From Alphaproteobacteria bacterium (GTDB lineage: Bacteria > Pseudomonadota > Alphaproteobacteria > Rs-D84 > CACZYB01), in NCBI GenBank assembly GCA_009785175.1, contig WQWV01000002.1, forward strand, positions 22,749 to 86,748: a stretch of 64,000 nucleotides of DNA, written 5' to 3'. The notes beneath the pieces were generated by a model. It ran no database searches and had not been told where the DNA came from. It was given only the letters and a program-made list of their open reading frames with translations. The position numbers and the translations under genes are program-made. Below are positions 1 to 64,000 of the stretch, piece by piece. Numbering within the stretch: position 1 is the first letter of the stretch; each line of letters begins with the position of its first letter.

Positions 1-411
1 CATGGCCACATAGCCGCCGGTGATTGCCGCGGTGCGCGTTCCCCCGTCCGCTTGCAATACATCGCAGTCTATGAATATTTGCCGCTCGCCCATGGCTTTC
101 AAATTCACTACACTACGTAGAGAGCGGCCGATAAGGCGCGAGATTTCGACCGTGCGGCCGTTGGGGTGAATCTTGGTATGATCGCGGTCGGTGCGTGTTT
201 GCGTCGCGCGCGGCAACATAGAATATTCCGCGGTTATCCAGCCGCTACCGGAATTACGCAAAAACGGCGGAACCTTGTTCTCGATCGTCGCGGTGCAAAG
301 AACTTTCGTATCGCCGAAGCTTATCAAACAGCTGCCCTCGGCATACTTGTTCACGCCCGTGATTATCGAGATTGTCCGCGTTGCGTCGTGTTTCCGATTG
401 TTCGCGCGCAT
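1..411 (-). CDS. rph: ribonuclease PH (N-terminal 137 aa; C-terminal part lies beyond window start)
   Basis: Reverse-strand translation [44 protein letters not shown]...[19 protein letters not shown] matches RNase PH family blocks; AAGGAG 7 nt upstream of ATG at 411. Confidence 0.85.
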
Positions 412-420
412 TTTCGCTCC

Positions 421-449
421 TTGACTTAAGATGGTTTTTACGGTATCAT
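421..449 (+). promoter_or_regulatory. sigma70-like promoter TTGACT-N17-TATCAT upstream of zapB-like gene
   Basis: TTGACT 421-426, TATCAT 444-449, 17-nt spacer; places TSS downstream of the ATG at 431, favouring GTG 479 as start. Confidence 0.4.
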
Positions 450-478
450 TTTACATTGGGATTTACAAAAAGGCAAGA

Positions 479-700
479 GTGAAACAAAGTCTTGAAAATT
501 CGGTAATCGAGCTTGTCGGCGCAATATCAAAACTCGAGGCGGCGGCGGGAGCTTTACGCGCGGATTCGGGGCGGCGCGAGCTTGAAATAGAAGAGCTCAA
601 AGGCGAAATCGCCCGACTTAATTCCGATGCGTTCAAAATGGGAGAAAAAATCGAGCTGGCGCGCGCAAAACTTGCCGAGCTGAAGGCCGAGGTAGCATGA
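479..700 (+). CDS. zapB: coiled-coil cell division protein, ZapB-like (GTG start; alternative ATG at 431)
   Basis: 74-aa coiled coil VKQSLENSVIELVGAISKLEAA... resembles ZapB MSLEVFEKLEAKVQ; stop overlaps zapA start (ATGA). Confidence 0.55.
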   Translation: MKQSLENSVIELVGAISKLEAAAGALRADSGRRELEIEELKGEIARLNSDAFKMGEKIELARAKLAELKAEVA

Positions 701-1029
701 GCCGCGTAGATTTTTCCATCAACGGCAAGCCCTATTCCGTCGACTGTCCGATGGGGCAAGAAGCCTATATCCAAAGCCTTGCCACAATCATAAACACCAA
801 GGTCGGCAACCTTGCTATGTCGTTTCGCGAAGCGGACCAGGAAACTTTGATCCTGATGGCGGCGATTTTAACGACCGGCGAGCTTGAAAAAATAAAGTTC
901 CGCAAAGACGAGCTTGAGAACCAGCGCGCTAAGTTCACCGAAAATTCCGCGCTCGAGGACGAGCTTGCCGCAACAATTTCCGATTTGGCGGCCAAGGTCA
1001 AATCCATCGCGCTTAAACTTGAATCATAA
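697..1029 (+). CDS. zapA: cell division protein ZapA
   Basis: 110 aa MSRVDFSINGKPYSVDCPMGQEAYIQSLA... similar in length and pattern to ZapA; translationally coupled to zapB. Confidence 0.7.
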   Translation: MSRVDFSINGKPYSVDCPMGQEAYIQSLATIINTKVGNLAMSFREADQETLILMAAILTTGELEKIKFRKDELENQRAKFTENSALEDELAATISDLAAKVKSIALKLES

Positions 1030-1038
1030 GGGGGAGCA

Positions 1039-1974
1039 ATGGCCAAAAAATCACGGCGCGAGGTGCCGATAGAAGTCTATCCCGAACCGACGGCAACGTA
1101 TGTAGCGCCCGCGGCGCCCTCTTCCGGCGGAGGGTTTTTCGTGAAATTCTTGGCGGTGATTTTATTCATGCTGGCCGGAGCAGGCCTATTCTATCTATAC
1201 ACCGAAAACGTGAAAACCAACATGAGGTTCGAGGCGTTAAGCGGCGGCGTTTCCGGCAACGAGGCGCTTGACAAGTATCTTGAAAAAATCGCGACGCTTA
1301 GACAGCTTGACGTCGAGGAGCAGGTAAAATCGCTTGGCGCGAAACTCGAAGGACAGCTTGATGCGGCGCGACGGAATTTCGTGGCACGCTCGGACATGGA
1401 AACGCTCTCTAGGCGCGTGGACGGAGTCGAGGAATACAACCGCGCTCATAGCGGTAAAAGCATGGCCGTATTATCCCTTGCCGCAACGATACAAAACAAT
1501 GCCAGAATGGGAATCAACTATGGCCAGCAGCTAAGAATGCTTGTCTCTTTGACCAAGGGCGACGCGGCGTTCGAGGAGGACATCGCTACACTTATGTCGT
1601 TTGAAAACGCGGCGATTTCGGATATAGAAATGGCGCGGAGGATCGAGATAGGCGCGGCGGAAATCGTGCTTGAGGCCAAACGAGCTTCGGGTGAAATCAG
1701 CACATGGTATGGCGAGATATTCGCGCGCTTCAAAAACCTTATCAAAATCCGATCGCTTAGGGGTTGGAGCAACGACGGCATAGAAGGCGCCGTCAACTTC
1801 GCCGTGATCGCCGCCTATGCCGGGGATTTCGCGGGCGCGTTGGCCGCGCTTGAGGGGGCGGGTGCGAAGGGGTCGATCGTAGGCGACCTTGCAATAAAAG
1901 TCGCTATGAATGCCGCCGCGACCCGAATTTTCGATACCGCATCCGCACGCGCGATCGCAACGCTTAACAAATAG
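1039..1974 (+). CDS. hypothetical membrane-anchored protein (one N-terminal TM helix, coiled-coil/periplasmic remainder)
   Basis: 311-aa ORF, hydrophobic segment FLAVILFMLAGAGLFYLY, SD GGGGGAG upstream. Confidence 0.5.
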   Translation: MAKKSRREVPIEVYPEPTATYVAPAAPSSGGGFFVKFLAVILFMLAGAGLFYLYTENVKTNMRFEALSGGVSGNEALDKYLEKIATLRQLDVEEQVKSLGAKLEGQLDAARRNFVARSDMETLSRRVDGVEEYNRAHSGKSMAVLSLAATIQNNARMGINYGQQLRMLVSLTKGDAAFEEDIATLMSFENAAISDIEMARRIEIGAAEIVLEAKRASGEISTWYGEIFARFKNLIKIRSLRGWSNDGIEGAVNFAVIAAYAGDFAGALAALEGAGAKGSIVGDLAIKVAMNAAATRIFDTASARAIATLNK

Positions 1975-1983
1975 GAGGCACAA

Positions 1984-2220
1984 ATGGTTATTCGGTTCTT
2001 GAGATTTTTAATGGCGCTGGCGCTTATCTTGGTCGCCGGTTTCAGCCTATGGATTTTAACCCTCGGACGCGTGGTGATGGTGTTCGCGGGATACGAAATC
2101 GTAGCAAACCCCCTTGTCGCAATGCTGCTTTTTTGTGGTGTAGCGTGGGTGCTTGAACGCATATACCGCATCGTGTTCGCTATTATCAGCGGCCTTATCG
2201 GCAAGGAGAAGAAAGCGTAA
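1984..2220 (+). CDS. small integral membrane protein (2-3 TM helices), hypothetical
   Basis: 78-aa ORF entirely hydrophobic helices, AGGAGG SD 8 nt upstream. Confidence 0.45.
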   Translation: MVIRFLRFLMALALILVAGFSLWILTLGRVVMVFAGYEIVANPLVAMLLFCGVAWVLERIYRIVFAIISGLIGKEKKA

Positions 2221-2256
2221 TCCAAGCGAGCCCAAGGCGAGAACCGCCCGCACAAA

Positions 2257-2279
2257 CGCCAACTGCTCTTGGCGTTTTG
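2257..2279 (+). terminator. rho-independent terminator-like hairpin CGCCAA-ctgctc-TTGGCG + T run (member of GCCAA-hairpin repeat family)
   Basis: perfect 6-bp stem followed by TTTTGG, 37 nt after stop of 1984..2220. Confidence 0.5.
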
Positions 2280-2478
2280 GGGCAGATTAAACCTGTGTTA
2301 TTTAAGCGAAGCGCGCCCCGCCCCCTATCGCGCTTTGCGAGAAAAGCTATAAATACAACTATACGGGACCCCGGTTCGCTACGTCCGCCTTTGGCGTGCC
2401 TAGCTTACCTTCCCGTAGAGTTGTATTTGGATTGTGCTTACACTTGCTCATAAATCGAATTCATGATATAATTTCCGA

Positions 2479-3381
2479 ATGGTGAAAAAGGACTTCCTTA
2501 AATCGGCGGCGGGAAAAATAAAGCGGAAGTATGACCGCGCGTTGGCATACGTCGCACTTACCATAATGGGCATAACCGGCTGTGGATTTTTGGCCAAGAA
2601 CATCGAGGCTTCGGATTTCGTAAACATGCCGCAGGCCGCCCTTACCTGGACCCCTAAACCAAGCAGGCTTGTAAACATAACTATGGCCGATGCGGCATAC
2701 ATTGACGACGCGAATTTCCTTAAGAGCCAGATCGACAAGATGGACGCCGCGGCGCCGCATGTGATACGGCAACTTCTGGGATTCGGCACTACATTCAAAA
2801 TTCTTTCCAACGAGCCGAGATATTATGGCTACAACATGTTCATAGACTTCGCGTTCCCGGATACGCTATATATCATGCGCTCGACTATTCAGAATGTTCG
2901 GAACGGGCAGAGGGGGGAGTTATCATTCTGGAAAGACATAGCGCACGAAGCCCAGCACTTCGCCCAGATCGAGGGAAGAATGTTCAATCACTTCGCCAAC
3001 ATGACTCAAGAGGAGAGCAAGATAGCCTTCACATTCCTCGAGCTTGACGCGCAGGTCAAGGGCTTGATGAATTTCGACCTTAGGAAATACAGAAGCGTCG
3101 GCGCGCGAGATCGCGCCCTTAGGCAGCAGATAGACCAATTCCGCGATAATATAGCAAGGATAAAAAGAGCGGAGAGGAACAGGTTCGGCAGCGCGGAAGG
3201 GGTAGGCTTTGTCGACGATACGCGCCTTCTTAATTTTATGCGAGGGGCGGCGGTGCTTGGCGATCCAAGGATTGCGGGATATTCGGACGCGGCGCTTGCC
3301 TATGTCCTTGCGGTTATAAAAGCTATGGACAGCGGCGAGCGTTCGGTTGCTCGAGCCCAGACGGTTCAGGCGACAAGGTAG
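2479..3381 (+). CDS. hypothetical lipoprotein/membrane-anchored protein with HEXXH motif (putative zincin-like metallopeptidase)
   Basis: 300 aa; N-terminal hydrophobic LTIMGITGCGF (lipobox-like); IAHEAQHFAQ contains HExxH. Confidence 0.45.
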   Translation: MVKKDFLKSAAGKIKRKYDRALAYVALTIMGITGCGFLAKNIEASDFVNMPQAALTWTPKPSRLVNITMADAAYIDDANFLKSQIDKMDAAAPHVIRQLLGFGTTFKILSNEPRYYGYNMFIDFAFPDTLYIMRSTIQNVRNGQRGELSFWKDIAHEAQHFAQIEGRMFNHFANMTQEESKIAFTFLELDAQVKGLMNFDLRKYRSVGARDRALRQQIDQFRDNIARIKRAERNRFGSAEGVGFVDDTRLLNFMRGAAVLGDPRIAGYSDAALAYVLAVIKAMDSGERSVARAQTVQATR

Positions 3382-3403
3382 TATAAATAACTAAGAATAA
3401 ACC

Positions 3404-3590
3404 CAAATCCCCTCCGGTGGACAGCTCGAGGCAACGAGAGCGCCGGTTCCGTTGTAAAGATTTCAAGCTACGCGTTCACGCGCGCACGCACAGCGTGGGG
3501 GCGGCGTGGTGCGCGCAGCTCTTCGAGCTGGAGAACACAATGTATAAAAAGATTTGTGCGTAGGCGGGATCGCCAAATCGTTGGCGTTTG
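3404..3590. repeat. composite intergenic mosaic repeat (R2 core GGACAGCTCGAGGCAACGAGAGCG + R3 hairpin with loop CAGCGTGGGGGCGGCG + 57-bp unit + GCCAA hairpin); second copy at 37503-37790
   Basis: 57-mer gcgcgcagctcttcgagctggagaacacaatgtataaaaagatttgtgcgtaggcgg is identical at 3511-3567 and 37700-37756; R2 core shared at 3417-3442, 37515-37540, 26268-26290. Confidence 0.85.
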
Positions 3591-3625
3591 TGTGGGCGAT
3601 GGGAGCGGGAGGCTCGCAGGGGATA

Positions 3626-4369
3626 TCAATCCAATGCGGCGTGAAGATCGCCCCAGGCGTCTTTCCTTAGCGACGTGTCCTTTACCATAGCGGATAGTGA
3701 AAACGTTGTGTGAATCGGAATGCCATTCATTATCGGTTTTTCGGCACGCCAGATGGCAACGGAATCGCCCCGGGCGAATAAAATATTCGGGGCGGCGGAG
3801 CCTAGTGCCAAGATTGCCTTAGGCTTTATCAATTCTATTATGCGGGCAAGAATCGGGGCAAGGAATTTCATCTCGGGCGCGGTTAATGCGCGGCGGCCGG
3901 GCGTGATAAATGCGCTTGCCGGAATCGCGTGGACTTCGGCTTCGCTTAGACCCGCTTTCGCAAGCATGGATTTCAATAGCGCGCCCTCGGCACCATCGGA
4001 GAATGCCGCGCCGGATTTGTCGTCTTCTATGGTAGGCAATTCTGAAATGATAAGTAATTTCGGGGCGGCCGCGGCGCCAAAACCCTTTACTATGGTGGTT
4101 GCGAATTTGGCGAGCGGGCAATCGGAAAACGCAGCGAGTTTTTCGTATAGTTCATCAAGCGTGTTTGCTGTGGCTGAGATGCTTGCTGCCTGTTCGACAA
4201 TATCGTCGGTGGAAAGTAGCGGAGTGTCGGAGGTTGCCTCGACCGGCGCAAATGCAGGCGCTTTATTTGACGTGGCAAGCCGAGCCGGCGAGTCAGAAAA
4301 TTCGTATTCCTCGCCCGCGTCCAAAAGGAAGCGTAGCGTTGTCATCGCGTCGGCGGCGGAGTTTTGCAT
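3626..4369 (-). CDS. uracil-DNA glycosylase superfamily protein (family-4-like fold, catalytic GEAPG/Fe-S Cys motifs not conserved), N-terminal low-complexity extension
   Basis: C-terminal 130 aa align block-wise with family 4 UDG (…GAEGALL…KPKAILALG…GIPIHTTFSLSAM…AWGDL), but GEAPG is SELPT and CRPP is absent; start chosen at MQNSAAD (4369), the longer ORF reaches 4456. Confidence 0.55.
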   Translation of the reverse strand: MQNSAADAMTTLRFLLDAGEEYEFSDSPARLATSNKAPAFAPVEATSDTPLLSTDDIVEQAASISATANTLDELYEKLAAFSDCPLAKFATTIVKGFGAAAAPKLLIISELPTIEDDKSGAAFSDGAEGALLKSMLAKAGLSEAEVHAIPASAFITPGRRALTAPEMKFLAPILARIIELIKPKAILALGSAAPNILFARGDSVAIWRAEKPIMNGIPIHTTFSLSAMVKDTSLRKDAWGDLHAALD

Positions 4370-4414
4370 GGAGATATTATAATATAAGGATTTGGGAATG
4401 CAAGGAGAGAGCAA

Positions 4415-4500
4415 GCCATGAACGCCGAGCTGGCGGCGACGCACTTGTGCGCGCATGCCTGCGTGGGGGCGGCGGTCATGCGCGAAGCGAGCAAGCTCGC
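4415..4500. repeat. R3 structured repeat copy (5' arm AACGCCGAGCTGGCGG + hairpin CGCGCATG/CATGCGCG with loop CCTGCGTGGGGGCGGCGGT)
   Basis: conserved loop shared with copies at 3480, 9086(rc), 32623, 46736, 61501; stem sequence differs but remains complementary. Confidence 0.8.
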
Positions 4501-4567
4501 TGGAAAGCTTATATATACTTCACTGGATACTGCGATCAAGTCGCAGTATGACTGGAAGGGTATGAAA

Positions 4568-5245
4568 TTACTTACACCCCATCTCGTCGGCGCGGCCGGC
4601 GGCGAAGGATTTATATTCGGCGCTTGGCGCTGATTCGACCACTGTAAGCAGAGCTTTGCACGCTTCGGCCTCCATGCCCAATTCCGAGAAAGAAAGGCCC
4701 ATATAGAGGAGATTTTCATAGAATTCCTCGTCGCGGGTATCGCCCTTGGCCTTGATATTGTCGGCAAACGCTATCACCGCGCCCTCGAAATCGCTGTTGT
4801 CGAAAAGGGAGAGAGCGTATTCGAACGAAGCTTCTTCATCCTCGGCGGCGATGGCCGGCACTATGGGTTTGGGAGCGGGCGCTATGGCCGAAGGGGCGGC
4901 GGGCGGCGCAACGGGTTTAACGGGCTCGGGCCTGGCTGCTATGGGCGCGGGCGCTGGGCGGTTTCTTAAATCTTCCATCTGCTTCCTGAGCTCGGCGTTT
5001 TGGCGACGAAGGCCCTCGACCTCGGCATTGGCGTCGGTGATCTGAAGCTGAAGATCCTTCGTCTGGCGCTCGGATTGGGTGCGAAGATTGCGAAGTTCGA
5101 AATTCGAGCGCTCGAGCTCGTCGGTCATACGGGCGATCGATTGTTCGTATGCGTCCATGCGCTCGACAAGGCTATTTATGGCCGGATTGGCGGACGCAGC
5201 GGCGGCGGTGAAAAATGCTACTATGAATACGGCTAGTTTTCTCAT
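4568..5245 (-). CDS. periplasmic coiled-coil/TPR protein, CpoB(YbgF)-like
   Basis: signal peptide MRKLAVFIVAFFTAAAASA, heptad coiled coil, Pro/Ala linker, C-terminal TPR-like block; architecture of CpoB. Confidence 0.5.
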   Translation of the reverse strand: MRKLAVFIVAFFTAAAASANPAINSLVERMDAYEQSIARMTDELERSNFELRNLRTQSERQTKDLQLQITDANAEVEGLRRQNAELRKQMEDLRNRPAPAPIAARPEPVKPVAPPAAPSAIAPAPKPIVPAIAAEDEEASFEYALSLFDNSDFEGAVIAFADNIKAKGDTRDEEFYENLLYMGLSFSELGMEAEACKALLTVVESAPSAEYKSFAAGRADEMGCK

Positions 5246-5361
5246 GTTTTCCCTCTGGCGCCATAATATAGGATGGAAATTTTTTAATCAATAGGAATTT
5301 TTTACTTGACAAAATATTATAATATGATAGATTATGTCCAGGTAAAACAAGCGAGGTAAAT

Positions 5362-5979
5362 ATGTATGTCCCACGCGATGTAATATACTACTCGAAAATC
5401 GAAGCCGTCCCCTCAAACACAGAGGGCACCAAATCCGGCCCCACTAAAATTATCAGCTCGCGAGAAGTCGTAAAAAGTGTTCTTGAATATGAAAACCGTA
5501 AAGAATATATAACTTTGGACAACAACTGTATACCCTCGATCGGAATCCCCGGCGAGTTGGCTTTCGAAGGGGTGAAAAACGAGATCGCGCCCGACGAAGC
5601 TCTTCACATCGTCGTTGCGACAATAAAAGAAATCACAAAGCAGTATGCCAAGATCGTTCCGACCATTTTCAGGAGGGGCAAATACTGCTCGTTCGATTCG
5701 GTGCAACGTCGGAAAATGGATAATGAATACAGTCAGTTCATAAACGCCGCGGACGTCCTTATCGCGCTTATGGGCGAAGTGGATTTCGTCGAGATGGAAG
5801 ATTCCAAACTTCCGCTTGGCCGTGAACGCGGGCGGCACAACGTCCTTTATATGGCGAAAATGCTACGCGACAAAGCGGCGCTTGCGCGGGCGGGGGAAAT
5901 AGTGGTCAACACCGAGGCGGCGTATTGGGAACGGCTGGCGCAATTAAAGCAGGAACAGGTGCAATTGGTCATGGGTTAG
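5362..5979 (+). CDS. hypothetical protein (205 aa), AT-rich promoter region upstream
   Basis: ORF with AGGTAAA SD; TTGACA at 5308 upstream; no recognisable motif. Confidence 0.45.
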   Translation: MYVPRDVIYYSKIEAVPSNTEGTKSGPTKIISSREVVKSVLEYENRKEYITLDNNCIPSIGIPGELAFEGVKNEIAPDEALHIVVATIKEITKQYAKIVPTIFRRGKYCSFDSVQRRKMDNEYSQFINAADVLIALMGEVDFVEMEDSKLPLGRERGRHNVLYMAKMLRDKAALARAGEIVVNTEAAYWERLAQLKQEQVQLVMG

Positions 5980-5980
5980 T

Positions 5981-7063
5981 TTAGTCGGCGGTAGGCTCGC
6001 CTTCGGGCTTTTTCTTTTCCTTGATCATGCGGCGCAGCATAGCCGTTTGCTTTAGGAAATCCGCCACCGGTTGCGCGGGATAGCCCGACACGATTTCGCC
6101 ATCATTTAGATTCTGTATCACGCCAGCACCGGCACCGACCTGAACCCTATCGCCAAGCGTAAGGTGGCCGTTGATTCCGGCCTTGGGCCCGATAAGGCTC
6201 CAATCGCCGATCGTGGTCGAGCCCGCGATGCCAGCCATCGCCGCTACGATACAATTCTCGCCGAGCTTACAATTATGCCCTATCATAACAAGGCTATCGA
6301 TTTTCGTGCCGCGGCCGATCACCGTGTCGCCCTGTGCGCCCCTATCGACCACAGAGTTAGCACCGATCCACACGTCGTCCTCGAGTATAGTCTGGCCGAT
6401 TTGAGGGACCCATTGGTGGCCCATCGCGTTGGTGTGCCAGCCGAAGCTGTCGCCCCCGATGTTCGCGCCTTCGCCGATATGCACGCGCTTGCCAAGCGTG
6501 GCGTGCGAGATGACCGCGTTTTCAAGAATGTCGCAGTCGTCGCCGATTTCTACGCCGGCCTTGATTTTCGCGCCGCTTGCGATGAACACGCGCGCGCCGA
6601 TTTTTGCGCCCTCGCCAATGGACGCGAAGTCGTCGATGTGCACGGACGATTTATCCTTGAATGTCGCGGTCGGGTCGACGAAGGCCATTTCGGATATGCC
6701 GTTTATCTCGCGCGATTTGTCGCGATAGAAAAAGTTGCTAAGCTGTATGAATGCGCCCTTCGGGTCGAAGGTGATTAGCTTCGCGACGCCCTCGGGTATC
6801 AATTCCGCGTCGTTTGGAGCGACAAAACACGCGGCGGCTTTTAAGTTTTTAAGCAGCGCTTTGAATTTTTCCGTGCGCGCGATTAGGTCAGAGGCGCTGC
6901 CGGCGCTTGAAAAAAAGCAAACCGAATTCTCGTCCGCGTCTTCTAGCCCCGAAAGTTTCGTTATCGTGCGGCCGCCGTCGCCTTCGAGTTCCGCGCCAAT
7001 CATGTCGGAGATTTCGGCAAGGCTTATGCCGTCGGATACGTTGTAAAATCTTGATAATGTCAT
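5981..7063 (-). CDS. lpxD: UDP-3-O-(3-hydroxyacyl)glucosamine N-acyltransferase
   Basis: 360 aa with long left-handed beta-helix hexapeptide repeats (…IGDDCDILENAVISHATLGKRVHIGEGANIGGDSFG…) and LpxD-type N-terminal domain. Confidence 0.85.
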   Translation of the reverse strand: MTLSRFYNVSDGISLAEISDMIGAELEGDGGRTITKLSGLEDADENSVCFFSSAGSASDLIARTEKFKALLKNLKAAACFVAPNDAELIPEGVAKLITFDPKGAFIQLSNFFYRDKSREINGISEMAFVDPTATFKDKSSVHIDDFASIGEGAKIGARVFIASGAKIKAGVEIGDDCDILENAVISHATLGKRVHIGEGANIGGDSFGWHTNAMGHQWVPQIGQTILEDDVWIGANSVVDRGAQGDTVIGRGTKIDSLVMIGHNCKLGENCIVAAMAGIAGSTTIGDWSLIGPKAGINGHLTLGDRVQVGAGAGVIQNLNDGEIVSGYPAQPVADFLKQTAMLRRMIKEKKKPEGEPTAD

Positions 7064-7154
7064 ATCGCTATTGTAGCGGGATTTTGGGGCGGAGTCAAGG
7101 GAATGCTTGACTTATCATGTATTGTTATTATAATTGCCAGTGAAAGGAAATATT

Positions 7155-7853
7155 ATGAAACTTGCCATCAATCCCGAGATTTTCGCAAAGTATGCGCCGA
7201 TAAGGATTGGCGTTTTGGTTTTAGAAAATATAAACAACTCGTCCGATGTAGGCGCGTTTTTCGATGCGGAATATGCCGCGCTCGAGGAGGGTATCGCCGC
7301 AAAATTCGAGGGCGTGGAATTGGCGTCCTATCCGGTCGTGCGCCGCTGGCGCGAGATATACAAATCCTTCGGCGAGAAGGACGCGCGCTCGTCCATCGAG
7401 GCGCTTATCAAACGCGTGAAAAACGGCAAGGGGCTTTATCGCGTCAACCCGCTTGTCGACGTGTATAATTTGGCTTCGTTGAAATTCGAAATGCCGGCTG
7501 GCGGGGAAAATGTCGCGGCGATCGGCGGCGATATGGAGCTTACTTTCGCGGACGGCTCGGAGAAATTTTTGCCTATCGGAGCGACGGATACGGAAACGCC
7601 CAACGTCGGCGAAGTCGTTTACAAATTCGGCTCGACGATCGTATGTCGGAATTTTAATTACCGCGAGTCGGACATCACCAAGTTGACGGCGGATACAACG
7701 CGCGCGATCATAGTGTTCGAGGATGCGCTTGTAGAGGACGGGCGGTTGTCGGAAGCGCTTGCCTATATGGGCGAGAAGGCGGCGGAATTGCTTGGCGCGA
7801 AGGTCGTGCGTAGTGCGGTGCTTTCGGCCGATGCGAATGAAGTAGAGATTTAG
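7155..7853 (+). CDS. B3/4 domain protein (PheT B3/B4-like tRNA-binding domain, stand-alone)
   Basis: 232 aa; AAGGA 8 nt upstream of ATG 7155; sequence pattern of DUF B3/4 family (…YRVNPLVDVYNLASLKFEMPAGGENV…). Confidence 0.55.
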   Translation: MKLAINPEIFAKYAPIRIGVLVLENINNSSDVGAFFDAEYAALEEGIAAKFEGVELASYPVVRRWREIYKSFGEKDARSSIEALIKRVKNGKGLYRVNPLVDVYNLASLKFEMPAGGENVAAIGGDMELTFADGSEKFLPIGATDTETPNVGEVVYKFGSTIVCRNFNYRESDITKLTADTTRAIIVFEDALVEDGRLSEALAYMGEKAAELLGAKVVRSAVLSADANEVEI

Positions 7854-7860
7854 CTTATAC

Positions 7861-7896
7861 GACTGGATTCCGGCTCGGGGCCGGAATGACCATGAC
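7861..7896. repeat. R1 hairpin repeat copy (ACTGGATTCCGG-ctcggg-GCCGGAATGAC variant)
   Basis: member of family ACTGGATWCCGGKTCRAGCCCGGHATGAC found 6 times in window. Confidence 0.8.
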
Positions 7897-7900
7897 ATAA

Positions 7901-8380
7901 CTACTTGCCGGAGTTTTTTCCCTTGAATTTGGAGAGAATAGCCTTGTCGGATTCCTTTTTATCCTTCAATTCTTCCTTTTCACACTTGGCGATGGCTGCG
8001 GCATGTGGCTTTTTGCCATAGCAGATTCTTTTTTCGCCGATAAAAACTCCATCTTCTATTATAAGCAATTTTTCGTTGCCAAGAGATATTTCAAACTTGT
8101 GGAAGCACTCACTATTCTTAGGGTCGCTGATTAGGCGAATATCGGATTTTTTAATGCGTTTGACAATTTCGTCCGAAATTTTCCTGTTCGTTCTGCTATC
8201 GGCATCAAGTTTTAGGGTTTCAAGCCATGATTCACTATCTTCATCGGCATTAAGAATGTCTTCTATCTTGTATGATATTTTTTGCGATGTCCACTTCGCG
8301 AACGGGGAAACCTTGAACCCGACGCGCAATACGTGCATGCCGCCCCTAAAGATGCTTTTAACGCTGTTTCTTATGACCAT
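7901..8380 (-). CDS. hypothetical protein (159 aa), GC-poor, downstream of poly-G promoter
   Basis: ORF with AAAAAGGAGAAAATC-ATG SD; lower GC than neighbours. Confidence 0.5.
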   Translation of the reverse strand: MVIRNSVKSIFRGGMHVLRVGFKVSPFAKWTSQKISYKIEDILNADEDSESWLETLKLDADSRTNRKISDEIVKRIKKSDIRLISDPKNSECFHKFEISLGNEKLLIIEDGVFIGEKRICYGKKPHAAAIAKCEKEELKDKKESDKAILSKFKGKNSGK

Positions 8381-8409
8381 GATTTTCTCCTTTTTGGCTA
8401 TGATTTCCT

Positions 8410-8436
8410 ATTCTACCCCCCCCCGTCGTTTGTCAA
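8410..8436 (-). promoter_or_regulatory. TTGACA-[aacgac+G9]-TAGAAT promoter with homopolymeric G9 tract (C9 on + strand 8416-8424) in 15-nt spacer
   Basis: read on minus strand: cTTGACAaacgacgggggggggTAGAATaggaaatcatagccaaaaaggagaaaatcATG. Confidence 0.55.
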
Positions 8437-8589
8437 GTATTTTAACTATCTGCAGTCGACGGTAGAACTTGTGGGACGAAAATAAAGAGCGGACAATCGC
8501 ACGTCCGGGCAAGCACGAACTTGTGAGTGCCAACGCCCGGGTGGGGCGTGCGTTGGCCGCCTGGCGGCGCGCATACAAATATACGTTAT

Positions 8590-9051
8590 TTAACTATGCG
8601 CCCTTGTAATCGCGATCGCAAGCGCGTCGGCTGAGTGCTCGGAATCGGTTGCGGGTTTGCCAAGCAGCACGCCGACCATCATTTGAATTTGTTCCTTGGT
8701 CGCATGGCCCACACCGGTGATAGATTTTTTCACGAGATTAGGCGAAAATTCCGCGACAGGAATTCCAAACAACGCAGGCACAACAAAAGCCACTCCGCGA
8801 GCCGCGCCAAGTTTCAAAGTCGATTGCGGATTCATGTTCACGAACACGTCTTCTATCGCGGCGGCGGAGGGAGCGAACTTTTCCACAACCTCGCGCAGGC
8901 CGTCGTGTATCAATTTAAGGCGTTCGGACATGGGCGCCTTCTCGGGAACCTTGATCGTCCCGTTTGCGATGTGGACAAGGCTGTTGCCGCGACGCTCTAT
9001 GACTCCCCAGCCGGTGAAGCGAAGGCCGGGATCTATGCCGAGTATTATCAT
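8590..9051 (-). CDS. ruvC: crossover junction endodeoxyribonuclease RuvC
   Basis: 153 aa MIILGIDPGLRFTGWGVIE... with conserved D7, E, D, D catalytic pattern of RuvC. Confidence 0.9.
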   Translation of the reverse strand: MIILGIDPGLRFTGWGVIERRGNSLVHIANGTIKVPEKAPMSERLKLIHDGLREVVEKFAPSAAAIEDVFVNMNPQSTLKLGAARGVAFVVPALFGIPVAEFSPNLVKKSITGVGHATKEQIQMMVGVLLGKPATDSEHSADALAIAITRAHS

Positions 9052-9059
9052 AATATATC

Positions 9060-9150
9060 CTCCGATAAAGCTCCGTTAGGAGCTTGCGCGCACCACGCCG
9101 CCCCCACGCTGTGCGTGCGCGCCCTTCGGGCTCGCCGCCCTGCTCGGCGT
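9060..9150. repeat. R3 structured repeat copy, reverse orientation
   Basis: rc reads ...acgccgagcagggcggcgagcccgaagggcgcgcacgcacagcgtgggggcggcgtggtgcgcgca... Confidence 0.8.
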
Positions 9151-9166
9151 GGTTTGCCCTTTATCA

Positions 9167-10489
9167 TCATGGCGCCAATCTATTCGGGCCGCGGAATAGG
9201 AACTGTGCATCGCGGATCGAATCCAGGTTCAGGAGCTGCTTGGCTATCCTTTGGCCGCCCATGCCCCAACCGCCGTGCGGAGGCATGCCGAAACGGAAGA
9301 AGTTGGCGAACCACTGAAGCCCTTCGAGCTTCAATTTCTTCTCGGCGATCTGGGCCACAAGCTTCTCGTAATTCTCTTCGCGCTGCGCCGTGGTCGCTAT
9401 TTCCACACCCTTATAAAGCAAGTCGGCCGAGATCGAAATCGGCGATACGCCGTCGTCGCTTGAAACTCCCTTCTTGTGATAGAAAGGCCGCGCGCTCCAC
9501 GGGAATTCGGTTATGAACACAAAGTCGGAGCCAAGCTCGGCCGATACGTATTCGCCAATAGCCTTTTCCTCGGCGGTGGTCATATCGCCATCGGCAACAT
9601 CGTGGCCGCGCGATTTTAGGATTTCGCGAGCCTTGTGCATGGTCAGGCGCACCATAGGTTTTTTAAGGCCGATGTCCTTTATGCCCAGGTGCTTTTCGAT
9701 TTCCGCGCCACAGGATTTATCCACCTCGGCAAGCACCGCGGCAAGAGATCCCTCGAGCATATCCATAACGTCGCTGAAAGAATCGATATATCCCATCTCG
9801 GCGTCGTGGCCGATGAACTCGGTCGCGTGGCGAGTGGTGAACGAGTTGTCGGCGCGGAAAACCGAACCGATTTCGAATACCTGCTCGAGCCCGGAGGCGA
9901 TGCCCATCTGCTTAAAGAACTGGGGCGATTGGGCAAGGTATGCCGTCTGGCCGAAATAGTCGAGCGAGAAAAGCTCGGCGTTAGATTCCGACGGAGATGC
10001 CATGAATTTGGGCGTGTGGATTCCTATGAAGCCTTTGGAAATCAGAAATTCGGAATAGCCGCGGTCGATGGCGGAGAGCGCCTTCATTATCGTGGCATCG
10101 CGTTCGCGGCGCAACGTCAAGAAGCGCCAGTCCATGCGCTTTTCGGCGCTGACCTCGTCATCGCCTTTTTCTATTATCGGAATCGGGAGAAGCGGGTCGG
10201 CCGCGGACATGACGTCCAAGCTTTCGATTTGAATCTCGAGCCCTTCCTTGGTGCTTTTGGTTTCGACTACGGCGCCGGTGATTTTGATTACCGATTCCGT
10301 GGCAAGCTCCTTTACGGTTTCGAATGCCGCGTTGTCCTTGCCGATAACGCATTGCACGGTGCCGGTGATGTCGCGCACGATTATGAACGCGACCGAGGAC
10401 TGTTTACGCAAAGTTTGCGCGTGGCCGGCGATGAGGACTTTCTTGCCGATATGGGCGGAAAGTTCGGATAGATGTATTCTGTTTTGCAT
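9167..10489 (-). CDS. class II aminoacyl-tRNA synthetase, archaeal-type aspartate--tRNA ligase / asparagine--tRNA ligase (cannot distinguish)
   Basis: 440 aa; N-terminal OB anticodon-binding domain, class II motifs (…FRADNSFTTRHATEF…, C-terminal GGWGMGGQR motif 3). Confidence 0.8.
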   Translation of the reverse strand: MQNRIHLSELSAHIGKKVLIAGHAQTLRKQSSVAFIIVRDITGTVQCVIGKDNAAFETVKELATESVIKITGAVVETKSTKEGLEIQIESLDVMSAADPLLPIPIIEKGDDEVSAEKRMDWRFLTLRRERDATIMKALSAIDRGYSEFLISKGFIGIHTPKFMASPSESNAELFSLDYFGQTAYLAQSPQFFKQMGIASGLEQVFEIGSVFRADNSFTTRHATEFIGHDAEMGYIDSFSDVMDMLEGSLAAVLAEVDKSCGAEIEKHLGIKDIGLKKPMVRLTMHKAREILKSRGHDVADGDMTTAEEKAIGEYVSAELGSDFVFITEFPWSARPFYHKKGVSSDDGVSPISISADLLYKGVEIATTAQREENYEKLVAQIAEKKLKLEGLQWFANFFRFGMPPHGGWGMGGQRIAKQLLNLDSIRDAQFLFRGPNRLAP

Positions 10490-10772
10490 GTTGGCTCCTT
10501 TGGTTAGTGCAAGGACGCGGAATTGCGTGGTGCCACCTTGCTTCGCTTTGCCGCCGGGGCGGCTCTGCCTCTTTATGTTTACGCCTCGCCATTGTCAGAG
10601 GGTCATGGGCGTTGAGTGGGATTATAGAACGGGGTGGGAAAATTGTCAATAGGGACGACCGATTCGCCGTTTTTCCTATTATTCCGAGCATTATTTTATT
10701 GAAAAAATCAAAATTTATCTCTTTGTATTTACCTATTTTATAAATTATTATTAACTTTTTGATAAAAACATA

Positions 10773-10805
10773 TTGACAATAATATAAATATGATGTTATT
10801 ATCAA
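10773..10805 (+). promoter_or_regulatory. promoter TTGACA-N18-TATTAT overlapping imperfect inverted repeat TTGACAATAA..TTATTATCAA (candidate NrtR operator) upstream of nadM-pncB-pncA
   Basis: seen in very AT-rich segment 10650-10845; IR arms 9/10 complementary. Confidence 0.35.
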
Positions 10806-10845
10806 ATTGTGAACAACAAATAAACCTAACTGAAAGGGTTCAAAA

Positions 10846-11115
10846 ATGAAATATGTAGAAAAAGAATCTACGCTTGCCAAAACCTTGTGCGTAAATTGTG
10901 AAAACTGTAAAAGCGATCCATGGTGCTTAACATACGATTGTTATGACAAAACCGGCAAAACCCCTCCCCCACCAAAAGGTAATTACACTGTCGGCATTAC
11001 CAACAGAACAGGCGATGAGCGTTATATCGATGGGAGCGTAGCGAAATGCGAAGCATTCATGCGGAGCACACAATCCCTTATACAACGTTCCAAGGGCTAT
11101 GGCTACGGAGCTTAA
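10846..11115 (+). CDS. small Cys-rich protein (89 aa, 8 Cys), hypothetical; GC-poor
   Basis: MKYVEKESTLAKTLCVNCENCKSDPWCLTYDCYDK...; GAAAGGG SD; no signal peptide. Confidence 0.4.
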   Translation: MKYVEKESTLAKTLCVNCENCKSDPWCLTYDCYDKTGKTPPPPKGNYTVGITNRTGDERYIDGSVAKCEAFMRSTQSLIQRSKGYGYGA

Positions 11116-11117
11116 AA

Positions 11118-11657
11118 ATGAAAATAGGCGGACGCGAAAATAAAAAGCACAAGATCGGATTGACCGTCCTTCGCGGTCAGCCGTTCCATATCGGACACGA
11201 CTCGCTTTTGCGTCGTATGTTGTCCGAGTGCGATATCGTCGTGGCTATGCTTGGAAGCGCGCAGGAGGCCCGCACCGCGGACAATCCCTTCACGGTCGCC
11301 GAGCGTATGAACATGATCGCTCCTTGGTTCGAAACTAACATCGCAAACGGAACGCTTTGCCTTGGCGCGATAGACGACCTTGGCAACGCGAAACTTTGGG
11401 CGGGATATGTCCTTGCGAAAGTTTGGAAAGATTTCGGCCTTGAGGCCACCGCATACTATTCCGGCGCAGAGAGGGACAGCGAGCTTTTCGCGGACGCCGG
11501 CATGGCGATCGAAAACCTTGACCGCAAGATCATTCCGATCTCTGCCTCAAAGATCCGTGCCGGTTTGCGAGCCGGGGACGAGGCCGTCCTTGAATTCATA
11601 TTCCCGTCGAACAGAGCGATCGTAAAACGAATTTTAACCAACCAAAACACACACTAA
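11118..11657 (+). CDS. nadM: nicotinamide/nicotinate mononucleotide adenylyltransferase, NadM-like cytidylyltransferase
   Basis: 179 aa; (H/T)xGH motif GQPFHIGH, C-terminal ISASKIR (SxTxIR-like) motif of nucleotidyltransferase superfamily. Confidence 0.7.
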   Translation: MKIGGRENKKHKIGLTVLRGQPFHIGHDSLLRRMLSECDIVVAMLGSAQEARTADNPFTVAERMNMIAPWFETNIANGTLCLGAIDDLGNAKLWAGYVLAKVWKDFGLEATAYYSGAERDSELFADAGMAIENLDRKIIPISASKIRAGLRAGDEAVLEFIFPSNRAIVKRILTNQNTH

Positions 11658-11674
11658 ACAAAAGGAAAAACAAA

Positions 11675-13168
11675 ATGAAAAACGTAAACAAAAATACCCC
11701 CCCCCATAACAAATTCTGGTGCGACCTTTATCACCTTACAATGGCGCAGGCCATGTTCCTTGAGGGAACGCACAACGACCCCGAAACCCAGGAGATGTTC
11801 ATTCGCAAGAACCCCTTCAAGGGAGAGTTCACCGTCGTAGCAGGTCTTGCACCTGTGATAGAATGGATCGCCCAATACGGATTTTCGGACGACCAGCTTG
11901 CCTATCTTGCCAGTTTGAAAAACACCAACGGCACGCCCAGGTTCAAGCCGGAATTCCTAGAGCTCCTTAAAAACGAACCGCTACAAATAACCATAGACGC
12001 CATGCCCGAGGGAGAAATAGTATTCCCCAACGAACCCATCGTGCGGATTTCCGGGCCGGCATGGCAGGTAAACCTTGTCGAATCGGCGTTCCTTCAATCC
12101 ATAAACTCGGCATCGCTTATCGCCACAAAGGCCGCGCGCATAAAGGGCGCCGACGAAGGAAAAATCTTCGCCGAGTTCGGACTGCGCCGCGCCCAAAACC
12201 CCATGATGGCATCACGTAGCGCTATCATCGGCGGGTTCAACTCGACCTCGAACGTAGACGCAGGTTTCCAATACGGAATCCCCGTGTCCGGAACCCACGC
12301 GCACAGCTTTATCATGCGTAAAAAGACCGAGCAGGCCGCTTTCGAATCATGGCTTAAACACAATCCAGACAACGCCATGGTGCTGATCGACACATACGAC
12401 ACGATCAACGGGATCAAGCTTGCCATCGAGGCGTCGAAAAAGACCGGTGTGCCGTTGATGGGAGTGCGACTTGACTCGGGCGACCTTGCGGCGCTTTCGA
12501 TCGAGGTTAGGCAGCTACTTGACGCCGCCGGCATGAAGACCACCAAGATCGTGGCAAGCAACGACTTGAACGAATACAAGATCACCGAACTTAAAAAACG
12601 CGGAGCCAAAATCGACTTCTATGGCGTAGGCACCGACGTCGCGACCGGCGGCGACCAGCCCGCGCTTGGCGGAGTATACAAGCTCAAGAAAACCCAAGAC
12701 GGCAAGGTCATAAAATGCTCGGAAGACCCGATCAAAACAACTATACCCGGAGCCACGGAAACTATCCGAATCCTTAGCGAAACCGGCAACTTCAAGCGCG
12801 ACGTCATCACGACCCTAGGGTTCGTGGCGGCAAATGCGGGACGCCTTAGCAAAGACATGAACGGATCAAATATGGACGGATCCTTCGCATGGCCGTATAC
12901 AAAGGGCGAGCGGTTCTATAAACCGATGAGACGAATGGTAAGCCGAGGCAAGGTCAACCCGACGGCAACCAAGCGTTCGGTCATGGAGATCGCCGCGGAC
13001 GCCAAGGCAAACCTTGCAAAACTCGATGCCTCGCACAAGCGCATAACCGTTCCCGCCAAATATCCATATGAAGGCGAATATCCGACAGCCTATCCGGTCG
13101 ACGTCGAAATCGGTCTTTTCAAAGAGCGTAGACGCATGATCGAACAAGCAAAACAGAAACAAAAATAA
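11675..13168 (+). CDS. pncB: nicotinate phosphoribosyltransferase (type II PRTase; could alternatively be nicotinamide PRTase)
   Basis: 497 aa; N-terminal DLYHLTM motif of NAPRT/NAMPT family; adjacent pncA favours nicotinate specificity; C9 tract in codons 8-10. Confidence 0.7.
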   Translation: MKNVNKNTPPHNKFWCDLYHLTMAQAMFLEGTHNDPETQEMFIRKNPFKGEFTVVAGLAPVIEWIAQYGFSDDQLAYLASLKNTNGTPRFKPEFLELLKNEPLQITIDAMPEGEIVFPNEPIVRISGPAWQVNLVESAFLQSINSASLIATKAARIKGADEGKIFAEFGLRRAQNPMMASRSAIIGGFNSTSNVDAGFQYGIPVSGTHAHSFIMRKKTEQAAFESWLKHNPDNAMVLIDTYDTINGIKLAIEASKKTGVPLMGVRLDSGDLAALSIEVRQLLDAAGMKTTKIVASNDLNEYKITELKKRGAKIDFYGVGTDVATGGDQPALGGVYKLKKTQDGKVIKCSEDPIKTTIPGATETIRILSETGNFKRDVITTLGFVAANAGRLSKDMNGSNMDGSFAWPYTKGERFYKPMRRMVSRGKVNPTATKRSVMEIAADAKANLAKLDASHKRITVPAKYPYEGEYPTAYPVDVEIGLFKERRRMIEQAKQKQK

Positions 13169-13189
13169 AGAAAGAAAAAGGTGAATATT

Positions 13190-13918
13190 ATGAAAGCATT
13201 ATTTGCAAACAACACAAACGATACTAACAACGAAAAAGACTGGCTGTTCACGCATATCGAGGGTCAAAACGACTTCATGAAGGCCAAGGGCGTGCTTGGA
13301 AGCCAGGGGGCCGAGGATCTGATCGAACCCACCAACCGCTTTGTCCGCGAAGGTGTCAGAAGGAAGGCGTTCGGGCATATACTTACCACCGGCGATTACC
13401 ACGTCGAGGAGGAATACCTTGCTTGCACCTATTCCCCCGAGGGAGCGACGTATCCCCACCACTGCGGACCCGGAACGTGGGGCTTTGAATACGCCATAGA
13501 CTTTCCGGCCAAAGGTCCAATGCGCACCCAGCTTTGGAAAAAGGATACGAGCATGTGGCACAACTCTGCGACAATCAACGGCAAGCCCGCGAATGTCGAG
13601 GCGCGCTTCCCCAAACAAAAGTGGAAGATCGTAATGGGCGGCGTGTGCACCGACATCTGCGTCGAGCTTGCGTTCGAACAATTCCTTGTCCGCGGATACG
13701 AAGTCGTAATCCTTACCGATCTTGTCAAAGGATACCAGAAGGAAATCGCGCAGGTTGTAGCCGAAGGCGGCGTGATACCCGGCGGATACCAGAAATACAT
13801 CGCGACCGGACAGCTGCGCCTTATGACGTCCGAGCAGTTCATCGCCGAGAACGCGAAGGTAGCAGAAGCGGGAAACGCCAAGGTTGGCGCAATACGCGAT
13901 GCAAGGGCCGGGAGATAG
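13190..13918 (+). CDS. pncA: nicotinamidase / isochorismatase-family cysteine hydrolase
   Basis: GVCTDICV catalytic-Cys motif, D and K of triad present; ATG 13190 preceded by AAGGTG. Confidence 0.7.
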   Translation: MKALFANNTNDTNNEKDWLFTHIEGQNDFMKAKGVLGSQGAEDLIEPTNRFVREGVRRKAFGHILTTGDYHVEEEYLACTYSPEGATYPHHCGPGTWGFEYAIDFPAKGPMRTQLWKKDTSMWHNSATINGKPANVEARFPKQKWKIVMGGVCTDICVELAFEQFLVRGYEVVILTDLVKGYQKEIAQVVAEGGVIPGGYQKYIATGQLRLMTSEQFIAENAKVAEAGNAKVGAIRDARAGR

Positions 13919-13965
13919 CGCGCCAAAACATGGGGAGGATCGTTGGTTTCCTCCCCTGAAATATA

Positions 13966-13993
13966 TTGACAAAAGATATTTTGTGGTTAATAT
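13966..13993 (+). promoter_or_regulatory. promoter TTGACA-N16-TAATAT with palindrome ACAAAAGATATTTTGT (candidate NrtR operator) upstream of nadE-nudix-nrtR
   Basis: 14/16 palindrome overlapping -35/spacer. Confidence 0.35.
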
Positions 13994-14015
13994 TAACAAA
14001 ATAGGAAAAACTGAA

Positions 14016-15467
14016 ATGTTGGATAAAAATAAGATTGTGATCGCCCAGCTTAACCCCATTGTCGGGGACATAAAGGACAATGCACGAAAAATCATAGAAG
14101 CATACCGTGCGGCGGCGGACGGGACGGATTTAATCATCACTCCCGCCGACGCGTTGACCGGCGCGCCGCTTGGCGACCTTGCGGGAAACCAGGATTTTCT
14201 TGTTGAGGTCGAGCGCGAAATGGCGCTTCTTGCAGGCAAGATTGGGAAAGCGCCGATTGTAGTTTCGATAGGCGGCAACATCTATCTTATCCAAAACGGC
14301 AAGGTCGAGATGGGGAACGATTTCGTCCTTGGCAAAACCAATGTCCGTGTCGCGTCGAATGGCACGAACGTGCCCATCTGGAATCCGGGAATCTATATAT
14401 CGCTTGATACTATCCCGTTTAGAATCGGGCGGGCCGAGGAGCGTGAAAAGCTTGCCCGGGACGCGTCAAAAACACAGGACGTGATCTGGGTCAACCGAGT
14501 CGGAGCAGAGGGAGAGCATATCTTCGACGGCGGAAGCTTTGCGATCGCAAAGGGCGGGGAAAAAATCTTCCAGATGCCGCGATGGATAGAGGGCGTGCAA
14601 ACGGTTGTAAAACAAAACTCCCTGCCCGCACAGGAATCCGAAATCTCGGAAATGTATAACGCCGCCGTGCTGGGCCTTAGCGACTACTATGTCAAGAACG
14701 GCTTCTTCAAGGGCGTGCTTTTGGGAATGTCGGGCGGGCTTGATTCCGCGCTTGTGTTCGCAATCGCCGCAGCCGCAATCGGTGCGAAGGCCGTGCGTCC
14801 CGTCGCAATGCCGTCAAAATACACGACGGGGGCAAGCAACTCCTTAGCGGAGGAAATGTGCAAGAACTATGGCGTGGAATTACAGGTCGAACCGATAGAG
14901 CACATGGTCGAACCTTTCCGTAAAACGCTTGATCCGAAACGCAGTATCACCGACGAGAACCTTCAGGCGCGCGTGCGCGGAATGCTTTTGATGGGAATAT
15001 CGAACGAGGAGGATCGGCTTTTGCTTTCCACATCGAACAAATCCGAAGTTGCGGTCGGCTATGGCACGCTTTACGGCGACATGTGCGGCGGATACAACCC
15101 CATCAAGGACATCTATAAAACCGATGCCTTCGAAATGTGCCGGCATATAAACAAGCAGGCCGGTCGCGAGATGATACCCGCCGAAATAATCAACCGCGCG
15201 CCGTCGGCGGAACTTAGCGCAGGGCAGAAGGACAGCGACTCGCTTCCGCCGTATCCCGTGCTTGACCATATAATAAAATCGCTTGTCGAGGACGGGTTGC
15301 CGGTCGATAAGATAGACGCAGACCGAGCCACTGTCCTTAGGGTCGCAAAAATGATCCAAAATGCCGAGTTCAAGCGGAGCCAAGCTTGTATCGGGCCCTC
15401 TATTTCCAAACGAGCGTTCGCCGATACCAACATGCCTGTGTTAAATAAATTCGAGAGGCAGAGATGA
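14016..15467 (+). CDS. nadE: glutamine-dependent NAD+ synthetase (N-terminal nitrilase/CN-hydrolase domain + NAD synthetase domain)
   Basis: C-terminal domain has SGGLDS PP-loop; N-terminal carbon-nitrogen hydrolase domain; 483 aa from ATG 14016. Confidence 0.85.
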   Translation: MLDKNKIVIAQLNPIVGDIKDNARKIIEAYRAAADGTDLIITPADALTGAPLGDLAGNQDFLVEVEREMALLAGKIGKAPIVVSIGGNIYLIQNGKVEMGNDFVLGKTNVRVASNGTNVPIWNPGIYISLDTIPFRIGRAEEREKLARDASKTQDVIWVNRVGAEGEHIFDGGSFAIAKGGEKIFQMPRWIEGVQTVVKQNSLPAQESEISEMYNAAVLGLSDYYVKNGFFKGVLLGMSGGLDSALVFAIAAAAIGAKAVRPVAMPSKYTTGASNSLAEEMCKNYGVELQVEPIEHMVEPFRKTLDPKRSITDENLQARVRGMLLMGISNEEDRLLLSTSNKSEVAVGYGTLYGDMCGGYNPIKDIYKTDAFEMCRHINKQAGREMIPAEIINRAPSAELSAGQKDSDSLPPYPVLDHIIKSLVEDGLPVDKIDADRATVLRVAKMIQNAEFKRSQACIGPSISKRAFADTNMPVLNKFERQR

Positions 15468-16069
15468 TAAAATTTCCAATGATCAACCGCCCACGAACCG
15501 TGATCCCGGACGATGCAAAACTTGTATACGACTCGGGCAGTATTTTGAAAACATACGAGTATGAGCAGGCGCAATTCGACGGGACGGCACGCAAATACGC
15601 GCTTGGCTGGCTTCGCGATTCCGCGTTTTGTATTCCGGTCAAAAACGAACGCTCCGTAATAATGCTTGAGCAGGAACAGGCCGGAGCCGCCGCCCCATTC
15701 TATGGTTTGCCCGGCGGATTCGTCGACGACGGAGAAGAACACGAGGGTGCGGCAAAACGCGAACTTGTCGAAGAGACCGGACACAAAAGCGACACCTTGA
15801 TCCACTTCATCGAACACAACAAATCGGATAAGATCGCTAATACCGAAAGCATATTCATAGCATACGACTGCGAGCGTGTAGGCGCGCAAAAACTCGACGC
15901 CGCGGAAAAAATAAAGGCTTTCGAAATCTCTATCCGCGAATTTATATGCGACATGCTTGTCCACCCCGATTTCCGCGAGAAATGGATCATGCAATATCTT
16001 GCCTTGCGATTTTCACGAAAAAAGCTTATAAATATATTAAAGGAAAACAAGTTCACAAAACAGAGGTAG
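15464..16069 (+). CDS. Nudix hydrolase (probable ADP-ribose pyrophosphatase)
   Basis: canonical Nudix box GGFVDDGEEHEGAAKRELVEETGH; overlaps nadE stop. Confidence 0.75.
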   Translation: MIKFPMINRPRTVIPDDAKLVYDSGSILKTYEYEQAQFDGTARKYALGWLRDSAFCIPVKNERSVIMLEQEQAGAAAPFYGLPGGFVDDGEEHEGAAKRELVEETGHKSDTLIHFIEHNKSDKIANTESIFIAYDCERVGAQKLDAAEKIKAFEISIREFICDMLVHPDFREKWIMQYLALRFSRKKLINILKENKFTKQR

Positions 16070-16074
16070 GAGAT

Positions 16075-16824
16075 ATGGCAACTATATACAAATCCGAAGG
16101 CGAATTTTTGGCCGCGTATGACGCGAACGCCTTCGACCGACCTTCCGCCACCTCGGATGTGCTTATATTTTCCGTATCGTCCTCAGAAGGCGAGAACTGG
16201 CGACGCGCCGCCAAAAAGGCGTTCAGCGTATTGCTTGTAAAACGCGACGACTATCCGTTTTTGGGCAAATGGAACCTGCCGGGCGGATTCGTAAAAATCG
16301 ATGAAACATCGGCCAACGCGGCTATGAGAATTTTGAAGAACGAAACCGGAGTTGCCGATAAAATCCACCTCGAGCAGCTATACACTTTCGATACGCCAAA
16401 CCGCGATCCGCGAACACGCGTGATTTCCATCGCGCACATGGCGCTTGTCGACAAGGCCCTGCTTCACTATGCCGCCGAGCGCGTCGCGAAATGGTTCGAT
16501 GTCGAGATGAAGGACGGGCGACTTTCGCTTTGTTCGGACGGGGAGTGTTTGTCGGGCGGCGACCTTGCCTTCGACCATGCCGAGATAATCAAAACCGGCG
16601 TGCTTCGCATGCGCGGGAAAATCGAATACACCGACATAGTTTTCGACATGATGCCCGCCGAATTCACGCTTGGCGAACTGCAACAGGTATACGAGGCCGT
16701 GTTGGATCGGAAACTTCTGCCCGCCGCTTTCCGCCGTGTGATCGCGGACAAGGTCGAGGCGACCGGCGGAATGCAGACCGGTTTGGGGCACCGCCCGTCG
16801 GCGCTTTTCAGATACAAAAGATAA
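16075..16824 (+). CDS. nrtR: NrtR-type Nudix-related transcriptional regulator of NAD metabolism (degenerate Nudix domain + C-terminal winged helix)
   Basis: 249 aa; degenerate Nudix signature GGFVKIDETSANAAMRILKNETGV; C-terminal ~100 aa basic domain; located inside NAD salvage cluster; AGGAGA SD. Confidence 0.65.
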   Translation: MATIYKSEGEFLAAYDANAFDRPSATSDVLIFSVSSSEGENWRRAAKKAFSVLLVKRDDYPFLGKWNLPGGFVKIDETSANAAMRILKNETGVADKIHLEQLYTFDTPNRDPRTRVISIAHMALVDKALLHYAAERVAKWFDVEMKDGRLSLCSDGECLSGGDLAFDHAEIIKTGVLRMRGKIEYTDIVFDMMPAEFTLGELQQVYEAVLDRKLLPAAFRRVIADKVEATGGMQTGLGHRPSALFRYKR

Positions 16825-16893
16825 CGGGCGTTGCCGCGGGGCGAAGAAAAGCCTTGCATTTCCTATGCGGTGTGTGTATAAGTGTGCATCTAT

Positions 16894-16970
16894 CGCGGGA
16901 TAGAGCAGCCTGGTAGCTCGCAAGGCTCATAACCTTGAGGTCATTGGTTCAAATCCAATTCCCGCAACCA
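16894..16970 (+). tRNA. tRNA-Met (anticodon CAT), initiator-like (C1:A72 mismatch, sequence close to fMet tRNA)
   Basis: cloverleaf: acceptor CGCGGGA/TCCCGCA with C1-A72, D arm GAGC-AGCCTGGTA-GCTC, anticodon loop CTCATAA, T arm, CCA encoded. Confidence 0.85.
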
Positions 16971-16985
16971 ATTCAAATAAAAAAT

Positions 16986-17006
16986 GCCCCCTAGTGGGGC
17001 GTTTTC
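16986..17006 (+). terminator. rho-independent terminator hairpin GCCCC-ctagt-GGGGC + T run after tRNA-Met
   Basis: perfect 5-bp GC stem followed by GTTTTCTT. Confidence 0.55.
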
Positions 17007-17130
17007 TTATTTGAAGTGATTATGGAACGGTTTTAACCAATGGAAAAATTGGTTCACCCGCGGGCAATAGGCGGAATAACGCCGGTTTGCGAAGCAAAAT
17101 TGCCAAGGGCCGTCGAGCGCAGCGAAGACG

Positions 17131-17150
17131 AAATCCAATTCCCGCAACCA
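17131..17150 (+). repeat. exact 20-nt direct repeat of tRNA-Met 3' end (AAATCCAATTCCCGCAACCA), 180 bp downstream of the gene
   Basis: identical to 16951-16970. Confidence 0.9.
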
Positions 17151-17185
17151 AAATAAATGAAACCGTCCCTTGGGGCGGTTTTTGC
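17150..17185 (+). repeat. direct repeat DR-left CAAAATAAatgaAACCGTCCcTTgGGGCGGTTTTT (hairpin + T run); partner at 17844-17877
   Basis: about 34 nt, 28 identical to 17844-17877; the pair flanks a single GC-poor reverse-strand ORF. Confidence 0.75.
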
Positions 17186-17245
17186 ATACCGGTGCTGGCT
17201 TACGCCAAGTTCAGGATTAAAAGTAGAAAAAATTGGTTTGAAGGC

Positions 17246-17707
17246 TTAGCTTTGAACCAACAACAACGGATAAGAAACAGGGGGATTAGAAAAATAAACG
17301 CGAACATCTCCTCCTTCTTCCATAAGTTCTATCATCTCGGCATTTCCTCTTTCGATAAGCTTAAAGCTAGGCTTGCCTAGATAATCGTGCTTGAATTTAG
17401 TGTAATCAGCAAGTGTGAAGTCGCAATCGCCAAGCTCTGGTCGGGTAATGTCCAGTTTCCTAATTTTCAATATATGCAGGATACCCGCTGGAGTATCCAG
17501 TGGCGGAATTTCATATACTTTGCCAGACGGGGTATCGTCTACTACGCGTCCGATAGAAGCGGCTTCGGCGTCCATATTTACATAAGAGGTTTCATCTTGT
17601 GCAAATATACAAACCCAGCTAAGAATTGCGTCGGGTTCTCCAACGGTTTTATCTTTCAAGGCTAGGCATTTCTTGACTATTTCTAAAATGAGCGGCTTTA
17701 GCTGCAT
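17246..17707 (-). CDS. hypothetical protein (153 aa), GC-poor, flanked by direct repeats
   Basis: ORF with AAGGAGATATGCCATG context; no recognisable motif. Confidence 0.45.
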   Translation of the reverse strand: MQLKPLILEIVKKCLALKDKTVGEPDAILSWVCIFAQDETSYVNMDAEAASIGRVVDDTPSGKVYEIPPLDTPAGILHILKIRKLDITRPELGDCDFTLADYTKFKHDYLGKPSFKLIERGNAEMIELMEEGGDVRVYFSNPPVSYPLLLVQS

Positions 17708-17843
17708 GGCATATCTCCTTCGTGGAATTATATAGTAATTATTTTACGAATCAATCAACTTCTCCCTAAAACCCCTAATCTCCCTCGCCAAACCCGCAAA
17801 CTCCGCGAAGTCAGCAGCTATGAACTTGCTTATTTCGCTCAAT

Positions 17844-17877
17844 CAAAATAAGCAAACCGTCCTTAGGGCGGTTTTTT
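17844..17877 (+). repeat. direct repeat DR-right CAAAATAAgcaAACCGTCCTTAGGGCGGTTTTTT
   Basis: see 17150-17185. Confidence 0.75.
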
Positions 17878-17885
17878 ATTGAAAC

Positions 17886-18356
17886 TTGGGCGATATATGG
17901 ATTAAGATTGACGTTATGACAATACGCCCAGCAATGCCCGCCGACATAGACTTCATCATTGAAGCAAACGTCGCGATCAACGAAATATCAGGCTCGACCG
18001 CTTTGGCCGGACTTCGCCAACGGCTGAACGCAGATATATTTTCGGACGAGCCAAAAGCCTATGTCATAATCGCCGAAATGGACGGACGGCCGGTTGGAAT
18101 GGCGCTTTACTCGTGGACATACTTCGCCAACGACGGGCGCATAATGTGGCTTTCCCAAGTTTACGTCAAGCCGGAATATCGACGCCACCGAGTCGCCTTC
18201 GCGCTTTTCCGCGAGTTGAAAAACGCTGCGGCGGCAGGAGGAGCGCACGCCATAGTCGGAGGCGTGGATTCGGAAAACTTGCGCGCTATGAAAGTATACA
18301 ATTTCATCGGAGCGCAGGCGCTTGATAAATACAAGCTTATGTGTTGCAAAATATAA
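17886..18356 (+). CDS. GNAT family N-acetyltransferase
   Basis: acetyl-CoA binding motif region …QVYVKPEYRRHRVAFALFREL…; 156 aa. Confidence 0.7.
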   Translation: MGDIWIKIDVMTIRPAMPADIDFIIEANVAINEISGSTALAGLRQRLNADIFSDEPKAYVIIAEMDGRPVGMALYSWTYFANDGRIMWLSQVYVKPEYRRHRVAFALFRELKNAAAAGGAHAIVGGVDSENLRAMKVYNFIGAQALDKYKLMCCKI

Positions 18357-18366
18357 AGGGTAAAAA

Positions 18367-18711
18367 ATGAAAAAGAACACCGATAAAAAACAAGGATTCA
18401 ACGGTTGGAACCTTAGGGACGAGCGCCTTATCGCAAATCTGATTTTACTTTCCAGCACCGAAAAATGCGCCGACAAAACGTTGCGCGGTTTTTTCCCCGA
18501 TGCCAAAACCGACTATGAAAAAACTCAAATCCTCAAGCGATATTACGAATTCAATATAGCGAGCGGAACGGGACACAAAGAGGACCATCATTATTACGGC
18601 CTTATCCTTGCCTATCTTTTATCCATGGTCCGAGATTTCGGCGTAAACTTTGTCATTAGACCCAAATATCGGGAAAGAGCCGACAAGGCTAAAAACGCAA
18701 AACAGAGATAG
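18367..18711 (+). CDS. hypothetical protein (114 aa)
   Basis: ORF with AGGGTAAAAA-ATG context; no motif. Confidence 0.4.
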   Translation: MKKNTDKKQGFNGWNLRDERLIANLILLSSTEKCADKTLRGFFPDAKTDYEKTQILKRYYEFNIASGTGHKEDHHYYGLILAYLLSMVRDFGVNFVIRPKYRERADKAKNAKQR

Positions 18712-18775
18712 GAATATCCTCTTCTTTAGACTTTCCTCCTATTGTGATAAAATACCCATGAAAAGGAGAAATGCT

Positions 18776-19099
18776 ATGGACGAGGAACACACAAAACTTT
18801 GGGGCGCAATCGACAAGGTCGCAAACCGTTCGGGATTATCTACAAGCGCTTTGGCAAAAAGGTCGGGACTGGACGCAACATCTTTTAACAAAAGCAAAAG
18901 ATTTTATCCCTATGGAAAAAAACGATGGCCAACTATGGAGTCGATAAGCAAGGTGATCCTTAGCACCAATTCCGATTGGCACGAGTTTCTTGATATGCTC
19001 GAGGAATGCGAGACCGAAACGGCAGAAGCAGGAAAAGCCTCGGCACCCGGGGATTATCCGCTTCGCGGCGTCGAGATCAAGGGGAACAAGAAGGTTTAG
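18776..19099 (+). CDS. small helix-turn-helix (XRE-like) DNA-binding protein
   Basis: 107 aa; …GLSTSALAKRSGLDATSFNKSKR… HTH pattern; AGGAG 7 nt upstream. Confidence 0.55.
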   Translation: MDEEHTKLWGAIDKVANRSGLSTSALAKRSGLDATSFNKSKRFYPYGKKRWPTMESISKVILSTNSDWHEFLDMLEECETETAEAGKASAPGDYPLRGVEIKGNKKV

Positions 19100-19270
19100 G
19101 GATAAATCAAAAGTTATTCGTTGGCTCCGCTAGTCGAAAATACTTTCGATTTTGGAATACTTTTTATACAGAGCAAGCCAAGAACGCCACGGGCGTGCTT
19201 GAGCCTGCGAAAGCCGGCGCCCGGGTGGGGCGTTCGCCGGCCCGCTCCGCGGGGGTAGCACAATAGGCTT

Positions 19271-19300
19271 GACTGGATACCGGTTCAAGCCCGGCATGAC
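19271..19300. repeat. R1 hairpin repeat copy (GACTGGATACCGGTTCAAGCCCGGCATGAC)
   Basis: family member. Confidence 0.8.
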
Positions 19301-19347
19301 TAAAAGGCTATCTTGCATTTTCCCGCAAGCCCTGCTACCATACCTTC

Positions 19348-20127
19348 ATGTTCGATAAAATCGCCGCAATAGGCCGCCTTGGAATAAACTTCGTCCGCGA
19401 GATCTACGACGTCATAGTATTCGCCGTGCGCGCAGTCATAAACATGTTCACGCCGCCGTTTTACCCGCGCGCCCTGATAACAAACATGGTCGAGATAGGA
19501 TTTTTTTCGCTTCCCGTAGTCGCGCTTACCGCATTGTTCGCAGGAATGGTGCTTGCCATGCAAAGCTATTCCGGGTTCGCGGAATTTTCCGCCGACGGAG
19601 GAGCGGTCGCGATGGTTGTCGTAATCGCAATCACGCGAGAGCTCGGCCCCGTCTTCGCCGGCCTTATGGTAGCGGGACGAATTGGCGCGACACAGGCCGC
19701 CTCAATCGGCACAATGCGCGTATCCGAACAGATCGACGCGCTTAAAACCCTTTCGACAAGCCCGTTCAAATATTTGGTTTCGCCCCGCATACTCGCCGGC
19801 GTGCTTACCATGCCGTTTTTGGTCTTCATCGCGAACGTGATCGGGATTTTCGGGGGATTTTTGGCTGCCGTATTCACGCTCAACCTAAACCCGTTCGTAT
19901 ACATAAAGGAAACGTATGAGGCGCTTACTTTCTATGACGTCTATGTGGGATTGGTCAAGGCGGCCGTATTCGGATTCATCATCACGCTTATGGGTTGCTA
20001 TTTCGGATACAACGCAAAGGGCGGAGCCGAGGGCGTAGGCAAGGCCACCACAAACGCCGTCGTCATGAGCTCGATCTTGATATTGATCCTTAACTATGTC
20101 CTTACCGCGATATTCTTCGAGGGCTAG
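19348..20127 (+). CDS. mlaE: phospholipid ABC transporter permease MlaE (YrbE family)
   Basis: 259 aa, 5-6 TM, strong family pattern …ITRELGPVFAGLMVAGRIGA…TLSTSPFKYLVSPRILAG…. Confidence 0.8.
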   Translation: MFDKIAAIGRLGINFVREIYDVIVFAVRAVINMFTPPFYPRALITNMVEIGFFSLPVVALTALFAGMVLAMQSYSGFAEFSADGGAVAMVVVIAITRELGPVFAGLMVAGRIGATQAASIGTMRVSEQIDALKTLSTSPFKYLVSPRILAGVLTMPFLVFIANVIGIFGGFLAAVFTLNLNPFVYIKETYEALTFYDVYVGLVKAAVFGFIITLMGCYFGYNAKGGAEGVGKATTNAVVMSSILILILNYVLTAIFFEG

Positions 20128-20129
20128 GC

Positions 20130-21119
20130 ATGTTCAAAAAACTAAAAGATTATGGTTATGTGTTGACCAGCCCGAGGTATATGAAAAAATACCTGGTCCG
20201 TTTTCTTGGCAATTTCATTCCCACCAAATACCTTAGGGCGAAATTCAATATCCTTTGCTTTTGGCCGGGACAGATCAGCTTTGACCACACGCGCCTTCCA
20301 ATCATGCCCACCAAATGCGAGCGTATCGACGTCGCGCTTAGTTTTAACAAAGAGTATGTCAAGTTCGCCGCGGTCGTGATACTATCTCTTATCGAATCGT
20401 CGCGCGGCCGGTGCGATTACGATATCTGGTGCATAGTGGATTCGACGGTGGACGAGGAGGATAAAAAACTTTTGGCCGGCTTTGTCGACGGAACGGATTC
20501 AAGAATAAAATTCATACTTAACAACGACGATTTCGCGCATGCCAGAAGCGGCAAGTGGTCGCCCGTGGTATGGTGGAGGCTACAGCTTCCGGTATTGTTG
20601 CCGGCAAGCGTCAAGCGCGTGGTGTATGCGGATTGCGACACGGTATTCATCGGCGATTTGGCCGAGATTGCGCGCATGGATTTCGGAGATAATTTGATTG
20701 CCGGTTGCCGCGACTCGATATGGCGCAAATCGTATTTCGATGGGAAGCCGCGCGGAGATACCTATATCAACGCCGGCTTTACCGCCATGAACCTTGACGC
20801 AATCCGACGGGAAAAAATCATGGACCGGTGGATAGCCGAATCCAAGCGGCCGCATTCCTTCAACGATCAGGACGTAATAAACTATACCTGTGCCGGACGA
20901 GTAATGTTGCTACCTAGACGGTTCAACACCGATCCCAATCCCTTCATGTTCGACCCGGATATTTCGGAGCAGGATAGGCTCGAGATGAAATACAACACCG
21001 TCATGCTGCATTTGACTAATGTCCATAGGCCGTGGAAGCGCGGCGGACGAATCGTATCTCCGTTCGAGAAGGCATGGTTGTATTGGGCGGGAAAGACCGG
21101 GTTGTTTAAGTTTACCTAA
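20130..21119 (+). CDS. glycosyltransferase family 8 (LPS alpha-1,3-glucosyl/galactosyltransferase-like)
   Basis: GT8 pattern incl. DxD (YADCDTVFIGDLAEI), HLTNVHRPW C-terminal motif. Confidence 0.7.
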   Translation: MFKKLKDYGYVLTSPRYMKKYLVRFLGNFIPTKYLRAKFNILCFWPGQISFDHTRLPIMPTKCERIDVALSFNKEYVKFAAVVILSLIESSRGRCDYDIWCIVDSTVDEEDKKLLAGFVDGTDSRIKFILNNDDFAHARSGKWSPVVWWRLQLPVLLPASVKRVVYADCDTVFIGDLAEIARMDFGDNLIAGCRDSIWRKSYFDGKPRGDTYINAGFTAMNLDAIRREKIMDRWIAESKRPHSFNDQDVINYTCAGRVMLLPRRFNTDPNPFMFDPDISEQDRLEMKYNTVMLHLTNVHRPWKRGGRIVSPFEKAWLYWAGKTGLFKFT

Positions 21120-22704
21120 TCAACAACGGCGTTAATTCATCAAGCATTTTTTTTGCGGTAGGCGCAGCCGTGCAACCGGCGCCGATACATTTTCCATTCT
21201 TCGGTTCGTCAAGCATAACTACTATAGTATAACGCGGGCTTTCAAGCGGAATGGACGCCGCGAAGAAAGTCATCGTGCGCGTGGGATCATACTTGCCGTC
21301 CGACCCGCGCTTTTGCATGGTGCCGGTCTTGCCGCCCGAGACAAACTCGCTTGTCGATGCGCCGCGACCCGTGCCGTCCGTTATAACAAGACCCAAAAGG
21401 CGCTTCATCTCGACGGACGTATTCTCGCGCATGACTTGCCGCGCGGTGAAGGGAGTATCGAAATCGCGTTTCAGTATCGTAGGATTGATATACATTCCAC
21501 CGCCGACTATCGCATTCATAGCAACCGCCGTATGCAAAAGCGAAATCGCCAAGCCGTTGCCATAGGACACCGTTCGTCCGGTCGTCCTGGTCCACTCGGA
21601 CCGTATCGGAGCAGCGAGTCCGGGCAGCTCGAAATCAAGGCGCTCGAAGAAACGAAGCTTGCCAAGGAACTCGGTTTGTTTCGCGAATCCTATGGCGTCG
21701 GCGATATGGATCGAGGCGCGATTGCTCGAGTAAAAAAACGCCTCGTCGAAACTTAAAATCCGTTTGTAAAAATGCGAATCGCGAACGTTGAAGGCGCCGA
21801 TGTGCACAGCCTTGCTGACATCGAAATTAGTCTTTTGATCAAAGCCGTGCTCGATCGCAAGCGCGTGGTTGAAAATCTTCATGACCGAACCCTGTTCATA
21901 GGATTCAGAAATCACCTTGTTGCGATGAGGGCGAGAAAGCGCGAACGAATTCGCGCTTGATGAATCGAAATCAGGCAAGCTTACCAGCGCGACAACTTCT
22001 CCGTTTTTAACATCGATCACGACGCCCGCGGCGGCTATGGCGTTAAACCTTTCGAGCGCGTATAGAAGCGAGGAGTGCAGCGACTGCTGAACAAACCGAT
22101 CGACCGAGAGCTTAAGCGGTTCGGCGACGTATGCCGCGCCATTGTCGTCAAGGTATTTTTCTATGCCGAAGACGCCTTTGTTTTCCCTATTAATCCCTCC
22201 TATGACGTGGGCGAAAAGTCGGCCGTGCGGATAGTATCTTTCCTCGCGCGGAATGAATCGAATTCCAGGATCGCGAAGCGCCGCTATCCTATCCATGTCC
22301 TCTTTGGATACCGAGCGCGAAAGCACCGCGCATTTGCGCTTAAGAGCGAAAGCGTCCGAGATTTGTTTCTTTGAAAACTGCGGCATAAGGCGATTAAGGT
22401 TCGCGGCCGAGGCGACCGGATCCTTTACATCCACTCCATTTATGCAAAGCTCGAACACGGGAAGATTCAGCGCCAGCAATTCACCGTTGCGATCGACAAT
22501 ATCGCGCCTTACATTCACGGTGGACAGGCGCGCGGATTTGGGATTTCGCATCTCGTTAATCTGGAGCTGCGCTATACGAAAAATAAATATGGCGAAGGCG
22601 AGGCAGATCGCGACGCGAACCAAGATAAGCCGCATATCCCCGCCCCTTTTTTGAAACCACGCAAGCGGCAGGTGGCGGCCGTATATGAAGCCGGGGTCAT
22701 TCAT
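21112..22704 (-). CDS. ftsI: peptidoglycan D,D-transpeptidase, class B penicillin-binding protein (FtsI-like)
   Basis: N-terminal TM anchor; SxxK (GSVMK), SxN (SSN), KTG (KTGT) motifs; downstream of ftsL. Confidence 0.8.
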   Translation of the reverse strand: MNDPGFIYGRHLPLAWFQKRGGDMRLILVRVAICLAFAIFIFRIAQLQINEMRNPKSARLSTVNVRRDIVDRNGELLALNLPVFELCINGVDVKDPVASAANLNRLMPQFSKKQISDAFALKRKCAVLSRSVSKEDMDRIAALRDPGIRFIPREERYYPHGRLFAHVIGGINRENKGVFGIEKYLDDNGAAYVAEPLKLSVDRFVQQSLHSSLLYALERFNAIAAAGVVIDVKNGEVVALVSLPDFDSSSANSFALSRPHRNKVISESYEQGSVMKIFNHALAIEHGFDQKTNFDVSKAVHIGAFNVRDSHFYKRILSFDEAFFYSSNRASIHIADAIGFAKQTEFLGKLRFFERLDFELPGLAAPIRSEWTRTTGRTVSYGNGLAISLLHTAVAMNAIVGGGMYINPTILKRDFDTPFTARQVMRENTSVEMKRLLGLVITDGTGRGASTSEFVSGGKTGTMQKRGSDGKYDPTRTMTFFAASIPLESPRYTIVVMLDEPKNGKCIGAGCTAAPTAKKMLDELTPLLIR

Positions 22705-23002
22705 TCCCCGCCTCGAACTTGGGATTGATCGGAATGTCGAAAACGGATATTATATCGCGCGCAGTGATCGCCTTGAAATCGGAAAGTCTCGCATCGGAAA
22801 GTTGACGCACGCGCGTAATCGAAAGAAGCGATATGATCTCGGCGCGCACCACGCGGATTTCGGTTTCCGCCCCGGCTATATCACGCTCGACGCCCGCGAT
22901 CTCTTTGTTCAAAAGGTTCGCGCGGTATTGCAAAATCGCGGAGGTTATCACAAGCATCATCGAGCTTGCGATACATACGCCATATACGGTCGATTTCTTC
23001 AT
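22697..23002 (-). CDS. ftsL: cell division protein FtsL
   Basis: 101 aa bitopic coiled-coil protein between rsmH and ftsI. Confidence 0.65.
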   Translation of the reverse strand: MKKSTVYGVCIASSMMLVITSAILQYRANLLNKEIAGVERDIAGAETEIRVVRAEIISLLSITRVRQLSDARLSDFKAITARDIISVFDIPINPKFEAGNE

Positions 23003-23859
23003 ATCCTTATGCCAGCCCGAAGTTTCGCAGAGGCAGCGCGCGGGTTCAAGGCTACCTCTTCCGTGCTAGGAATTATAGCATTTTTGGCCAGAGTTTGGAA
23101 GTCCTTTTTTACTTGGGCGGGCGTGGGCGCATAGCGGGAAGCGCTTGGCTGTTTGGGTGTGAAAAAATTTTTCGCGATGCGGTCTTCAAGCGAGTGGAAG
23201 GACACTATTACAAGGCGGCCGCCGGCGGCAAGAAGCGATTTCGTTGCGGCAAGTGCGGTGGCGAGCTCGTTCAACTCGTCGTTGACCGCGATACGCAGCG
23301 CCTGGAACACTTTGGGAATGTCCTTGTGCGGGAGGAGTTTTGTAAGTTGAGCCGTCGTTTCTATGGGGCGATTCGATATTAATTTTTTTGTAATCGAACC
23401 TGCGTGCGATACCTCGCCATATTCGCGGAGGATTTTTGCTATGCGCTCGGGTTTGGAGGTATTCAAAATGTCGGCGGCGGTTTTGGTTGCGCCCTCTCCC
23501 ATTCGCATATCCAACAGGGCGTCAAAACGGAAAGAAAATCCACGCGACGCCGTGTCGATCTGCATCGACGATACGCCGATGTCCATGACTATGGAATCTA
23601 CTTTTTCTTTGATGATGCCGATTTGCGAGAAGGGAAGATTGTGAAACTCTAGGTTGCCGTATTTTTTCTGTAGCTCCTTTACACGGGGCAAAACGCTCGG
23701 ATCGCGATCGAATGCGATGACATTAGCGCCAGTCTTTAATATTGCCTCGGTATACCCGCCATAGCCGAAGGTGCAGTCGATGATTGTTTGGCCTTTGGCC
23801 GGTTTTAGAATTTCCAAAACTTCATTTAGGAGGACGGGAATGTGTGGCGCGTTTTGCAT
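22999..23859 (-). CDS. rsmH: 16S rRNA (cytosine1402-N4)-methyltransferase RsmH (MraW)
   Basis: MQNAPHIPVLLNEVLEIL…CTFGYGGYTEAIL matches RsmH N-terminus; TATAAT lies 9 nt upstream of this ATG. Confidence 0.85.
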   Translation of the reverse strand: MQNAPHIPVLLNEVLEILKPAKGQTIIDCTFGYGGYTEAILKTGANVIAFDRDPSVLPRVKELQKKYGNLEFHNLPFSQIGIIKEKVDSIVMDIGVSSMQIDTASRGFSFRFDALLDMRMGEGATKTAADILNTSKPERIAKILREYGEVSHAGSITKKLISNRPIETTAQLTKLLPHKDIPKVFQALRIAVNDELNELATALAATKSLLAAGGRLVIVSFHSLEDRIAKNFFTPKQPSASRYAPTPAQVKKDFQTLAKNAIIPSTEEVALNPRAASAKLRAGIRI

Positions 23860-24151
23860 GCCTATATTATAACACAAAGTTCGAAAGAAGGCTAGGAACT
23901 TAACCCGTAAAAAAGGTGCTTGTATTCCCCGAGTGTTGTGCTATCCTTTGATTGTATCCGAGAGGGTGCCAAGGCTTAAAGAACCTTGCGATAAGGGTGT
24001 TGGATATGTCCCTAAACATACCCCTGCTTGAGCGGGGAGCCGTTGCTATAAAATAGGAGAAATCCGAAGGCAGCGGGGTCATCTTATCGTGATTTCTTTA
24101 ACTCCCCGCGCCTTTTCTTGGATCATAAAAAACCAAGGAGAGAGATCGTTC

Positions 24152-24337
24152 ATGAACGAGCAAAAGCAAATCTTAAACACCATCAAGGAAATCGCGGCCG
24201 ATATCAAGGTGTTGAGTAGTGAAGATGCAGACGGCACCAAAAATAAAATCAATGCTATTAAAAACGAGATAGGCGAGCTTAAAGCATACCTGCAAATCTC
24301 GTCGATGATGAAAATGCGGTTTGTCGAAGAGGGTTAG
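24152..24337 (+). CDS. small coiled-coil protein (61 aa), hypothetical
   Basis: AAGGAGAGAG SD 7 nt upstream of ATG. Confidence 0.4.
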   Translation: MNEQKQILNTIKEIAADIKVLSSEDADGTKNKINAIKNEIGELKAYLQISSMMKMRFVEEG

Positions 24338-24433
24338 CCCGCGAGCGTTCTACGAGCGTTGCCTCAAAAAGGCCACCAATGTGGAGTGAGCTGCATGCGC
24401 GTATTATAGCACGAAGGCGCGGGGCTGGCAATA

Positions 24434-24871
24434 TTATCTATCGCGCTTGGCTTTATCCATCATCTCGGATAGTCCCAAAATCGGGTTCTTGCCCTGATAT
24501 TGCTTTTTGGATTCCTCGTTGGAAACCACGAAAGAGTTTCCGAATTTCTTTTCGTATTGGCGCAACAGAGCGGGAAATTTGTCGGGATCTATGCCGCCGG
24601 ATATTTTTATCGAGGCGAAATCCGCTTCTTTGAGTTGTGGGAATTGCTTGAGAAGAAAAGGTTTGGCAAATTCGGTAGCACGCGGAAGCGAGTGCGTCAT
24701 AAGGTCGTCGCCCGTCATGAAATTCAATACATCATACACATCATCAATGCGCCCGTCGGAAACTAGGTATCCCGTAGTGATATTCAAAATCTGCGCGAGA
24801 GTGAATTCTTTTTTCGTGATGTCCTTTTTAAGTTTGGACGTCCCAGTATTCAGGTCTTTTTTCGATACCAT
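24434..24871 (-). CDS. hypothetical protein (145 aa) inserted between mraZ and rsmH
   Basis: AAAGGAG SD; promoter with A9 tract and palindromic operator upstream. Confidence 0.5.
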   Translation of the reverse strand: MVSKKDLNTGTSKLKKDITKKEFTLAQILNITTGYLVSDGRIDDVYDVLNFMTGDDLMTHSLPRATEFAKPFLLKQFPQLKEADFASIKISGGIDPDKFPALLRQYEKKFGNSFVVSNEESKKQYQGKNPILGLSEMMDKAKRDR

Positions 24872-24898
24872 ATTTATCTCCTTTGGTTAATAATTTCA

Positions 24899-24961
24899 AT
24901 GATACAATCTATTTTTTTTTGTCAACTATTTTCCTGTTCCGCTCCGCGGAAAATAGTTGAC
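24899..24961 (-). promoter_or_regulatory. promoter TTGACA-[A9 tract]-N15-TATCAT overlapped by perfect 13-bp inverted repeat GTCAACTATTTTC-N15-GAAAATAGTTGAC (candidate operator)
   Basis: T9 at 24912-24920 on + strand; IR arms 24921-24933 and 24949-24961. Confidence 0.5.
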
Positions 24962-25236
24962 GGGGGAGTTTCAAATCATAAACCCAAATCTTATGCAACG
25001 GGCGGATAAGCCAGGCACGAAGTGCCGCAGCGAATCAGGGCCCCGTTGTAGAAGATTTATGCTTTTCGCGCTTTGCGCGAGGGGGGGGGCGCCCTGCGGG
25101 CTTGGAAAGCCTATGGTTTGATTTGCCTTAAAACTCTCCGCCCGGGGAGTTTTGGCGGCGACCCGCCTTCGCATAGCTCCGGCGAGGCAGGGGCTAGTGT
25201 TGGCGCACTCGCGGGGGAAGTTTCATTATACGTTGC

Positions 25237-25686
25237 TTAGTTTTTCGGAATCACCAGACTCGGGCGTTCGCGTTGGGCGCGGGTGCGGTCAAGTTCCTGC
25301 TGCTCCTTGAAGTCGGCGGCGTTCCAAATCTGAAAAGTCTTGCCGCGGCCGACGAAAAGCGCCTTGCCATTTATACCCGCGTGAGCGAGTAGATCCGCTG
25401 GAACAACTATGCGGCCGGCGGAATCGAACTGTAGGCTGCGCGCGTCCGAGAATATCAACGAGTTTATGCTTTGCGCCTCCGAGCCGAAAAGATCCATCGT
25501 GTCGGCGGCGTCGGAGATTTTCTCCATGCGATCCATAGTGCAGCCCTCGATACATTTCGCGGTGAACGAGCGGTAAAGGACTACGCCCGCGTAAATCCCC
25601 TCGGGGACGGCGTGGCGGAACTCGACTGGCACGGACGTGCGGCCTTTCGAATCGATTGTTCCCTCGATGGCGCCTAAAAACAACAT
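25237..25686 (-). CDS. mraZ: transcriptional regulator MraZ
   Basis: two DxxxR/DSKGR-type repeats (IDSKGRTSVP… and FDSAGRIVVP…), 149 aa. Confidence 0.85.
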   Translation of the reverse strand: MLFLGAIEGTIDSKGRTSVPVEFRHAVPEGIYAGVVLYRSFTAKCIEGCTMDRMEKISDAADTMDLFGSEAQSINSLIFSDARSLQFDSAGRIVVPADLLAHAGINGKALFVGRGKTFQIWNAADFKEQQELDRTRAQRERPSLVIPKN

Positions 25687-25711
25687 GGTTCTATCCTAGT
25701 CCCCATATCTT

Positions 25712-25800
25712 TAACTGTCAATGACAAAGTTTGACGTCGAATGCCATTTCTTGACATCATAAAATAAATTGAAATATTTGAAGCTTTTTACTTGACATGC
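25712..25800. promoter_or_regulatory. mraZ upstream region with repeated (T)TGACA/GTCAA motifs incl. palindrome TGTCAATGACA and -35/-10 (TTGACA-N17-TAGGAT) ending 6 nt before mraZ ATG
   Basis: minus-strand reading: GTCAA…GTCAA…GTCAttGACAgttaaagatatggggacTAGGATagaaccATG. Confidence 0.35.
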
Positions 25801-25883
25801 GAATCGGGGTTTGCAAGAATGGCATCGAGGCAACAAAATCCACCTTCGTGCCTGGCGATGGCGGACTAAAGAGAGGAGAAACC

Positions 25884-26240
25884 ATGGAAACCAAAAACAA
25901 GACTGTCCTTATGACCGTCATCGACGATATCCTTGGCGACATAATGTGGGCCGAAAGGAACGGCATGCTTATATCGCTTAAAGAGGCTATCGCGCGTTCC
26001 ATAGCGGGAGGATCGAACGGCAACATCGAGGCGCTTAGCCGCGACGAGCTGATCGGAGCATACACAGCTTTCCAAATCCGCAAGCAGCAGTTCACCAACA
26101 ACACCAAGGAAATGACCAACGCGAAGATCGCCGAGTGCCTTAAGCTCTTCATCTTCGACACCGCGCGCGAGCAGATGGCGGCGCTTGAGGAATCGGTTTC
26201 GGTGGACTCCGCGATCGAGAAGAAGTTCAAGGTTGCTTAA
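25884..26240 (+). CDS. hypothetical protein (118 aa), divergent from mraZ
   Basis: AGAGGAGAAACC-ATG. Confidence 0.5.
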   Translation: METKNKTVLMTVIDDILGDIMWAERNGMLISLKEAIARSIAGGSNGNIEALSRDELIGAYTAFQIRKQQFTNNTKEMTNAKIAECLKLFIFDTAREQMAALEESVSVDSAIEKKFKVA

Positions 26241-26250
26241 TCATTAGCCT

Positions 26251-26550
26251 AAATCTCCCCTTGTGGACAGCTGGACGAGGCAACGCCGAAGTGCCAGCAA
26301 GGTTCCATAAGGGGAGATTTGTGTTCAAGCGGCAAAGCCGCGCCTGCCCCCTTTAATAACAATGGTTTAATTTGCCCAAAAAAGCCAAGAGCAGTTGGCT
26401 TTTGTTAGGCGATGCTTGCATGGGCTCGCGGGGAATTTTTTCTATTGTCATTCCGGCCACCGGGCCGGAATCTAAGCCGACTGGATACCGGGTCGAGCCC
26501 GGTATGACAAGAGATTAAATCCCCCTTGGTGGTGCCTTGGGGGATTTTTG
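26251..26550. repeat. composite intergenic repeat block: R2 element (26251-26320), GCCAA hairpin/terminator (26385-26410), tandem hairpins incl. R1 copy (26449-26508), R2-mini hairpin (26515-26550)
   Basis: each sub-element has copies elsewhere in window. Confidence 0.8.
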
Positions 26551-26566
26551 TAAGGCTTGCTTTTAA

Positions 26567-26929
26567 CTAGCGCTGAAAGCTTGTATAATAGGCGACGGGT
26601 TTGCGGTTATGGGTATGATAGCCTACAGCAAGGCGGCATACTTCGCCACGAAAAGGATCCTTGTGCTCGGCCTTCAATATATTCTTATCGGCAAGGCATT
26701 TGGTCATGATCGTATTATATAAAAACTGGCCTTCTTTTTCCTTGTCGGTGAATATGTGTCCGTCAACCCAGACCAAGTAATGTCCGGTGCGGCGTTCGAT
26801 ATATGCTCTTGTCCTATCCAAGGAATTAAGAATAGAGTAATTGCCATTCACTATTGCAAACTTGACGCGATTGTATTGGATATCTTTGAGCAGATCACTT
26901 ATTTGGGGTTGTCCGTAAACTTCGGTCAT
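26567..26929 (-). CDS. hypothetical protein (120 aa) downstream of poly-G promoter
   Basis: AGGAG 8 nt upstream of ATG 26929; longer ORF start 26968 would lie in the promoter. Confidence 0.5.
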   Translation of the reverse strand: MTEVYGQPQISDLLKDIQYNRVKFAIVNGNYSILNSLDRTRAYIERRTGHYLVWVDGHIFTDKEKEGQFLYNTIMTKCLADKNILKAEHKDPFRGEVCRLAVGYHTHNRKPVAYYTSFQR

Positions 26930-26964
26930 ATTAAAAACTCCTTTGGTTTTTGTTATTAATAGAC

Positions 26965-26994
26965 ACAATACCCCCCCCCGGAAGATTTTGTCAA
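26965..26994 (-). promoter_or_regulatory. TTGACA-[aaatcttcc+G9]-TATTGT promoter with G9 tract (C9 on + strand 26971-26979) in 18-nt spacer
   Basis: same architecture as 8410-8436 and 32971-33000. Confidence 0.5.
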
Positions 26995-27013
26995 GTGGAA
27001 ACTTAGGGATATT

Positions 27014-27901
27014 TTATGCTTGGCGGACCTTGATTTGCGCGCTTAGCGCGGCGCGGTATTTGTCGTTCGGGGAATCCATATAGAAATGTGTCCAGGAATG
27101 AAACGAGTAATCGCGGATTTTATCTATATCAAGCCTTAGGCCGGAGAGTTTTTCATAGCGGGCGACGATTTTACTTAATGTATCGAAGCCATAGTGCAGC
27201 CCGATCTGGCTGAAATCCTGGTGTATATCGCCTATGCCGGCGTCGCCGAAGTCATAGATTCCCTCGATCTTGCCCTTCTTGAAATCGAACGCTATATTTT
27301 TCGGCATGATGTCGAAATGCGAGAAACGCACTATGGCATTCTCGTTGGCGAGTATAAACTTTTTATAGAAAGATTTAAGGAAGGCGCGGTCGGAGGCGCT
27401 TAATTTTTTATCGGCGGCGGTGCGCGCTATGATCTCGGCCGGTTTCGGATAGCGCTCGAACCTATCCCAATACGGAATATACACATTATTGAAAACTTCG
27501 TCCGTCATCGAATGCAGGCCGAAAACGAAGGCCGCTATGTCGTCGCAGAATTTTTGCCGTTTGGCGGGAGGGAGGGCGTCAAGCCCGGCCTGAAAAATAA
27601 AATTTCCGGGAATCTTCTTGTGCCAGGAATAAGTGTATTCACCCTCTTGGATTTTGGAATTCGGAATCGGAAGGCTTGTTTTACCGTGAAGGAACCGCAG
27701 AAGCGCATTATCCTGCTTGAATTCATGCACGATATTTTTGCGCTGGGGAAATTTGACTATTATATCGTCGTTGATGGCAAAGGCGAAAGTGCCCTTGGCC
27801 TTGGGACAAGGAAGCGATAGGGATTTTATGGCGAAATCGCGCGACAGCAAATCAGTCATAAAATGCAAATCATACGCCTGGTGCCGGGAAAGTATTTTCA
27901 T
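27014..27901 (-). CDS. aminoglycoside phosphotransferase (APH)/choline-kinase family protein kinase-like enzyme
   Basis: Brenner motif HFDIMPKN and DFGDAG. Confidence 0.65.
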   Translation of the reverse strand: MKILSRHQAYDLHFMTDLLSRDFAIKSLSLPCPKAKGTFAFAINDDIIVKFPQRKNIVHEFKQDNALLRFLHGKTSLPIPNSKIQEGEYTYSWHKKIPGNFIFQAGLDALPPAKRQKFCDDIAAFVFGLHSMTDEVFNNVYIPYWDRFERYPKPAEIIARTAADKKLSASDRAFLKSFYKKFILANENAIVRFSHFDIMPKNIAFDFKKGKIEGIYDFGDAGIGDIHQDFSQIGLHYGFDTLSKIVARYEKLSGLRLDIDKIRDYSFHSWTHFYMDSPNDKYRAALSAQIKVRQA

Positions 27902-28001
27902 AGGGTAATTTTACACTATGTTCGGGACAAAGGCACGGAAAAAATTCACGCTTGACGGCGCTTCTCCCCCGCCCTATAATCCCCATGAATAAGGAGTTTT
28001 C

Positions 28002-29372
28002 ATGATCAAAGTCGCGGTCGCTATCGCCGCTATCGTTTTGTTATTCGGAGTCGAAGCAGGAGCCAGAAAAGATTCCCGTATCGCCGATGCTTGCAAGTTC
28101 AACAAGGACATAGACACCGAAGTTTTGGATTTGGCGGACGCGATAGAACTCGCGCTTTGCAACAATCCCTCGACACGCGCAACGTGGCTTGCGGCAAAGG
28201 CTGCTACCGCATCTTACAACCGCGCGTATGCGCCATATCTCCCTACCCTTTCCGCCGAGGCAACATATCAGCAGGGGCGCACGGATCAATATACATACGT
28301 CGAGGACAACACGTTGATGACCAACGGAACATCGATCGGCGCGTCGGCAAGCTGGCTTTTGCTTGACTTCGGTCGGCGTGGCGCGAACTATGACATGGCG
28401 CGCGCAGCGATGATGTCGCGCGAGTTCCAGCACAATTCGAACATGCAGGAGACGGCGTTCGTCGCAATCCAAAATTTCTATAACCTTATCTCGGCCGACG
28501 AAGCGCTTGTGGCGGCGCGTGCGAACGAAGATGCTTCGGGCAAGGCCGCGCAAATCGCGGGCCGAAAATTCGAGCTTGGTATCAACTCGCGCGCCGACGT
28601 GTTGCAGGCGGAAACGGCTTTTTACCAAACGCAATTAAATACGACCCGACAGGAACAGGCTGTGTTGATCACCCGCGCGCAGCTTGCCCAATCCCTTGGC
28701 CTTCCTTCAAGCATAGCCCTTCAAATAGCTATGCCAGAAGAGAGCGAGAAGCATTCGATCGAGGCCGAGCAAAACCTTGACGAGCTTATCGCCACGGCGC
28801 TTGCCAACCGTTCGGATTTGCGCGCGCGTATCGAAGACGTGAAATCGTCGAAGGCGGGGATCGACGCTGTGCGGAGCGACTTCCTCCCTACGCTTACCGC
28901 GTTCGGTCGATCAACATGGAATTTCGACCACGACCATGATGCGAACGACCGGCCGTTCCATCACCAGCGCAGCATGGCCGCCGGCCTGACTTTGTCCGTG
29001 CCTTTGTTCAAAGGGTTCGACACGACGTTCGCCTATAGCGCGGCGAAATACAACTATCGCGCGGCGCAGGAAAATCTTAAACTAACCGAGCAGCAGGTCG
29101 AGCTTAGCGTAGTGAACGCATACCACAATTTCTCGACCGCGCAAAAATCGTTGGTGCTTGCGAAAAAAATGTTGGAATCCGCCACGGAATCCGAGCGCGT
29201 CGCTATGGGCTCGTATCAAGCCGGGCGCGGAAATATCCTTAACCTTTTGGATGCACAGGCCGCGCTTGCCCGCGCACGAAACGAGCTTATCGCCGCGCAA
29301 TACGGGCTTTACACTTCGAAGGTAGCGTTATTGAGAATGATTGGAATGCTCGACGCGCGCAACATGCACTAA
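28002..29372 (+). CDS. TolC-family outer membrane efflux protein
   Basis: signal peptide, two OEP repeats with conserved Leu heptads. Confidence 0.75.
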   Translation: MIKVAVAIAAIVLLFGVEAGARKDSRIADACKFNKDIDTEVLDLADAIELALCNNPSTRATWLAAKAATASYNRAYAPYLPTLSAEATYQQGRTDQYTYVEDNTLMTNGTSIGASASWLLLDFGRRGANYDMARAAMMSREFQHNSNMQETAFVAIQNFYNLISADEALVAARANEDASGKAAQIAGRKFELGINSRADVLQAETAFYQTQLNTTRQEQAVLITRAQLAQSLGLPSSIALQIAMPEESEKHSIEAEQNLDELIATALANRSDLRARIEDVKSSKAGIDAVRSDFLPTLTAFGRSTWNFDHDHDANDRPFHHQRSMAAGLTLSVPLFKGFDTTFAYSAAKYNYRAAQENLKLTEQQVELSVVNAYHNFSTAQKSLVLAKKMLESATESERVAMGSYQAGRGNILNLLDAQAALARARNELIAAQYGLYTSKVALLRMIGMLDARNMH

Positions 29373-29393
29373 CAATCGAGATGAGGGGTCATC

Positions 29394-30602
29394 ATGGTAG
29401 AAAATAAAATAGAAACGGGTGGACGGCGGCAGCGAATCACGCGCATCGCAATCATCGCGATCGCAGTGGTGATCGGAGCGTGGCTCATTTTCAAACCACG
29501 TGCCAACAACGCGCGGCGCACGACCGAGGCTACGTTCATCTTCACAGCCATAGAAAAACGCGACATCAAGGCGCAGATAAGCGCGAACGGAAACCTTAAC
29601 CCCGTATCGATCGTAAACGTAGGCGCGCAGGTCAGCGGTATAGTCGAGAAAATCCTTGTCGACTTTAATTCCGTCGTGCGGCCGGGCCAACTTTTGGCCG
29701 AAATAGATCGACAGACGTTCGAGGAAACTTTCCGTTCCGTATCCGCGAACCAAAAATTGGCCGAGGCGAACTATCGCTTTTCGGAACTTGAATATAACCG
29801 GGCGCAGGAGCTTTTCGCCGAAGGCTTCATCGCTCGCGTCGAGATGGATCGCGCGGAAACCGACATGATCGCCGCGCACGCAAGGCTTATCCAGGCAAAC
29901 GCGGACGTCGAGCGGGCGAGGCTTAACCTTGGATATACAGAAATACGCTCGCCGGTCGCAGGCATAGTAATATCCCGCGCGGTCGAAGAGGGACAAACCA
30001 TACAGGCAAGCTTCTCCGCCCCTACTTTGTTCGTTATCGCAGAGAGCCTTAAGAACATGCAGATCGAAGCGGACATTTCCGAGGCCGACATCGGAAACAT
30101 CAAGCGCGGGCAGAATGTGGAGTTCACCGTAGATGCGTTCCCACTTAAAACCTTCCACGGCGTTGTGGACCAGATACGACTTAGCCCCACCACCGAGCAA
30201 AATATCGTAGTATATAAAGTCATTATACGCGTAGAGAATAAAAACGAAGCGTTGCTTCCGGGAATGACCGCGTTCGTGGACATCAACACACAGGAGAAGA
30301 AAGGCGTCCTTTCCGTCCCCAACACCGCTTTCCAATTCAGACCAAATGCACACGACGAAACCATAACCGACTATCCGGAAAACCGCCGCCTTGCCGTCGG
30401 ACAGGGATTCGTCTTCACCTTCGATTCCGCACGCGGGCGTATTGTAGCAAACAGGGTCAACCGCGGAATCACAAACGGGCAGTTCACGGAAATCCTTGAT
30501 AGCGAACTTCGCGAGGGCGATCGCGTGATCAACGAATACAACGATCCCTCGCTTCGCCGAGCCCGACCGCAAGCTCCGCGCCGTCAGGGCGGGCCGATGT
30601 AG
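29394..30602 (+). CDS. HlyD/MacA-family periplasmic adaptor (membrane fusion protein)
   Basis: N-terminal TM, coiled-coil hairpin, lipoyl and beta-barrel blocks (…LGYTEIRSPVAGIVISR…). Confidence 0.75.
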   Translation: MVENKIETGGRRQRITRIAIIAIAVVIGAWLIFKPRANNARRTTEATFIFTAIEKRDIKAQISANGNLNPVSIVNVGAQVSGIVEKILVDFNSVVRPGQLLAEIDRQTFEETFRSVSANQKLAEANYRFSELEYNRAQELFAEGFIARVEMDRAETDMIAAHARLIQANADVERARLNLGYTEIRSPVAGIVISRAVEEGQTIQASFSAPTLFVIAESLKNMQIEADISEADIGNIKRGQNVEFTVDAFPLKTFHGVVDQIRLSPTTEQNIVVYKVIIRVENKNEALLPGMTAFVDINTQEKKGVLSVPNTAFQFRPNAHDETITDYPENRRLAVGQGFVFTFDSARGRIVANRVNRGITNGQFTEILDSELREGDRVINEYNDPSLRRARPQAPRRQGGPM

Positions 30603-30610
30603 GAATTGCC

Positions 30611-31336
30611 ATGTCCGCGAAACTTCCACCGGTAATAAAAATCGCCTCGCTTCATAAAACATATTATATGGACGGAGGACAGAATTATCCCGTGCTGCAC
30701 GGCCTTGATTTGAAAATCGAAGCGGGGGAATTCGTGGCGATCATGGGCCCGTCGGGTTCCGGCAAATCGACGCTGATGAATATCCTTGGTTGCCTTGATA
30801 AACCTACGCGCGGCGAATACTATATCGACGGCGTGCTTGTATCCAAGATGAACCAAGACGAGCTTGCCGACGTTCGAAACCAAAAAATCGGATTCGTGTT
30901 CCAGGGGTTCAATTTGCTTATGCAGCGCTCGATAATCGACAATACCAAAATCCCGATGATGTATCTTGGGTTGACCGGTGCCGAGCAGGACGAGCGTGCC
31001 ATGAAAGCGCTTGCCCATGTGAAGCTTACAGGATTCGAAACGCGCTTGCCGACACAAATTTCCGGCGGTATGCAGCAGCGAGTGGCAATCGCGCGCGCTT
31101 TGGTAAATTCGCCTTCGCTTCTGCTGGCCGACGAGCCAACCGGAAACCTTGATTCCAAAACGTCCGACGAGGTGATGAAAATCTTCACCGACCTTAATCG
31201 CGAGGGAAAGACCGTAGTCGTCATCACGCACGAACCGGACGTGGCGCGGTATGCAAAACGCCTTGTCTATATCAAGGACGGACTTATCAAATACGACGGA
31301 GATGTGAAAAAATTCAAGGCGGGTGCGAATGGATAG
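30611..31336 (+). CDS. ABC transporter ATP-binding protein, MacB/LolD-type
   Basis: Walker A GPSGSGKST, signature LSGGMQQRVAIARAL, Walker B LLLADEPT. Confidence 0.85.
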   Translation: MSAKLPPVIKIASLHKTYYMDGGQNYPVLHGLDLKIEAGEFVAIMGPSGSGKSTLMNILGCLDKPTRGEYYIDGVLVSKMNQDELADVRNQKIGFVFQGFNLLMQRSIIDNTKIPMMYLGLTGAEQDERAMKALAHVKLTGFETRLPTQISGGMQQRVAIARALVNSPSLLLADEPTGNLDSKTSDEVMKIFTDLNREGKTVVVITHEPDVARYAKRLVYIKDGLIKYDGDVKKFKAGANG

Positions 31337-32561
31337 AAGGATTGTCATAGCGCGCGCGGTCGCAAGCGAGGCCTGGATCTCGATCAAGGCAAACAAGCTG
31401 CGCTCGTTCCTAACTACCCTTGGTATTATCATAGGCGTGTGCGCGGTCGTCATCATGGTCGCGGCCGGACAGACCGTCCAGAATATGATCAACCAGCAGC
31501 TTAGCGGTATCGGCGCAAACTTGCTGATCATCCGTCCAGAATTCACGACGCAGGGCGGACTGCGCGGCGGAACGCAATCTATAATCCGCACGAACGACGC
31601 CGACGCCATACGAAACGTCCGCAACATAATCGCCGTATCGCCTATGGTCATGACTACGCGTCAAATAGCATACAAAAGCCAGAACTTCGCAACCCAGCTT
31701 ATCGCAAGCACGACGGATGTCGCCAAAACCGGAAACTATGAAATCGAGTCCGGGCGGTTCTTTGACGAGCGCGACATGCGAGGCGCTGTGCCGGTGGTCG
31801 TAATCGGCTCGACAATTCAACAAGAATTGTTCCACGGTGCAGATCCTGTGGGCGAGGTTATCCGAATCGGAAACGTGCCGTTCACTGTCAAAGGCCTTTT
31901 GAAAACCAAAGGGCAAGGTATCGGCGGGCAGGATCAGGACGCGGTCGTCCTTATGCCCATCACCACTTTCCGTCGACGCATATTCGGCACGCGCATTCCA
32001 AACCGCGTCCAGATGATAATGGCGCAGGTATCCGACGAACGCTTTATCGAAGAGGCTAAATTGCAAATCGAAGTCGTCTTGCGCGAAACTCGCCGGTTGA
32101 AACCGGACGCGGAAAACGACTTTATCATCGATAATATGACCGAGATGTTGAACACTATTCGAAGCGTCGGATTATATCTTTCGGTGCTGCTTGCCTCGAT
32201 TGCGGGAATATCGCTTGTCGTCGGCTCGATCGGAATCATGAATATGATGTTGGTGTCGGTTTCCGAGCGGACGCGGGAGATTGGAATCCGCAAAGCCATC
32301 GGCGCGAAGAATTCCTCGATTTTAATGCAATTTTTGCTCGAGTCGATTTTGATTTCGTTTATCGGGTCGATGGTGGGTATGGTGCTTGGCATAGGGCTTG
32401 GTCAGATCGCGGGCGCGGTGATGGGCTATGCCGTGCCCATATCATATATGACAGTGCTACTTGCCGTCGCTGTGGCGATTGTGGTGGGCGTCGCGGCCGG
32501 TATCGTGCCGGCGATGAAGGCGACGCGGCTTGACCCGATCGAGGCGTTGAGGTATCAGTAA
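31329..32561 (+). CDS. ABC transporter permease, MacB/FtsX-type (split MacB)
   Basis: MacB_PCD periplasmic domain between TM1 and TM2, C-terminal FtsX 3-TM bundle. Confidence 0.8.
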   Translation: MDRRIVIARAVASEAWISIKANKLRSFLTTLGIIIGVCAVVIMVAAGQTVQNMINQQLSGIGANLLIIRPEFTTQGGLRGGTQSIIRTNDADAIRNVRNIIAVSPMVMTTRQIAYKSQNFATQLIASTTDVAKTGNYEIESGRFFDERDMRGAVPVVVIGSTIQQELFHGADPVGEVIRIGNVPFTVKGLLKTKGQGIGGQDQDAVVLMPITTFRRRIFGTRIPNRVQMIMAQVSDERFIEEAKLQIEVVLRETRRLKPDAENDFIIDNMTEMLNTIRSVGLYLSVLLASIAGISLVVGSIGIMNMMLVSVSERTREIGIRKAIGAKNSSILMQFLLESILISFIGSMVGMVLGIGLGQIAGAVMGYAVPISYMTVLLAVAVAIVVGVAAGIVPAMKATRLDPIEALRYQ

Positions 32562-32572
32562 ATAAACTTTCT

Positions 32573-32690
32573 AGCGAAGCCACAGCCGCCAGCAGGGCGA
32601 AAGAGCAGTATTGCGCGCACCCCTGCGTGGGGTGGCGGTTGTGCGCGCAGCGAGGCGAGCTCGCTGGAAAGTCAATGTATAAACGTGAAA
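32573..32690. repeat. R3 structured repeat copy (hairpin GCGCGCAC/GTGCGCGC, loop CCCTGCGTGGGGTGGCGGTT) + conserved 3' arm GAGCTCGCTGGAAAG
   Basis: 3' arm also shared with copy at 4486-4520. Confidence 0.8.
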
Positions 32691-32872
32691 ATGCCCCGGC
32701 CAAGGAGGAGAGAGAGAATAAGGAGGGAATGGCCGGGGCTACTATGTCATACCGAAATGAGGGGTCGTCCCGGTTAAACACAGACCTGCTGAAAAGCAGA
32801 TAGCACTATTTTAGACAGGATTTACATTATTTGTCAACCGATTTCTTAAAATATTATTTTGTCAAGGTATAA

Positions 32873-32893
32873 TATCCTGTATTTACAGGGATA
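32873..32893 (+). promoter_or_regulatory. inverted repeat TATCCTGTA-tt-TACAGGGATA (candidate operator) ~80 bp upstream of poly-G promoter
   Basis: 9/10 complementary arms. Confidence 0.3.
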
Positions 32894-32970
32894 ATTTATA
32901 TATAAAATTCCTATGGGCGCGCTTTTGCGAATCGGTATATAGACCTTTGGCGGGATAGAATGCTTTATGC

Positions 32971-33000
32971 TTGACAAAATCCTGTGGGGGGGGGTAGATT
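32971..33000 (+). promoter_or_regulatory. TTGACA-[aaatcctgt+G9]-TAGATT promoter with G9 tract (32986-32994) in 18-nt spacer, driving the 33032-34666 operon
   Basis: -35 32971-32976, -10 32995-33000, AAGGA SD then ATG 33032. Confidence 0.55.
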
Positions 33001-33031
33001 GTGTCTAGAATAATAGTTCAAAGGATTAATA

Positions 33032-33448
33032 ATGAAAAGATTCCAACTTTCGGTAAGTAGCGGCAAGGCGGTGGAGAATCACCTGGTCGAATGCAAAAAC
33101 TGCTCCAACAAATGCGCCATGCAAAACCGTGTCGACGAAAGCCCTCGGGACGCAATAAACGGATACGAGGAAGTAGTAAACTTCCTTATGAAAACACACG
33201 GCTGCATCGTGGCGCGAAATGTCGTCGCAAGGCTTCTGGGTTTTAACTGGAGAGCAAGCAAAAAGGACGTCGAATTCCTTATCTTTGCCGACAAGGGCGG
33301 AAAGAACGGCAAAATAAAACTTGCAATCAATTTCCCGGAAGATTATTCCGATATGGAGAAGGCTATAGTAATGATCGACGATATGAAGCACGTCATACAA
33401 CACCACAACAGGTCCCCTATAGCAGGCGCCAAAAAAGGCGGGAAATAA
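33032..33448 (+). CDS. novel small protein, paralog 1 of 3 (N-terminal Cys cluster C-x2-C-x3-C; conserved KIxLxINF…DM block)
   Basis: 138 aa; shares N-terminal CxxDCxxC-NKP-like motif and C-terminal GKIKLAINFPEDYSDMEKAIVMIDDM block with next two ORFs; GC-poor. Confidence 0.55.
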   Translation: MKRFQLSVSSGKAVENHLVECKNCSNKCAMQNRVDESPRDAINGYEEVVNFLMKTHGCIVARNVVARLLGFNWRASKKDVEFLIFADKGGKNGKIKLAINFPEDYSDMEKAIVMIDDMKHVIQHHNRSPIAGAKKGGK

Positions 33449-33450
33449 AC

Positions 33451-33879
33451 ATGAACCGTTTCGAATTTAACATCAACTATGCCGGCAAGGGAATTATCGA
33501 TTGCGCGGTCGATTGCAAAAGCTGCCTTTATAAACCCGAGCGCTGGGACCGCTCGAACTGTGTAAGGCTTCAACCGCACGAAACCGTCGACGGCGCCGCA
33601 AACGTCGGGCTATACCTTACCAACGAAGCGAAAGATTGCGCGGTGGCGGCCAAGGTCGGCTCGTCGCTTGTCCAGAAATACAACGGCGGCGCGCTTTCGA
33701 TTTCCATACCGAAAACAAAAAGCGGCGCGTGCAACAAAATCGAAATCAACCTTTTCGTGCCCGAGGCGGACATGGGTGGCGACTATATTCGATCGCTTGT
33801 CGGCAAAATAGCCACGGAAATCGAGCGTTTCGACATAACCAAGGGCGCCACCATGGCATCACTTAAAGGAAGCAAGTAA
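33451..33879 (+). CDS. novel small protein, paralog 2 of 3
   Basis: 142 aa; IDCAVDCKSCLYKPE…NKIEINLFVPEADMGGDYIRSLVGKI; 2-nt intergenic gap. Confidence 0.55.
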   Translation: MNRFEFNINYAGKGIIDCAVDCKSCLYKPERWDRSNCVRLQPHETVDGAANVGLYLTNEAKDCAVAAKVGSSLVQKYNGGALSISIPKTKSGACNKIEINLFVPEADMGGDYIRSLVGKIATEIERFDITKGATMASLKGSK

Positions 33880-34349
33880 TGAAAACTCTCTCCTTCACAA
33901 TGAAAAACGACGGCGCGGACGTCAAGACATGCTCGATCGACTGTGCGAACTGTCTCAACAAGCCGGCGGACGCGGAGTCGTGCATAAAAATCGCGCCAAG
34001 CGAAGCCATACTTAAATGGACCTTCGTAATGAAATACCTCGAGCAATTCAAGGGCCGAAACCTTGGCGGAGATATAGGCGAAACCGGCATAGAAAAAATG
34101 GGCTGCATTATCATCAGGGACATATACAACACAGTAATGCAATACGGAAAAAGCATACGTATACCCGAACTTCGCATGTCCAAAGCAACGGAGGGCGAGG
34201 GGAAAATCGGCCTTAGCCTTAACGTTTCCAAAAAAGACATGGACAACGATCGAATCATAGAGTTCATCGACCGAATAGCCTATGCTATTATGGAGCGCGA
34301 CAGCTCGATGCTCGAGACCGCCCAAGGTCAGCTTCAATACGGAGGCTAA
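33879..34349 (+). CDS. novel small protein, paralog 3 of 3
   Basis: 156 aa; CSIDCANCLNKPADAESC…GKIGLSLNVSKKDMDNDRIIEFIDRI; start overlaps previous stop. Confidence 0.55.
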   Translation: MKTLSFTMKNDGADVKTCSIDCANCLNKPADAESCIKIAPSEAILKWTFVMKYLEQFKGRNLGGDIGETGIEKMGCIIIRDIYNTVMQYGKSIRIPELRMSKATEGEGKIGLSLNVSKKDMDNDRIIEFIDRIAYAIMERDSSMLETAQGQLQYGG

Positions 34350-34351
34350 AA

Positions 34352-34666
34352 ATGCAAATCATAACAAAAAAGTATTTCGGCATAGGGGCGGTTGCGAAGA
34401 AACTTGTTTTGATGGAATCGCATGCGATGAGGGAAATAGGAGAATACCTTATGATGAGGCAAGCCGTATTCGCCCTGCCCCCCTATAACGAGTGGTATGA
34501 GATAATACTTACCGTGCGCGGAGAGGCCAATACCACGATAGAAGTTTGCGCTACCAGAGATTTGGCGCCAGCCCAGCGACGGGCGGTAGAAACAGACGCG
34601 AAGGTGATGCAAGGCATAATCGACCATTACAAAAATAAAAATAATACGGGCAAAAGTGGACGCTAG
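34352..34666 (+). CDS. hypothetical small protein (104 aa), fourth gene of operon
   Basis: 2-nt gap after paralog 3. Confidence 0.45.
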   Translation: MQIITKKYFGIGAVAKKLVLMESHAMREIGEYLMMRQAVFALPPYNEWYEIILTVRGEANTTIEVCATRDLAPAQRRAVETDAKVMQGIIDHYKNKNNTGKSGR

Positions 34667-34669
34667 TTT

Positions 34670-35164
34670 TCAAGACGTCCTTGAGACCTTCATCAACCGC
34701 TGCTTCTCGCGTTTCCATTCGCGTTCCTTGATCGTCGCGCGTTTATCGAAATTCTGTTTGCCGGTGGCGATGGCTATGAGGAGTTTCGCTTTGCCGCGGT
34801 CGTTGAAATAAAGGCGCAGCGGGATTATTGTAGAACCTTTCGCGGAAAATGCTCCGGCGATTTTTTCGATTTCCTTTTGTTTCATCAAAAGGCGACGCGG
34901 GCGTTTTTCAGTGCGGGCGGCGAAGGGGCTTTCGGCCTCGAACTTGCCGATGGTGATATTGTTTATAACAAGACCCTTGGCGTCCGGGCTTACGTATCCG
35001 TCGGCGATATTCGCGCGGCCAAGGCGGAGCGATTTGACTTCGCCACCCGTGAGGCTTAGGCCTGCTTCAAACGTTTCGCCGATGGCGTAGTTAAACCTGG
35101 CGCGGCGGTTTTCGGCAACCACGCCCGTCGAGATGAATTTCTGTTTTACTTCTTTTTTGCTCAT
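34670..35164 (-). CDS. smpB: SsrA-binding protein SmpB
   Basis: 164 aa; …RARFNYAIGETFEAGLSLTGGEVKSLR… SmpB signature. Confidence 0.9.
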   Translation of the reverse strand: MSKKEVKQKFISTGVVAENRRARFNYAIGETFEAGLSLTGGEVKSLRLGRANIADGYVSPDAKGLVINNITIGKFEAESPFAARTEKRPRRLLMKQKEIEKIAGAFSAKGSTIIPLRLYFNDRGKAKLLIAIATGKQNFDKRATIKEREWKREKQRLMKVSRTS

Positions 35165-36012
35165 TTTTCATTACCCCTACTGGATTCCGGGTCAAGCCCG
35201 GAATGACGAAAGGAGAGCCCCAAATCATACATCTCATTTTTATTAAGTCCAAATAAATCCGCGGCGGTGCTTGCGGCTTCCTTTAGCGGCAACGATTTAA
35301 GCAAGCGTTTCATTATCTTTGCGGCGTCCACGTTGTCGGCGGTCTTTTCCGCTGGCGCGATGAGGCCAACTATTTCGCCCTTCGGCGATTTGAAGTGCGC
35401 GGCGAGGTCGGAGGCGGTGCCGGACTGAACCTCCTCGTAGAGTTTCGTCATCTCGCGCGCGATTGTTATTTGCCGGTCGGGCATGATTTCCGCGATTGCT
35501 TTTAATGTAAGCGGCAGGCGAACGGCGGATTCGAAAAATATCACCGTGGCGTCGAGGTTGCTGTGCCGCTCAAAAAATTCCTTGCGCGCCTTGGCTTTTT
35601 CCGGGACAAAGCCTGCGAACAAGAAACAATCGCTTGGAAGGCCCGAGAGCACCAGCGCGTTGATGGCCGAGCATGCGCCGGGAACGGACGTGATGAAAAC
35701 TCCCTTGCGGCGCAATTCGCGCACAAGTTTGAATCCGGGATCGGAGATCAGCGGCGTGCCGGCGTCGCTTATCAACCCTATCCTTTTGCCGGAGGCTATA
35801 AGTCCCGCGATTTCGGCCGTCTTGCCCGCCTCGTTATGATCGTGCAAACTTATCAACTTGGATTTAATCCCAAGGTGGGAGAGAAGCTTGCCCGCAACGC
35901 GCGTATCCTCGGCCGCGATAAAATCCATGGCGCCAAGCGTTTCCACCGCCCGGCTTGAGATATCGCCAAGGTTGCCGATCGGCGTCGCAACTATGTAAAG
36001 TCCAGCTTGCAA
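35161..36012 (-). CDS. rsmI: 16S rRNA 2'-O-ribose C1402 methyltransferase RsmI (tetrapyrrole methylase fold); C-terminal ~15 aa are encoded by an R1 repeat
   Basis: LYIVATPIGNLGDIS…AEDTR N-terminus typical of RsmI; divergent from lpoA as in E. coli yraL/yraM. Confidence 0.85.
   Translation of the reverse strand: MQAGLYIVATPIGNLGDISSRAVETLGAMDFIAAEDTRVAGKLLSHLGIKSKLISLHDHNEAGKTAEIAGLIASGKRIGLISDAGTPLISDPGFKLVRELRRKGVFITSVPGACSAINALVLSGLPSDCFLFAGFVPEKAKARKEFFERHSNLDATVIFFESAVRLPLTLKAIAEIMPDRQITIAREMTKLYEEVQSGTASDLAAHFKSPKGEIVGLIAPAEKTADNVDAAKIMKRLLKSLPLKEAASTAADLFGLNKNEMYDLGLSFRHSGLDPESSRGNEK
35179..35207. repeat. R1 hairpin repeat copy inside 3' end of rsmI ORF
   Basis: ACTGGATTCCGGGTCAAGCCCGGAATGAC. 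Confidence 0.8.
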
Positions 36013-36056
36013 AGTTCAATTCCTTTTGCTATATAATAAAACACTTTCGAGGGAAA

Positions 36057-37478
36057 ATGAAGAAGTTTTTGGCTTTGGTGCTTTTTATCGCTGCTTGCGC
36101 GGACAAATCGGCGCAGAGGCCGCGACCGATCACGCCGCGGGCAAGCGGGCACGTCCGTGTGCACGAAGAGCAGCGCCGCGCCTATTTCGAAGGCGCTACC
36201 GCCGGTATCAGCCGCATAGATTCCCTTGAACTTGGCGCGCCGCCACCACGTTTCGAGGAGGCGCAAATAGGTAGGCAGATAATCCCATCTGAATCTTCGG
36301 AGGCGCGGACGGGACGGCGGCGAATCGCTGTGCTGCTCCCTAAAAACAACCCTGTGGCCGAAGATTTGAAGCGGGCGGCTCAGCTTGCTTTGTTTAATTT
36401 GCGTAATGATTCCGTCGAGCTTGTATTCTTCGATACCGACTCTACTCGCTCAAGCGGACGAGACGCGGCGCGTGAAGCCGTTGCGGGCGGTGCGGACGTG
36501 ATCGTAGGGCCGCTTTTCGGCGATGCGGTCGAGGGCGCTGCGGGCGCCGCCTCAAATATCCCTGTGATCTCTTTTACAACCAACCGCGACGCCGTGGGCA
36601 AGAACGCTTTCTCGATCGGCCTTATGCTTGAGGACCAGACGGCGAAAATCGCACGGTTCGCTGCGGGCGCCGATGCAGGACGACTTTTGATCCTTACACC
36701 CGATTCCACAAGCGGGCGGGCGGTGCGGCGAGCTTTCCGCGATTCCGCGGCCGGAATAGAAATCGCGGGAGATGCGGTATACGACAAGCGCAACCTACAA
36801 TCGGTTATCCGAAAGCTTACCAACTATGACGAGCGTTCGCGCGAGCATAGCGAATATTCAAAGTCCGTCGAGGAGCGCCTTGCCTATCTTATCGAACTGC
36901 GCGAGAAATTCCCCGAGGATTACGAGGCCGTGTTCGATCATACGCGATTCGCCAATTCCGATGCCGAAGTCGCTTTTCTTGAGGCGTTGCGCGCGGATCT
37001 GCGCCGGCGGCCAACCCTTACGCCCGCGCCGTTCGATTCCGTATTTATCTTCGGCGACGATGTGAACGACCTTGTGATGATAGGCTCGACGCTTTCGTAT
37101 TTCGACGTTAGGCCGGATTCGATCAAGATCTTCGGACTGTCGCAGATGAACAACGACGCCGTGCTGCGCGAGATTTCTTTGCGCGGGGCCTTCTTTCCCA
37201 TGGCCAATTCGGCACTGAACGCGAAGTTCGAGGCGGCGTTCGAGAGATACTTTAGGGCCAAACCCAACCGCTTGGCCGCGCAGGCGTATGACGCGGTCGC
37301 GCTTGCCGCCGCGTTGCCCCGTATCGATGTCGCGGCGCTTCGCGATCAGGAGGGGTTCGCCGGGCTTCTTGGCGCTTTTAGGTTCAAACCCGACGGCACG
37401 GCCGAGCGCGCGATGGATATAATGCAGATCATTTCCAATGGCCGGGCGCGGGTTGTGAAGCCGGCTGAGGGATTTTGA
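36057..37478 (+). CDS. lipoprotein with periplasmic-binding-protein type I fold, LpoA-like (PBP1A activator) candidate
   Basis: lipobox LFIAAC; C-terminal domain resembles LppC/LpoA; conserved divergent pairing with rsmI. Confidence 0.5.
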   Translation: MKKFLALVLFIAACADKSAQRPRPITPRASGHVRVHEEQRRAYFEGATAGISRIDSLELGAPPPRFEEAQIGRQIIPSESSEARTGRRRIAVLLPKNNPVAEDLKRAAQLALFNLRNDSVELVFFDTDSTRSSGRDAAREAVAGGADVIVGPLFGDAVEGAAGAASNIPVISFTTNRDAVGKNAFSIGLMLEDQTAKIARFAAGADAGRLLILTPDSTSGRAVRRAFRDSAAGIEIAGDAVYDKRNLQSVIRKLTNYDERSREHSEYSKSVEERLAYLIELREKFPEDYEAVFDHTRFANSDAEVAFLEALRADLRRRPTLTPAPFDSVFIFGDDVNDLVMIGSTLSYFDVRPDSIKIFGLSQMNNDAVLREISLRGAFFPMANSALNAKFEAAFERYFRAKPNRLAAQAYDAVALAAALPRIDVAALRDQEGFAGLLGAFRFKPDGTAERAMDIMQIISNGRARVVKPAEGF

Positions 37479-37502
37479 AAATTCTTAATCAAGCATAACC
37501 CC

Positions 37503-37790
37503 AAATCTATACCTATGGACAGCTCGAGGCAACGAGAGCGAGGTTCCATGGGAATAGATTTGTAGCTACGCGCAAAGCGCTCCCTCCCCCCCCATTTTTT
37601 TGATAACACAGGTTTAATCTGTCTCAAACAAAACATCGACGTAGCGATACTCGCATCACGTCCTAGCGCCACTACGCCGGCAGGGCGGAAGCGCCAATGG
37701 CGCGCAGCTCTTCGAGCTGGAGAACACAATGTATAAAAAGATTTGTGCGTAGGCGGAACGCCAAGAGCAGTTGGCCTTTGTGAGGCGGCG
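37503..37790. repeat. composite mosaic repeat, second copy (R2 core, C8/T7 tract, R3 fragment, identical 57-mer at 37700-37756, GCCAA hairpin)
   Basis: see 3404-3590. Confidence 0.85.
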
Positions 37791-37817
37791 CGAGTGCTTG
37801 CGCAGCTCGCGAGGAAC

Positions 37818-38222
37818 TTACTTATTACTTGTCCTTATACCATTTTCCCGGAGGAGTTTCACGGTGATGCCGTCGCCATCGGTCAAGGTGCCGCTAAATG
37901 TTCCATCATAGACTTGGCCGGTGCCGCACGAGGGACTTTTGGATTTGCCGATGAATTCGTCCGCGCCGATTTCACGCGCGAGCCTCAAGACCTCCTCTGC
38001 GCCGCGTTCGAACCCTTCGGTATAGTCGTTGCCGGCGGCGGATTTCGCCCTGCCATTTTTGAGCTCGCAACATTCGCGCGGAGTGGGCAGGCCGCCAAGC
38101 TGCTCGGGACAGACCGGAATCGCCTTGCCCGACGCAACCATTTCCAAGATTTCGGGATCGAGCTTGCCCGTGCCGTTAAACCGGCAGTTCAAGCCGCACA
38201 AACACGCGCTTACAAGTTTCAT
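37818..38222 (-). CDS. DUF523/TudS-like Cys-rich protein (putative Fe-S thiouracil desulfidase family)
   Basis: CLCGLNCRFNG…PVCPEQLGG…CGTG motif pattern of DUF523. Confidence 0.55.
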   Translation of the reverse strand: MKLVSACLCGLNCRFNGTGKLDPEILEMVASGKAIPVCPEQLGGLPTPRECCELKNGRAKSAAGNDYTEGFERGAEEVLRLAREIGADEFIGKSKSPSCGTGQVYDGTFSGTLTDGDGITVKLLRENGIRTSNK

Positions 38223-38638
38223 TATTTGCCCTTCTTAAAAAACGCCTTCGCTTTCTTCCATGCGATTTTGCGATATTTCAAAAACGCCCAGGAGTAAAGC
38301 GGTATAATTATGCTCATCGATATAAGGAAAGAAAGCATCCACGAATCAAGCGGCGCGCCGTAGGCCGTCAATATACCGCCCATTATCACGCCAAGCAGGC
38401 GCAGAATGCCATAACCAATCGCGATATAGGCGGCAGCTTCGATTGCGAAGATCGGAATATTTCTTTTGCCGGCGTCAAGAGCCAGTTTGAAGAGAACAAC
38501 TATCGGCGTTAAGTTTATAACCAAGCCCGCGGCGGCCATGAACGTGTCCGCCACCCCGACTATGATTATAGAATAGCACAACGCCGCCGCGATGACGGCT
38601 ATGCCTATCAAGCAGAGATAATATTTACGGGCTGTCAT
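38222..38638 (-). CDS. hypothetical integral membrane protein (4 TM), paralog A
   Basis: start MTARKYY; C-terminus …WAFLKYRKIAWKK resembles upstream paralog. Confidence 0.45.
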   Translation of the reverse strand: MTARKYYLCLIGIAVIAAALCYSIIIVGVADTFMAAAGLVINLTPIVVLFKLALDAGKRNIPIFAIEAAAYIAIGYGILRLLGVIMGGILTAYGAPLDSWMLSFLISMSIIIPLYSWAFLKYRKIAWKKAKAFFKKGK

Positions 38639-39168
38639 TTTTTCCTCCTTGCCAAAAGATTCCAGAAACCTGCCTTGTATTTCAAAAACGCGAAGGCGAG
38701 AACGGGCATCAAAACGCTTGCCGGCATGGCTATGATGAAGGCCATCATGTTGCCGACATACTCGCAACCGCTTGCCTCGGGACAGACATTATTCTGGATA
38801 TAGAGAATAAGCGTGAAGGCATACTCCATAATAAGAGCGTATGCGCCAAGGAAGATTATTATCTCGCCAAGCGCAGGAAGAAGCGCGCGACGAGTTTTTA
38901 TGCCGCGAAGCATTATCGCGATCACTATGACCGGAATTGCCGCAAGGCTTGCTATTTGAATCAGGCTTAGGACTATCACCGGCGTATGGAATGCGTCCGG
39001 CAGCGGGCATTCCCATATCGGCTCGCACCTAAACAACGGTATGTGCATAAGCAGTATCACGGCGCCTACTATCGCCATCGCGCCCGACCATAAAAGCCAG
39101 GGCGAGATTTTTTTCAGTTTGTTTTTTAGGTTTTTCAGTTTGTTTTTGATGGTGGCAAATTTTATCAT
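38635..39168 (-). CDS. hypothetical integral membrane protein (4-5 TM), paralog B
   Basis: AGGAG SD; C-terminus …AFAFLKYKAGFWN. Confidence 0.45.
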   Translation of the reverse strand: MIKFATIKNKLKNLKNKLKKISPWLLWSGAMAIVGAVILLMHIPLFRCEPIWECPLPDAFHTPVIVLSLIQIASLAAIPVIVIAIMLRGIKTRRALLPALGEIIIFLGAYALIMEYAFTLILYIQNNVCPEASGCEYVGNMMAFIIAMPASVLMPVLAFAFLKYKAGFWNLLARRKK

Positions 39169-39406
39169 TTCTTTCTCCTGGAATATTTTATCCTTTATAG
39201 AGTGCGAGGTCAAGTATATATCCTTCTTCTGCTCGCTTGCGAGCGCGCACATGCGAGCGTCGCCTCACAAAGGCTCCGGTGGAGCGTTTGGAGGCAAATT
39301 AAACTATATGTTTTCGCCCGCGCGCGCCGAAGGCGCTTATACACAAATCTGATATAGCGGAGGCCTGGCTCTCCTTCGTCGAGCTGTCCGCTATATCAGA
39401 TTTGGG

Positions 39407-39435
39407 GTTATACTTCACTGGATACCGGGTCAAGC
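39407..39435. repeat. R1 hairpin repeat copy (ACTGGATACCGGGTCAAGCCCGGTATGAC)
   Basis: canonical copy, perfect 8-bp stem. Confidence 0.85.
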
Positions 39436-39463
39436 CCGGTATGACGAGGGAGCGGGCGGCAGG

Positions 39464-40753
39464 TCAAGTCGCTTTCTTTTTCCTAAGCTCGGTCCAATGA
39501 TCAATGCGTTTTTTAAGTTCCGCCTCGTAGCCTTTGCCGTTCGGTTTATAATATTCGCGGCGGGCAAGGCCGTCCGGAAAATAATTCTGGCCCGAGAATC
39601 CGTCCTTGGTATCAGGATCGTATTCATATCCTTTGCCGTATCCCAAATCCTTCATCATCTTGGTCGGTGCGTTAAGGATATGAGCGGGAGGAGCAAGCGA
39701 GCCGGTGGATTTCGCGTCGGCAAGCGCCTTGCCAAACGCGGCATAGGAAGCATTCGATTTCGGCGCGGTGGCCATATAGATCACCAACTGCGCGACTACC
39801 AAATCCCCCTCGGGAGAGCCCATGCGTTCGTATGCCTGCCACGACGCAATCGCGCGCGTCAACGCCGCGGGTTCGGCAAGGCCTATGTCCTCGACACTCA
39901 TGCGCGTCAAGCGACGCAAGAGGTATTTCATATCCTCGCCGCCGGCTATCATACGCGAAACCCAATAGAGCGCCGCGTCGGGGTCGGAGCCGCGAACTGC
40001 CTTGTGGAGGGCTGAAATCAGATTATAGTGCGCGTCGCCCCCCTTGTCATAATTCGGAAAACGCGTTTGTGCAAGCTTGGCGAGGCCGGCCTTGTCCAGC
40101 GTCTTGCCCTTGGAAAAATCATAGACGTATTCGATAAGATTTAGGAGGTAGCGCCCGTCGCCGTCGGCCATGTTGACAAGCGCGTCGGTCGCGTCGGCGT
40201 CAAGCGGAAGCGGTTTTCCCATTTCGGTCGTCGCGCGGACTAGCAAGCGTTTCAACGCTTCGGGCGAGAGGCGTTTAAGCACCACCACCTGTGCGCGGGA
40301 AAGCAACGCGGAGTTAAGCTCGAAACTCGGGTTTTCCGTGGTCGCGCCGATAAGCGTTATCGTGCCGTCCTCGACATAGGGCAAAAAGCTGTCCTGCTGC
40401 GCTTTGTTAAACCTATGGATTTCATCGACGAAGAGAATCGTGCGGCGGCCGGCAAGGCGGCGATCCGCTGCTTCGGCGAATATTTTTTTCAATTCCGCGA
40501 CGCCGGTGAAGACTGCGGAGGCGGAAACAAATTCCGCGTCGGCGTATTTGGCGACAAGTTTCGCAATCGTAGTCTTGCCGCAACCGGGAGGGCCCCAAAG
40601 AACCATAGACTTGACGTTCCCGCTTTCAAGCATGTTCGTTATGACGCCGTTATCGCCAAGGATTTCCTCTTGCCCGACAACATCGGAGAGCGAGCCCGCG
40701 CGGAGGCGTTCGGCAAGCGGTGTTCCGATTTTCGTGGCAAAGAGTTCAGGCAT
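39464..40753 (-). CDS. rarA: replication-associated recombination protein A (AAA+ ATPase RarA/MgsA)
   Basis: Walker A GPPGCGKTT, Walker B, MgsA C-terminal domain. Confidence 0.9.
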   Translation of the reverse strand: MPELFATKIGTPLAERLRAGSLSDVVGQEEILGDNGVITNMLESGNVKSMVLWGPPGCGKTTIAKLVAKYADAEFVSASAVFTGVAELKKIFAEAADRRLAGRRTILFVDEIHRFNKAQQDSFLPYVEDGTITLIGATTENPSFELNSALLSRAQVVVLKRLSPEALKRLLVRATTEMGKPLPLDADATDALVNMADGDGRYLLNLIEYVYDFSKGKTLDKAGLAKLAQTRFPNYDKGGDAHYNLISALHKAVRGSDPDAALYWVSRMIAGGEDMKYLLRRLTRMSVEDIGLAEPAALTRAIASWQAYERMGSPEGDLVVAQLVIYMATAPKSNASYAAFGKALADAKSTGSLAPPAHILNAPTKMMKDLGYGKGYEYDPDTKDGFSGQNYFPDGLARREYYKPNGKGYEAELKKRIDHWTELRKKKAT

Positions 40754-40756
40754 CTG

Positions 40757-41929
40757 CTACTCCCCTTCCGTGTCCGAAAACGCCGTTGGAATAGCAAGCT
40801 CGTTATTAGTTTTCGCGCCAAGCTTTTTTATTTCCGTGGCAAGAAATTCAACTCCGCCACGACCCGAGAGCGGCACCACCGCTTTGTCAAACGCGGTGCG
40901 AGCGGTGGTAAGAGCGTTCCTTAGCGTGCCGAGGTGTTCTAGGTGCGTGTTGATTTTATCGTAAAGGTCGCCGGCGCGGGCGGCGATTTTGCCTGCGTTC
41001 TCGTTCCGCTTTTCGATATCCCAAAGGTTCTTTATCGTGCGGAGAATCGGAAGCAGCGATGACGGAGTGGCCACCATAACGTTGCGGCTGGCGGCATAGG
41101 CATAAATCTCGGGGTCGGCCTCGAGCGCGGCGAGGTAGGAGGCCTCGAACGGCATGAACATCACAACGAAGTCAAGCGCGTTCGCCTTCATATACTTATG
41201 ATATTCCTGGGTCGAAAGATCGTCTATGTGCCGCTTGACCGCGGCGGTGTGCGATTTGAGTTGTTTTTTCGCCTCGTCGGGGTCGGTGGCTTTGCGATAT
41301 TCCGCATAGTTCACCGTGTTGACCTTTGAATCAATAACCAATCCGGAGTCCTTTTTCAAATATATAAAGCAGTCGGGACGGCGGTTGTTGCCGGAATCGT
41401 CCTTGAAGTTCGCCTGTAGGAAATAATCCTGACCCTTCGCGTATCCCGAAAGGTCGAGTATTTCCTCGAGTATATCCTCGCCGCGGTCGCCGGCCGATTT
41501 AGGATTGCTGAGGATTTTCGAGAGGTCGGAAACGTTCCTGGCCATCTGCTCGGATAATATCTTGAAATACTCGCGGCCTTTGCCGGTTTCGAGTTTATCG
41601 GATTCCACCATTTTTTTGAAGGTTTCAAGTTGGTCGGAGAAGGGCTTCATCTGGGCGTCGATATTGGTTTTATGCTCGTTTACAAACGCACGGCGTTGAA
41701 GCTCGAGCGCGTCCTTGGAAAGTCCGGCGAACACTTCTTTGAAATTTTCCGCCGAAGTCAATTTCGTTTCGGCGGCGATAGCGCGGGCGTTCGAATCCTT
41801 CGCTTCGAGCTGCGCTGTGGCCAACATGGATTTAAGCGTGTCGGTATCCGTGTTAGCCGGCGTTTTCAAAATTACCTTGGCCGCAAGGAATCCAAGCCCT
41901 GCGCCAATGGCGAAAATCAATATTTCCAT
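40757..41929 (-). CDS. rmuC: DNA recombination protein RmuC
   Basis: N-terminal TM + long coiled coil + RmuC C-terminal domain (…FVVMFMPFEASY…). Confidence 0.8.
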   Translation of the reverse strand: MEILIFAIGAGLGFLAAKVILKTPANTDTDTLKSMLATAQLEAKDSNARAIAAETKLTSAENFKEVFAGLSKDALELQRRAFVNEHKTNIDAQMKPFSDQLETFKKMVESDKLETGKGREYFKILSEQMARNVSDLSKILSNPKSAGDRGEDILEEILDLSGYAKGQDYFLQANFKDDSGNNRRPDCFIYLKKDSGLVIDSKVNTVNYAEYRKATDPDEAKKQLKSHTAAVKRHIDDLSTQEYHKYMKANALDFVVMFMPFEASYLAALEADPEIYAYAASRNVMVATPSSLLPILRTIKNLWDIEKRNENAGKIAARAGDLYDKINTHLEHLGTLRNALTTARTAFDKAVVPLSGRGGVEFLATEIKKLGAKTNNELAIPTAFSDTEGE

Positions 41930-41976
41930 TTACAAATTCCCTTAACTCCGCTAATATTATAACAACGGAAACAAAA

Positions 41977-42510
41977 ATGGAACCAAAAAAATTACAGCTG
42001 GTAATCGAGCCGGACGAGAGGCTTCATAAAAAATCCCTCCCGTTCGATTTCGCGACTATGAACGCGCGCGCGCTTGCGATCGCCATGGCAAACGTCATGG
42101 CCCTGCACGAGGGCATAGGACTTGCCGCGCCGCAAGTCGGACTGCCGCTTCGCTTGGTTATAATAGACGAGGCGACGGTCGCAGAATACGACAAGGCGGA
42201 CACGCCCGACGAGCCGCTTTTCGTCATGATAAATCCGCGCGTGCTTTGCCTTAGCGACAAGGAGGTCGAGGCCGAGGAGGGATGCCTATCCCTTCCGAAA
42301 ATGTTCGCCGACGTCGTGCGACCCGAGAGCATTGAAATAGAATATCACGACATAAACGGGAACGTTTGCCGACGCAAGGCTTCGGGCACCATGGCGCGGT
42401 GCATCCAGCACGAACTCGACCACCTTGAGGGCAAGTTGTTCATCGACCACCTTAGCCCCTTAAAGCGCTCTATGATACGAAGTAAGTTGAGAAAGCCCAG
42501 GAAAGAATAA
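41977..42510 (+). CDS. def: peptide deformylase
   Basis: GIGLAAPQVG, EGCLS, HELDHL motifs. Confidence 0.9.
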   Translation: MEPKKLQLVIEPDERLHKKSLPFDFATMNARALAIAMANVMALHEGIGLAAPQVGLPLRLVIIDEATVAEYDKADTPDEPLFVMINPRVLCLSDKEVEAEEGCLSLPKMFADVVRPESIEIEYHDINGNVCRRKASGTMARCIQHELDHLEGKLFIDHLSPLKRSMIRSKLRKPRKE

Positions 42511-43712
42511 TGTTCAAATCCGCGGCGACAAAGTTGAGAAAATCGGCCGGGGGAAAGTGGCTGCCTATCGTGCTTTTCGCACTTGGGACACGGCTTGTGC
42601 TTGCCTCGGAATCGCCTACGTTCGTGGACGAGGACGCGCTTGCGGCGCAGCTTAAAGCCCCGATGAAAAACGTCGCCGTGGCGTCGGCGAAATCCATCGA
42701 AATCCGCATGAGTATGCAGCGCGATGATATGGTTGCGGCGGCGGATACTGTGAAAGCAGCGCTTGAGCGAATGAAGACCTCCGCCCCTTGGGCTATCGAA
42801 TTCATACGCGACAACAATATGCGCTTTATGGTTTCCCTCGGAGGGGACGGCGACGGCATACCCGGCGCAGGAAGCTTCTCGCCAAACCGGCCGGACGAGA
42901 TACAGATAACGCCCCTTATGACCTTCTTGTCCGACGAGAACGGGGAACTCGACTTCTCGAAAAAAAGATATACCAAGGTGGAGGAGATGGAAAACACCAT
43001 TATCCACGAGCTTATCTACGCATGGCAATATCGAAATTTGATGAATGCCGGAATAAATAATCTAGTAAACAAGATGGATCTTGAACAAAAGATCCTTTAC
43101 CTATTCTTCCTTGAATACGACGCCGTGGGAAAAACACAGATAGCCACCGGCGGCGAACACACTGTGCGCGAAGGCAATATCAGCCGAATGTGGGGTATAT
43201 ATTACATCGACCAACACATGAATCCCTCCGCTTATTCAAACGCGGACTTCGCCAAATTCGACAGCCTTTATACCGCGATACGCGCCGATGTCGAAATGAA
43301 CCTTGGCACCGGAATATCGGACGAGGAATTCAAAAAAGTGATAAGGGCGACTTTGGCTACTGGCTCGGCGGACATGGCGCACAGGGATTTTACGGATTCG
43401 GAAATAGACGAGATGAGGCGACGTTTCCTTGCGGGATTAAAGCCGGAGCAAAGGACGGCCTTGAGATACCTTGACATGAACGCGGTCATATTGGACAGGC
43501 AAGACGTGCTGCTTGATAAACGGAAGGATTTGTTGGGACAGGCCGAAAAATTATCAAAGAAAAGAAATATGACTAACAAAGGGAAGATTGCGAATCAACA
43601 GAAAATAAACAGCGCAATGGAAAAACACGACGAATATAAAAACACCTATAAACGGTTGGAATGCGTTTCCCAAGAGTTCGACGAGTATGCAAAAAGGAAA
43701 ACAAGACGATGA
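42510..43712 (+). CDS. hypothetical secreted protein (400 aa) inserted between def and fmt
   Basis: signal peptide; no recognisable domain; translationally coupled on both sides. Confidence 0.5.
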   Translation: MFKSAATKLRKSAGGKWLPIVLFALGTRLVLASESPTFVDEDALAAQLKAPMKNVAVASAKSIEIRMSMQRDDMVAAADTVKAALERMKTSAPWAIEFIRDNNMRFMVSLGGDGDGIPGAGSFSPNRPDEIQITPLMTFLSDENGELDFSKKRYTKVEEMENTIIHELIYAWQYRNLMNAGINNLVNKMDLEQKILYLFFLEYDAVGKTQIATGGEHTVREGNISRMWGIYYIDQHMNPSAYSNADFAKFDSLYTAIRADVEMNLGTGISDEEFKKVIRATLATGSADMAHRDFTDSEIDEMRRRFLAGLKPEQRTALRYLDMNAVILDRQDVLLDKRKDLLGQAEKLSKKRNMTNKGKIANQQKINSAMEKHDEYKNTYKRLECVSQEFDEYAKRKTRR

Positions 43713-44632
43713 CCAAACTTCGCGCGATATTCATGGGCACGCCCGAGTTCGTGATTGGCTCGTTGGAATTGGTCGCGGCGGAATGCGAGCTTGTCGGCGT
43801 GTTCACAAAGGCGCCTGCACCCGTCGGACGCAAGCAGATTTTGACCCCCTCGCCGGTGGCGGTGTGGGCGGAGGCGAATGCGGCCGGCGTGCCGGTCATC
43901 ACTCCTCGTTCGCTTAGAAAGCAGCCGGAATTCGTTGAGGAGGTTCGGTCGCTCAAACCCGACATAATCATCGTGTTTGCGTATGGTTTGATTTTGCCGC
44001 AAAGTGTCCTTGATATCGCGCCGTGCGTTTGCGTGCACCCGTCCGCCCTGCCCCTTTACCGAGGAATGAATCCTATCGGCCGCGCGATTTGGAACGGTGA
44101 TTCTTTCACCGAGGTCGACCTGATCGCGATGGATGCCGGAGTAGATACGGGTGCGGTTTTGCTGCGTCGGCGGATTGAATTGAATCCTTCGATTACGCGC
44201 GGCGCGCTTGAGGAAATTGTTGCGGCGGAATCGGTTTCTGCCTTGCGCAAATACTTGGCTGCGCCGGCCGATTTTCCGCCCGTGGCGCAAGAAGGCGAGG
44301 CGTCGATGGCGGCCGCGTTTAGCGCGGAGGAATTGGCGATCGATTTTTCGCTTCCGGCGCGTGCGGTGTTGGCGCGAATCAACGCCCTGCTCCCGACCCC
44401 CGCGGGATATTTCGTCGCGAACGGAGAGAAGATAAAAATACACTCCGCCGTCATTCCGGCGAACGCCGGAATCCAGTCTATATATAAAAACTGGATACCG
44501 GGTCAAGCCCGGTATGACAACGGACGATTGTTCATAATGTGTAGCGATGATGTAATAGAAATCCTTCGGGCCCAGCGTCCGGGCGGAAAGATTTTGGCGG
44601 CGCGAGATTTCCTAAACGGGTTCAAGATATGA
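43709..44632 (+). CDS. fmt: methionyl-tRNA formyltransferase; carries in-frame R1 repeat insertion (codons for …KNWIPGQARYDNG…)
   Basis: N-terminal formyltransferase domain (HPSALPLYRG), C-terminal Fmt domain; R1 at 44490-44518. Confidence 0.85.
   Translation: MTKLRAIFMGTPEFVIGSLELVAAECELVGVFTKAPAPVGRKQILTPSPVAVWAEANAAGVPVITPRSLRKQPEFVEEVRSLKPDIIIVFAYGLILPQSVLDIAPCVCVHPSALPLYRGMNPIGRAIWNGDSFTEVDLIAMDAGVDTGAVLLRRRIELNPSITRGALEEIVAAESVSALRKYLAAPADFPPVAQEGEASMAAAFSAEELAIDFSLPARAVLARINALLPTPAGYFVANGEKIKIHSAVIPANAGIQSIYKNWIPGQARYDNGRLFIMCSDDVIEILRAQRPGGKILAARDFLNGFKI
44490..44518. repeat. R1 hairpin repeat copy inside fmt coding sequence, in frame
   Basis: ACTGGATACCGGGTCAAGCCCGGTATGAC. Confidence 0.85.
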
Positions 44633-45801
44633 AACCAAGTGTGCGCCGCAACATAGCAATCTTCAAGGCGATGAATGCCTTCATGTTCTTCTGGCCGCTT
44701 TCGGCTGTGGCTATAATTTATTTCGAGTCTATCACAGGAAGCTGGGCAACCGCCGCACTTATCTTCTCGCTTTCCAACATAACGCAGGCCGCATTCGCGA
44801 TTCCGGCCGGGATAATATCCGATGTATGGTCCAGAAAAAAAGTGGTCCTTACCGCAAACACTTTCAAAATCATGACGGGCCTTACCTTCTCGTTCGCGGG
44901 ATACATAGAAAACGCCACGCTATTGTTCATCGGCGCGGTGCTTTGGGGCATAAACACGTCCTTGAACCAAAGCACGGAAGAGGCGTTCATACATGAAACG
45001 ATGGCCGACCTTAAGAAGAAAAACAAATACGACATAGTCTATTCCTCAATCAAAATATGGCGCTATGTGGGCTCGACCGTTTCGACATTGACCGCGGCGG
45101 CGGTAATATATTTCTGGAGCCTCAACACGCTTGCCTGGATTTCAGTAATCCCAGGCGTGTTCCAATTCGCGGTCAGCTGCTTCCTTGTGGAACCGAAAAG
45201 CTATCGGCCGCGCAAGAACGCGTCGCTTGGACACTTCATGGCGGCGGTCGGGAATTTCATGAAGAACAGGCGGGCGCGCAAAATCGCGCTTGCAGGCACT
45301 ATGGACACAAGCTGGGGCGAAACGCAATACCGCCTCAACAGCGTATACTACGCCCTTTTCGTGCCGTTGTGGGCGGTGGATTTCATAGTGTTTATCGCCA
45401 GGGCTTTCGCGGGGATAAGTTTTTACATAGCGATACACCTTAGGAAAATCGGATTGTTCCAGATGGCGCTTGTGTCGAATTTGTGGAAGTTCATTATGGT
45501 GGGCCTGGGACTTTTGCTTAACAACATAGCATCGCCGTTCATAATGGCGGCTTCGAGCCTTGGCACAGGACCGCAAACCTCCGCGGTATCGGCGCTTATG
45601 CAGAAGGAATTCTCGGATTCGGAGCGGGCGGCAATGCGAGCGGTCGTGAACATGTTCGGAAGCTTGATGCTGGCGACATCGTTCTGGATTTTCGGATTGG
45701 TCGCGGATTTGTATTCGGCGCATATCGCGCTTCTAGGACTGTTGGCATATAAGGGTTTAATCACCGTCTATTACTGGCGGTTGATGAGGAGTTATAAGTA
45801 A
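44629..45801 (+). CDS. MFS-type membrane transporter (12 TM)
   Basis: 390 aa polytopic; MFS-like motif region …GIISDVWSRKKV…. Confidence 0.55.
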   Translation: MKPSVRRNIAIFKAMNAFMFFWPLSAVAIIYFESITGSWATAALIFSLSNITQAAFAIPAGIISDVWSRKKVVLTANTFKIMTGLTFSFAGYIENATLLFIGAVLWGINTSLNQSTEEAFIHETMADLKKKNKYDIVYSSIKIWRYVGSTVSTLTAAAVIYFWSLNTLAWISVIPGVFQFAVSCFLVEPKSYRPRKNASLGHFMAAVGNFMKNRRARKIALAGTMDTSWGETQYRLNSVYYALFVPLWAVDFIVFIARAFAGISFYIAIHLRKIGLFQMALVSNLWKFIMVGLGLLLNNIASPFIMAASSLGTGPQTSAVSALMQKEFSDSERAAMRAVVNMFGSLMLATSFWIFGLVADLYSAHIALLGLLAYKGLITVYYWRLMRSYK

Positions 45802-46700
45802 TGATTGCGTTAGAGGCAAGGAGGAAATGGCTTGACTTCTTGCGCTCGGAGAGGCGGTTTTCGGCGCACACGTTGGTCGCATACGAAAACGATATCGGAG
45901 ATTTTTTGAAGTATGTCGGCGGGCGCGATTTGTCCGACATCTCCTTGCGCGAATTTCGCGGATTCGTCGCCACCATGGCGCGAGAGGAATTGCGCGCGAC
46001 CTCTATTGCCCGGAAAGTTTCGGCCCTTAAAAGCTTCTATCGATTCCTCGAGCAGAACGGGATAGCGAACAATCCATACGTCGCGATTTTGCGCCTGCCG
46101 AAGCAGCCGAAAAAACTTTCGAAATCGCTTGGCCACGAGGACGTGGGCGAGATTTTGGACGCCTTCAACGCGATCGCTAAACTACCATGGATAGCACGGA
46201 GAAATCGCGCATTATTTACTTTGATATATGGCGCTGGCTTGCGAATTTCCGAGGCGCTTGGCGTCAACATCGAGGCGGTGGGAGAGGACGAAATACGCAT
46301 TCGCGGCAAGGGATCGAAGGAGCGGATCGTGCCGCTTCTATCAGTTATAAAAACCGAGATCGAATCGTATATCAATGCTATGCCTTTTTCGCGCACGACC
46401 GGGCCGTTGTTCATCGGGGAAAAAGGAGCGAGGCTGTCGGCGCGCGTGGCGGAACGCGACTTTGCGGCGGCTAGAAATTATTTACAACTATCGGCAAGCG
46501 CTACGCCCCATTCACTTCGTCATTCGTTCGCGACGCACCTGCTTGCCGCGGGTGCCGATTTACGGACTATACAAGAGCTGCTTGGGCATTCGTCGTTGTC
46601 TACAACTCAACTTTATACCAAAACGGATATGGGCACGATCGCGAAGCAATATGCGAAATCGCATCCGCGGGCTTCGTTTAACAAAAAGTCCTTCGCGTAG
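45801..46700 (+). CDS. xerC: tyrosine recombinase XerC/XerD family
   Basis: core-binding N domain; catalytic R…HxxR…Y (HSLRHSFATHLL, LGHSSLSTTQLYT). Confidence 0.8.
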   Translation: MIALEARRKWLDFLRSERRFSAHTLVAYENDIGDFLKYVGGRDLSDISLREFRGFVATMAREELRATSIARKVSALKSFYRFLEQNGIANNPYVAILRLPKQPKKLSKSLGHEDVGEILDAFNAIAKLPWIARRNRALFTLIYGAGLRISEALGVNIEAVGEDEIRIRGKGSKERIVPLLSVIKTEIESYINAMPFSRTTGPLFIGEKGARLSARVAERDFAAARNYLQLSASATPHSLRHSFATHLLAAGADLRTIQELLGHSSLSTTQLYTKTDMGTIAKQYAKSHPRASFNKKSFA

Positions 46701-46800
46701 CAAGCGACGCCGAGCAGGGCGGCAAGCGGTGTATACCGCGCGCGTCCAGCGTGGGGGCGGCGGAGCGCGCGGAGCCCTTCGGGCTGGAGGGTCAAATTAT
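46697..46800. repeat. R3 structured repeat copy (stem CCGCGCGC/GCGCGCGG, loop GTCCAGCGTGGGGGCGGCGGA)
   Basis: 5' arm GACGCCGAGCAGGGCGG conserved. Confidence 0.8.
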
Positions 46801-46857
46801 GCAAGGTAGGAATTCCCTCCCCTTTATTCGGTGCCGGTCGTGCGCTACAATCCCCAC

Positions 46858-47385
46858 ATGAAAAAAATTACAGCATTTATCGGAGCGATTGCAGTCGCCC
46901 ATGGAGCATCGGCGATGGAACTTAAAAGCTCGTCTTTCGGGGACAACGAATTCATTCCGGTCGAGTATGTCGACACGCATTGCGCGGGCGAAAACATCTC
47001 GCCGGAATTACGATGGAGCGGGGCGCCCAAGGGAACCAAAAGCTTCGCGCTTGTCATGCACGATCCCGATGCTCCGCACGAGCATGGGTGGTATCACTGG
47101 ATCGTAATCGACATACCGCCAAGCGTGGCCGGAATCGGGCGCGGTGCGAAATTTTCCCCGCCTGCGCGAGAGCTTGCTAACAACTCGGGCGCACGAGGAT
47201 ACAGCGGTCCCTGTCCCCCAATCAACGGAGGAGTGCACCACTATCACTTCATGGTTTTCGCGCTTCAGGCGGAAACAGTTTCATTCGACGAGGAAATGCT
47301 GCCGCACGAGATCGCGAAACTTATACGCGACCTTGCGATCGACGGCGCGAAATTGACCGGGCTTTACGAAGTGGTGGAGAGATAA
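46858..47385 (+). CDS. YbhB/YbcL-family phosphatidylethanolamine-binding protein (PEBP/RKIP-like), secreted
   Basis: signal peptide; DPDAP and HHYHF motifs of bacterial PEBP. Confidence 0.75.
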   Translation: MKKITAFIGAIAVAHGASAMELKSSSFGDNEFIPVEYVDTHCAGENISPELRWSGAPKGTKSFALVMHDPDAPHEHGWYHWIVIDIPPSVAGIGRGAKFSPPARELANNSGARGYSGPCPPINGGVHHYHFMVFALQAETVSFDEEMLPHEIAKLIRDLAIDGAKLTGLYEVVER

Positions 47386-47439
47386 GTTTTAATTGCATAT
47401 CGCGCGCTCTGAAGATATAATTATTTTTCGGAGGCGGCA

Positions 47440-49215
47440 TTGATCACCTGGAACTCGAACGGCAAAGTCGGCGGCAAGGGAGCTGCGTTATTTCGATTGA
47501 CCGATATGGGTTTGCCGGTGCCGGAATTCTTCGTCGTGTCGACCGACGCGATGGCGGCATTCATAAAAGAAAACGATATACGGGCCGGAGATTCCAAGGC
47601 TATCATGCGCGGAAAACTTTCGCCTGAGCTCGAGAAGGAAATTACCGCCGCCGCTGCTGCGCTGGGGGGGGGTAAATTCTCCGTTCGTTCGTCCGCGACG
47701 ATGGAGGACGGAGCCGAAAAATCCTTCGCGGGGCAATTTTCTTCTTTCTTGAATGTCGACAAAAAGGGCTTGCCTGCGGCGATCAAAAAAGTGTGGGCAT
47801 CGTTGTTTTCCGGCGGAGCGGCCGCGTATGCCGGGCGCGGATTCGATTCACATTCCATGGCAGTCATAGTTCAAAAGATGGTGAAGCCTTACGCCGCAGG
47901 AGTCGCCTTCTCGATCAACCCTATGGCCGCCGATAAAAACTATATGCTTATCGAATCGTGCGCGGGCACGGGCGACAAGCTTGTGTCCGGAAAAATCACG
48001 CCCTCTAAATATTTCGTGCGTAGATCGTCCAAAAAAACAGACGCGGTTTATGGGCGCCGGCATATATCCGAATCATCGCTTAAAAAGCTTGCCTCGTTCG
48101 TGCTTGAAATCGAGCAGGAATTCGGCACGCCGACCGATGTAGAATGGTGCGCGTCGGCAAGCGGCAAAATCCATATACTACAGGCCAGGCCGATAACATC
48201 CTTCGCGCCGGCACCGATCGAATACAGAAAACTTTTCTCGCGCCCGCATTCGATAATGAAACTTCAACTTTACAGACATGCCGAAGACGACGGGTTGAGG
48301 GCGCTTACGAACGGGGATTATCATTACACGCCTTTGTTCACATACGACGCGGCAAGGGACACCGTCGACGTTCATTACAATTTCAATGCGCCCGAGCAGC
48401 ACCCGGCAAATATCCTTCGCGAGATGGATTGCCGATACGCATGGACGGCCAACAAATACCGCGCGGCGGAGAAGGCGGTTCCGGCGGTGCTTGAATACAT
48501 ATCGGGAAAAAGGAAATTCGAGGCCGAAAAATTCCTTGGGCTTTTGCGCATGGTTTATACGCTTTCGAATCTTGGCAACGTGTCGGAGTATACGAAATCG
48601 AAAAGAATGCGGCGACTTGCGGCGGGATTCAGAAAGAAATACGACTATGTCGCCTATCGCGCCGAGGACTTCTTGATCGAAAAGGCGGCCGAGGTCGCGG
48701 CGCCGGAACTAAGGGACGACCTTCGCTTCTTAACCTTCGAAGAAGTGTTCGGAGGACGGCGCGTGTCGCGGCGCGAAATCGACGTCCGTAAAAAAGGGTT
48801 CGTGTATTTCGGCGGAGAGTTGACATGCGCGGCAAGCCTTAAACCGGTGCTTGAGAAAAATAATTTTTTCATCGCGGAGGAGGCGCCGAAACACGGAGCG
48901 CTTAGGGGACAGTCGATATGTCGCGGCGTGGCCACCGGTGTCGTGCGAATCATCTATGGCCCGAAGGACTTCGGCAAATTCCGGGCGGGCGACATAATAG
49001 TCGCGCCGATGACCTTGCCAAGCTTCACGCCGTTGATGAAAATCGCCGCCGCAATCATAACGGACGAGGGCGGTGCGACGTGCCATGCCGCGATAGTCGC
49101 GCGCGAGCTTAAGGTTCCATGTATCATAGGCGTGAAAAACGCGACGTCGGTTTTGGCGGACGGAGAGAAAATAAGGGTCGACGCGAATACCGGCGCTATT
49201 TCCTATGAACGCTGA
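47440..49215 (+). CDS. PEP-utilising enzyme family protein (pyruvate,water dikinase-like N-terminal ATP-grasp + C-terminal phosphohistidine mobile domain); TTG start; G9 tract in codons ~75-77
   Basis: C-terminal GGATCHAAIVARELKVPCIIGV; N-terminal PPDK_N-like. Confidence 0.7.
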   Translation: MITWNSNGKVGGKGAALFRLTDMGLPVPEFFVVSTDAMAAFIKENDIRAGDSKAIMRGKLSPELEKEITAAAAALGGGKFSVRSSATMEDGAEKSFAGQFSSFLNVDKKGLPAAIKKVWASLFSGGAAAYAGRGFDSHSMAVIVQKMVKPYAAGVAFSINPMAADKNYMLIESCAGTGDKLVSGKITPSKYFVRRSSKKTDAVYGRRHISESSLKKLASFVLEIEQEFGTPTDVEWCASASGKIHILQARPITSFAPAPIEYRKLFSRPHSIMKLQLYRHAEDDGLRALTNGDYHYTPLFTYDAARDTVDVHYNFNAPEQHPANILREMDCRYAWTANKYRAAEKAVPAVLEYISGKRKFEAEKFLGLLRMVYTLSNLGNVSEYTKSKRMRRLAAGFRKKYDYVAYRAEDFLIEKAAEVAAPELRDDLRFLTFEEVFGGRRVSRREIDVRKKGFVYFGGELTCAASLKPVLEKNNFFIAEEAPKHGALRGQSICRGVATGVVRIIYGPKDFGKFRAGDIIVAPMTLPSFTPLMKIAAAIITDEGGATCHAAIVARELKVPCIIGVKNATSVLADGEKIRVDANTGAISYER

Positions 49216-49564
49216 CCTTGAACAAATCCCCGTCGACGGTTTCGATTTCGAAATCAAGCGCGCCCGCGGCCCAGATTTCGCGATACAGTTTCTTAATGCT
49301 CCGACCGTTGAACGGGCATGAAAAATTTTCCCATTTGCCGTCTGGTAAAACAACCGCCGTTATTTTTTCCTTTATGTCCGGGCGTTTGTTTATCAGTCCG
49401 ATGGAATAAAGCATAGAATCGTCCCCCAACTCATATCCCAAACACTTAAAGGGAATATCGGGATATTTCTTTTCCATTTCGGATACGAATTCCCCGATGA
49501 GTTTCATTTGGGAATCATCGGCGTCAACGGGAAACCTGCGCTCGAATCCATAGAATATATCCAC
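49196..49564 (-). CDS. hypothetical protein (122 aa)
   Basis: co-directional with deoC-like gene. Confidence 0.4.
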   Translation of the reverse strand: MDIFYGFERRFPVDADDSQMKLIGEFVSEMEKKYPDIPFKCLGYELGDDSMLYSIGLINKRPDIKEKITAVVLPDGKWENFSCPFNGRSIKKLYREIWAAGALDFEIETVDGDLFKVSVHRK

Positions 49565-50281
49565 TCATTCCCCCTTCGCCACATAACGAATCGCCGCGAG
49601 CGGAACGCTTACCACAAGCCGGTTAATCGGAGTCTTGATTATCTTGCCGAAAAGGCGGAACGCCTCGTCCACAATGAATTCCCCCGAGTTAGAATCGAAA
49701 CAAAAATCCACCTGCTTTTCCGCAAAACGCGCCTCCTCGAGCACGGCGTTAAGATGCGCGAGCGTGGAATTCTTCACATTGAAACCGCTTGCCGTCTTGA
49801 TACATTTTATATTATAGCCCGAAAGCAGGTGCACCGCGCGCTTTATATCCGCCGCTCCGGGCAGCACCGCCGTTTCAAGCGCTATCTTAAGCGGCGTTTT
49901 GCCGTTGCCGCTGGCCTCGATCGCCGCAAGCAGATACTCGTCGATCACCGCCGGAATATTATCATAGTTCACACAGAAAAATCCGGCGGGAAGCGCGACC
50001 TCGACCATACCCGCGCCGCGCGCGACCGCGTCCTTGATTTCCCTGAAAATTATCTCGGGCAGACTAAGCGCAGTCGCAGCGTCGATCAAACCCACGCGAG
50101 TAATAGAAGTGTTCTTTGTCCACTTGAACGCGTCGTCAAGGCGGGTGCGCGGAACCGTTATATAACCGAAGCCGCGCGCAATCGCCTCTTTGCACATGAA
50201 CGCAAGGTCAAGCGCGTCCGGCTCGCGCGGGCTGCTGAGGTTAAGGCGTGCGGAGTATTTGTCTAATTGATTATATTGCAT
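49565..50281 (-). CDS. DeoC/LacD-family class I aldolase (deoxyribose-phosphate aldolase-like)
   Basis: Schiff-base lysine context IKTASGF; TIM-barrel aldolase pattern. Confidence 0.55.
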   Translation of the reverse strand: MQYNQLDKYSARLNLSSPREPDALDLAFMCKEAIARGFGYITVPRTRLDDAFKWTKNTSITRVGLIDAATALSLPEIIFREIKDAVARGAGMVEVALPAGFFCVNYDNIPAVIDEYLLAAIEASGNGKTPLKIALETAVLPGAADIKRAVHLLSGYNIKCIKTASGFNVKNSTLAHLNAVLEEARFAEKQVDFCFDSNSGEFIVDEAFRLFGKIIKTPINRLVVSVPLAAIRYVAKGE

Positions 50282-50313
50282 TGCTTTATATCCGAGTATA
50301 TAATACCACGGAT

Positions 50314-51054
50314 ATGAGAAAGTTCAAAGTCATTTTGGCGTTCGGCGCCGCACTTGTTTTCGCGGGTCCTATTAGAGCGGAAACACGCGACCTATGGCCA
50401 TACTTTTCACGCAATATGCACGAGTTCAACATGGGATTCGTCCGCGCGGTTCAACCAAACATAGAAGAATACCGTCGGGACAAGATTCCGTTCGTGCACA
50501 GGAGTCTTCTTAACTTCACTCGCAACTTCTCGGAACCCACCAACTTTGTAAACTCGACGCTTACCGCCGATTTGGAAAGCATGGGCGTGTCGCTTGGCCG
50601 GTTCGTCATCAATTCTACCGTCGGCCTACTCGGAATATTCGACGTGGCAAGCGAAATAGGGCTCAAGCGCGACCGACGCGACTTCGGCACCACCCTCGGA
50701 TTCTGGGGCGTGCCGGAAATGGGATTCTTCGAGGTGCCTATCGCAGGGCCAAAGACCACACGCGACGCAGTGGGTTGGGCGGGCGACGCAGCTATGGATC
50801 CGTGGAACTGGGTGATCGGATTCTGGCCGGCGTTCGCGATCGGGCTTGTCGGAGGACTTTTGGAATTCGACGAGAACTATGACGTGATTTACAACTTCCA
50901 GATGAACGCGATCGACTCGTATGCCTCGCTTAAATCCCTACACCTACAGATGAGGCAGCGTCGAATCGACGAGGTCAACAGCCTATTCTTCACCGGGCGC
51001 GTGCGGCCCAACTCGTGGGAGTTCGACATGGACATGGCGATGGACGAAGAATGA
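50314..51054 (+). CDS. mlaA: MlaA/VacJ family lipoprotein
   Basis: signal peptide; …NSTVGLLGIFDVASEIGL… VacJ signature. Confidence 0.8.
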   Translation: MRKFKVILAFGAALVFAGPIRAETRDLWPYFSRNMHEFNMGFVRAVQPNIEEYRRDKIPFVHRSLLNFTRNFSEPTNFVNSTLTADLESMGVSLGRFVINSTVGLLGIFDVASEIGLKRDRRDFGTTLGFWGVPEMGFFEVPIAGPKTTRDAVGWAGDAAMDPWNWVIGFWPAFAIGLVGGLLEFDENYDVIYNFQMNAIDSYASLKSLHLQMRQRRIDEVNSLFFTGRVRPNSWEFDMDMAMDEE

Positions 51055-51941
51055 TTAAAATCAGTATAGAAGAGGATTGCGGAAAACTTAATTCTTTTCT
51101 AAAGAAGAAATATCCCTCGCTTACGCTTACACATCTTCAGAAACTATGCCGCGTGGGAGAAATACGAATCAACGGCAAGCGCGTTGAGTATAAGGCGCCG
51201 CTTTGCGCCGGCGACGAGCTTAAACTTCCGCCGTTCATCGTCGAATACGAAGCGCCAAGGAAGATTTCCCGATTTGACACGGCGCAGCTCGACCTTATCC
51301 TTGAGAACATATTGTATCAAGATTCCGAAATCGTAGTCATCAACAAACCCGAAGGCCTTGCGTCCCAAGGAGGAAGCAAAGTCCTTATCTCGGCAGACCG
51401 ACTTATCAACGAGGCATTGGGCGGAGAATTCCGTCTTGTCCACCGGCTTGATTCGGAGACCAGCGGAGCGTTGGTGTTCGCTAAAAACTACAATGCAGCA
51501 AAGGAGATTGCCGACATGTTCGGGCGGCGCGAAGTGGAAAAAACCTATGTCGCGCTATGCCTTGGAAACACCGAGCGCAAAAGCGGCACTATCACGCGCC
51601 CGATTGAAAACAAAGAGGGCAAGGCGCAGAAAGCCGAAACGCAATACCGCGTGCTTGACGAAGCCTTCGGGCTTTTCAGCATTGTCGAATTCAAACCGCT
51701 TACCGGTCGAATGCATCAAATACGCATACACGCGAAATCCATCGGAATGCCCATAGTGGGAGATGCGAAATACTCGCTTCGCGGGGCGATGGAAAAGCTC
51801 GAGGAACGACTTGGTTTCAAACTGCCGCGCCGAATGTTCCTTCATGCCTATAAAATCGCGATACCGGAAAAGAAGATCATTACCGCGCCGATGCCGAAGG
51901 ATTTTTCGGCCGTCATGAAGCCGCTGGGGCTTGCGCTATGA
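51051..51941 (+). CDS. RluA-family 23S rRNA pseudouridine synthase (RluC/RluD-like, S4 domain + catalytic domain)
   Basis: HRLDSETSGALVFAK catalytic Asp motif. Confidence 0.8.
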   Translation: MIKISIEEDCGKLNSFLKKKYPSLTLTHLQKLCRVGEIRINGKRVEYKAPLCAGDELKLPPFIVEYEAPRKISRFDTAQLDLILENILYQDSEIVVINKPEGLASQGGSKVLISADRLINEALGGEFRLVHRLDSETSGALVFAKNYNAAKEIADMFGRREVEKTYVALCLGNTERKSGTITRPIENKEGKAQKAETQYRVLDEAFGLFSIVEFKPLTGRMHQIRIHAKSIGMPIVGDAKYSLRGAMEKLEERLGFKLPRRMFLHAYKIAIPEKKIITAPMPKDFSAVMKPLGLAL

Positions 51942-54055
51942 TGAAAAAAATGATCGGCCTTGTTTCGCACCTCGTCGGACTTATGAAGTTTGCGCTGTTC
52001 GTGCTTGTCGCCGCAATGGTCGCGATCTTTATCGCAATGTTCAACACCGACCCCGGCGAATACAGGCTTGAGATCGAGCGCAACATCACCGCCATCGTCG
52101 GGCGCGAGGCAAGAATCTCGGGAAGCCTTCGCTGGAAAATGTCGCCGTTTACGCCCGGTATCGAAATCTCGGGCCTTAAGATATTCGACCAGAACGGACG
52201 GGATAAGTTCATAACCGCCGACGATGTCGCAGCGAACCTTTCCATACGCGACATTGTCCGCGGACGGCTTGTCATAGACTCGGTCGATATAAACGCGCCG
52301 ATGATAAGCCTTAACATATCCGAAGGAGGCAAGCGCAACTGGGACTTCACAAGTCTTAACGGAGGACGCAGAGGCGAGGATTCCGACAGCCTTAACATAA
52401 ACATCAACAGAATAAACATAACGGATGCGAAAATAGTATACCGCGATATGCGCGACAACACCGAGGTGATAGCCAGGATACAGCGCGCCACGCTTTCCAT
52501 GGCCTCTGCGATGGAAATAAACCTTAACATTGCCGCAATGATCGAGGGGCATGCCGTATCCGGCACATTCCGCACAACACGCCTTGCCGGAGAGGAATTC
52601 GTATCCATACTTGGCAGCATCAACGCTTTTAACGGGCGCGCGCGCGTCATGGGCAAGATACGCAACGTCGACGGGCGGCAGGTGGCGGCGGCTAATGTCA
52701 GGATATCGCTTGAAAATCTAATGAACCTTCCGTGGGTGCCGAATAATCCCGAAAGGTTCGAGGCGCCTATCGCATCCGAATTCGACATAATAATCGACGG
52801 GAGGCGAATAAAGCTTGAAAACCTATCCGCGAACTTTAAGAACCTCTCGATCGCCGGCAAGGCGGATATAGACATTTCCGGCGCGCGGCCGCGAATAATC
52901 GCCGAGATTGCCGCGCCAATGCTTGACATACCAACCATATTCTATCCCGCATGGGAAGAGGCATACCGCGCGCGCGTAGCAGATCCCCGTAAACGAAGGC
53001 TAAGCACTGGCTGGGCGGCGAATGCTATGGCTTTTGCGGGCACGCCATTATATCCACAACTGTTGGATTTGGCGGACATGGAGCTTAGTATCAAAATCAC
53101 GCGCCTTATGGCTATGCCCGACAAGAGCGTCGATAACATAGAACTACGCGCACTTGTCGCAGGCGGACAGGCAATAATCGAGCCCCTTCGTTTCGAATAC
53201 AAGGGTGGGCGGACACATGGCCGAGCGTTCGCACAAAACATCGACGGCGAGCTTGACGCTCTATTGCTTTTCCACTCGAACACCAATATCGGAAAAATAG
53301 TCGATTCCACCGGCTATCCCGGCCTTGTCATAGGAGGGGACGCAAGAGTCGATGCTGCTGCGATGGCGCGCGGCCCGGATTTGACCACATTCGTATCCTC
53401 GATGAACGGCGTGTTGCGCGCGCATACTACAAGCAAGGCCAAGACCGTCAGGATCGAAAGCATATTCGCGGCCCAGGACATCGCAACCTCGATCGCGCGG
53501 ACATTCTTGCCTGGCGGTAGGCGGACAAGCGACATATCCTGCCTTGCAATAAACATTCCAATACGGGGCGGCGTGGCATTCTCGGAACGCGGGATAGCAA
53601 TCGAAACTCAGGCCGCGAACATCGTCATCGATGGCAAGGTCGACCTTGGGCGCGAGAGAATCGACGCCTCGATCATCACGCTTGACAAGGGACCGAACCT
53701 GTCCCTTTCCATATCCGATTTGGTGCGCATACACGGTTCGATCGCAAACCCGGAAATCGGGATCAGCAGAAGCGGGCTTACCGCAACAGCACTTGATATC
53801 GGCGTCGCGACCGCTGTGGTAGGCACGATCGGAATCTTGACGGGGGGCATAGGGTTGGCTGCTGCTGGCGGACTTGGCGTATTGGGCAACGCGTGGCTTA
53901 ACGCGCTTGAGGCCGACAGGACGCCGTGCCTGACCGCACTTGGAAATACGGCCGTGATGTTGGACGCGGCGGGCGAAACAGTGTCCGTCAGGGGCGAGGT
54001 GGAGCGGTTGTTGAACCTGCGCGAGAAAGAAGTCCGGGCGGCTTGGAAGCGTTAA
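51938..54055 (+). CDS. AsmA-family outer-membrane biogenesis protein
   Basis: N-terminal TM anchor; long beta-rich periplasmic region; AsmA N- and C-terminal domain patterns. Confidence 0.65.
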   Translation: MMKKMIGLVSHLVGLMKFALFVLVAAMVAIFIAMFNTDPGEYRLEIERNITAIVGREARISGSLRWKMSPFTPGIEISGLKIFDQNGRDKFITADDVAANLSIRDIVRGRLVIDSVDINAPMISLNISEGGKRNWDFTSLNGGRRGEDSDSLNININRINITDAKIVYRDMRDNTEVIARIQRATLSMASAMEINLNIAAMIEGHAVSGTFRTTRLAGEEFVSILGSINAFNGRARVMGKIRNVDGRQVAAANVRISLENLMNLPWVPNNPERFEAPIASEFDIIIDGRRIKLENLSANFKNLSIAGKADIDISGARPRIIAEIAAPMLDIPTIFYPAWEEAYRARVADPRKRRLSTGWAANAMAFAGTPLYPQLLDLADMELSIKITRLMAMPDKSVDNIELRALVAGGQAIIEPLRFEYKGGRTHGRAFAQNIDGELDALLLFHSNTNIGKIVDSTGYPGLVIGGDARVDAAAMARGPDLTTFVSSMNGVLRAHTTSKAKTVRIESIFAAQDIATSIARTFLPGGRRTSDISCLAINIPIRGGVAFSERGIAIETQAANIVIDGKVDLGRERIDASIITLDKGPNLSLSISDLVRIHGSIANPEIGISRSGLTATALDIGVATAVVGTIGILTGGIGLAAAGGLGVLGNAWLNALEADRTPCLTALGNTAVMLDAAGETVSVRGEVERLLNLREKEVRAAWKR

Positions 54056-54104
54056 ACAAAAAGTCCTTCACTTCGTTCAGTGTACTTTTTGTTAGGGAAT
54101 TCTT

Positions 54105-54141
54105 GTCTTCACTACGCTTATAAATGCCGCTTCGTGAAGAC
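54105..54141 (+). repeat. hairpin A: 8-bp stem GTCTTCAC/GTGAAGAC, 21-nt loop TACGCTTATAAATGCCGCTTC, followed by T-rich run
   Basis: partner hairpin B at 54595-54631 has same loop, different but complementary stem. Confidence 0.8.
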
Positions 54142-54206
54142 GGGTTTTGTTTTCTTATATAACCCCTTGATTTTTCATAGCGATAAGTATATATTTAGTC
54201 CACTTT

Positions 54207-54289
54207 GGGGGTGTGGCGGAATTGGTAGACGCGCTAGACTCAAAATCTGGTTGGAAACAGTGTGGGTTCGATTCCCACCGCCCCTACCA
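54207..54289 (+). tRNA. tRNA-Leu (anticodon CAA), type II with long variable arm
   Basis: GGGGGTG acceptor, TGGCGGAATTGGTAGAC D arm, anticodon loop CTCAAAA, long variable arm, GGGTTCGATTCCC T arm, CCA encoded. Confidence 0.85.
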
Positions 54290-54431
54290 AAAAGTTTTAT
54301 GCCCTTGCGGCATAGAAATTTTTTGGTGAGAGATGATGGAAAGAAGCCATAAAAGTGGGTTCGGAACAAGGCGAGAGGTGAGCGAAGCGAGCGAGCCGCA
54401 GTGAACGCGGAGGGCACAGCCCGAAGCGAAC

Positions 54432-54450
54432 ATTCCCACCGCCCCTACCA
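54432..54450 (+). repeat. exact 19-nt direct repeat of tRNA-Leu 3' end (ATTCCCACCGCCCCTACCA), 161 bp downstream
   Basis: identical to 54271-54289. Confidence 0.9.
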
Positions 54451-54594
54451 CCCTTCGCCTCTGCGAGGCTTCGGGTGGCAAGCCGCCCGAACAAGTAAGA
54501 GGGCGAAGGTGTGCCCTCCGAAGCTTTAGCGAAGGACGGGCTGAAGTGATTACAAATCTCAGGCAACCTCTGAGATTTAATTTGGGAAAGTCGT

Positions 54595-54631
54595 GTCCTA
54601 ACTACGTTTATAAATGCCGCTATGTTAGGAC
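54595..54631 (+). repeat. hairpin B: stem GTCCTAAC/GTTAGGAC, loop TACGTTTATAAATGCCGCTAT
   Basis: see hairpin A. Confidence 0.8.
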
Positions 54632-54696
54632 GAAATTTTTGAAAGAGGGGGAAGAAGAATTAACAACGCCGCGCAAGTGTCGGCTGATATAGGGCT

Positions 54697-54909
54697 ATGA
54701 TGAAAAAATACGGCACATTGGATATAATCGACTATATGATATGGTCCAACGCAACGCGATACGGAGCAGATGAAAACGCGATCAAACAGCTGATGAACCT
54801 TATCTTTTCGATGTTCAACTCACCGCTATATATTATGGAGCTTTGCAGTCGGCAGTCCCGAGCGGCATACATTGCCGAAATGGGCGATCCAAACAAATGG
54901 GGAAGATAG
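54697..54909 (+). CDS. hypothetical small protein (70 aa), GC-poor
   Basis: ORF after tRNA-Leu locus. Confidence 0.35.
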   Translation: MMKKYGTLDIIDYMIWSNATRYGADENAIKQLMNLIFSMFNSPLYIMELCSRQSRAAYIAEMGDPNKWGR

Positions 54910-54919
54910 GGTATAAAAC

Positions 54920-55456
54920 ATGATTTTCGTGCATGAATCCAATAAAAGAAACAGGCGCAATCTTGGCCGATCGATCGCAAAGATAAGAGCCGAGCTTGAA
55001 AAGGTAGCACCGAACAGCCGCGAATTCGAAATACTGTGCGGGCGACTTTTGGCCCTGTTCGTAATAAAGCACGACATCGCCGGGCCCAAAAAGCCCTTTG
55101 TCGCGGACAATGCCAAAATCGCCATTTGGGAAATAGAGAACAAGGAAAGAGGGCTTAGGGAATTCATGCTTGCGGCAATGGAATTCTATACCGACGACGA
55201 ATATTTCAAACGCGCAGCAACCGACAAGGGCACAAGAATCAACTCTTTGTCGACGCCATTTTACCAAGAACTTAGAAACTGGGACGTGGTCATAATGGAC
55301 GAGGCATACATCGCCGCGCTTAAGGCGGACCAGGACGACGAGGTGGAAAGAATAAACAAGAGTGGGAAAGAGCAAAAGCTGATAGAACACAATAAGGCAT
55401 ATGAGAAAATCAGAAAAGAGCTTTTGGAAATAAACAAGGTTCGAGCGGGGAAATAA
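54920..55456 (+). CDS. hypothetical protein (178 aa), GC-poor
   Basis: ORF; no motif. Confidence 0.45.
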   Translation: MIFVHESNKRNRRNLGRSIAKIRAELEKVAPNSREFEILCGRLLALFVIKHDIAGPKKPFVADNAKIAIWEIENKERGLREFMLAAMEFYTDDEYFKRAATDKGTRINSLSTPFYQELRNWDVVIMDEAYIAALKADQDDEVERINKSGKEQKLIEHNKAYEKIRKELLEINKVRAGK

Positions 55457-55462
55457 GCGTAG

Positions 55463-56974
55463 ATGTTCTCGAAAATCCAGACTTGCGCGTTTATGGGAAT
55501 CAAGACCTCGCTTGTGTCCGTCGAGGTGATGATTTCCGCGGGACTTCCGAAATTCGCGATCGTGGGTTTGCCGGACAAGGCGATATCCGAAGCGCGCGAG
55601 CGGATCACTTCCGCATTCTTATCCATGGGTTTGGCGTTGCCGCCGAAGAAGATTATCGTGAACTTGGCGCCGGCCGACGTGCTTAAAGAGGGCTCGCATT
55701 TCGACCTTCCCATCGCATTAGCAATTTTGGGTGCGCTTGATATCGTGCCGTCAGAGGAGGTCGCCAATTATTTGGTTATGGGCGAGTTGTCTTTGTCCGG
55801 CCACATAAAACCCGTGAACGGAATCCTGCCTGCGGCGATTGGTGCGAAGGATGCGGGACTTGGCATAATCTGTCCTGCGGCTCAGGCCGGCGAGGCGCTT
55901 TGGAGCGGGAACGAAAACTCGCTTGGCGCGAACACTTTGTCCGAAATCGTAAATCATTTCAAAGGTTCGCAGTTGATCGCACGCGCCGTCATGCCATCGG
56001 CGTTCGACGTTAAACATTCGGTCGACATGCGCGATATCAAGGGGCAGAACCAGGCTCGTCGCGCGCTTGAAATCGCTGCGGTCGGTTGCCACCACATGCT
56101 TATGATCGGGCCGCCGGGCGTGGGAAAATCCATGCTGGCTTCGCGTTTGCCTACTATTTTACCGCCGATGAATGCCAAGGAGATGCTCGAACTTTCCGTT
56201 ATAAATTCCGTGGCGGGCATGAAGATGGAAGAAGGTCTTTGCATATCGCGGCCGTTCCGAGCGCCGCATCACACCGCGTCGCAGGCTTCGCTTACCGGCG
56301 GAGGAATGCATGCCAAACCCGGCGAGGCGTCGTTGGCGCATAATGGCGTTTTATTCCTGGACGAACTTCCCGAATTCTATACGGCGTCGTTGGATTCTTT
56401 GCGCCAGCCGTTGGAGAACGGAGAGATTACAATCGCCCGGGCGAACGCCCACATAACCTATCCCGCGAAGTTCCAGCTTGTCGCCGCGATGAACCCGTGC
56501 AAGTGCGGGCATTTCGGGAATCCGAACAAGGCCTGTGCGTCCGCGCCGCTTTGCGCGCTTAAATATCAGAACCGAATTTCCGGCCCGATGTATGATCGAA
56601 TCGATTTGGTGGTAGAGGTCGAGAATCTTAATCCGTGGGAACTTAACACCATCGAGCCGAGCGAAGACTCCGCGACGATACGCGCGCGGGTTATACGTGC
56701 ACGCGAGTTCGAGATGGAGCGTTTGCGGCGCCACTTTGGCACCGACGGATTGTTGAACGCCGGACTTAGCGGCAAGCAAATCGAGGAGAGCGCGAACATG
56801 AGCCCGGACGCGCACTCTATGCTTATCAAAGCCGCGGAGAAATTCGGGTTGTCCGCACGCGGCTATTACAAAATTATGCGAATCGCGCGCACCGTCGCCG
56901 ATATGAGGTTCAGCGATTCCCTCGACACGCCGGACGTGAGCGAGGCATTAATGTTCAGACGAAAGGTAGGTTGA
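55463..56974 (+). CDS. comM: YifB/ComM-family Mg-chelatase-like AAA+ ATPase
   Basis: N-terminal Lon-protease-like domain, Walker A GPPGVGKS, ChlI domain. Confidence 0.85.
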   Translation: MFSKIQTCAFMGIKTSLVSVEVMISAGLPKFAIVGLPDKAISEARERITSAFLSMGLALPPKKIIVNLAPADVLKEGSHFDLPIALAILGALDIVPSEEVANYLVMGELSLSGHIKPVNGILPAAIGAKDAGLGIICPAAQAGEALWSGNENSLGANTLSEIVNHFKGSQLIARAVMPSAFDVKHSVDMRDIKGQNQARRALEIAAVGCHHMLMIGPPGVGKSMLASRLPTILPPMNAKEMLELSVINSVAGMKMEEGLCISRPFRAPHHTASQASLTGGGMHAKPGEASLAHNGVLFLDELPEFYTASLDSLRQPLENGEITIARANAHITYPAKFQLVAAMNPCKCGHFGNPNKACASAPLCALKYQNRISGPMYDRIDLVVEVENLNPWELNTIEPSEDSATIRARVIRAREFEMERLRRHFGTDGLLNAGLSGKQIEESANMSPDAHSMLIKAAEKFGLSARGYYKIMRIARTVADMRFSDSLDTPDVSEALMFRRKVG

Positions 56975-57240
56975 AAATGGGTATACCAGAATTTATACGA
57001 CGCCAGGACCCTGATTTCTTCGATAAAAGGGATAGGGATTTGAAACGTAGAAATGACAGAGGGAGAGGTGGCGGAAGGTCATATTCACGCAGCTATTCAT
57101 CGCGCTCTGATTATGTATCGCCAAACAGTATGGAAGGAAGATGGAGTGCAAAACCAACGGAGCTTTCTCAACTTGAAAAAGACGAAGCCGCGCGGCGCGT
57201 GAAACAAACACTTGCAAAAATGAAAGGAAACAGGAAATGA
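56971..57240 (+). CDS. hypothetical low-complexity basic protein (R/S/G-rich), GC-poor
   Basis: ORF overlapping comM stop. Confidence 0.35.
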   Translation: MKMGIPEFIRRQDPDFFDKRDRDLKRRNDRGRGGGRSYSRSYSSRSDYVSPNSMEGRWSAKPTELSQLEKDEAARRVKQTLAKMKGNRK

Positions 57241-57812
57241 GGCACTATAGAGAACTCGCGATGGTCGACGCATACGTCCGGCAGGCAAACAGCACGATAA
57301 AGCTTGTCGAAGACGACAACATAATCACAATTAGGAAGCGCTTGGATTACAATTGGCTTGACGCGGACTATAAATTCACCAACAAGGTATACAACGTGCT
57401 TGTTCCCGAATTGCGTTCGCCGATAAAGCTTAGCCGGACGAATGTTTATAAATCCGACGGGGGGGGGTGGGAATATTACGGCTGCTATTCGTCCATATAT
57501 GTAGGATCGCTTACCCCATACAGCTATTCATCGTCAGTAAACTGCGACGCGGACGAAATGTTCAACCTTATTGAAAAGCAAATCGAAAACGGAAAGAAAT
57601 GTATCCTTGCAATCAGATATGAAAATAGAAACCAAAAACCGGGCGACGCCTCGATGGAACATAGAAAAAGACAGGCGCAAGCCCACGCCGACTGCGATGC
57701 GGAAGCATTCTTTAAGATTAGAAAAGCCGCAACGAAAGTCGCAACTGTGCAAGACATAGCGACGGCGAAAAAGACCCTTAAGGCCATAATGAACGACAAA
57801 CGGAAAAGGTAA
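57237..57812 (+). CDS. hypothetical protein (191 aa) with in-frame G9 tract (57459-57467, codons GGG GGG GGG)
   Basis: ORF; GC-poor. Confidence 0.45.
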   Translation: MRHYRELAMVDAYVRQANSTIKLVEDDNIITIRKRLDYNWLDADYKFTNKVYNVLVPELRSPIKLSRTNVYKSDGGGWEYYGCYSSIYVGSLTPYSYSSSVNCDADEMFNLIEKQIENGKKCILAIRYENRNQKPGDASMEHRKRQAQAHADCDAEAFFKIRKAATKVATVQDIATAKKTLKAIMNDKRKR

Positions 57813-58027
57813 AATAGAAAGTAAGCAAAAACTGGTCAAAGAAGAAAGCATACGTCTTTAACAAAAGCAAGGAATTGATACCCTCGCCCGATGCTAAAAT
57901 AGAACGACCGTGCAAAATCCGCGTTGGCCGCTATAAAGCACCTTATACTATAATTATCTGGATTGCATCTGCTACGCGTTCCCTCTGTTCCCGGCTTGTG
58001 GGGGGGGGGTAATGACGAGAGAGAGCT

Positions 58028-58753
58028 CTATCGCGCCTCGTATTTCTTCATATAATTCGGACTGAACTTCTTGGTATTGAACCATTGGAATTTCGTCGCG
58101 CCGTGCACGGGGATAATAGTGTGCGTGCCCGGAAGTCCGCGAGCGGTTATATTATTCTGCGCTTCGGCAGCAATCTCGTCGATATCAAGCGCAGAGCCAA
58201 GCACCAACTTCGCAACCGTAATCGCATAAAGCGCGTGCGTGTGCGCGAACGCGACCTCGGACAGCAGGGACAAATCCCACCACATATCACGCTCGAAGGC
58301 GATCTGGGCTATGGGTTTAGTGCTATAATATTTCTCGGCCATATTATATACGGTGGTGCCGAAATAGCGGTCGCCGCTTTCGAGCGCATTTTTATAAACG
58401 CTCATGTCGCCATTGAATGGCGAGGTGATTCCCGGGTGGATATTTGTCATCATGGCGCGCCCGGTAAGGTCGTCGGGCACGTTAGCCCTGTATCCGGCAA
58501 GCGCTACAAGCTTGATATTAGGATTTTGCCTTAGGAAGTTGCGAAGCGCGGCGGATTGGTAATCGGTCGAGAAGTGGTGAACTTCGACGCCTAGGTTTTC
58601 AAGTTTGCCATAAATCCCGGCATGACCCGGCGCCATGTCGCTTCCGCCGATAAAGTCGATGTTGGGATAGTGCGTCTTAGAATACTTTACTATTTCCGCC
58701 GCGTCAGATCCGCCGCCGGAAGCCATGACCAGAACTGTGGGCCGCGACTTCAT
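58028..58753 (-). CDS. formyltransferase, PurN (GAR transformylase) family, divergent paralog A
   Basis: SGGGSDAAEIV folate loop, NIHPGI (Asn/His catalytic pair), 241 aa. Confidence 0.6.
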   Translation of the reverse strand: MKSRPTVLVMASGGGSDAAEIVKYSKTHYPNIDFIGGSDMAPGHAGIYGKLENLGVEVHHFSTDYQSAALRNFLRQNPNIKLVALAGYRANVPDDLTGRAMMTNIHPGITSPFNGDMSVYKNALESGDRYFGTTVYNMAEKYYSTKPIAQIAFERDMWWDLSLLSEVAFAHTHALYAITVAKLVLGSALDIDEIAAEAQNNITARGLPGTHTIIPVHGATKFQWFNTKKFSPNYMKKYEAR

Positions 58754-58756
58754 AAA

Positions 58757-59488
58757 TTATCGTCCCGAGTATCTTTTCATGAACCTGGCATCGAACGATT
58801 TGGCATCGAATCCATTGAATTTCGAAGTTCCGTTGGCGGGTATAATGGTTGTGGCCACGGGAAGGTCGCGCTGTTCAAGATTCTTTTGCGCCGTCGCCGC
58901 TATCTTTTCCATATCAAGCCCCTTTTCGGCGCCCATCGCACGGTTCGCAAGAACTATGGGATAGAACGCGTGCTCGTGGGAAAGTCCGATTTGGCGGAAC
59001 GTGTCCAAATCCCAAAACTCGCTTCGTTCAAAGGCAAGCTGCGCTATGACGGGGCCGGCATCGTGATCGCTGGTGGCCTTGTGCACCGTTGCGCCGCTAT
59101 AGTAATCGCCGGCCTCGATGGCGTCGGCATAGGCGTCCTTGCTTCCTTGATAGAGCGGAAAAATGCTTGGGTGAATGTTTATAATATCGTTATCGGCGAC
59201 CATATCGTCAGGAAGGAACATCATGTATCCGGCAAGCGCGGTAAGTTGCACCTCTGGATTTTTAAGAAGGAATTCGCGGATTGCGGCGAAATCGTCGTTC
59301 GACGGCATGTGCTTGACCTCGACGCCAAGTTTTTGAAGGCGTTCATAGATTCCAGCCTTGCCCGGCGCCTTGTTGCAACCGCCTATGAATTTGATGGGCA
59401 GTTTGTTTGACTGGGCGTATTTGACTATTTCTTCGGCGTTCGAGCCGCTTCCGGACCCAAGTATAAGCACTTCGTGTTGCGATTTCAT
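58757..59488 (-). CDS. purN: phosphoribosylglycinamide formyltransferase PurN-like, paralog B
   Basis: GSGSGSNAEEIV, NIHPSIFPLY, …VHKATSDHDAGPVIAQ… align closely with PurN incl. catalytic N/H/D. Confidence 0.6.
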   Translation of the reverse strand: MKSQHEVLILGSGSGSNAEEIVKYAQSNKLPIKFIGGCNKAPGKAGIYERLQKLGVEVKHMPSNDDFAAIREFLLKNPEVQLTALAGYMMFLPDDMVADNDIINIHPSIFPLYQGSKDAYADAIEAGDYYSGATVHKATSDHDAGPVIAQLAFERSEFWDLDTFRQIGLSHEHAFYPIVLANRAMGAEKGLDMEKIAATAQKNLEQRDLPVATTIIPANGTSKFNGFDAKSFDARFMKRYSGR

Positions 59489-59499
59489 TTTATTTTTCC

Positions 59500-59691
59500 T
59501 TAGCGGGTTTTAGAATTGGCGGTGGCGTTCAACTTGGTCGATTGCATGTGCTCGCGGAAACCATCAACTATGAATGCGCCCATGGTAAGAATAGTGGCAA
59601 GCAGGAGAAGGCCGCCGATTATGGATGCACCCAAATCCGAGCTTTGGCTTTCGTTTGCTGGCGCGACGGGAGTTTTGTGTGTAGCTTTCAT
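59500..59691 (-). CDS. small single-TM protein (63 aa), hypothetical
   Basis: AAAAGGA SD. Confidence 0.35.
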   Translation of the reverse strand: MKATHKTPVAPANESQSSDLGASIIGGLLLLATILTMGAFIVDGFREHMQSTKLNATANSKTR

Positions 59692-59841
59692 ATAATAATC
59701 CTTTTAGGTTCTTTTACGAACTAAATTACTAAATAATATAATTTTGTCAAGCAAAACTTTATCGGGAAGTCGCGTGGGCAACAGTAATCAGGATTGACAT
59801 TTGCGCGCGGCTATCCTAAACTTGACCCAAGGAGAGCAGGT

Positions 59842-60015
59842 ATGAAAAAAATTCTTTTGATAGGTATGTTCGTGGCGGCATGCAACTCGCAGTTCGATCC
59901 CTCGCCGGTCGGTGTCGGTTTCGACGCGAACGAGCTTAAAACTTCGCCATGCGCCTGTATCCAGATTGAAAACAAACCCGGGCTTCCCGAATGGTTCGCG
60001 AACGCGATGGCATAA
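59842..60015 (+). CDS. small lipoprotein (57 aa)
   Basis: MKKILLIGMFVAAC lipobox; AAGGAGAG SD. Confidence 0.45.
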   Translation: MKKILLIGMFVAACNSQFDPSPVGVGFDANELKTSPCACIQIENKPGLPEWFANAMA

Positions 60016-60770
60016 ACAATCCTGAGGGGGCTTTCGACGCTGTATTCCCTTTCAACTCCGACGCGGGCACGGACGGATCGCGCAGATACATAGCCGGAAT
60101 ACACAAACTCTCGCGCCTTGCCTTTGCCGCGGTCATGCTTTGCGCCGTAGTGTTGCTTGCCAGCGTGTTCAAAGCTTACGACATAGGCGTGCAACCCTTC
60201 TTGATCGCATGGGACGCAAAAGAACGCGAATTCCGAATCGTTCCCCAATCGCGCGGCGGAAACGTCCGCCACATGGACGAGCGCCGATTCCTTGAGGAAG
60301 CGTTCGTGCGAGAATATATAACGCGAATGTTCGGAGTCTCTTCTATTGCGGCAGTAAACGAATCGAATTGGTGCGGCTGCGAGCGGACTTTGCAGTTTGG
60401 CGCCTATAATCCCAGCGGGCGGTGCTTCGTTTGCAACTTTTCAAGCCCGGCGGTATACGAGACGTTCGCGGTGAACCTTTTGCCCCTTCTTCAATCCCAA
60501 GTTGGCGCAAGACCGGTCAAGATAAACGATGTCCGCCTTTTGGATTCATGGAGCGACCCGAGGCCTACGGGCGTGGCCGCCTTCATGCCGGGGGCAAGGA
60601 ATGCCGTCCGCAACATGTATTCCGAATATCGAATCGATTTCGAGGCGATCGGAGGCGAACGCCTGAGCGCCAACATATTCGTAGTAGGGCCGCTTGACAA
60701 CCCCTCGGGCTTTTATATGGTGCGCGGGGCAAGATTCTATTTCACGCCAGAAGCAAGGTGGGTAAAATGA
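59991..60770 (+). CDS. hypothetical bitopic membrane protein (N-terminal TM + ~200 aa periplasmic domain)
   Basis: start uncertain (several in-frame Met). Confidence 0.45.
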   Translation: MVRERDGINNPEGAFDAVFPFNSDAGTDGSRRYIAGIHKLSRLAFAAVMLCAVVLLASVFKAYDIGVQPFLIAWDAKEREFRIVPQSRGGNVRHMDERRFLEEAFVREYITRMFGVSSIAAVNESNWCGCERTLQFGAYNPSGRCFVCNFSSPAVYETFAVNLLPLLQSQVGARPVKINDVRLLDSWSDPRPTGVAAFMPGARNAVRNMYSEYRIDFEAIGGERLSANIFVVGPLDNPSGFYMVRGARFYFTPEARWVK

Positions 60771-61456
60771 GCCTACGTATCGCCACTTCGCGGTTTATGC
60801 TTACTATCACAAGCCTTGTTTGCATCGGGCTGGCTGCGCTTTTGTTGGTCGGCTCGATCGGCTTCTATAACGCTATCGGGCAAGAGGCGGTGCGGGGAAT
60901 CGTAATTCAGGACGCGAAATCCGAAATCAAAGGCATGGTGTTCACACCGCTTGTAATGGCTGCCCTTGGCCGCGAAAAGCGCGAGGAGATCCTTCGTAGG
61001 CTTATCGTGCAATACATCGTGCAGCGCTATACGTTGAGCGGCAGCGAGGCCGAGATGAGGCGCGTGTTCGGAACCGGATCCATATTCGACATGACGGGCG
61101 CGGCGCTTAAGCTTGCCTCGTATAGTCCAGAGCAAGGGGATTACGGCCAGCCGTTCGCCTCGATTGTCGCCGAGGCCGAAGAACGGGGGCGCCTTTTGAC
61201 CGAGGGAACAACGCGCACCGTCGAAATCATCGGCCAACCGCAGCTTTATAAAGATATGTGGATCACAAATGTCGATTTTATCTATCGAACGCCCGGGATT
61301 TGGCGGCGCGAGGACGCTACGCGCGAATCGTATGAGATCCAGATGGTGCTTGAGCCGTTCGGGGCGTTGCGGATGCCCTCGACCGCCGCACGCCTTGGGG
61401 TGGCAAGCGCCATGTTCGATTGGTATATAAAGTCGATTAATAGGGTGAAGAAGTAA
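60758..61456 (+). CDS. hypothetical bitopic membrane protein (N-terminal TM + periplasmic domain)
   Basis: overlaps previous stop. Confidence 0.45.
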   Translation: MGKMSLRIATSRFMLTITSLVCIGLAALLLVGSIGFYNAIGQEAVRGIVIQDAKSEIKGMVFTPLVMAALGREKREEILRRLIVQYIVQRYTLSGSEAEMRRVFGTGSIFDMTGAALKLASYSPEQGDYGQPFASIVAEAEERGRLLTEGTTRTVEIIGQPQLYKDMWITNVDFIYRTPGIWRREDATRESYEIQMVLEPFGALRMPSTAARLGVASAMFDWYIKSINRVKK

Positions 61457-61466
61457 TCCAGAGCAA

Positions 61467-61560
61467 GCCAGAACGCCGAGCTGGGCGGCCGCGCAGTATT
61501 GCGCGCTGACCTGCGTGGGGGCGGCGTTCAGCGCGCAGCTCGATAAATCGAGCTAAAAAA
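61467..61560. repeat. R3 structured repeat copy (stem GCGCGCTGAC/GTTCAGCGCGC, loop CTGCGTGGGGGCGGC)
   Basis: 5' arm GAACGCCGAGCTGGGCGG. Confidence 0.8.
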
Positions 61561-61772
61561 CTATCTATAGGAGAGAATCGCGCCAATGGGAAACTTTTGC
61601 CAAAAAATACCCTTTTTAGACGCAAAAACGACGTAAAAACCTCTAAAAATTTGTCAGCTAAAATATTACACTTTTATTTGATTTTCTAAGTGATTGTTTT
61701 TCCCAAATCAAAATCAGGTCAAGAAAAAAATTAGTAAAAAATAACAAAATATTGATTTACAGGAGGGGCAAA

Positions 61773-61788
61773 ACACTATATATTGTGT
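61773..61788 (+). promoter_or_regulatory. NrdR box ACACTATATATTGTGT upstream of nrdD
   Basis: matches NrdR operator consensus acaCwAtATaTwGtgt; 70 nt upstream of start. Confidence 0.5.
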
Positions 61789-61861
61789 TTAGAGAAGGAA
61801 AACATTCTAGGGCTTGGGTTTATGGGGGTTAATCACTCGGCCACTTAAAAAGGAGATCGAA

Positions 61862-63883
61862 GTGTCGGATAAGGTTGTAGAGCTTGTTGCACTTGTAAAA
61901 GCAAACCCGAAAAGTATTCTTAGTCGGGCGGGCGACATCGTCGCGTTCGACGCAAACAAAATTTTCAATGCCATAAAACTTGCCGGAGATGCCACCGTCC
62001 CGTTCGAAAACGCGAAGCTTGTAGCCCTTACCAACCAAGTCATAGAAGTCATCAACTCGAAATATTCAGAAACCCAGGTCATAGAGCAGGAGAAAATCCA
62101 GGACATAGTCGAGCTTGTCCTTATCCAATCCGGTTATGCACAAACCGCGAAATCCTATATACTTTACCGCGCAAAACGCGAAGCCGCACGTTCCGACGAG
62201 AAGGTCAAGATGGACATCGGCGCGGCGGTCGAGGACTATATCGGCCAGCTTGATTGGCGTGTGAACGAAAACGCGAACCAGGGATACTCGCTTGGCGGGC
62301 TGATCCTTTCCATTTCCGGCAAGGCGATCGCCAACTACTGGCTTTCCCACATATACGCACAAGAAGTCGGCGAGGCGCACAGGAACGGCGACTATCATAT
62401 ACACGATTTGAGCATGTTGTCCGGCTATTGCGCGGGCTGGAGCCTTCGCATGCTTCTCGAAGAGGGATTCAACGGCGTGCCGGGACACATCGAATCGGTG
62501 GCGCCCAAGCACCTTAGCGCCGCGGTCGGCCAGATGGTCAACTTTATGGGCACGTTGCAGAACGAATGGGCGGGCGCGCAGGCGTTCTCGTCCGTCGACA
62601 CATACCTTGCCCCGTTCGTGAAGCTCGACAACATGAGCTATAAAGATGTCAAACAGAAAATCCAGGAGCTTGTATTCAACCTTAGCGTGCCTTCGCGCTG
62701 GGGCACACAAACACCGTTCACGAACTTCACCTTCGACTGCGTATGCCCGGACGATTTGAAGAAGCAACATCCGCGCATCGGCGGCAAAGAAGTCGACTTC
62801 ACATACGGCGAACTTCAAAAAGAAATGGACATGATCAACCTTGCCTATATCGAAATCATGACCACCGGCGACGCAAAGGGACGGCCGTTCACATTCCCCA
62901 TACCGACATACAACATAGCGAAAGACTTCAAATGGGAGGGCGAGTTCGCCGACGCGCTTTTCGAAATGACCGCGAAATACGGCCTTCCGCAGTTCCAGAA
63001 CTTTGTCAGCTCGGATTTGAACCCAAGCGACGTGCGCTCGATGTGCTGCCGTCTGAGGCTTGACGTCAAGGAGCTTTTGAAACGCGGAAACGGGCTTTTC
63101 GGTTCGGCCGAGCAGACCGGCTCGATCGGCGTGGTGACCATAAACTGCGCGCGTCTTGGATATAACCACAAGGGCGACTGGGACGGCATGATGGCGCGCC
63201 TTGACCACCTTATGTATTTGGCCAAAAACTCGCTTGAGATCAAGCGCAAGATGTGCCAGAAGTTCATGGAGGGCGGGCTTTATCCGTTCACGAAGCGCTA
63301 TCTTGGCACCTTCCGCAACCACTTCTCGACAATCGGCGTCAACGGTGTCAACGAAATGATCCGCAACTTCACGGGCGACGAATACGACATAACCGACCCG
63401 CGCGGGCAGCAGATGGCCGTCGATTTCCTTGTCCACATTCGCGAGAAGATGAAGGAATATCAGGAGGAAACCGGGAACCTCTATAACCTCGAGGCGACGC
63501 CCGCAGAGGGCTGCACATACCGTTTCGCGCGCGAAGACTCGAAGCGCTATGACGACATAATCCAGGCCGGAACCAAAGAGGCGCCCTATTACACAAACTC
63601 GTCCCAGATTCACGCCGGGCACACCGACGATCCGTTCGAAGCCCTTGATTTACAGGACACTTTGCAATCGCTTTACACCGGCGGAACTACGCTGCACCTT
63701 TATATGAACGAGCGCATTTCGGATTCGAACGTTTGCCGCAACATCATCAAAAAAGTTTTCGAGAACTACCGCGTGCCGTCGATCACGATCACGCCCACCT
63801 TCTCGATTTGCCCAAGACACGGGTATTTGACCGGCGAGCACGAATACTGCCCGCTTTGCGACGCCGAAATCATTAAAAGATAA
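61862..63883 (+). CDS. nrdD: anaerobic ribonucleoside-triphosphate reductase, class III (GTG start)
   Basis: ATP-cone-like N-terminus; …GDYHIHDLS… and following block align with T4/E. coli NrdD; C-terminal Cys cluster and glycyl-radical-like PRHGYL; AGGAGA 7 nt upstream of GTG. Confidence 0.8.
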   Translation: MSDKVVELVALVKANPKSILSRAGDIVAFDANKIFNAIKLAGDATVPFENAKLVALTNQVIEVINSKYSETQVIEQEKIQDIVELVLIQSGYAQTAKSYILYRAKREAARSDEKVKMDIGAAVEDYIGQLDWRVNENANQGYSLGGLILSISGKAIANYWLSHIYAQEVGEAHRNGDYHIHDLSMLSGYCAGWSLRMLLEEGFNGVPGHIESVAPKHLSAAVGQMVNFMGTLQNEWAGAQAFSSVDTYLAPFVKLDNMSYKDVKQKIQELVFNLSVPSRWGTQTPFTNFTFDCVCPDDLKKQHPRIGGKEVDFTYGELQKEMDMINLAYIEIMTTGDAKGRPFTFPIPTYNIAKDFKWEGEFADALFEMTAKYGLPQFQNFVSSDLNPSDVRSMCCRLRLDVKELLKRGNGLFGSAEQTGSIGVVTINCARLGYNHKGDWDGMMARLDHLMYLAKNSLEIKRKMCQKFMEGGLYPFTKRYLGTFRNHFSTIGVNGVNEMIRNFTGDEYDITDPRGQQMAVDFLVHIREKMKEYQEETGNLYNLEATPAEGCTYRFAREDSKRYDDIIQAGTKEAPYYTNSSQIHAGHTDDPFEALDLQDTLQSLYTGGTTLHLYMNERISDSNVCRNIIKKVFENYRVPSITITPTFSICPRHGYLTGEHEYCPLCDAEIIKR

Positions 63884-63945
63884 TTTGAATTAGAAAGACG
63901 ATTTACGTAAGGGAAACGACCAACAAAGACTAAAAGGGAGGAGAA

Positions 63946-64000
63946 ATGTCTATGTCAACGAATGCTACGAACAGAACCAAATGCGAAGTCTGGACCCGCG
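63946..64000 (+). CDS. possible anaerobic RNR activase (5' end only)
   Basis: GGGAGGAG SD then ATG; position immediately downstream of nrdD. Confidence 0.25.
   Translation, partial: MSMSTNATNRTKCEVWTR

Follow-up and report, generated by a model that had tools for sequence, protein, structure and literature searches.

Two Features Around One tRNA Gene

In an uncultured, deep-branching alphaproteobacterial MAG (recognized as such from the source names of database matches), a tRNA-Leu gene is bracketed by two similar hairpins and followed by a copy of its own 3' end. This raises the question whether these features are parts of a single integrative-element scar or have separate origins. A preliminary description, made from the letters of the window (the whole stretch of 64,000 nt that was analysed), favored the first option: the hairpins were seen as attL and attR of an element that had targeted tRNA-Leu, and the segment 54290-55460, including GC-poor ORFs, as the remnant of its island. 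That description fused two unrelated things, the hairpin repeats and the tRNA 3' copy, and there is no present-day mobile island at the tRNA-Leu locus. We propose, with a probability of roughly 0.45, that two independent things lie side by side here, a lineage-specific palindromic hairpin repeat and a tRNA recombination scar of the displaced-fragment type. For both we infer what lies behind the observed arrangement, namely the insertion of the hairpins, their effect on RNA and the integrase origin of the scar.

The features of the locus are collected in Table 1. All genes are on the + strand. The tRNA-Leu(CAA) gene is intact, with encoded CCA, and both ARAGORN and Rfam placed it where it had been described. 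The sequence is the same in an ENA assembly and a Logan assembly, save one indel near 58000, so that an assembler artefact is unlikely.

Table 1. Features of the tRNA-Leu and tRNA-Met loci, with positions in the 64-kb window.
Feature	Position	Strand	Evidence or remark
asmA stop codon	54055	+	followed directly by T1
T1, A-run/hairpin/T-run stem-loop, terminator-like	54056-54092	+	RNAfold; directly after asmA stop
Direct repeat TTTTGTT flanking A	left 54087-54093, right 54145-54151	+	105 of 5000 composition-matched shuffles do as well
Hairpin element A, ~51 nt	54094-54144	+	RNAfold, repeat finder, covariance model (79.1 bits)
Candidate sigma-70-like promoter for tRNA-Leu, TTGATT-17-TATATT	54167-54195	+	consensus match only
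tRNA-Leu(CAA)	54207-54289	+	ARAGORN; Rfam (58 bits)
Segment a of tRNA-Leu (positions 49-57, GTGGGTTCG)	54262-54270	+	
Segment b of tRNA-Leu (positions 58-76)	54271-54289	+	
Trailer X, 65 nt	54290-54354	+	holds T2 and diverged box
Terminator T2	54295-54317 plus T6	+	terminator scan; z = -6.0
Diverged trailer box AGAGATGATGGAA	54329-54341	+	in trailer X
a2, exact copy of T-stem 5' strand plus TTCG (positions 49-57)	54355-54363	+	k-mer comparison
Y, 68-nt GC-rich insert	54364-54431	+	interrupts the tRNA fragment at position 57/58
b2, exact 19-nt copy of tRNA-Leu positions 58-76, ATTCCCACCGCCCCTACCA	54432-54450	+	repeat finder, family D8
Trailer Z	54451-54553	+	long imperfect hairpin at ~54451-54511
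Box TGAAGTGATTA	54542-54552	+	in trailer Z
T3, hairpin AAATCTCAGG/TCTGAGATTT	54554-54578	+	RNAfold
Direct repeat AATTT flanking B	left 54579-54583, right 54634-54638	+	203 of 5000 shuffles do as well
Hairpin element B, ~50 nt	54584-54633	+	RNAfold, repeat finder, covariance model (78.4 bits)
ORF70	54697-54909	+	orphan
ORF178	54920-55456	+	orphan
comM	starts 55463	+	same direction as ORF70 and ORF178; 6 nt after the end of ORF178
tRNA-Met	16894-16970	+	only other tRNA in the window
tRNA-Met terminator	16981-17005	+	
Box TGAAGTGATTA at tRNA-Met	17012-17022	+	
a2 of tRNA-Met, ATTGGTTC (T-stem 5' strand plus TTC)	17048-17055	+	
Y of tRNA-Met, 75 nt, GC-rich	17056-17130	+	
b2 of tRNA-Met, exact 20-nt copy of tRNA 3' end	17131-17150	+	
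Second tRNA-Met terminator	17159-17182	+	

Structure of the Hairpin Repeats

Both hairpins are present as first described, and their coordinates and arms can be read from the sequence. Hairpin A has a perfect 8-bp stem at 54105-54141 with the arms GTCTTCAC/GTGAAGAC, which lengthens to 11 bp (54102-54144) when G-U pairs are included, and its loop is TACGCTTATAAATGCCGCTTC. The 8-bp stem of hairpin B at 54595-54631 has the arms GTCCTAAC/GTTAGGAC (9 bp with a U-G pair) and encloses the loop TACGTTTATAAATGCCGCTAT. The repeat finder aligned the two as a homologous unit of ~51 nt (54092-54142 vs. 54582-54632) with 78% identity. The copies are 490 bp apart, the homology is limited to these ~51 nt and the flanks cannot be aligned. 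Neither stem contains mismatches or bulges, and RNAfold predicts an outer GGGAA/UUUUC helix in both copies. All 11 proposed pairs form in A as well as in B, and the two-sequence alignment shows two pairs, of 9 in the stem, that are changed on both sides, so the stems are compensated as had been claimed, with every pair kept. Given two changes per 8-nt arm, the probability that they compensate at mirror positions is ~0.004.

The loops had been called identical over 21 nt. This holds for a 14-nt core, but 3 of the 21 positions differ. Divergence in the loop (3/21) does not depart significantly from that in the rest of the repeat (8/30; Fisher p = 0.49). Since the loop changes at a rate like that of the rest, what needs to be explained is a short, uniformly diverged repeat that keeps its stem, and not a specially conserved loop. 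The complementarity of the stem may be kept by selection on the fold or by palindrome-templated correction.

The Hairpins Lie in Terminator Tails

A and B are each located 12-16 nt downstream of an ordinary A/T-flanked stem-loop, T1 and T3, respectively. When element A was deleted in silico, the T1 hairpin was followed directly by UUUUCUUAU (z = -3.8), and deletion of element B left the T3 hairpin followed by AAUUUUUG. T1 was not called by the consensus terminator scan. Both elements are flanked by short direct repeats (p ~0.02 for A and ~0.04 for B), which are of unequal length (7 vs. 5 nt) and lie in T-rich low-complexity DNA. We propose that a palindromic intergenic repeat of ~50 nt, specific to the lineage and probably a small REP- or MITE-like hairpin element, is present here in two copies, A and B, and that each unit may have inserted into the T-tract behind T1 (asmA) or T3 (the tRNA-Leu trailer), thereby duplicating 5-7 bp. 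Each copy would add a second stem-loop and T-run on the + strand at the boundary of a transcription unit, where it could function at most as an auxiliary terminator or insulator. On this reading the hairpins are not recombination junctions. With two copies and low-complexity flanks, A and B are candidate members of a mobile hairpin family.

Rho-independent terminators consist of a G+C-containing stem with a loop of 3-8 nt and a U-tract right after the stem. The other terminators of this genome (T2 after tRNA-Leu and the two at tRNA-Met) have loops of 4-7 nt; A and B, with their loops of 21 nt, therefore look like additions and not like primary terminators. Still, the hairpins could be plain back-up intrinsic terminators that arose by local copying or conversion, without mobility and without a role for the loop. 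Such an origin would account for the position of both copies on the coding strand downstream of transcription units, for the outer helix predicted in both, for the uniform divergence across the repeat and for the 11-bp stem of A that is followed immediately by UUUUGUUUUCUU. We nevertheless consider it rather unlikely, as a loop of 21 nt does not fit the usual geometry of terminators and neither copy was called in the terminator scan, the U-tract that adjoins the stem in A begins only 3 nt after it in B, and a competent hairpin with U-tract already precedes each copy. Moreover, there is no known mechanism that copies just 51 nt over 490 bp and leaves flanking direct repeats.

Three further ideas were considered and rejected. 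A promoter within the loop lacks a usable -35 element at 16-19 nt from TATAAA, pairing of the loop to target RNAs gave best duplexes no better than generic GC-rich matches, and a replication origin or terminus is not indicated by any inflection in the GC skew.

Further Copies and Comparison With Known Repeats

A scan of the 64-kb window for the loop motif TACGYTTATAAATGCCGCT, with up to 3 mismatches tolerated, gave exactly two occurrences, compared to an expectation of 0.06. Sequence of the same genome was added on both sides of the window (10 kb to the right and 7.4 kb to the left), and no third copy of the hairpin was found in the resulting ~81 kb at up to 5 mismatches. A covariance model (R1) was built from A and B and used to scan ~155 kb, comprising this genome and the loci of relatives. 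It returned nothing beyond A and B, with the next best match at 12.6 bits. An exact scan for the loop motif gave 9 matches in 185,579 species genomes and 16 in JGI metagenomes. None of these has complementary hairpin flanks, which marks them as chance matches. The search for more motif copies that the preliminary description had called for thus led back to A and B in ~81 kb and otherwise to chance matches in public collections. The genome does contain another dispersed hairpin repeat, with 6-7 copies, a conserved loop of 19-22 nt and covarying stems, which indicates that such elements are a habit of this genome.

Firstly, A and B can be compared to REP/BIME, RIME and MITE sequences, with which they share the short intergenic hairpin unit beside terminators and the stem pairing that is kept between copies. 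They differ from classic REPs in their number (two copies in ~81 kb), their perfect stem and their 21-nt loop, and the GTAG that precedes a REP palindrome is absent 5' of the A and B stems on either strand. A MITE has terminal inverted repeats and a target-site duplication of fixed length. The stem arms of A and B can serve as inverted repeats and the flanking direct repeats resemble target-site duplications, but these are 7 and 5 nt long. No RAYT or other transposase candidate is known for A and B. Secondly, two hairpins on the same strand less than 4 kb apart with variable stems are reminiscent of integron attC sites in a CALIN. Integron attC sites have R''/R' boxes of the form RYYYAAC...GTTRRRY with a conserved GTT, extrahelical bases and L boxes. 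Read from the sequence, copy B (TCCTAAC...GTTAGGA) matches 6 of 7 positions of this consensus, but copy A (TCTTCAC...GTGAAGA) has GTG in place of the recombination triplet GTT. Furthermore, A and B lack extrahelical bases, L boxes and an intI gene, and the 'cassette' between them contains a tRNA gene with its own promoter. The attC/CALIN reading is thus not supported, as copy A does not fit the consensus and neither bulges nor an IntI integrase are present.

That the motif occurs nowhere else in 81 kb could also mean that it belongs to this locus, as a cis-regulatory motif whose loop is recognized, as RNA or as DNA, by a protein or an RNA upstream of tRNA-Leu and of an ORF70-comM operon. The end of the repeat lies exactly 65 nt before the next unit in both cases (from 54142 to the tRNA at 54207, and from 54632 to the ORF70 ATG at 54697), the 14-nt loop core is identical, the stems are compensated and a 21-nt loop is atypical of the terminators of this genome. 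However, the loop is no more conserved than the rest of the repeat, and the two 65-nt spacers are unrelated, with a promoter match only in the one after hairpin A. There is no match to an Rfam family, the tRNA-Met locus has no such motif according to the covariance model, and the comparison is one of two sequences only. We regard a locus-specific regulatory motif as unlikely and prefer the palindromic intergenic repeat as explanation for A and B.

A Split Copy of the tRNA-Leu 3' End

The second feature was known as an exact 19-nt copy of the tRNA 3' end at 54432-54450. This copy is real, and it is part of something larger. In the tRNA, the 19-mer is preceded by the 9-mer GTGGGTTCG, of which a copy at 54355-54363 was overlooked; together the two copied pieces form an exact and collinear 28-nt fragment that covers the tRNA from the T-arm to CCA (positions 49-76), split by 68 nt. 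This split fragment shares the strand of tRNA-Leu and starts 65 bp downstream of it; the tRNA repeats delimit an interval of 142 bp, which contains no gene. By chance, an exact 19-nt copy would be expected in 64 kb with a probability of ~5e-7, and the a2 9-mer within 100 nt with ~4e-4. Within trailer Z, TGTGCCCTCCG at 54510-54520 is complementary to 54408-54418 within Y. No third copy of the tRNA end was found downstream at up to 3 mismatches.

We propose that site-specific recombination in the tRNA gene, in the region of the T-loop, left the tRNA 3' copy as a displaced-fragment scar. The layout that would have resulted is an intact tRNA (a-b), a 65-nt trailer with terminator, and a second a-b that is interrupted at position 57/58 by a 68-nt GC-rich filler. 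Several other origins were tried and rejected. A BLAST search with 54290-54594 gave no match that would indicate a phage or plasmid origin, and a scan of viral contigs for the 19-mer gave only an unrelated phage tRNA array. Insert Y has no nhmmer match that would make it a member of the GC-rich repeat family. A tmRNA or permuted tRNA was not supported either, as the permuted tmRNA match (18.8 bits vs. a threshold of 47) comes from the T-arm of the tRNA itself and no tmRNA was called by ARAGORN.

The Same Layout at tRNA-Met

The tRNA-Met locus (16894-17182) has the order a-b-X-a-Y-b that is found at tRNA-Leu, with sequences of its own. The sizes are similar in the two loci (tRNA-Leu vs. tRNA-Met: X 65 vs. 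77 nt, Y 68 vs. 75 nt and the interval 142 vs. 160 bp), and in both Y is located exactly at position 57/58. The segments a2 and b2 are 100% identical to the tRNA and the DNA adjoining them is unalignable; at tRNA-Met the repeat reaches into the trailer, where identity is lower (32 nt at 88%). Comparison of X with X and of Y with Y between the loci gave no significant similarity. The 11-mer TGAAGTGATTA is present exactly in the trailers of both loci and these are its only 2 occurrences in the window. A downstream copy of the last 16 nt of the tRNA was found for none of 21 tRNAs of unrelated loci, compared to 2 of 2 here. The presence of the same layout at tRNA-Met shows that the pattern is recurrent in this genome and not a one-off event at tRNA-Leu. 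This recurrence is the part that deserves the attention of specialists: at both tRNA genes available, a small duplicate of the 3' end is present without an integrase, and it is interrupted at one and the same T-loop position. If the layout proves to be genome-wide, it would point to an unrecognized way in which tRNA genes are targeted, or protected.

Either the recombination process would have acted repeatedly in this genome, or the layout was kept. With two loci, the recurrence may stem from several rounds of integration and decay, from a mini-element or from a module that is maintained. A simple history of integration and decay does not predict that Y is located exactly at 57/58 in both loci. 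Likewise, the complete identity of a2 and b2 beside unalignable DNA could point to selection or gene conversion instead of a passive scar. A more far-reaching reading, which we consider unlikely, is that a-b-X-a-Y-b is what an undescribed mini-element or recombination process leaves behind at T-loop position 57/58 of tRNA genes, or the form in which it resides there. It would restore the tRNA, bring along a terminator and produce a mimic of the tRNA end whose identity to the gene is maintained, and the ~50-nt hairpin would represent another new small element, one with terminator T-tracts as its target.

The split fragment a-Y-b could also be a functional module that this lineage maintains, as an RNA mimicking the tRNA end or as a mini-element site at 57/58, in which case it would not be a decayed scar. 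The occurrence at 2 of 2 tRNA genes in the same order and with similar sizes, the identity of a2 and b2 to the tRNA and the box common to both trailers are in line with maintenance. Also, the extension of the tRNA-Met repeat into the trailer suggests an old duplication of which the tRNA-like parts were kept. We nonetheless think it improbable that a-Y-b is maintained. It folds no better than shuffled sequences on either strand, nor does insert Y of tRNA-Leu, and a-Y-b cannot form a minihelix because the 5' acceptor strand is missing. In Rfam searches, only the two tRNAs of the window reach the gathering threshold, with no other match at the tRNA-Met locus, and the tmRNA match mentioned above does not indicate a functional RNA. 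Finally, the number of loci is two. A recombination scar in the T-loop region therefore remains our preferred reading for the tRNA 3' copies.

Is There an Integrative Element?

Loop crossover between two different hairpins yields hybrids in which the left arm of one parent has to pair with the right arm of the other. Each of the two copies here is perfectly self-complementary, so neither A nor B is an attL/attR hybrid from a loop crossover. In addition, A and B lie outside the interval bounded by the tRNA repeats and their differences are compensated within each copy, and their assignment as attL and attR had to be given up.

CIMEs are cis-mobilizable, att-flanked remnants of integrative elements that lack an integrase of their own, as described for ICESt of Streptococcus thermophilus. 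The segment at tRNA-Leu likewise lies between two copies of an attachment sequence and has no recombinase. Unlike a CIME, it is far smaller, one of its att copies is interrupted and no cognate ICE or integrase is known in the genome.

What survives of the integrative-element scar is the tRNA fragment itself. A displaced tRNA 3' fragment on the same strand downstream of the intact gene is the mark of a tyrosine-integrase element, which is the principle used by Islander (PMC4383910). The T-stem region is a major site class, with 1836 islands (PMC4383910), and partial tRNA genes of such origin are widespread (PMC9897764). Decayed arrays and remnant partial tRNAs have also been reported for tycheposon islands (bioRxiv 10.1101/2020.12.28.424599). 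As in these scars, the segment from the T-arm to CCA of an intact tRNA (54207-54289) recurs exactly, with unchanged orientation, downstream of the gene (54355-54363 plus 54432-54450), with the boundary in the T-stem/T-loop region. In contrast to the islands that Islander looks for, which are of kilobase scale, contain many genes and include an integrase, the intervals are 142 bp and 160 bp (at tRNA-Met) and contain neither integrase nor cargo. Also, the fragment is split at 57/58 by 68-75 nt, at both tRNAs examined.

The GC-poor ORFs do not change this picture. ORF70 and ORF178 have a GC content of 0.44-0.47 (GC3 0.56-0.58), compared to ~0.55 in the neighboring genes. They lie beyond the tRNA fragment, to its right and outside the repeat-bounded interval, ORF178 nearly abuts comM, and other orphan genes at scattered places of the window are just as poor in GC. 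Their position and composition thus give no support to an assignment to an island or to a role as island cargo. For ORF178 no homologue was found in 5.8 billion clustered proteins (word-indexed) or in a full HMMER scan of 1.84 billion representatives, and its AlphaFold model has a pLDDT of 46.6. Both ORFs were without match in Pfam, PHROGs, NCBIfam, PADLOC and PDB sequences.

The collections searched contain no close relative. The best non-self match of AsmA is 24% identical, and the locus of this nearest homologue contains no tRNA. In relatives whose ComM is 61-70% identical, synteny is lacking and comM has no tRNA-Leu beside it, and look-ups of the AsmA, ComM and ORF178 proteins returned the same strain only.

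It is very unlikely that the hairpins are the att sites of a tRNA-Leu-targeting element with 54290-55460 as its remnant: two directly repeated 51-nt sites do bracket the tRNA, a tRNA 3' fragment and GC-poor orphans are present, and trailer Z after b2 shares the box that follows b1 at tRNA-Met, so that a second element could begin at b2, but both hairpins are fully self-complementary where hybrids would pair one arm per parent, hairpin A is upstream of the tRNA and outside any tRNA-anchored att interval, no further tRNA end follows downstream, the ORFs gave no match among integrase, excisionase, phage and defence families, a gap of 6 nt separates ORF178 from comM, and similar orphans are scattered through the window. 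If our reading is right, the locus mostly teaches how old scars of recombination and small repeats accumulate next to tRNA genes, and it cautions that a tRNA fragment together with GC-poor orphans should not be taken for an island.

The statement that no integrase remains was confirmed for the locus. The only recombinase in the window is encoded at 45801-46700, which is 8 kb upstream of, and outside, the interval between the tRNA repeats. It scores as a housekeeping XerC-like protein by its sequence, with 289.6 bits for the XerC model TIGR02224 and 121 bits for the integron integrase model, which has a cut-off of 265.

Downstream layout shared by two tRNA genes

The window contains a tRNA-Met locus whose downstream layout is the same as that of tRNA-Leu. 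This tRNA-Met is of the initiator type (C1:A72) and is followed, in the 5' to 3' direction, by a terminator, the box TGAAGTGATTA, the sequence ATTGGTTC, a 75-nt GC-rich insert, a 20-nt tRNA copy and a second terminator. ATTGGTTC corresponds to the 5' strand of the T-stem plus TTC, and the 20-nt copy matches the tRNA 3' end exactly. At lower identity, the tRNA-Met repeat extends further into the trailer (32 nt, 88%). The box is an 11-mer with just two exact occurrences in the window, each 3' of a tRNA gene and on the same strand as that tRNA.

In the tRNA-Leu gene, the first pair of the acceptor stem is a G1-U72 wobble, and U6-G67 is also present. A perfect 11-nt inverted repeat (CGGAGGGCACA / TGTGCCCTCCG) links the 68-nt GC-rich insert downstream of this gene to the trailer 3' of the 19-nt copy of the tRNA 3' end, enclosing this copy and a long hairpin of ~60 nt. 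The IMG/VR contig IMGVR_UViG_3300025655_007265, which carries a phage tRNA array, contains a tRNA-like sequence (2220-2317 of that contig) that was not called by ARAGORN and has the same final 28 nt as tRNA-Leu of the window.

Dispersed intergenic repeat

A second repeat type in the window is dispersed, intergenic and ~150 nt long. Its GCGCGC-type stem shows covariation at the inner pairs and carries a conserved loop of 19-22 nt (GCGTGGGGGCGGCG); next come a second, likewise covarying small hairpin and a TATA-like A/T-rich stretch. The repeat had no match in Rfam and is similar to REP or RIME elements.

Positions of features in the window
Feature	Position	Strand
tRNA-Leu	54207-54289	
tRNA-Met locus	16894-17182	
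Box TGAAGTGATTA	17012-17022, 54542-54552	
Inverted repeat arms	54408-54418, 54510-54520	
~150-nt repeat	3415-3572, 4384-4543, 32547-32703, 46670-46828, 61433-61590	+
~150-nt repeat	9031-9186	-
~150-nt repeat, partial	37700-37757	
20-nt near-identity	54050-54069, 46675-46694	
Spacer, hairpin repeat A to tRNA-Leu 5' end	54142-54207	
Spacer, hairpin repeat B to ORF70 ATG	54632-54697	
Two orphan ORFs at the end of comM	56971-57812	

Other observations

The ends of asmA and xerC share a 20-nt near-identity, CGTT(A/T)AACAAAAAGTCCTTC (BLAST E-value 0.008). One copy covers the asmA stop codon and the start of the terminator-like stem-loop behind it; the other lies within the final xerC codons, at the left-hand boundary of one copy of a GC-rich repeat.

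Each of the 51-nt hairpin repeats around tRNA-Leu, A and B, ends exactly 65 nt before the feature that follows it; the sequences of the two spacers are not related to each other. Lastly, two further orphan ORFs of low GC content, 89 and 191 aa long, have 4-nt overlaps with the end of comM and with each other, and comM is therefore embedded in a series of orphan genes that lie on either side of it.
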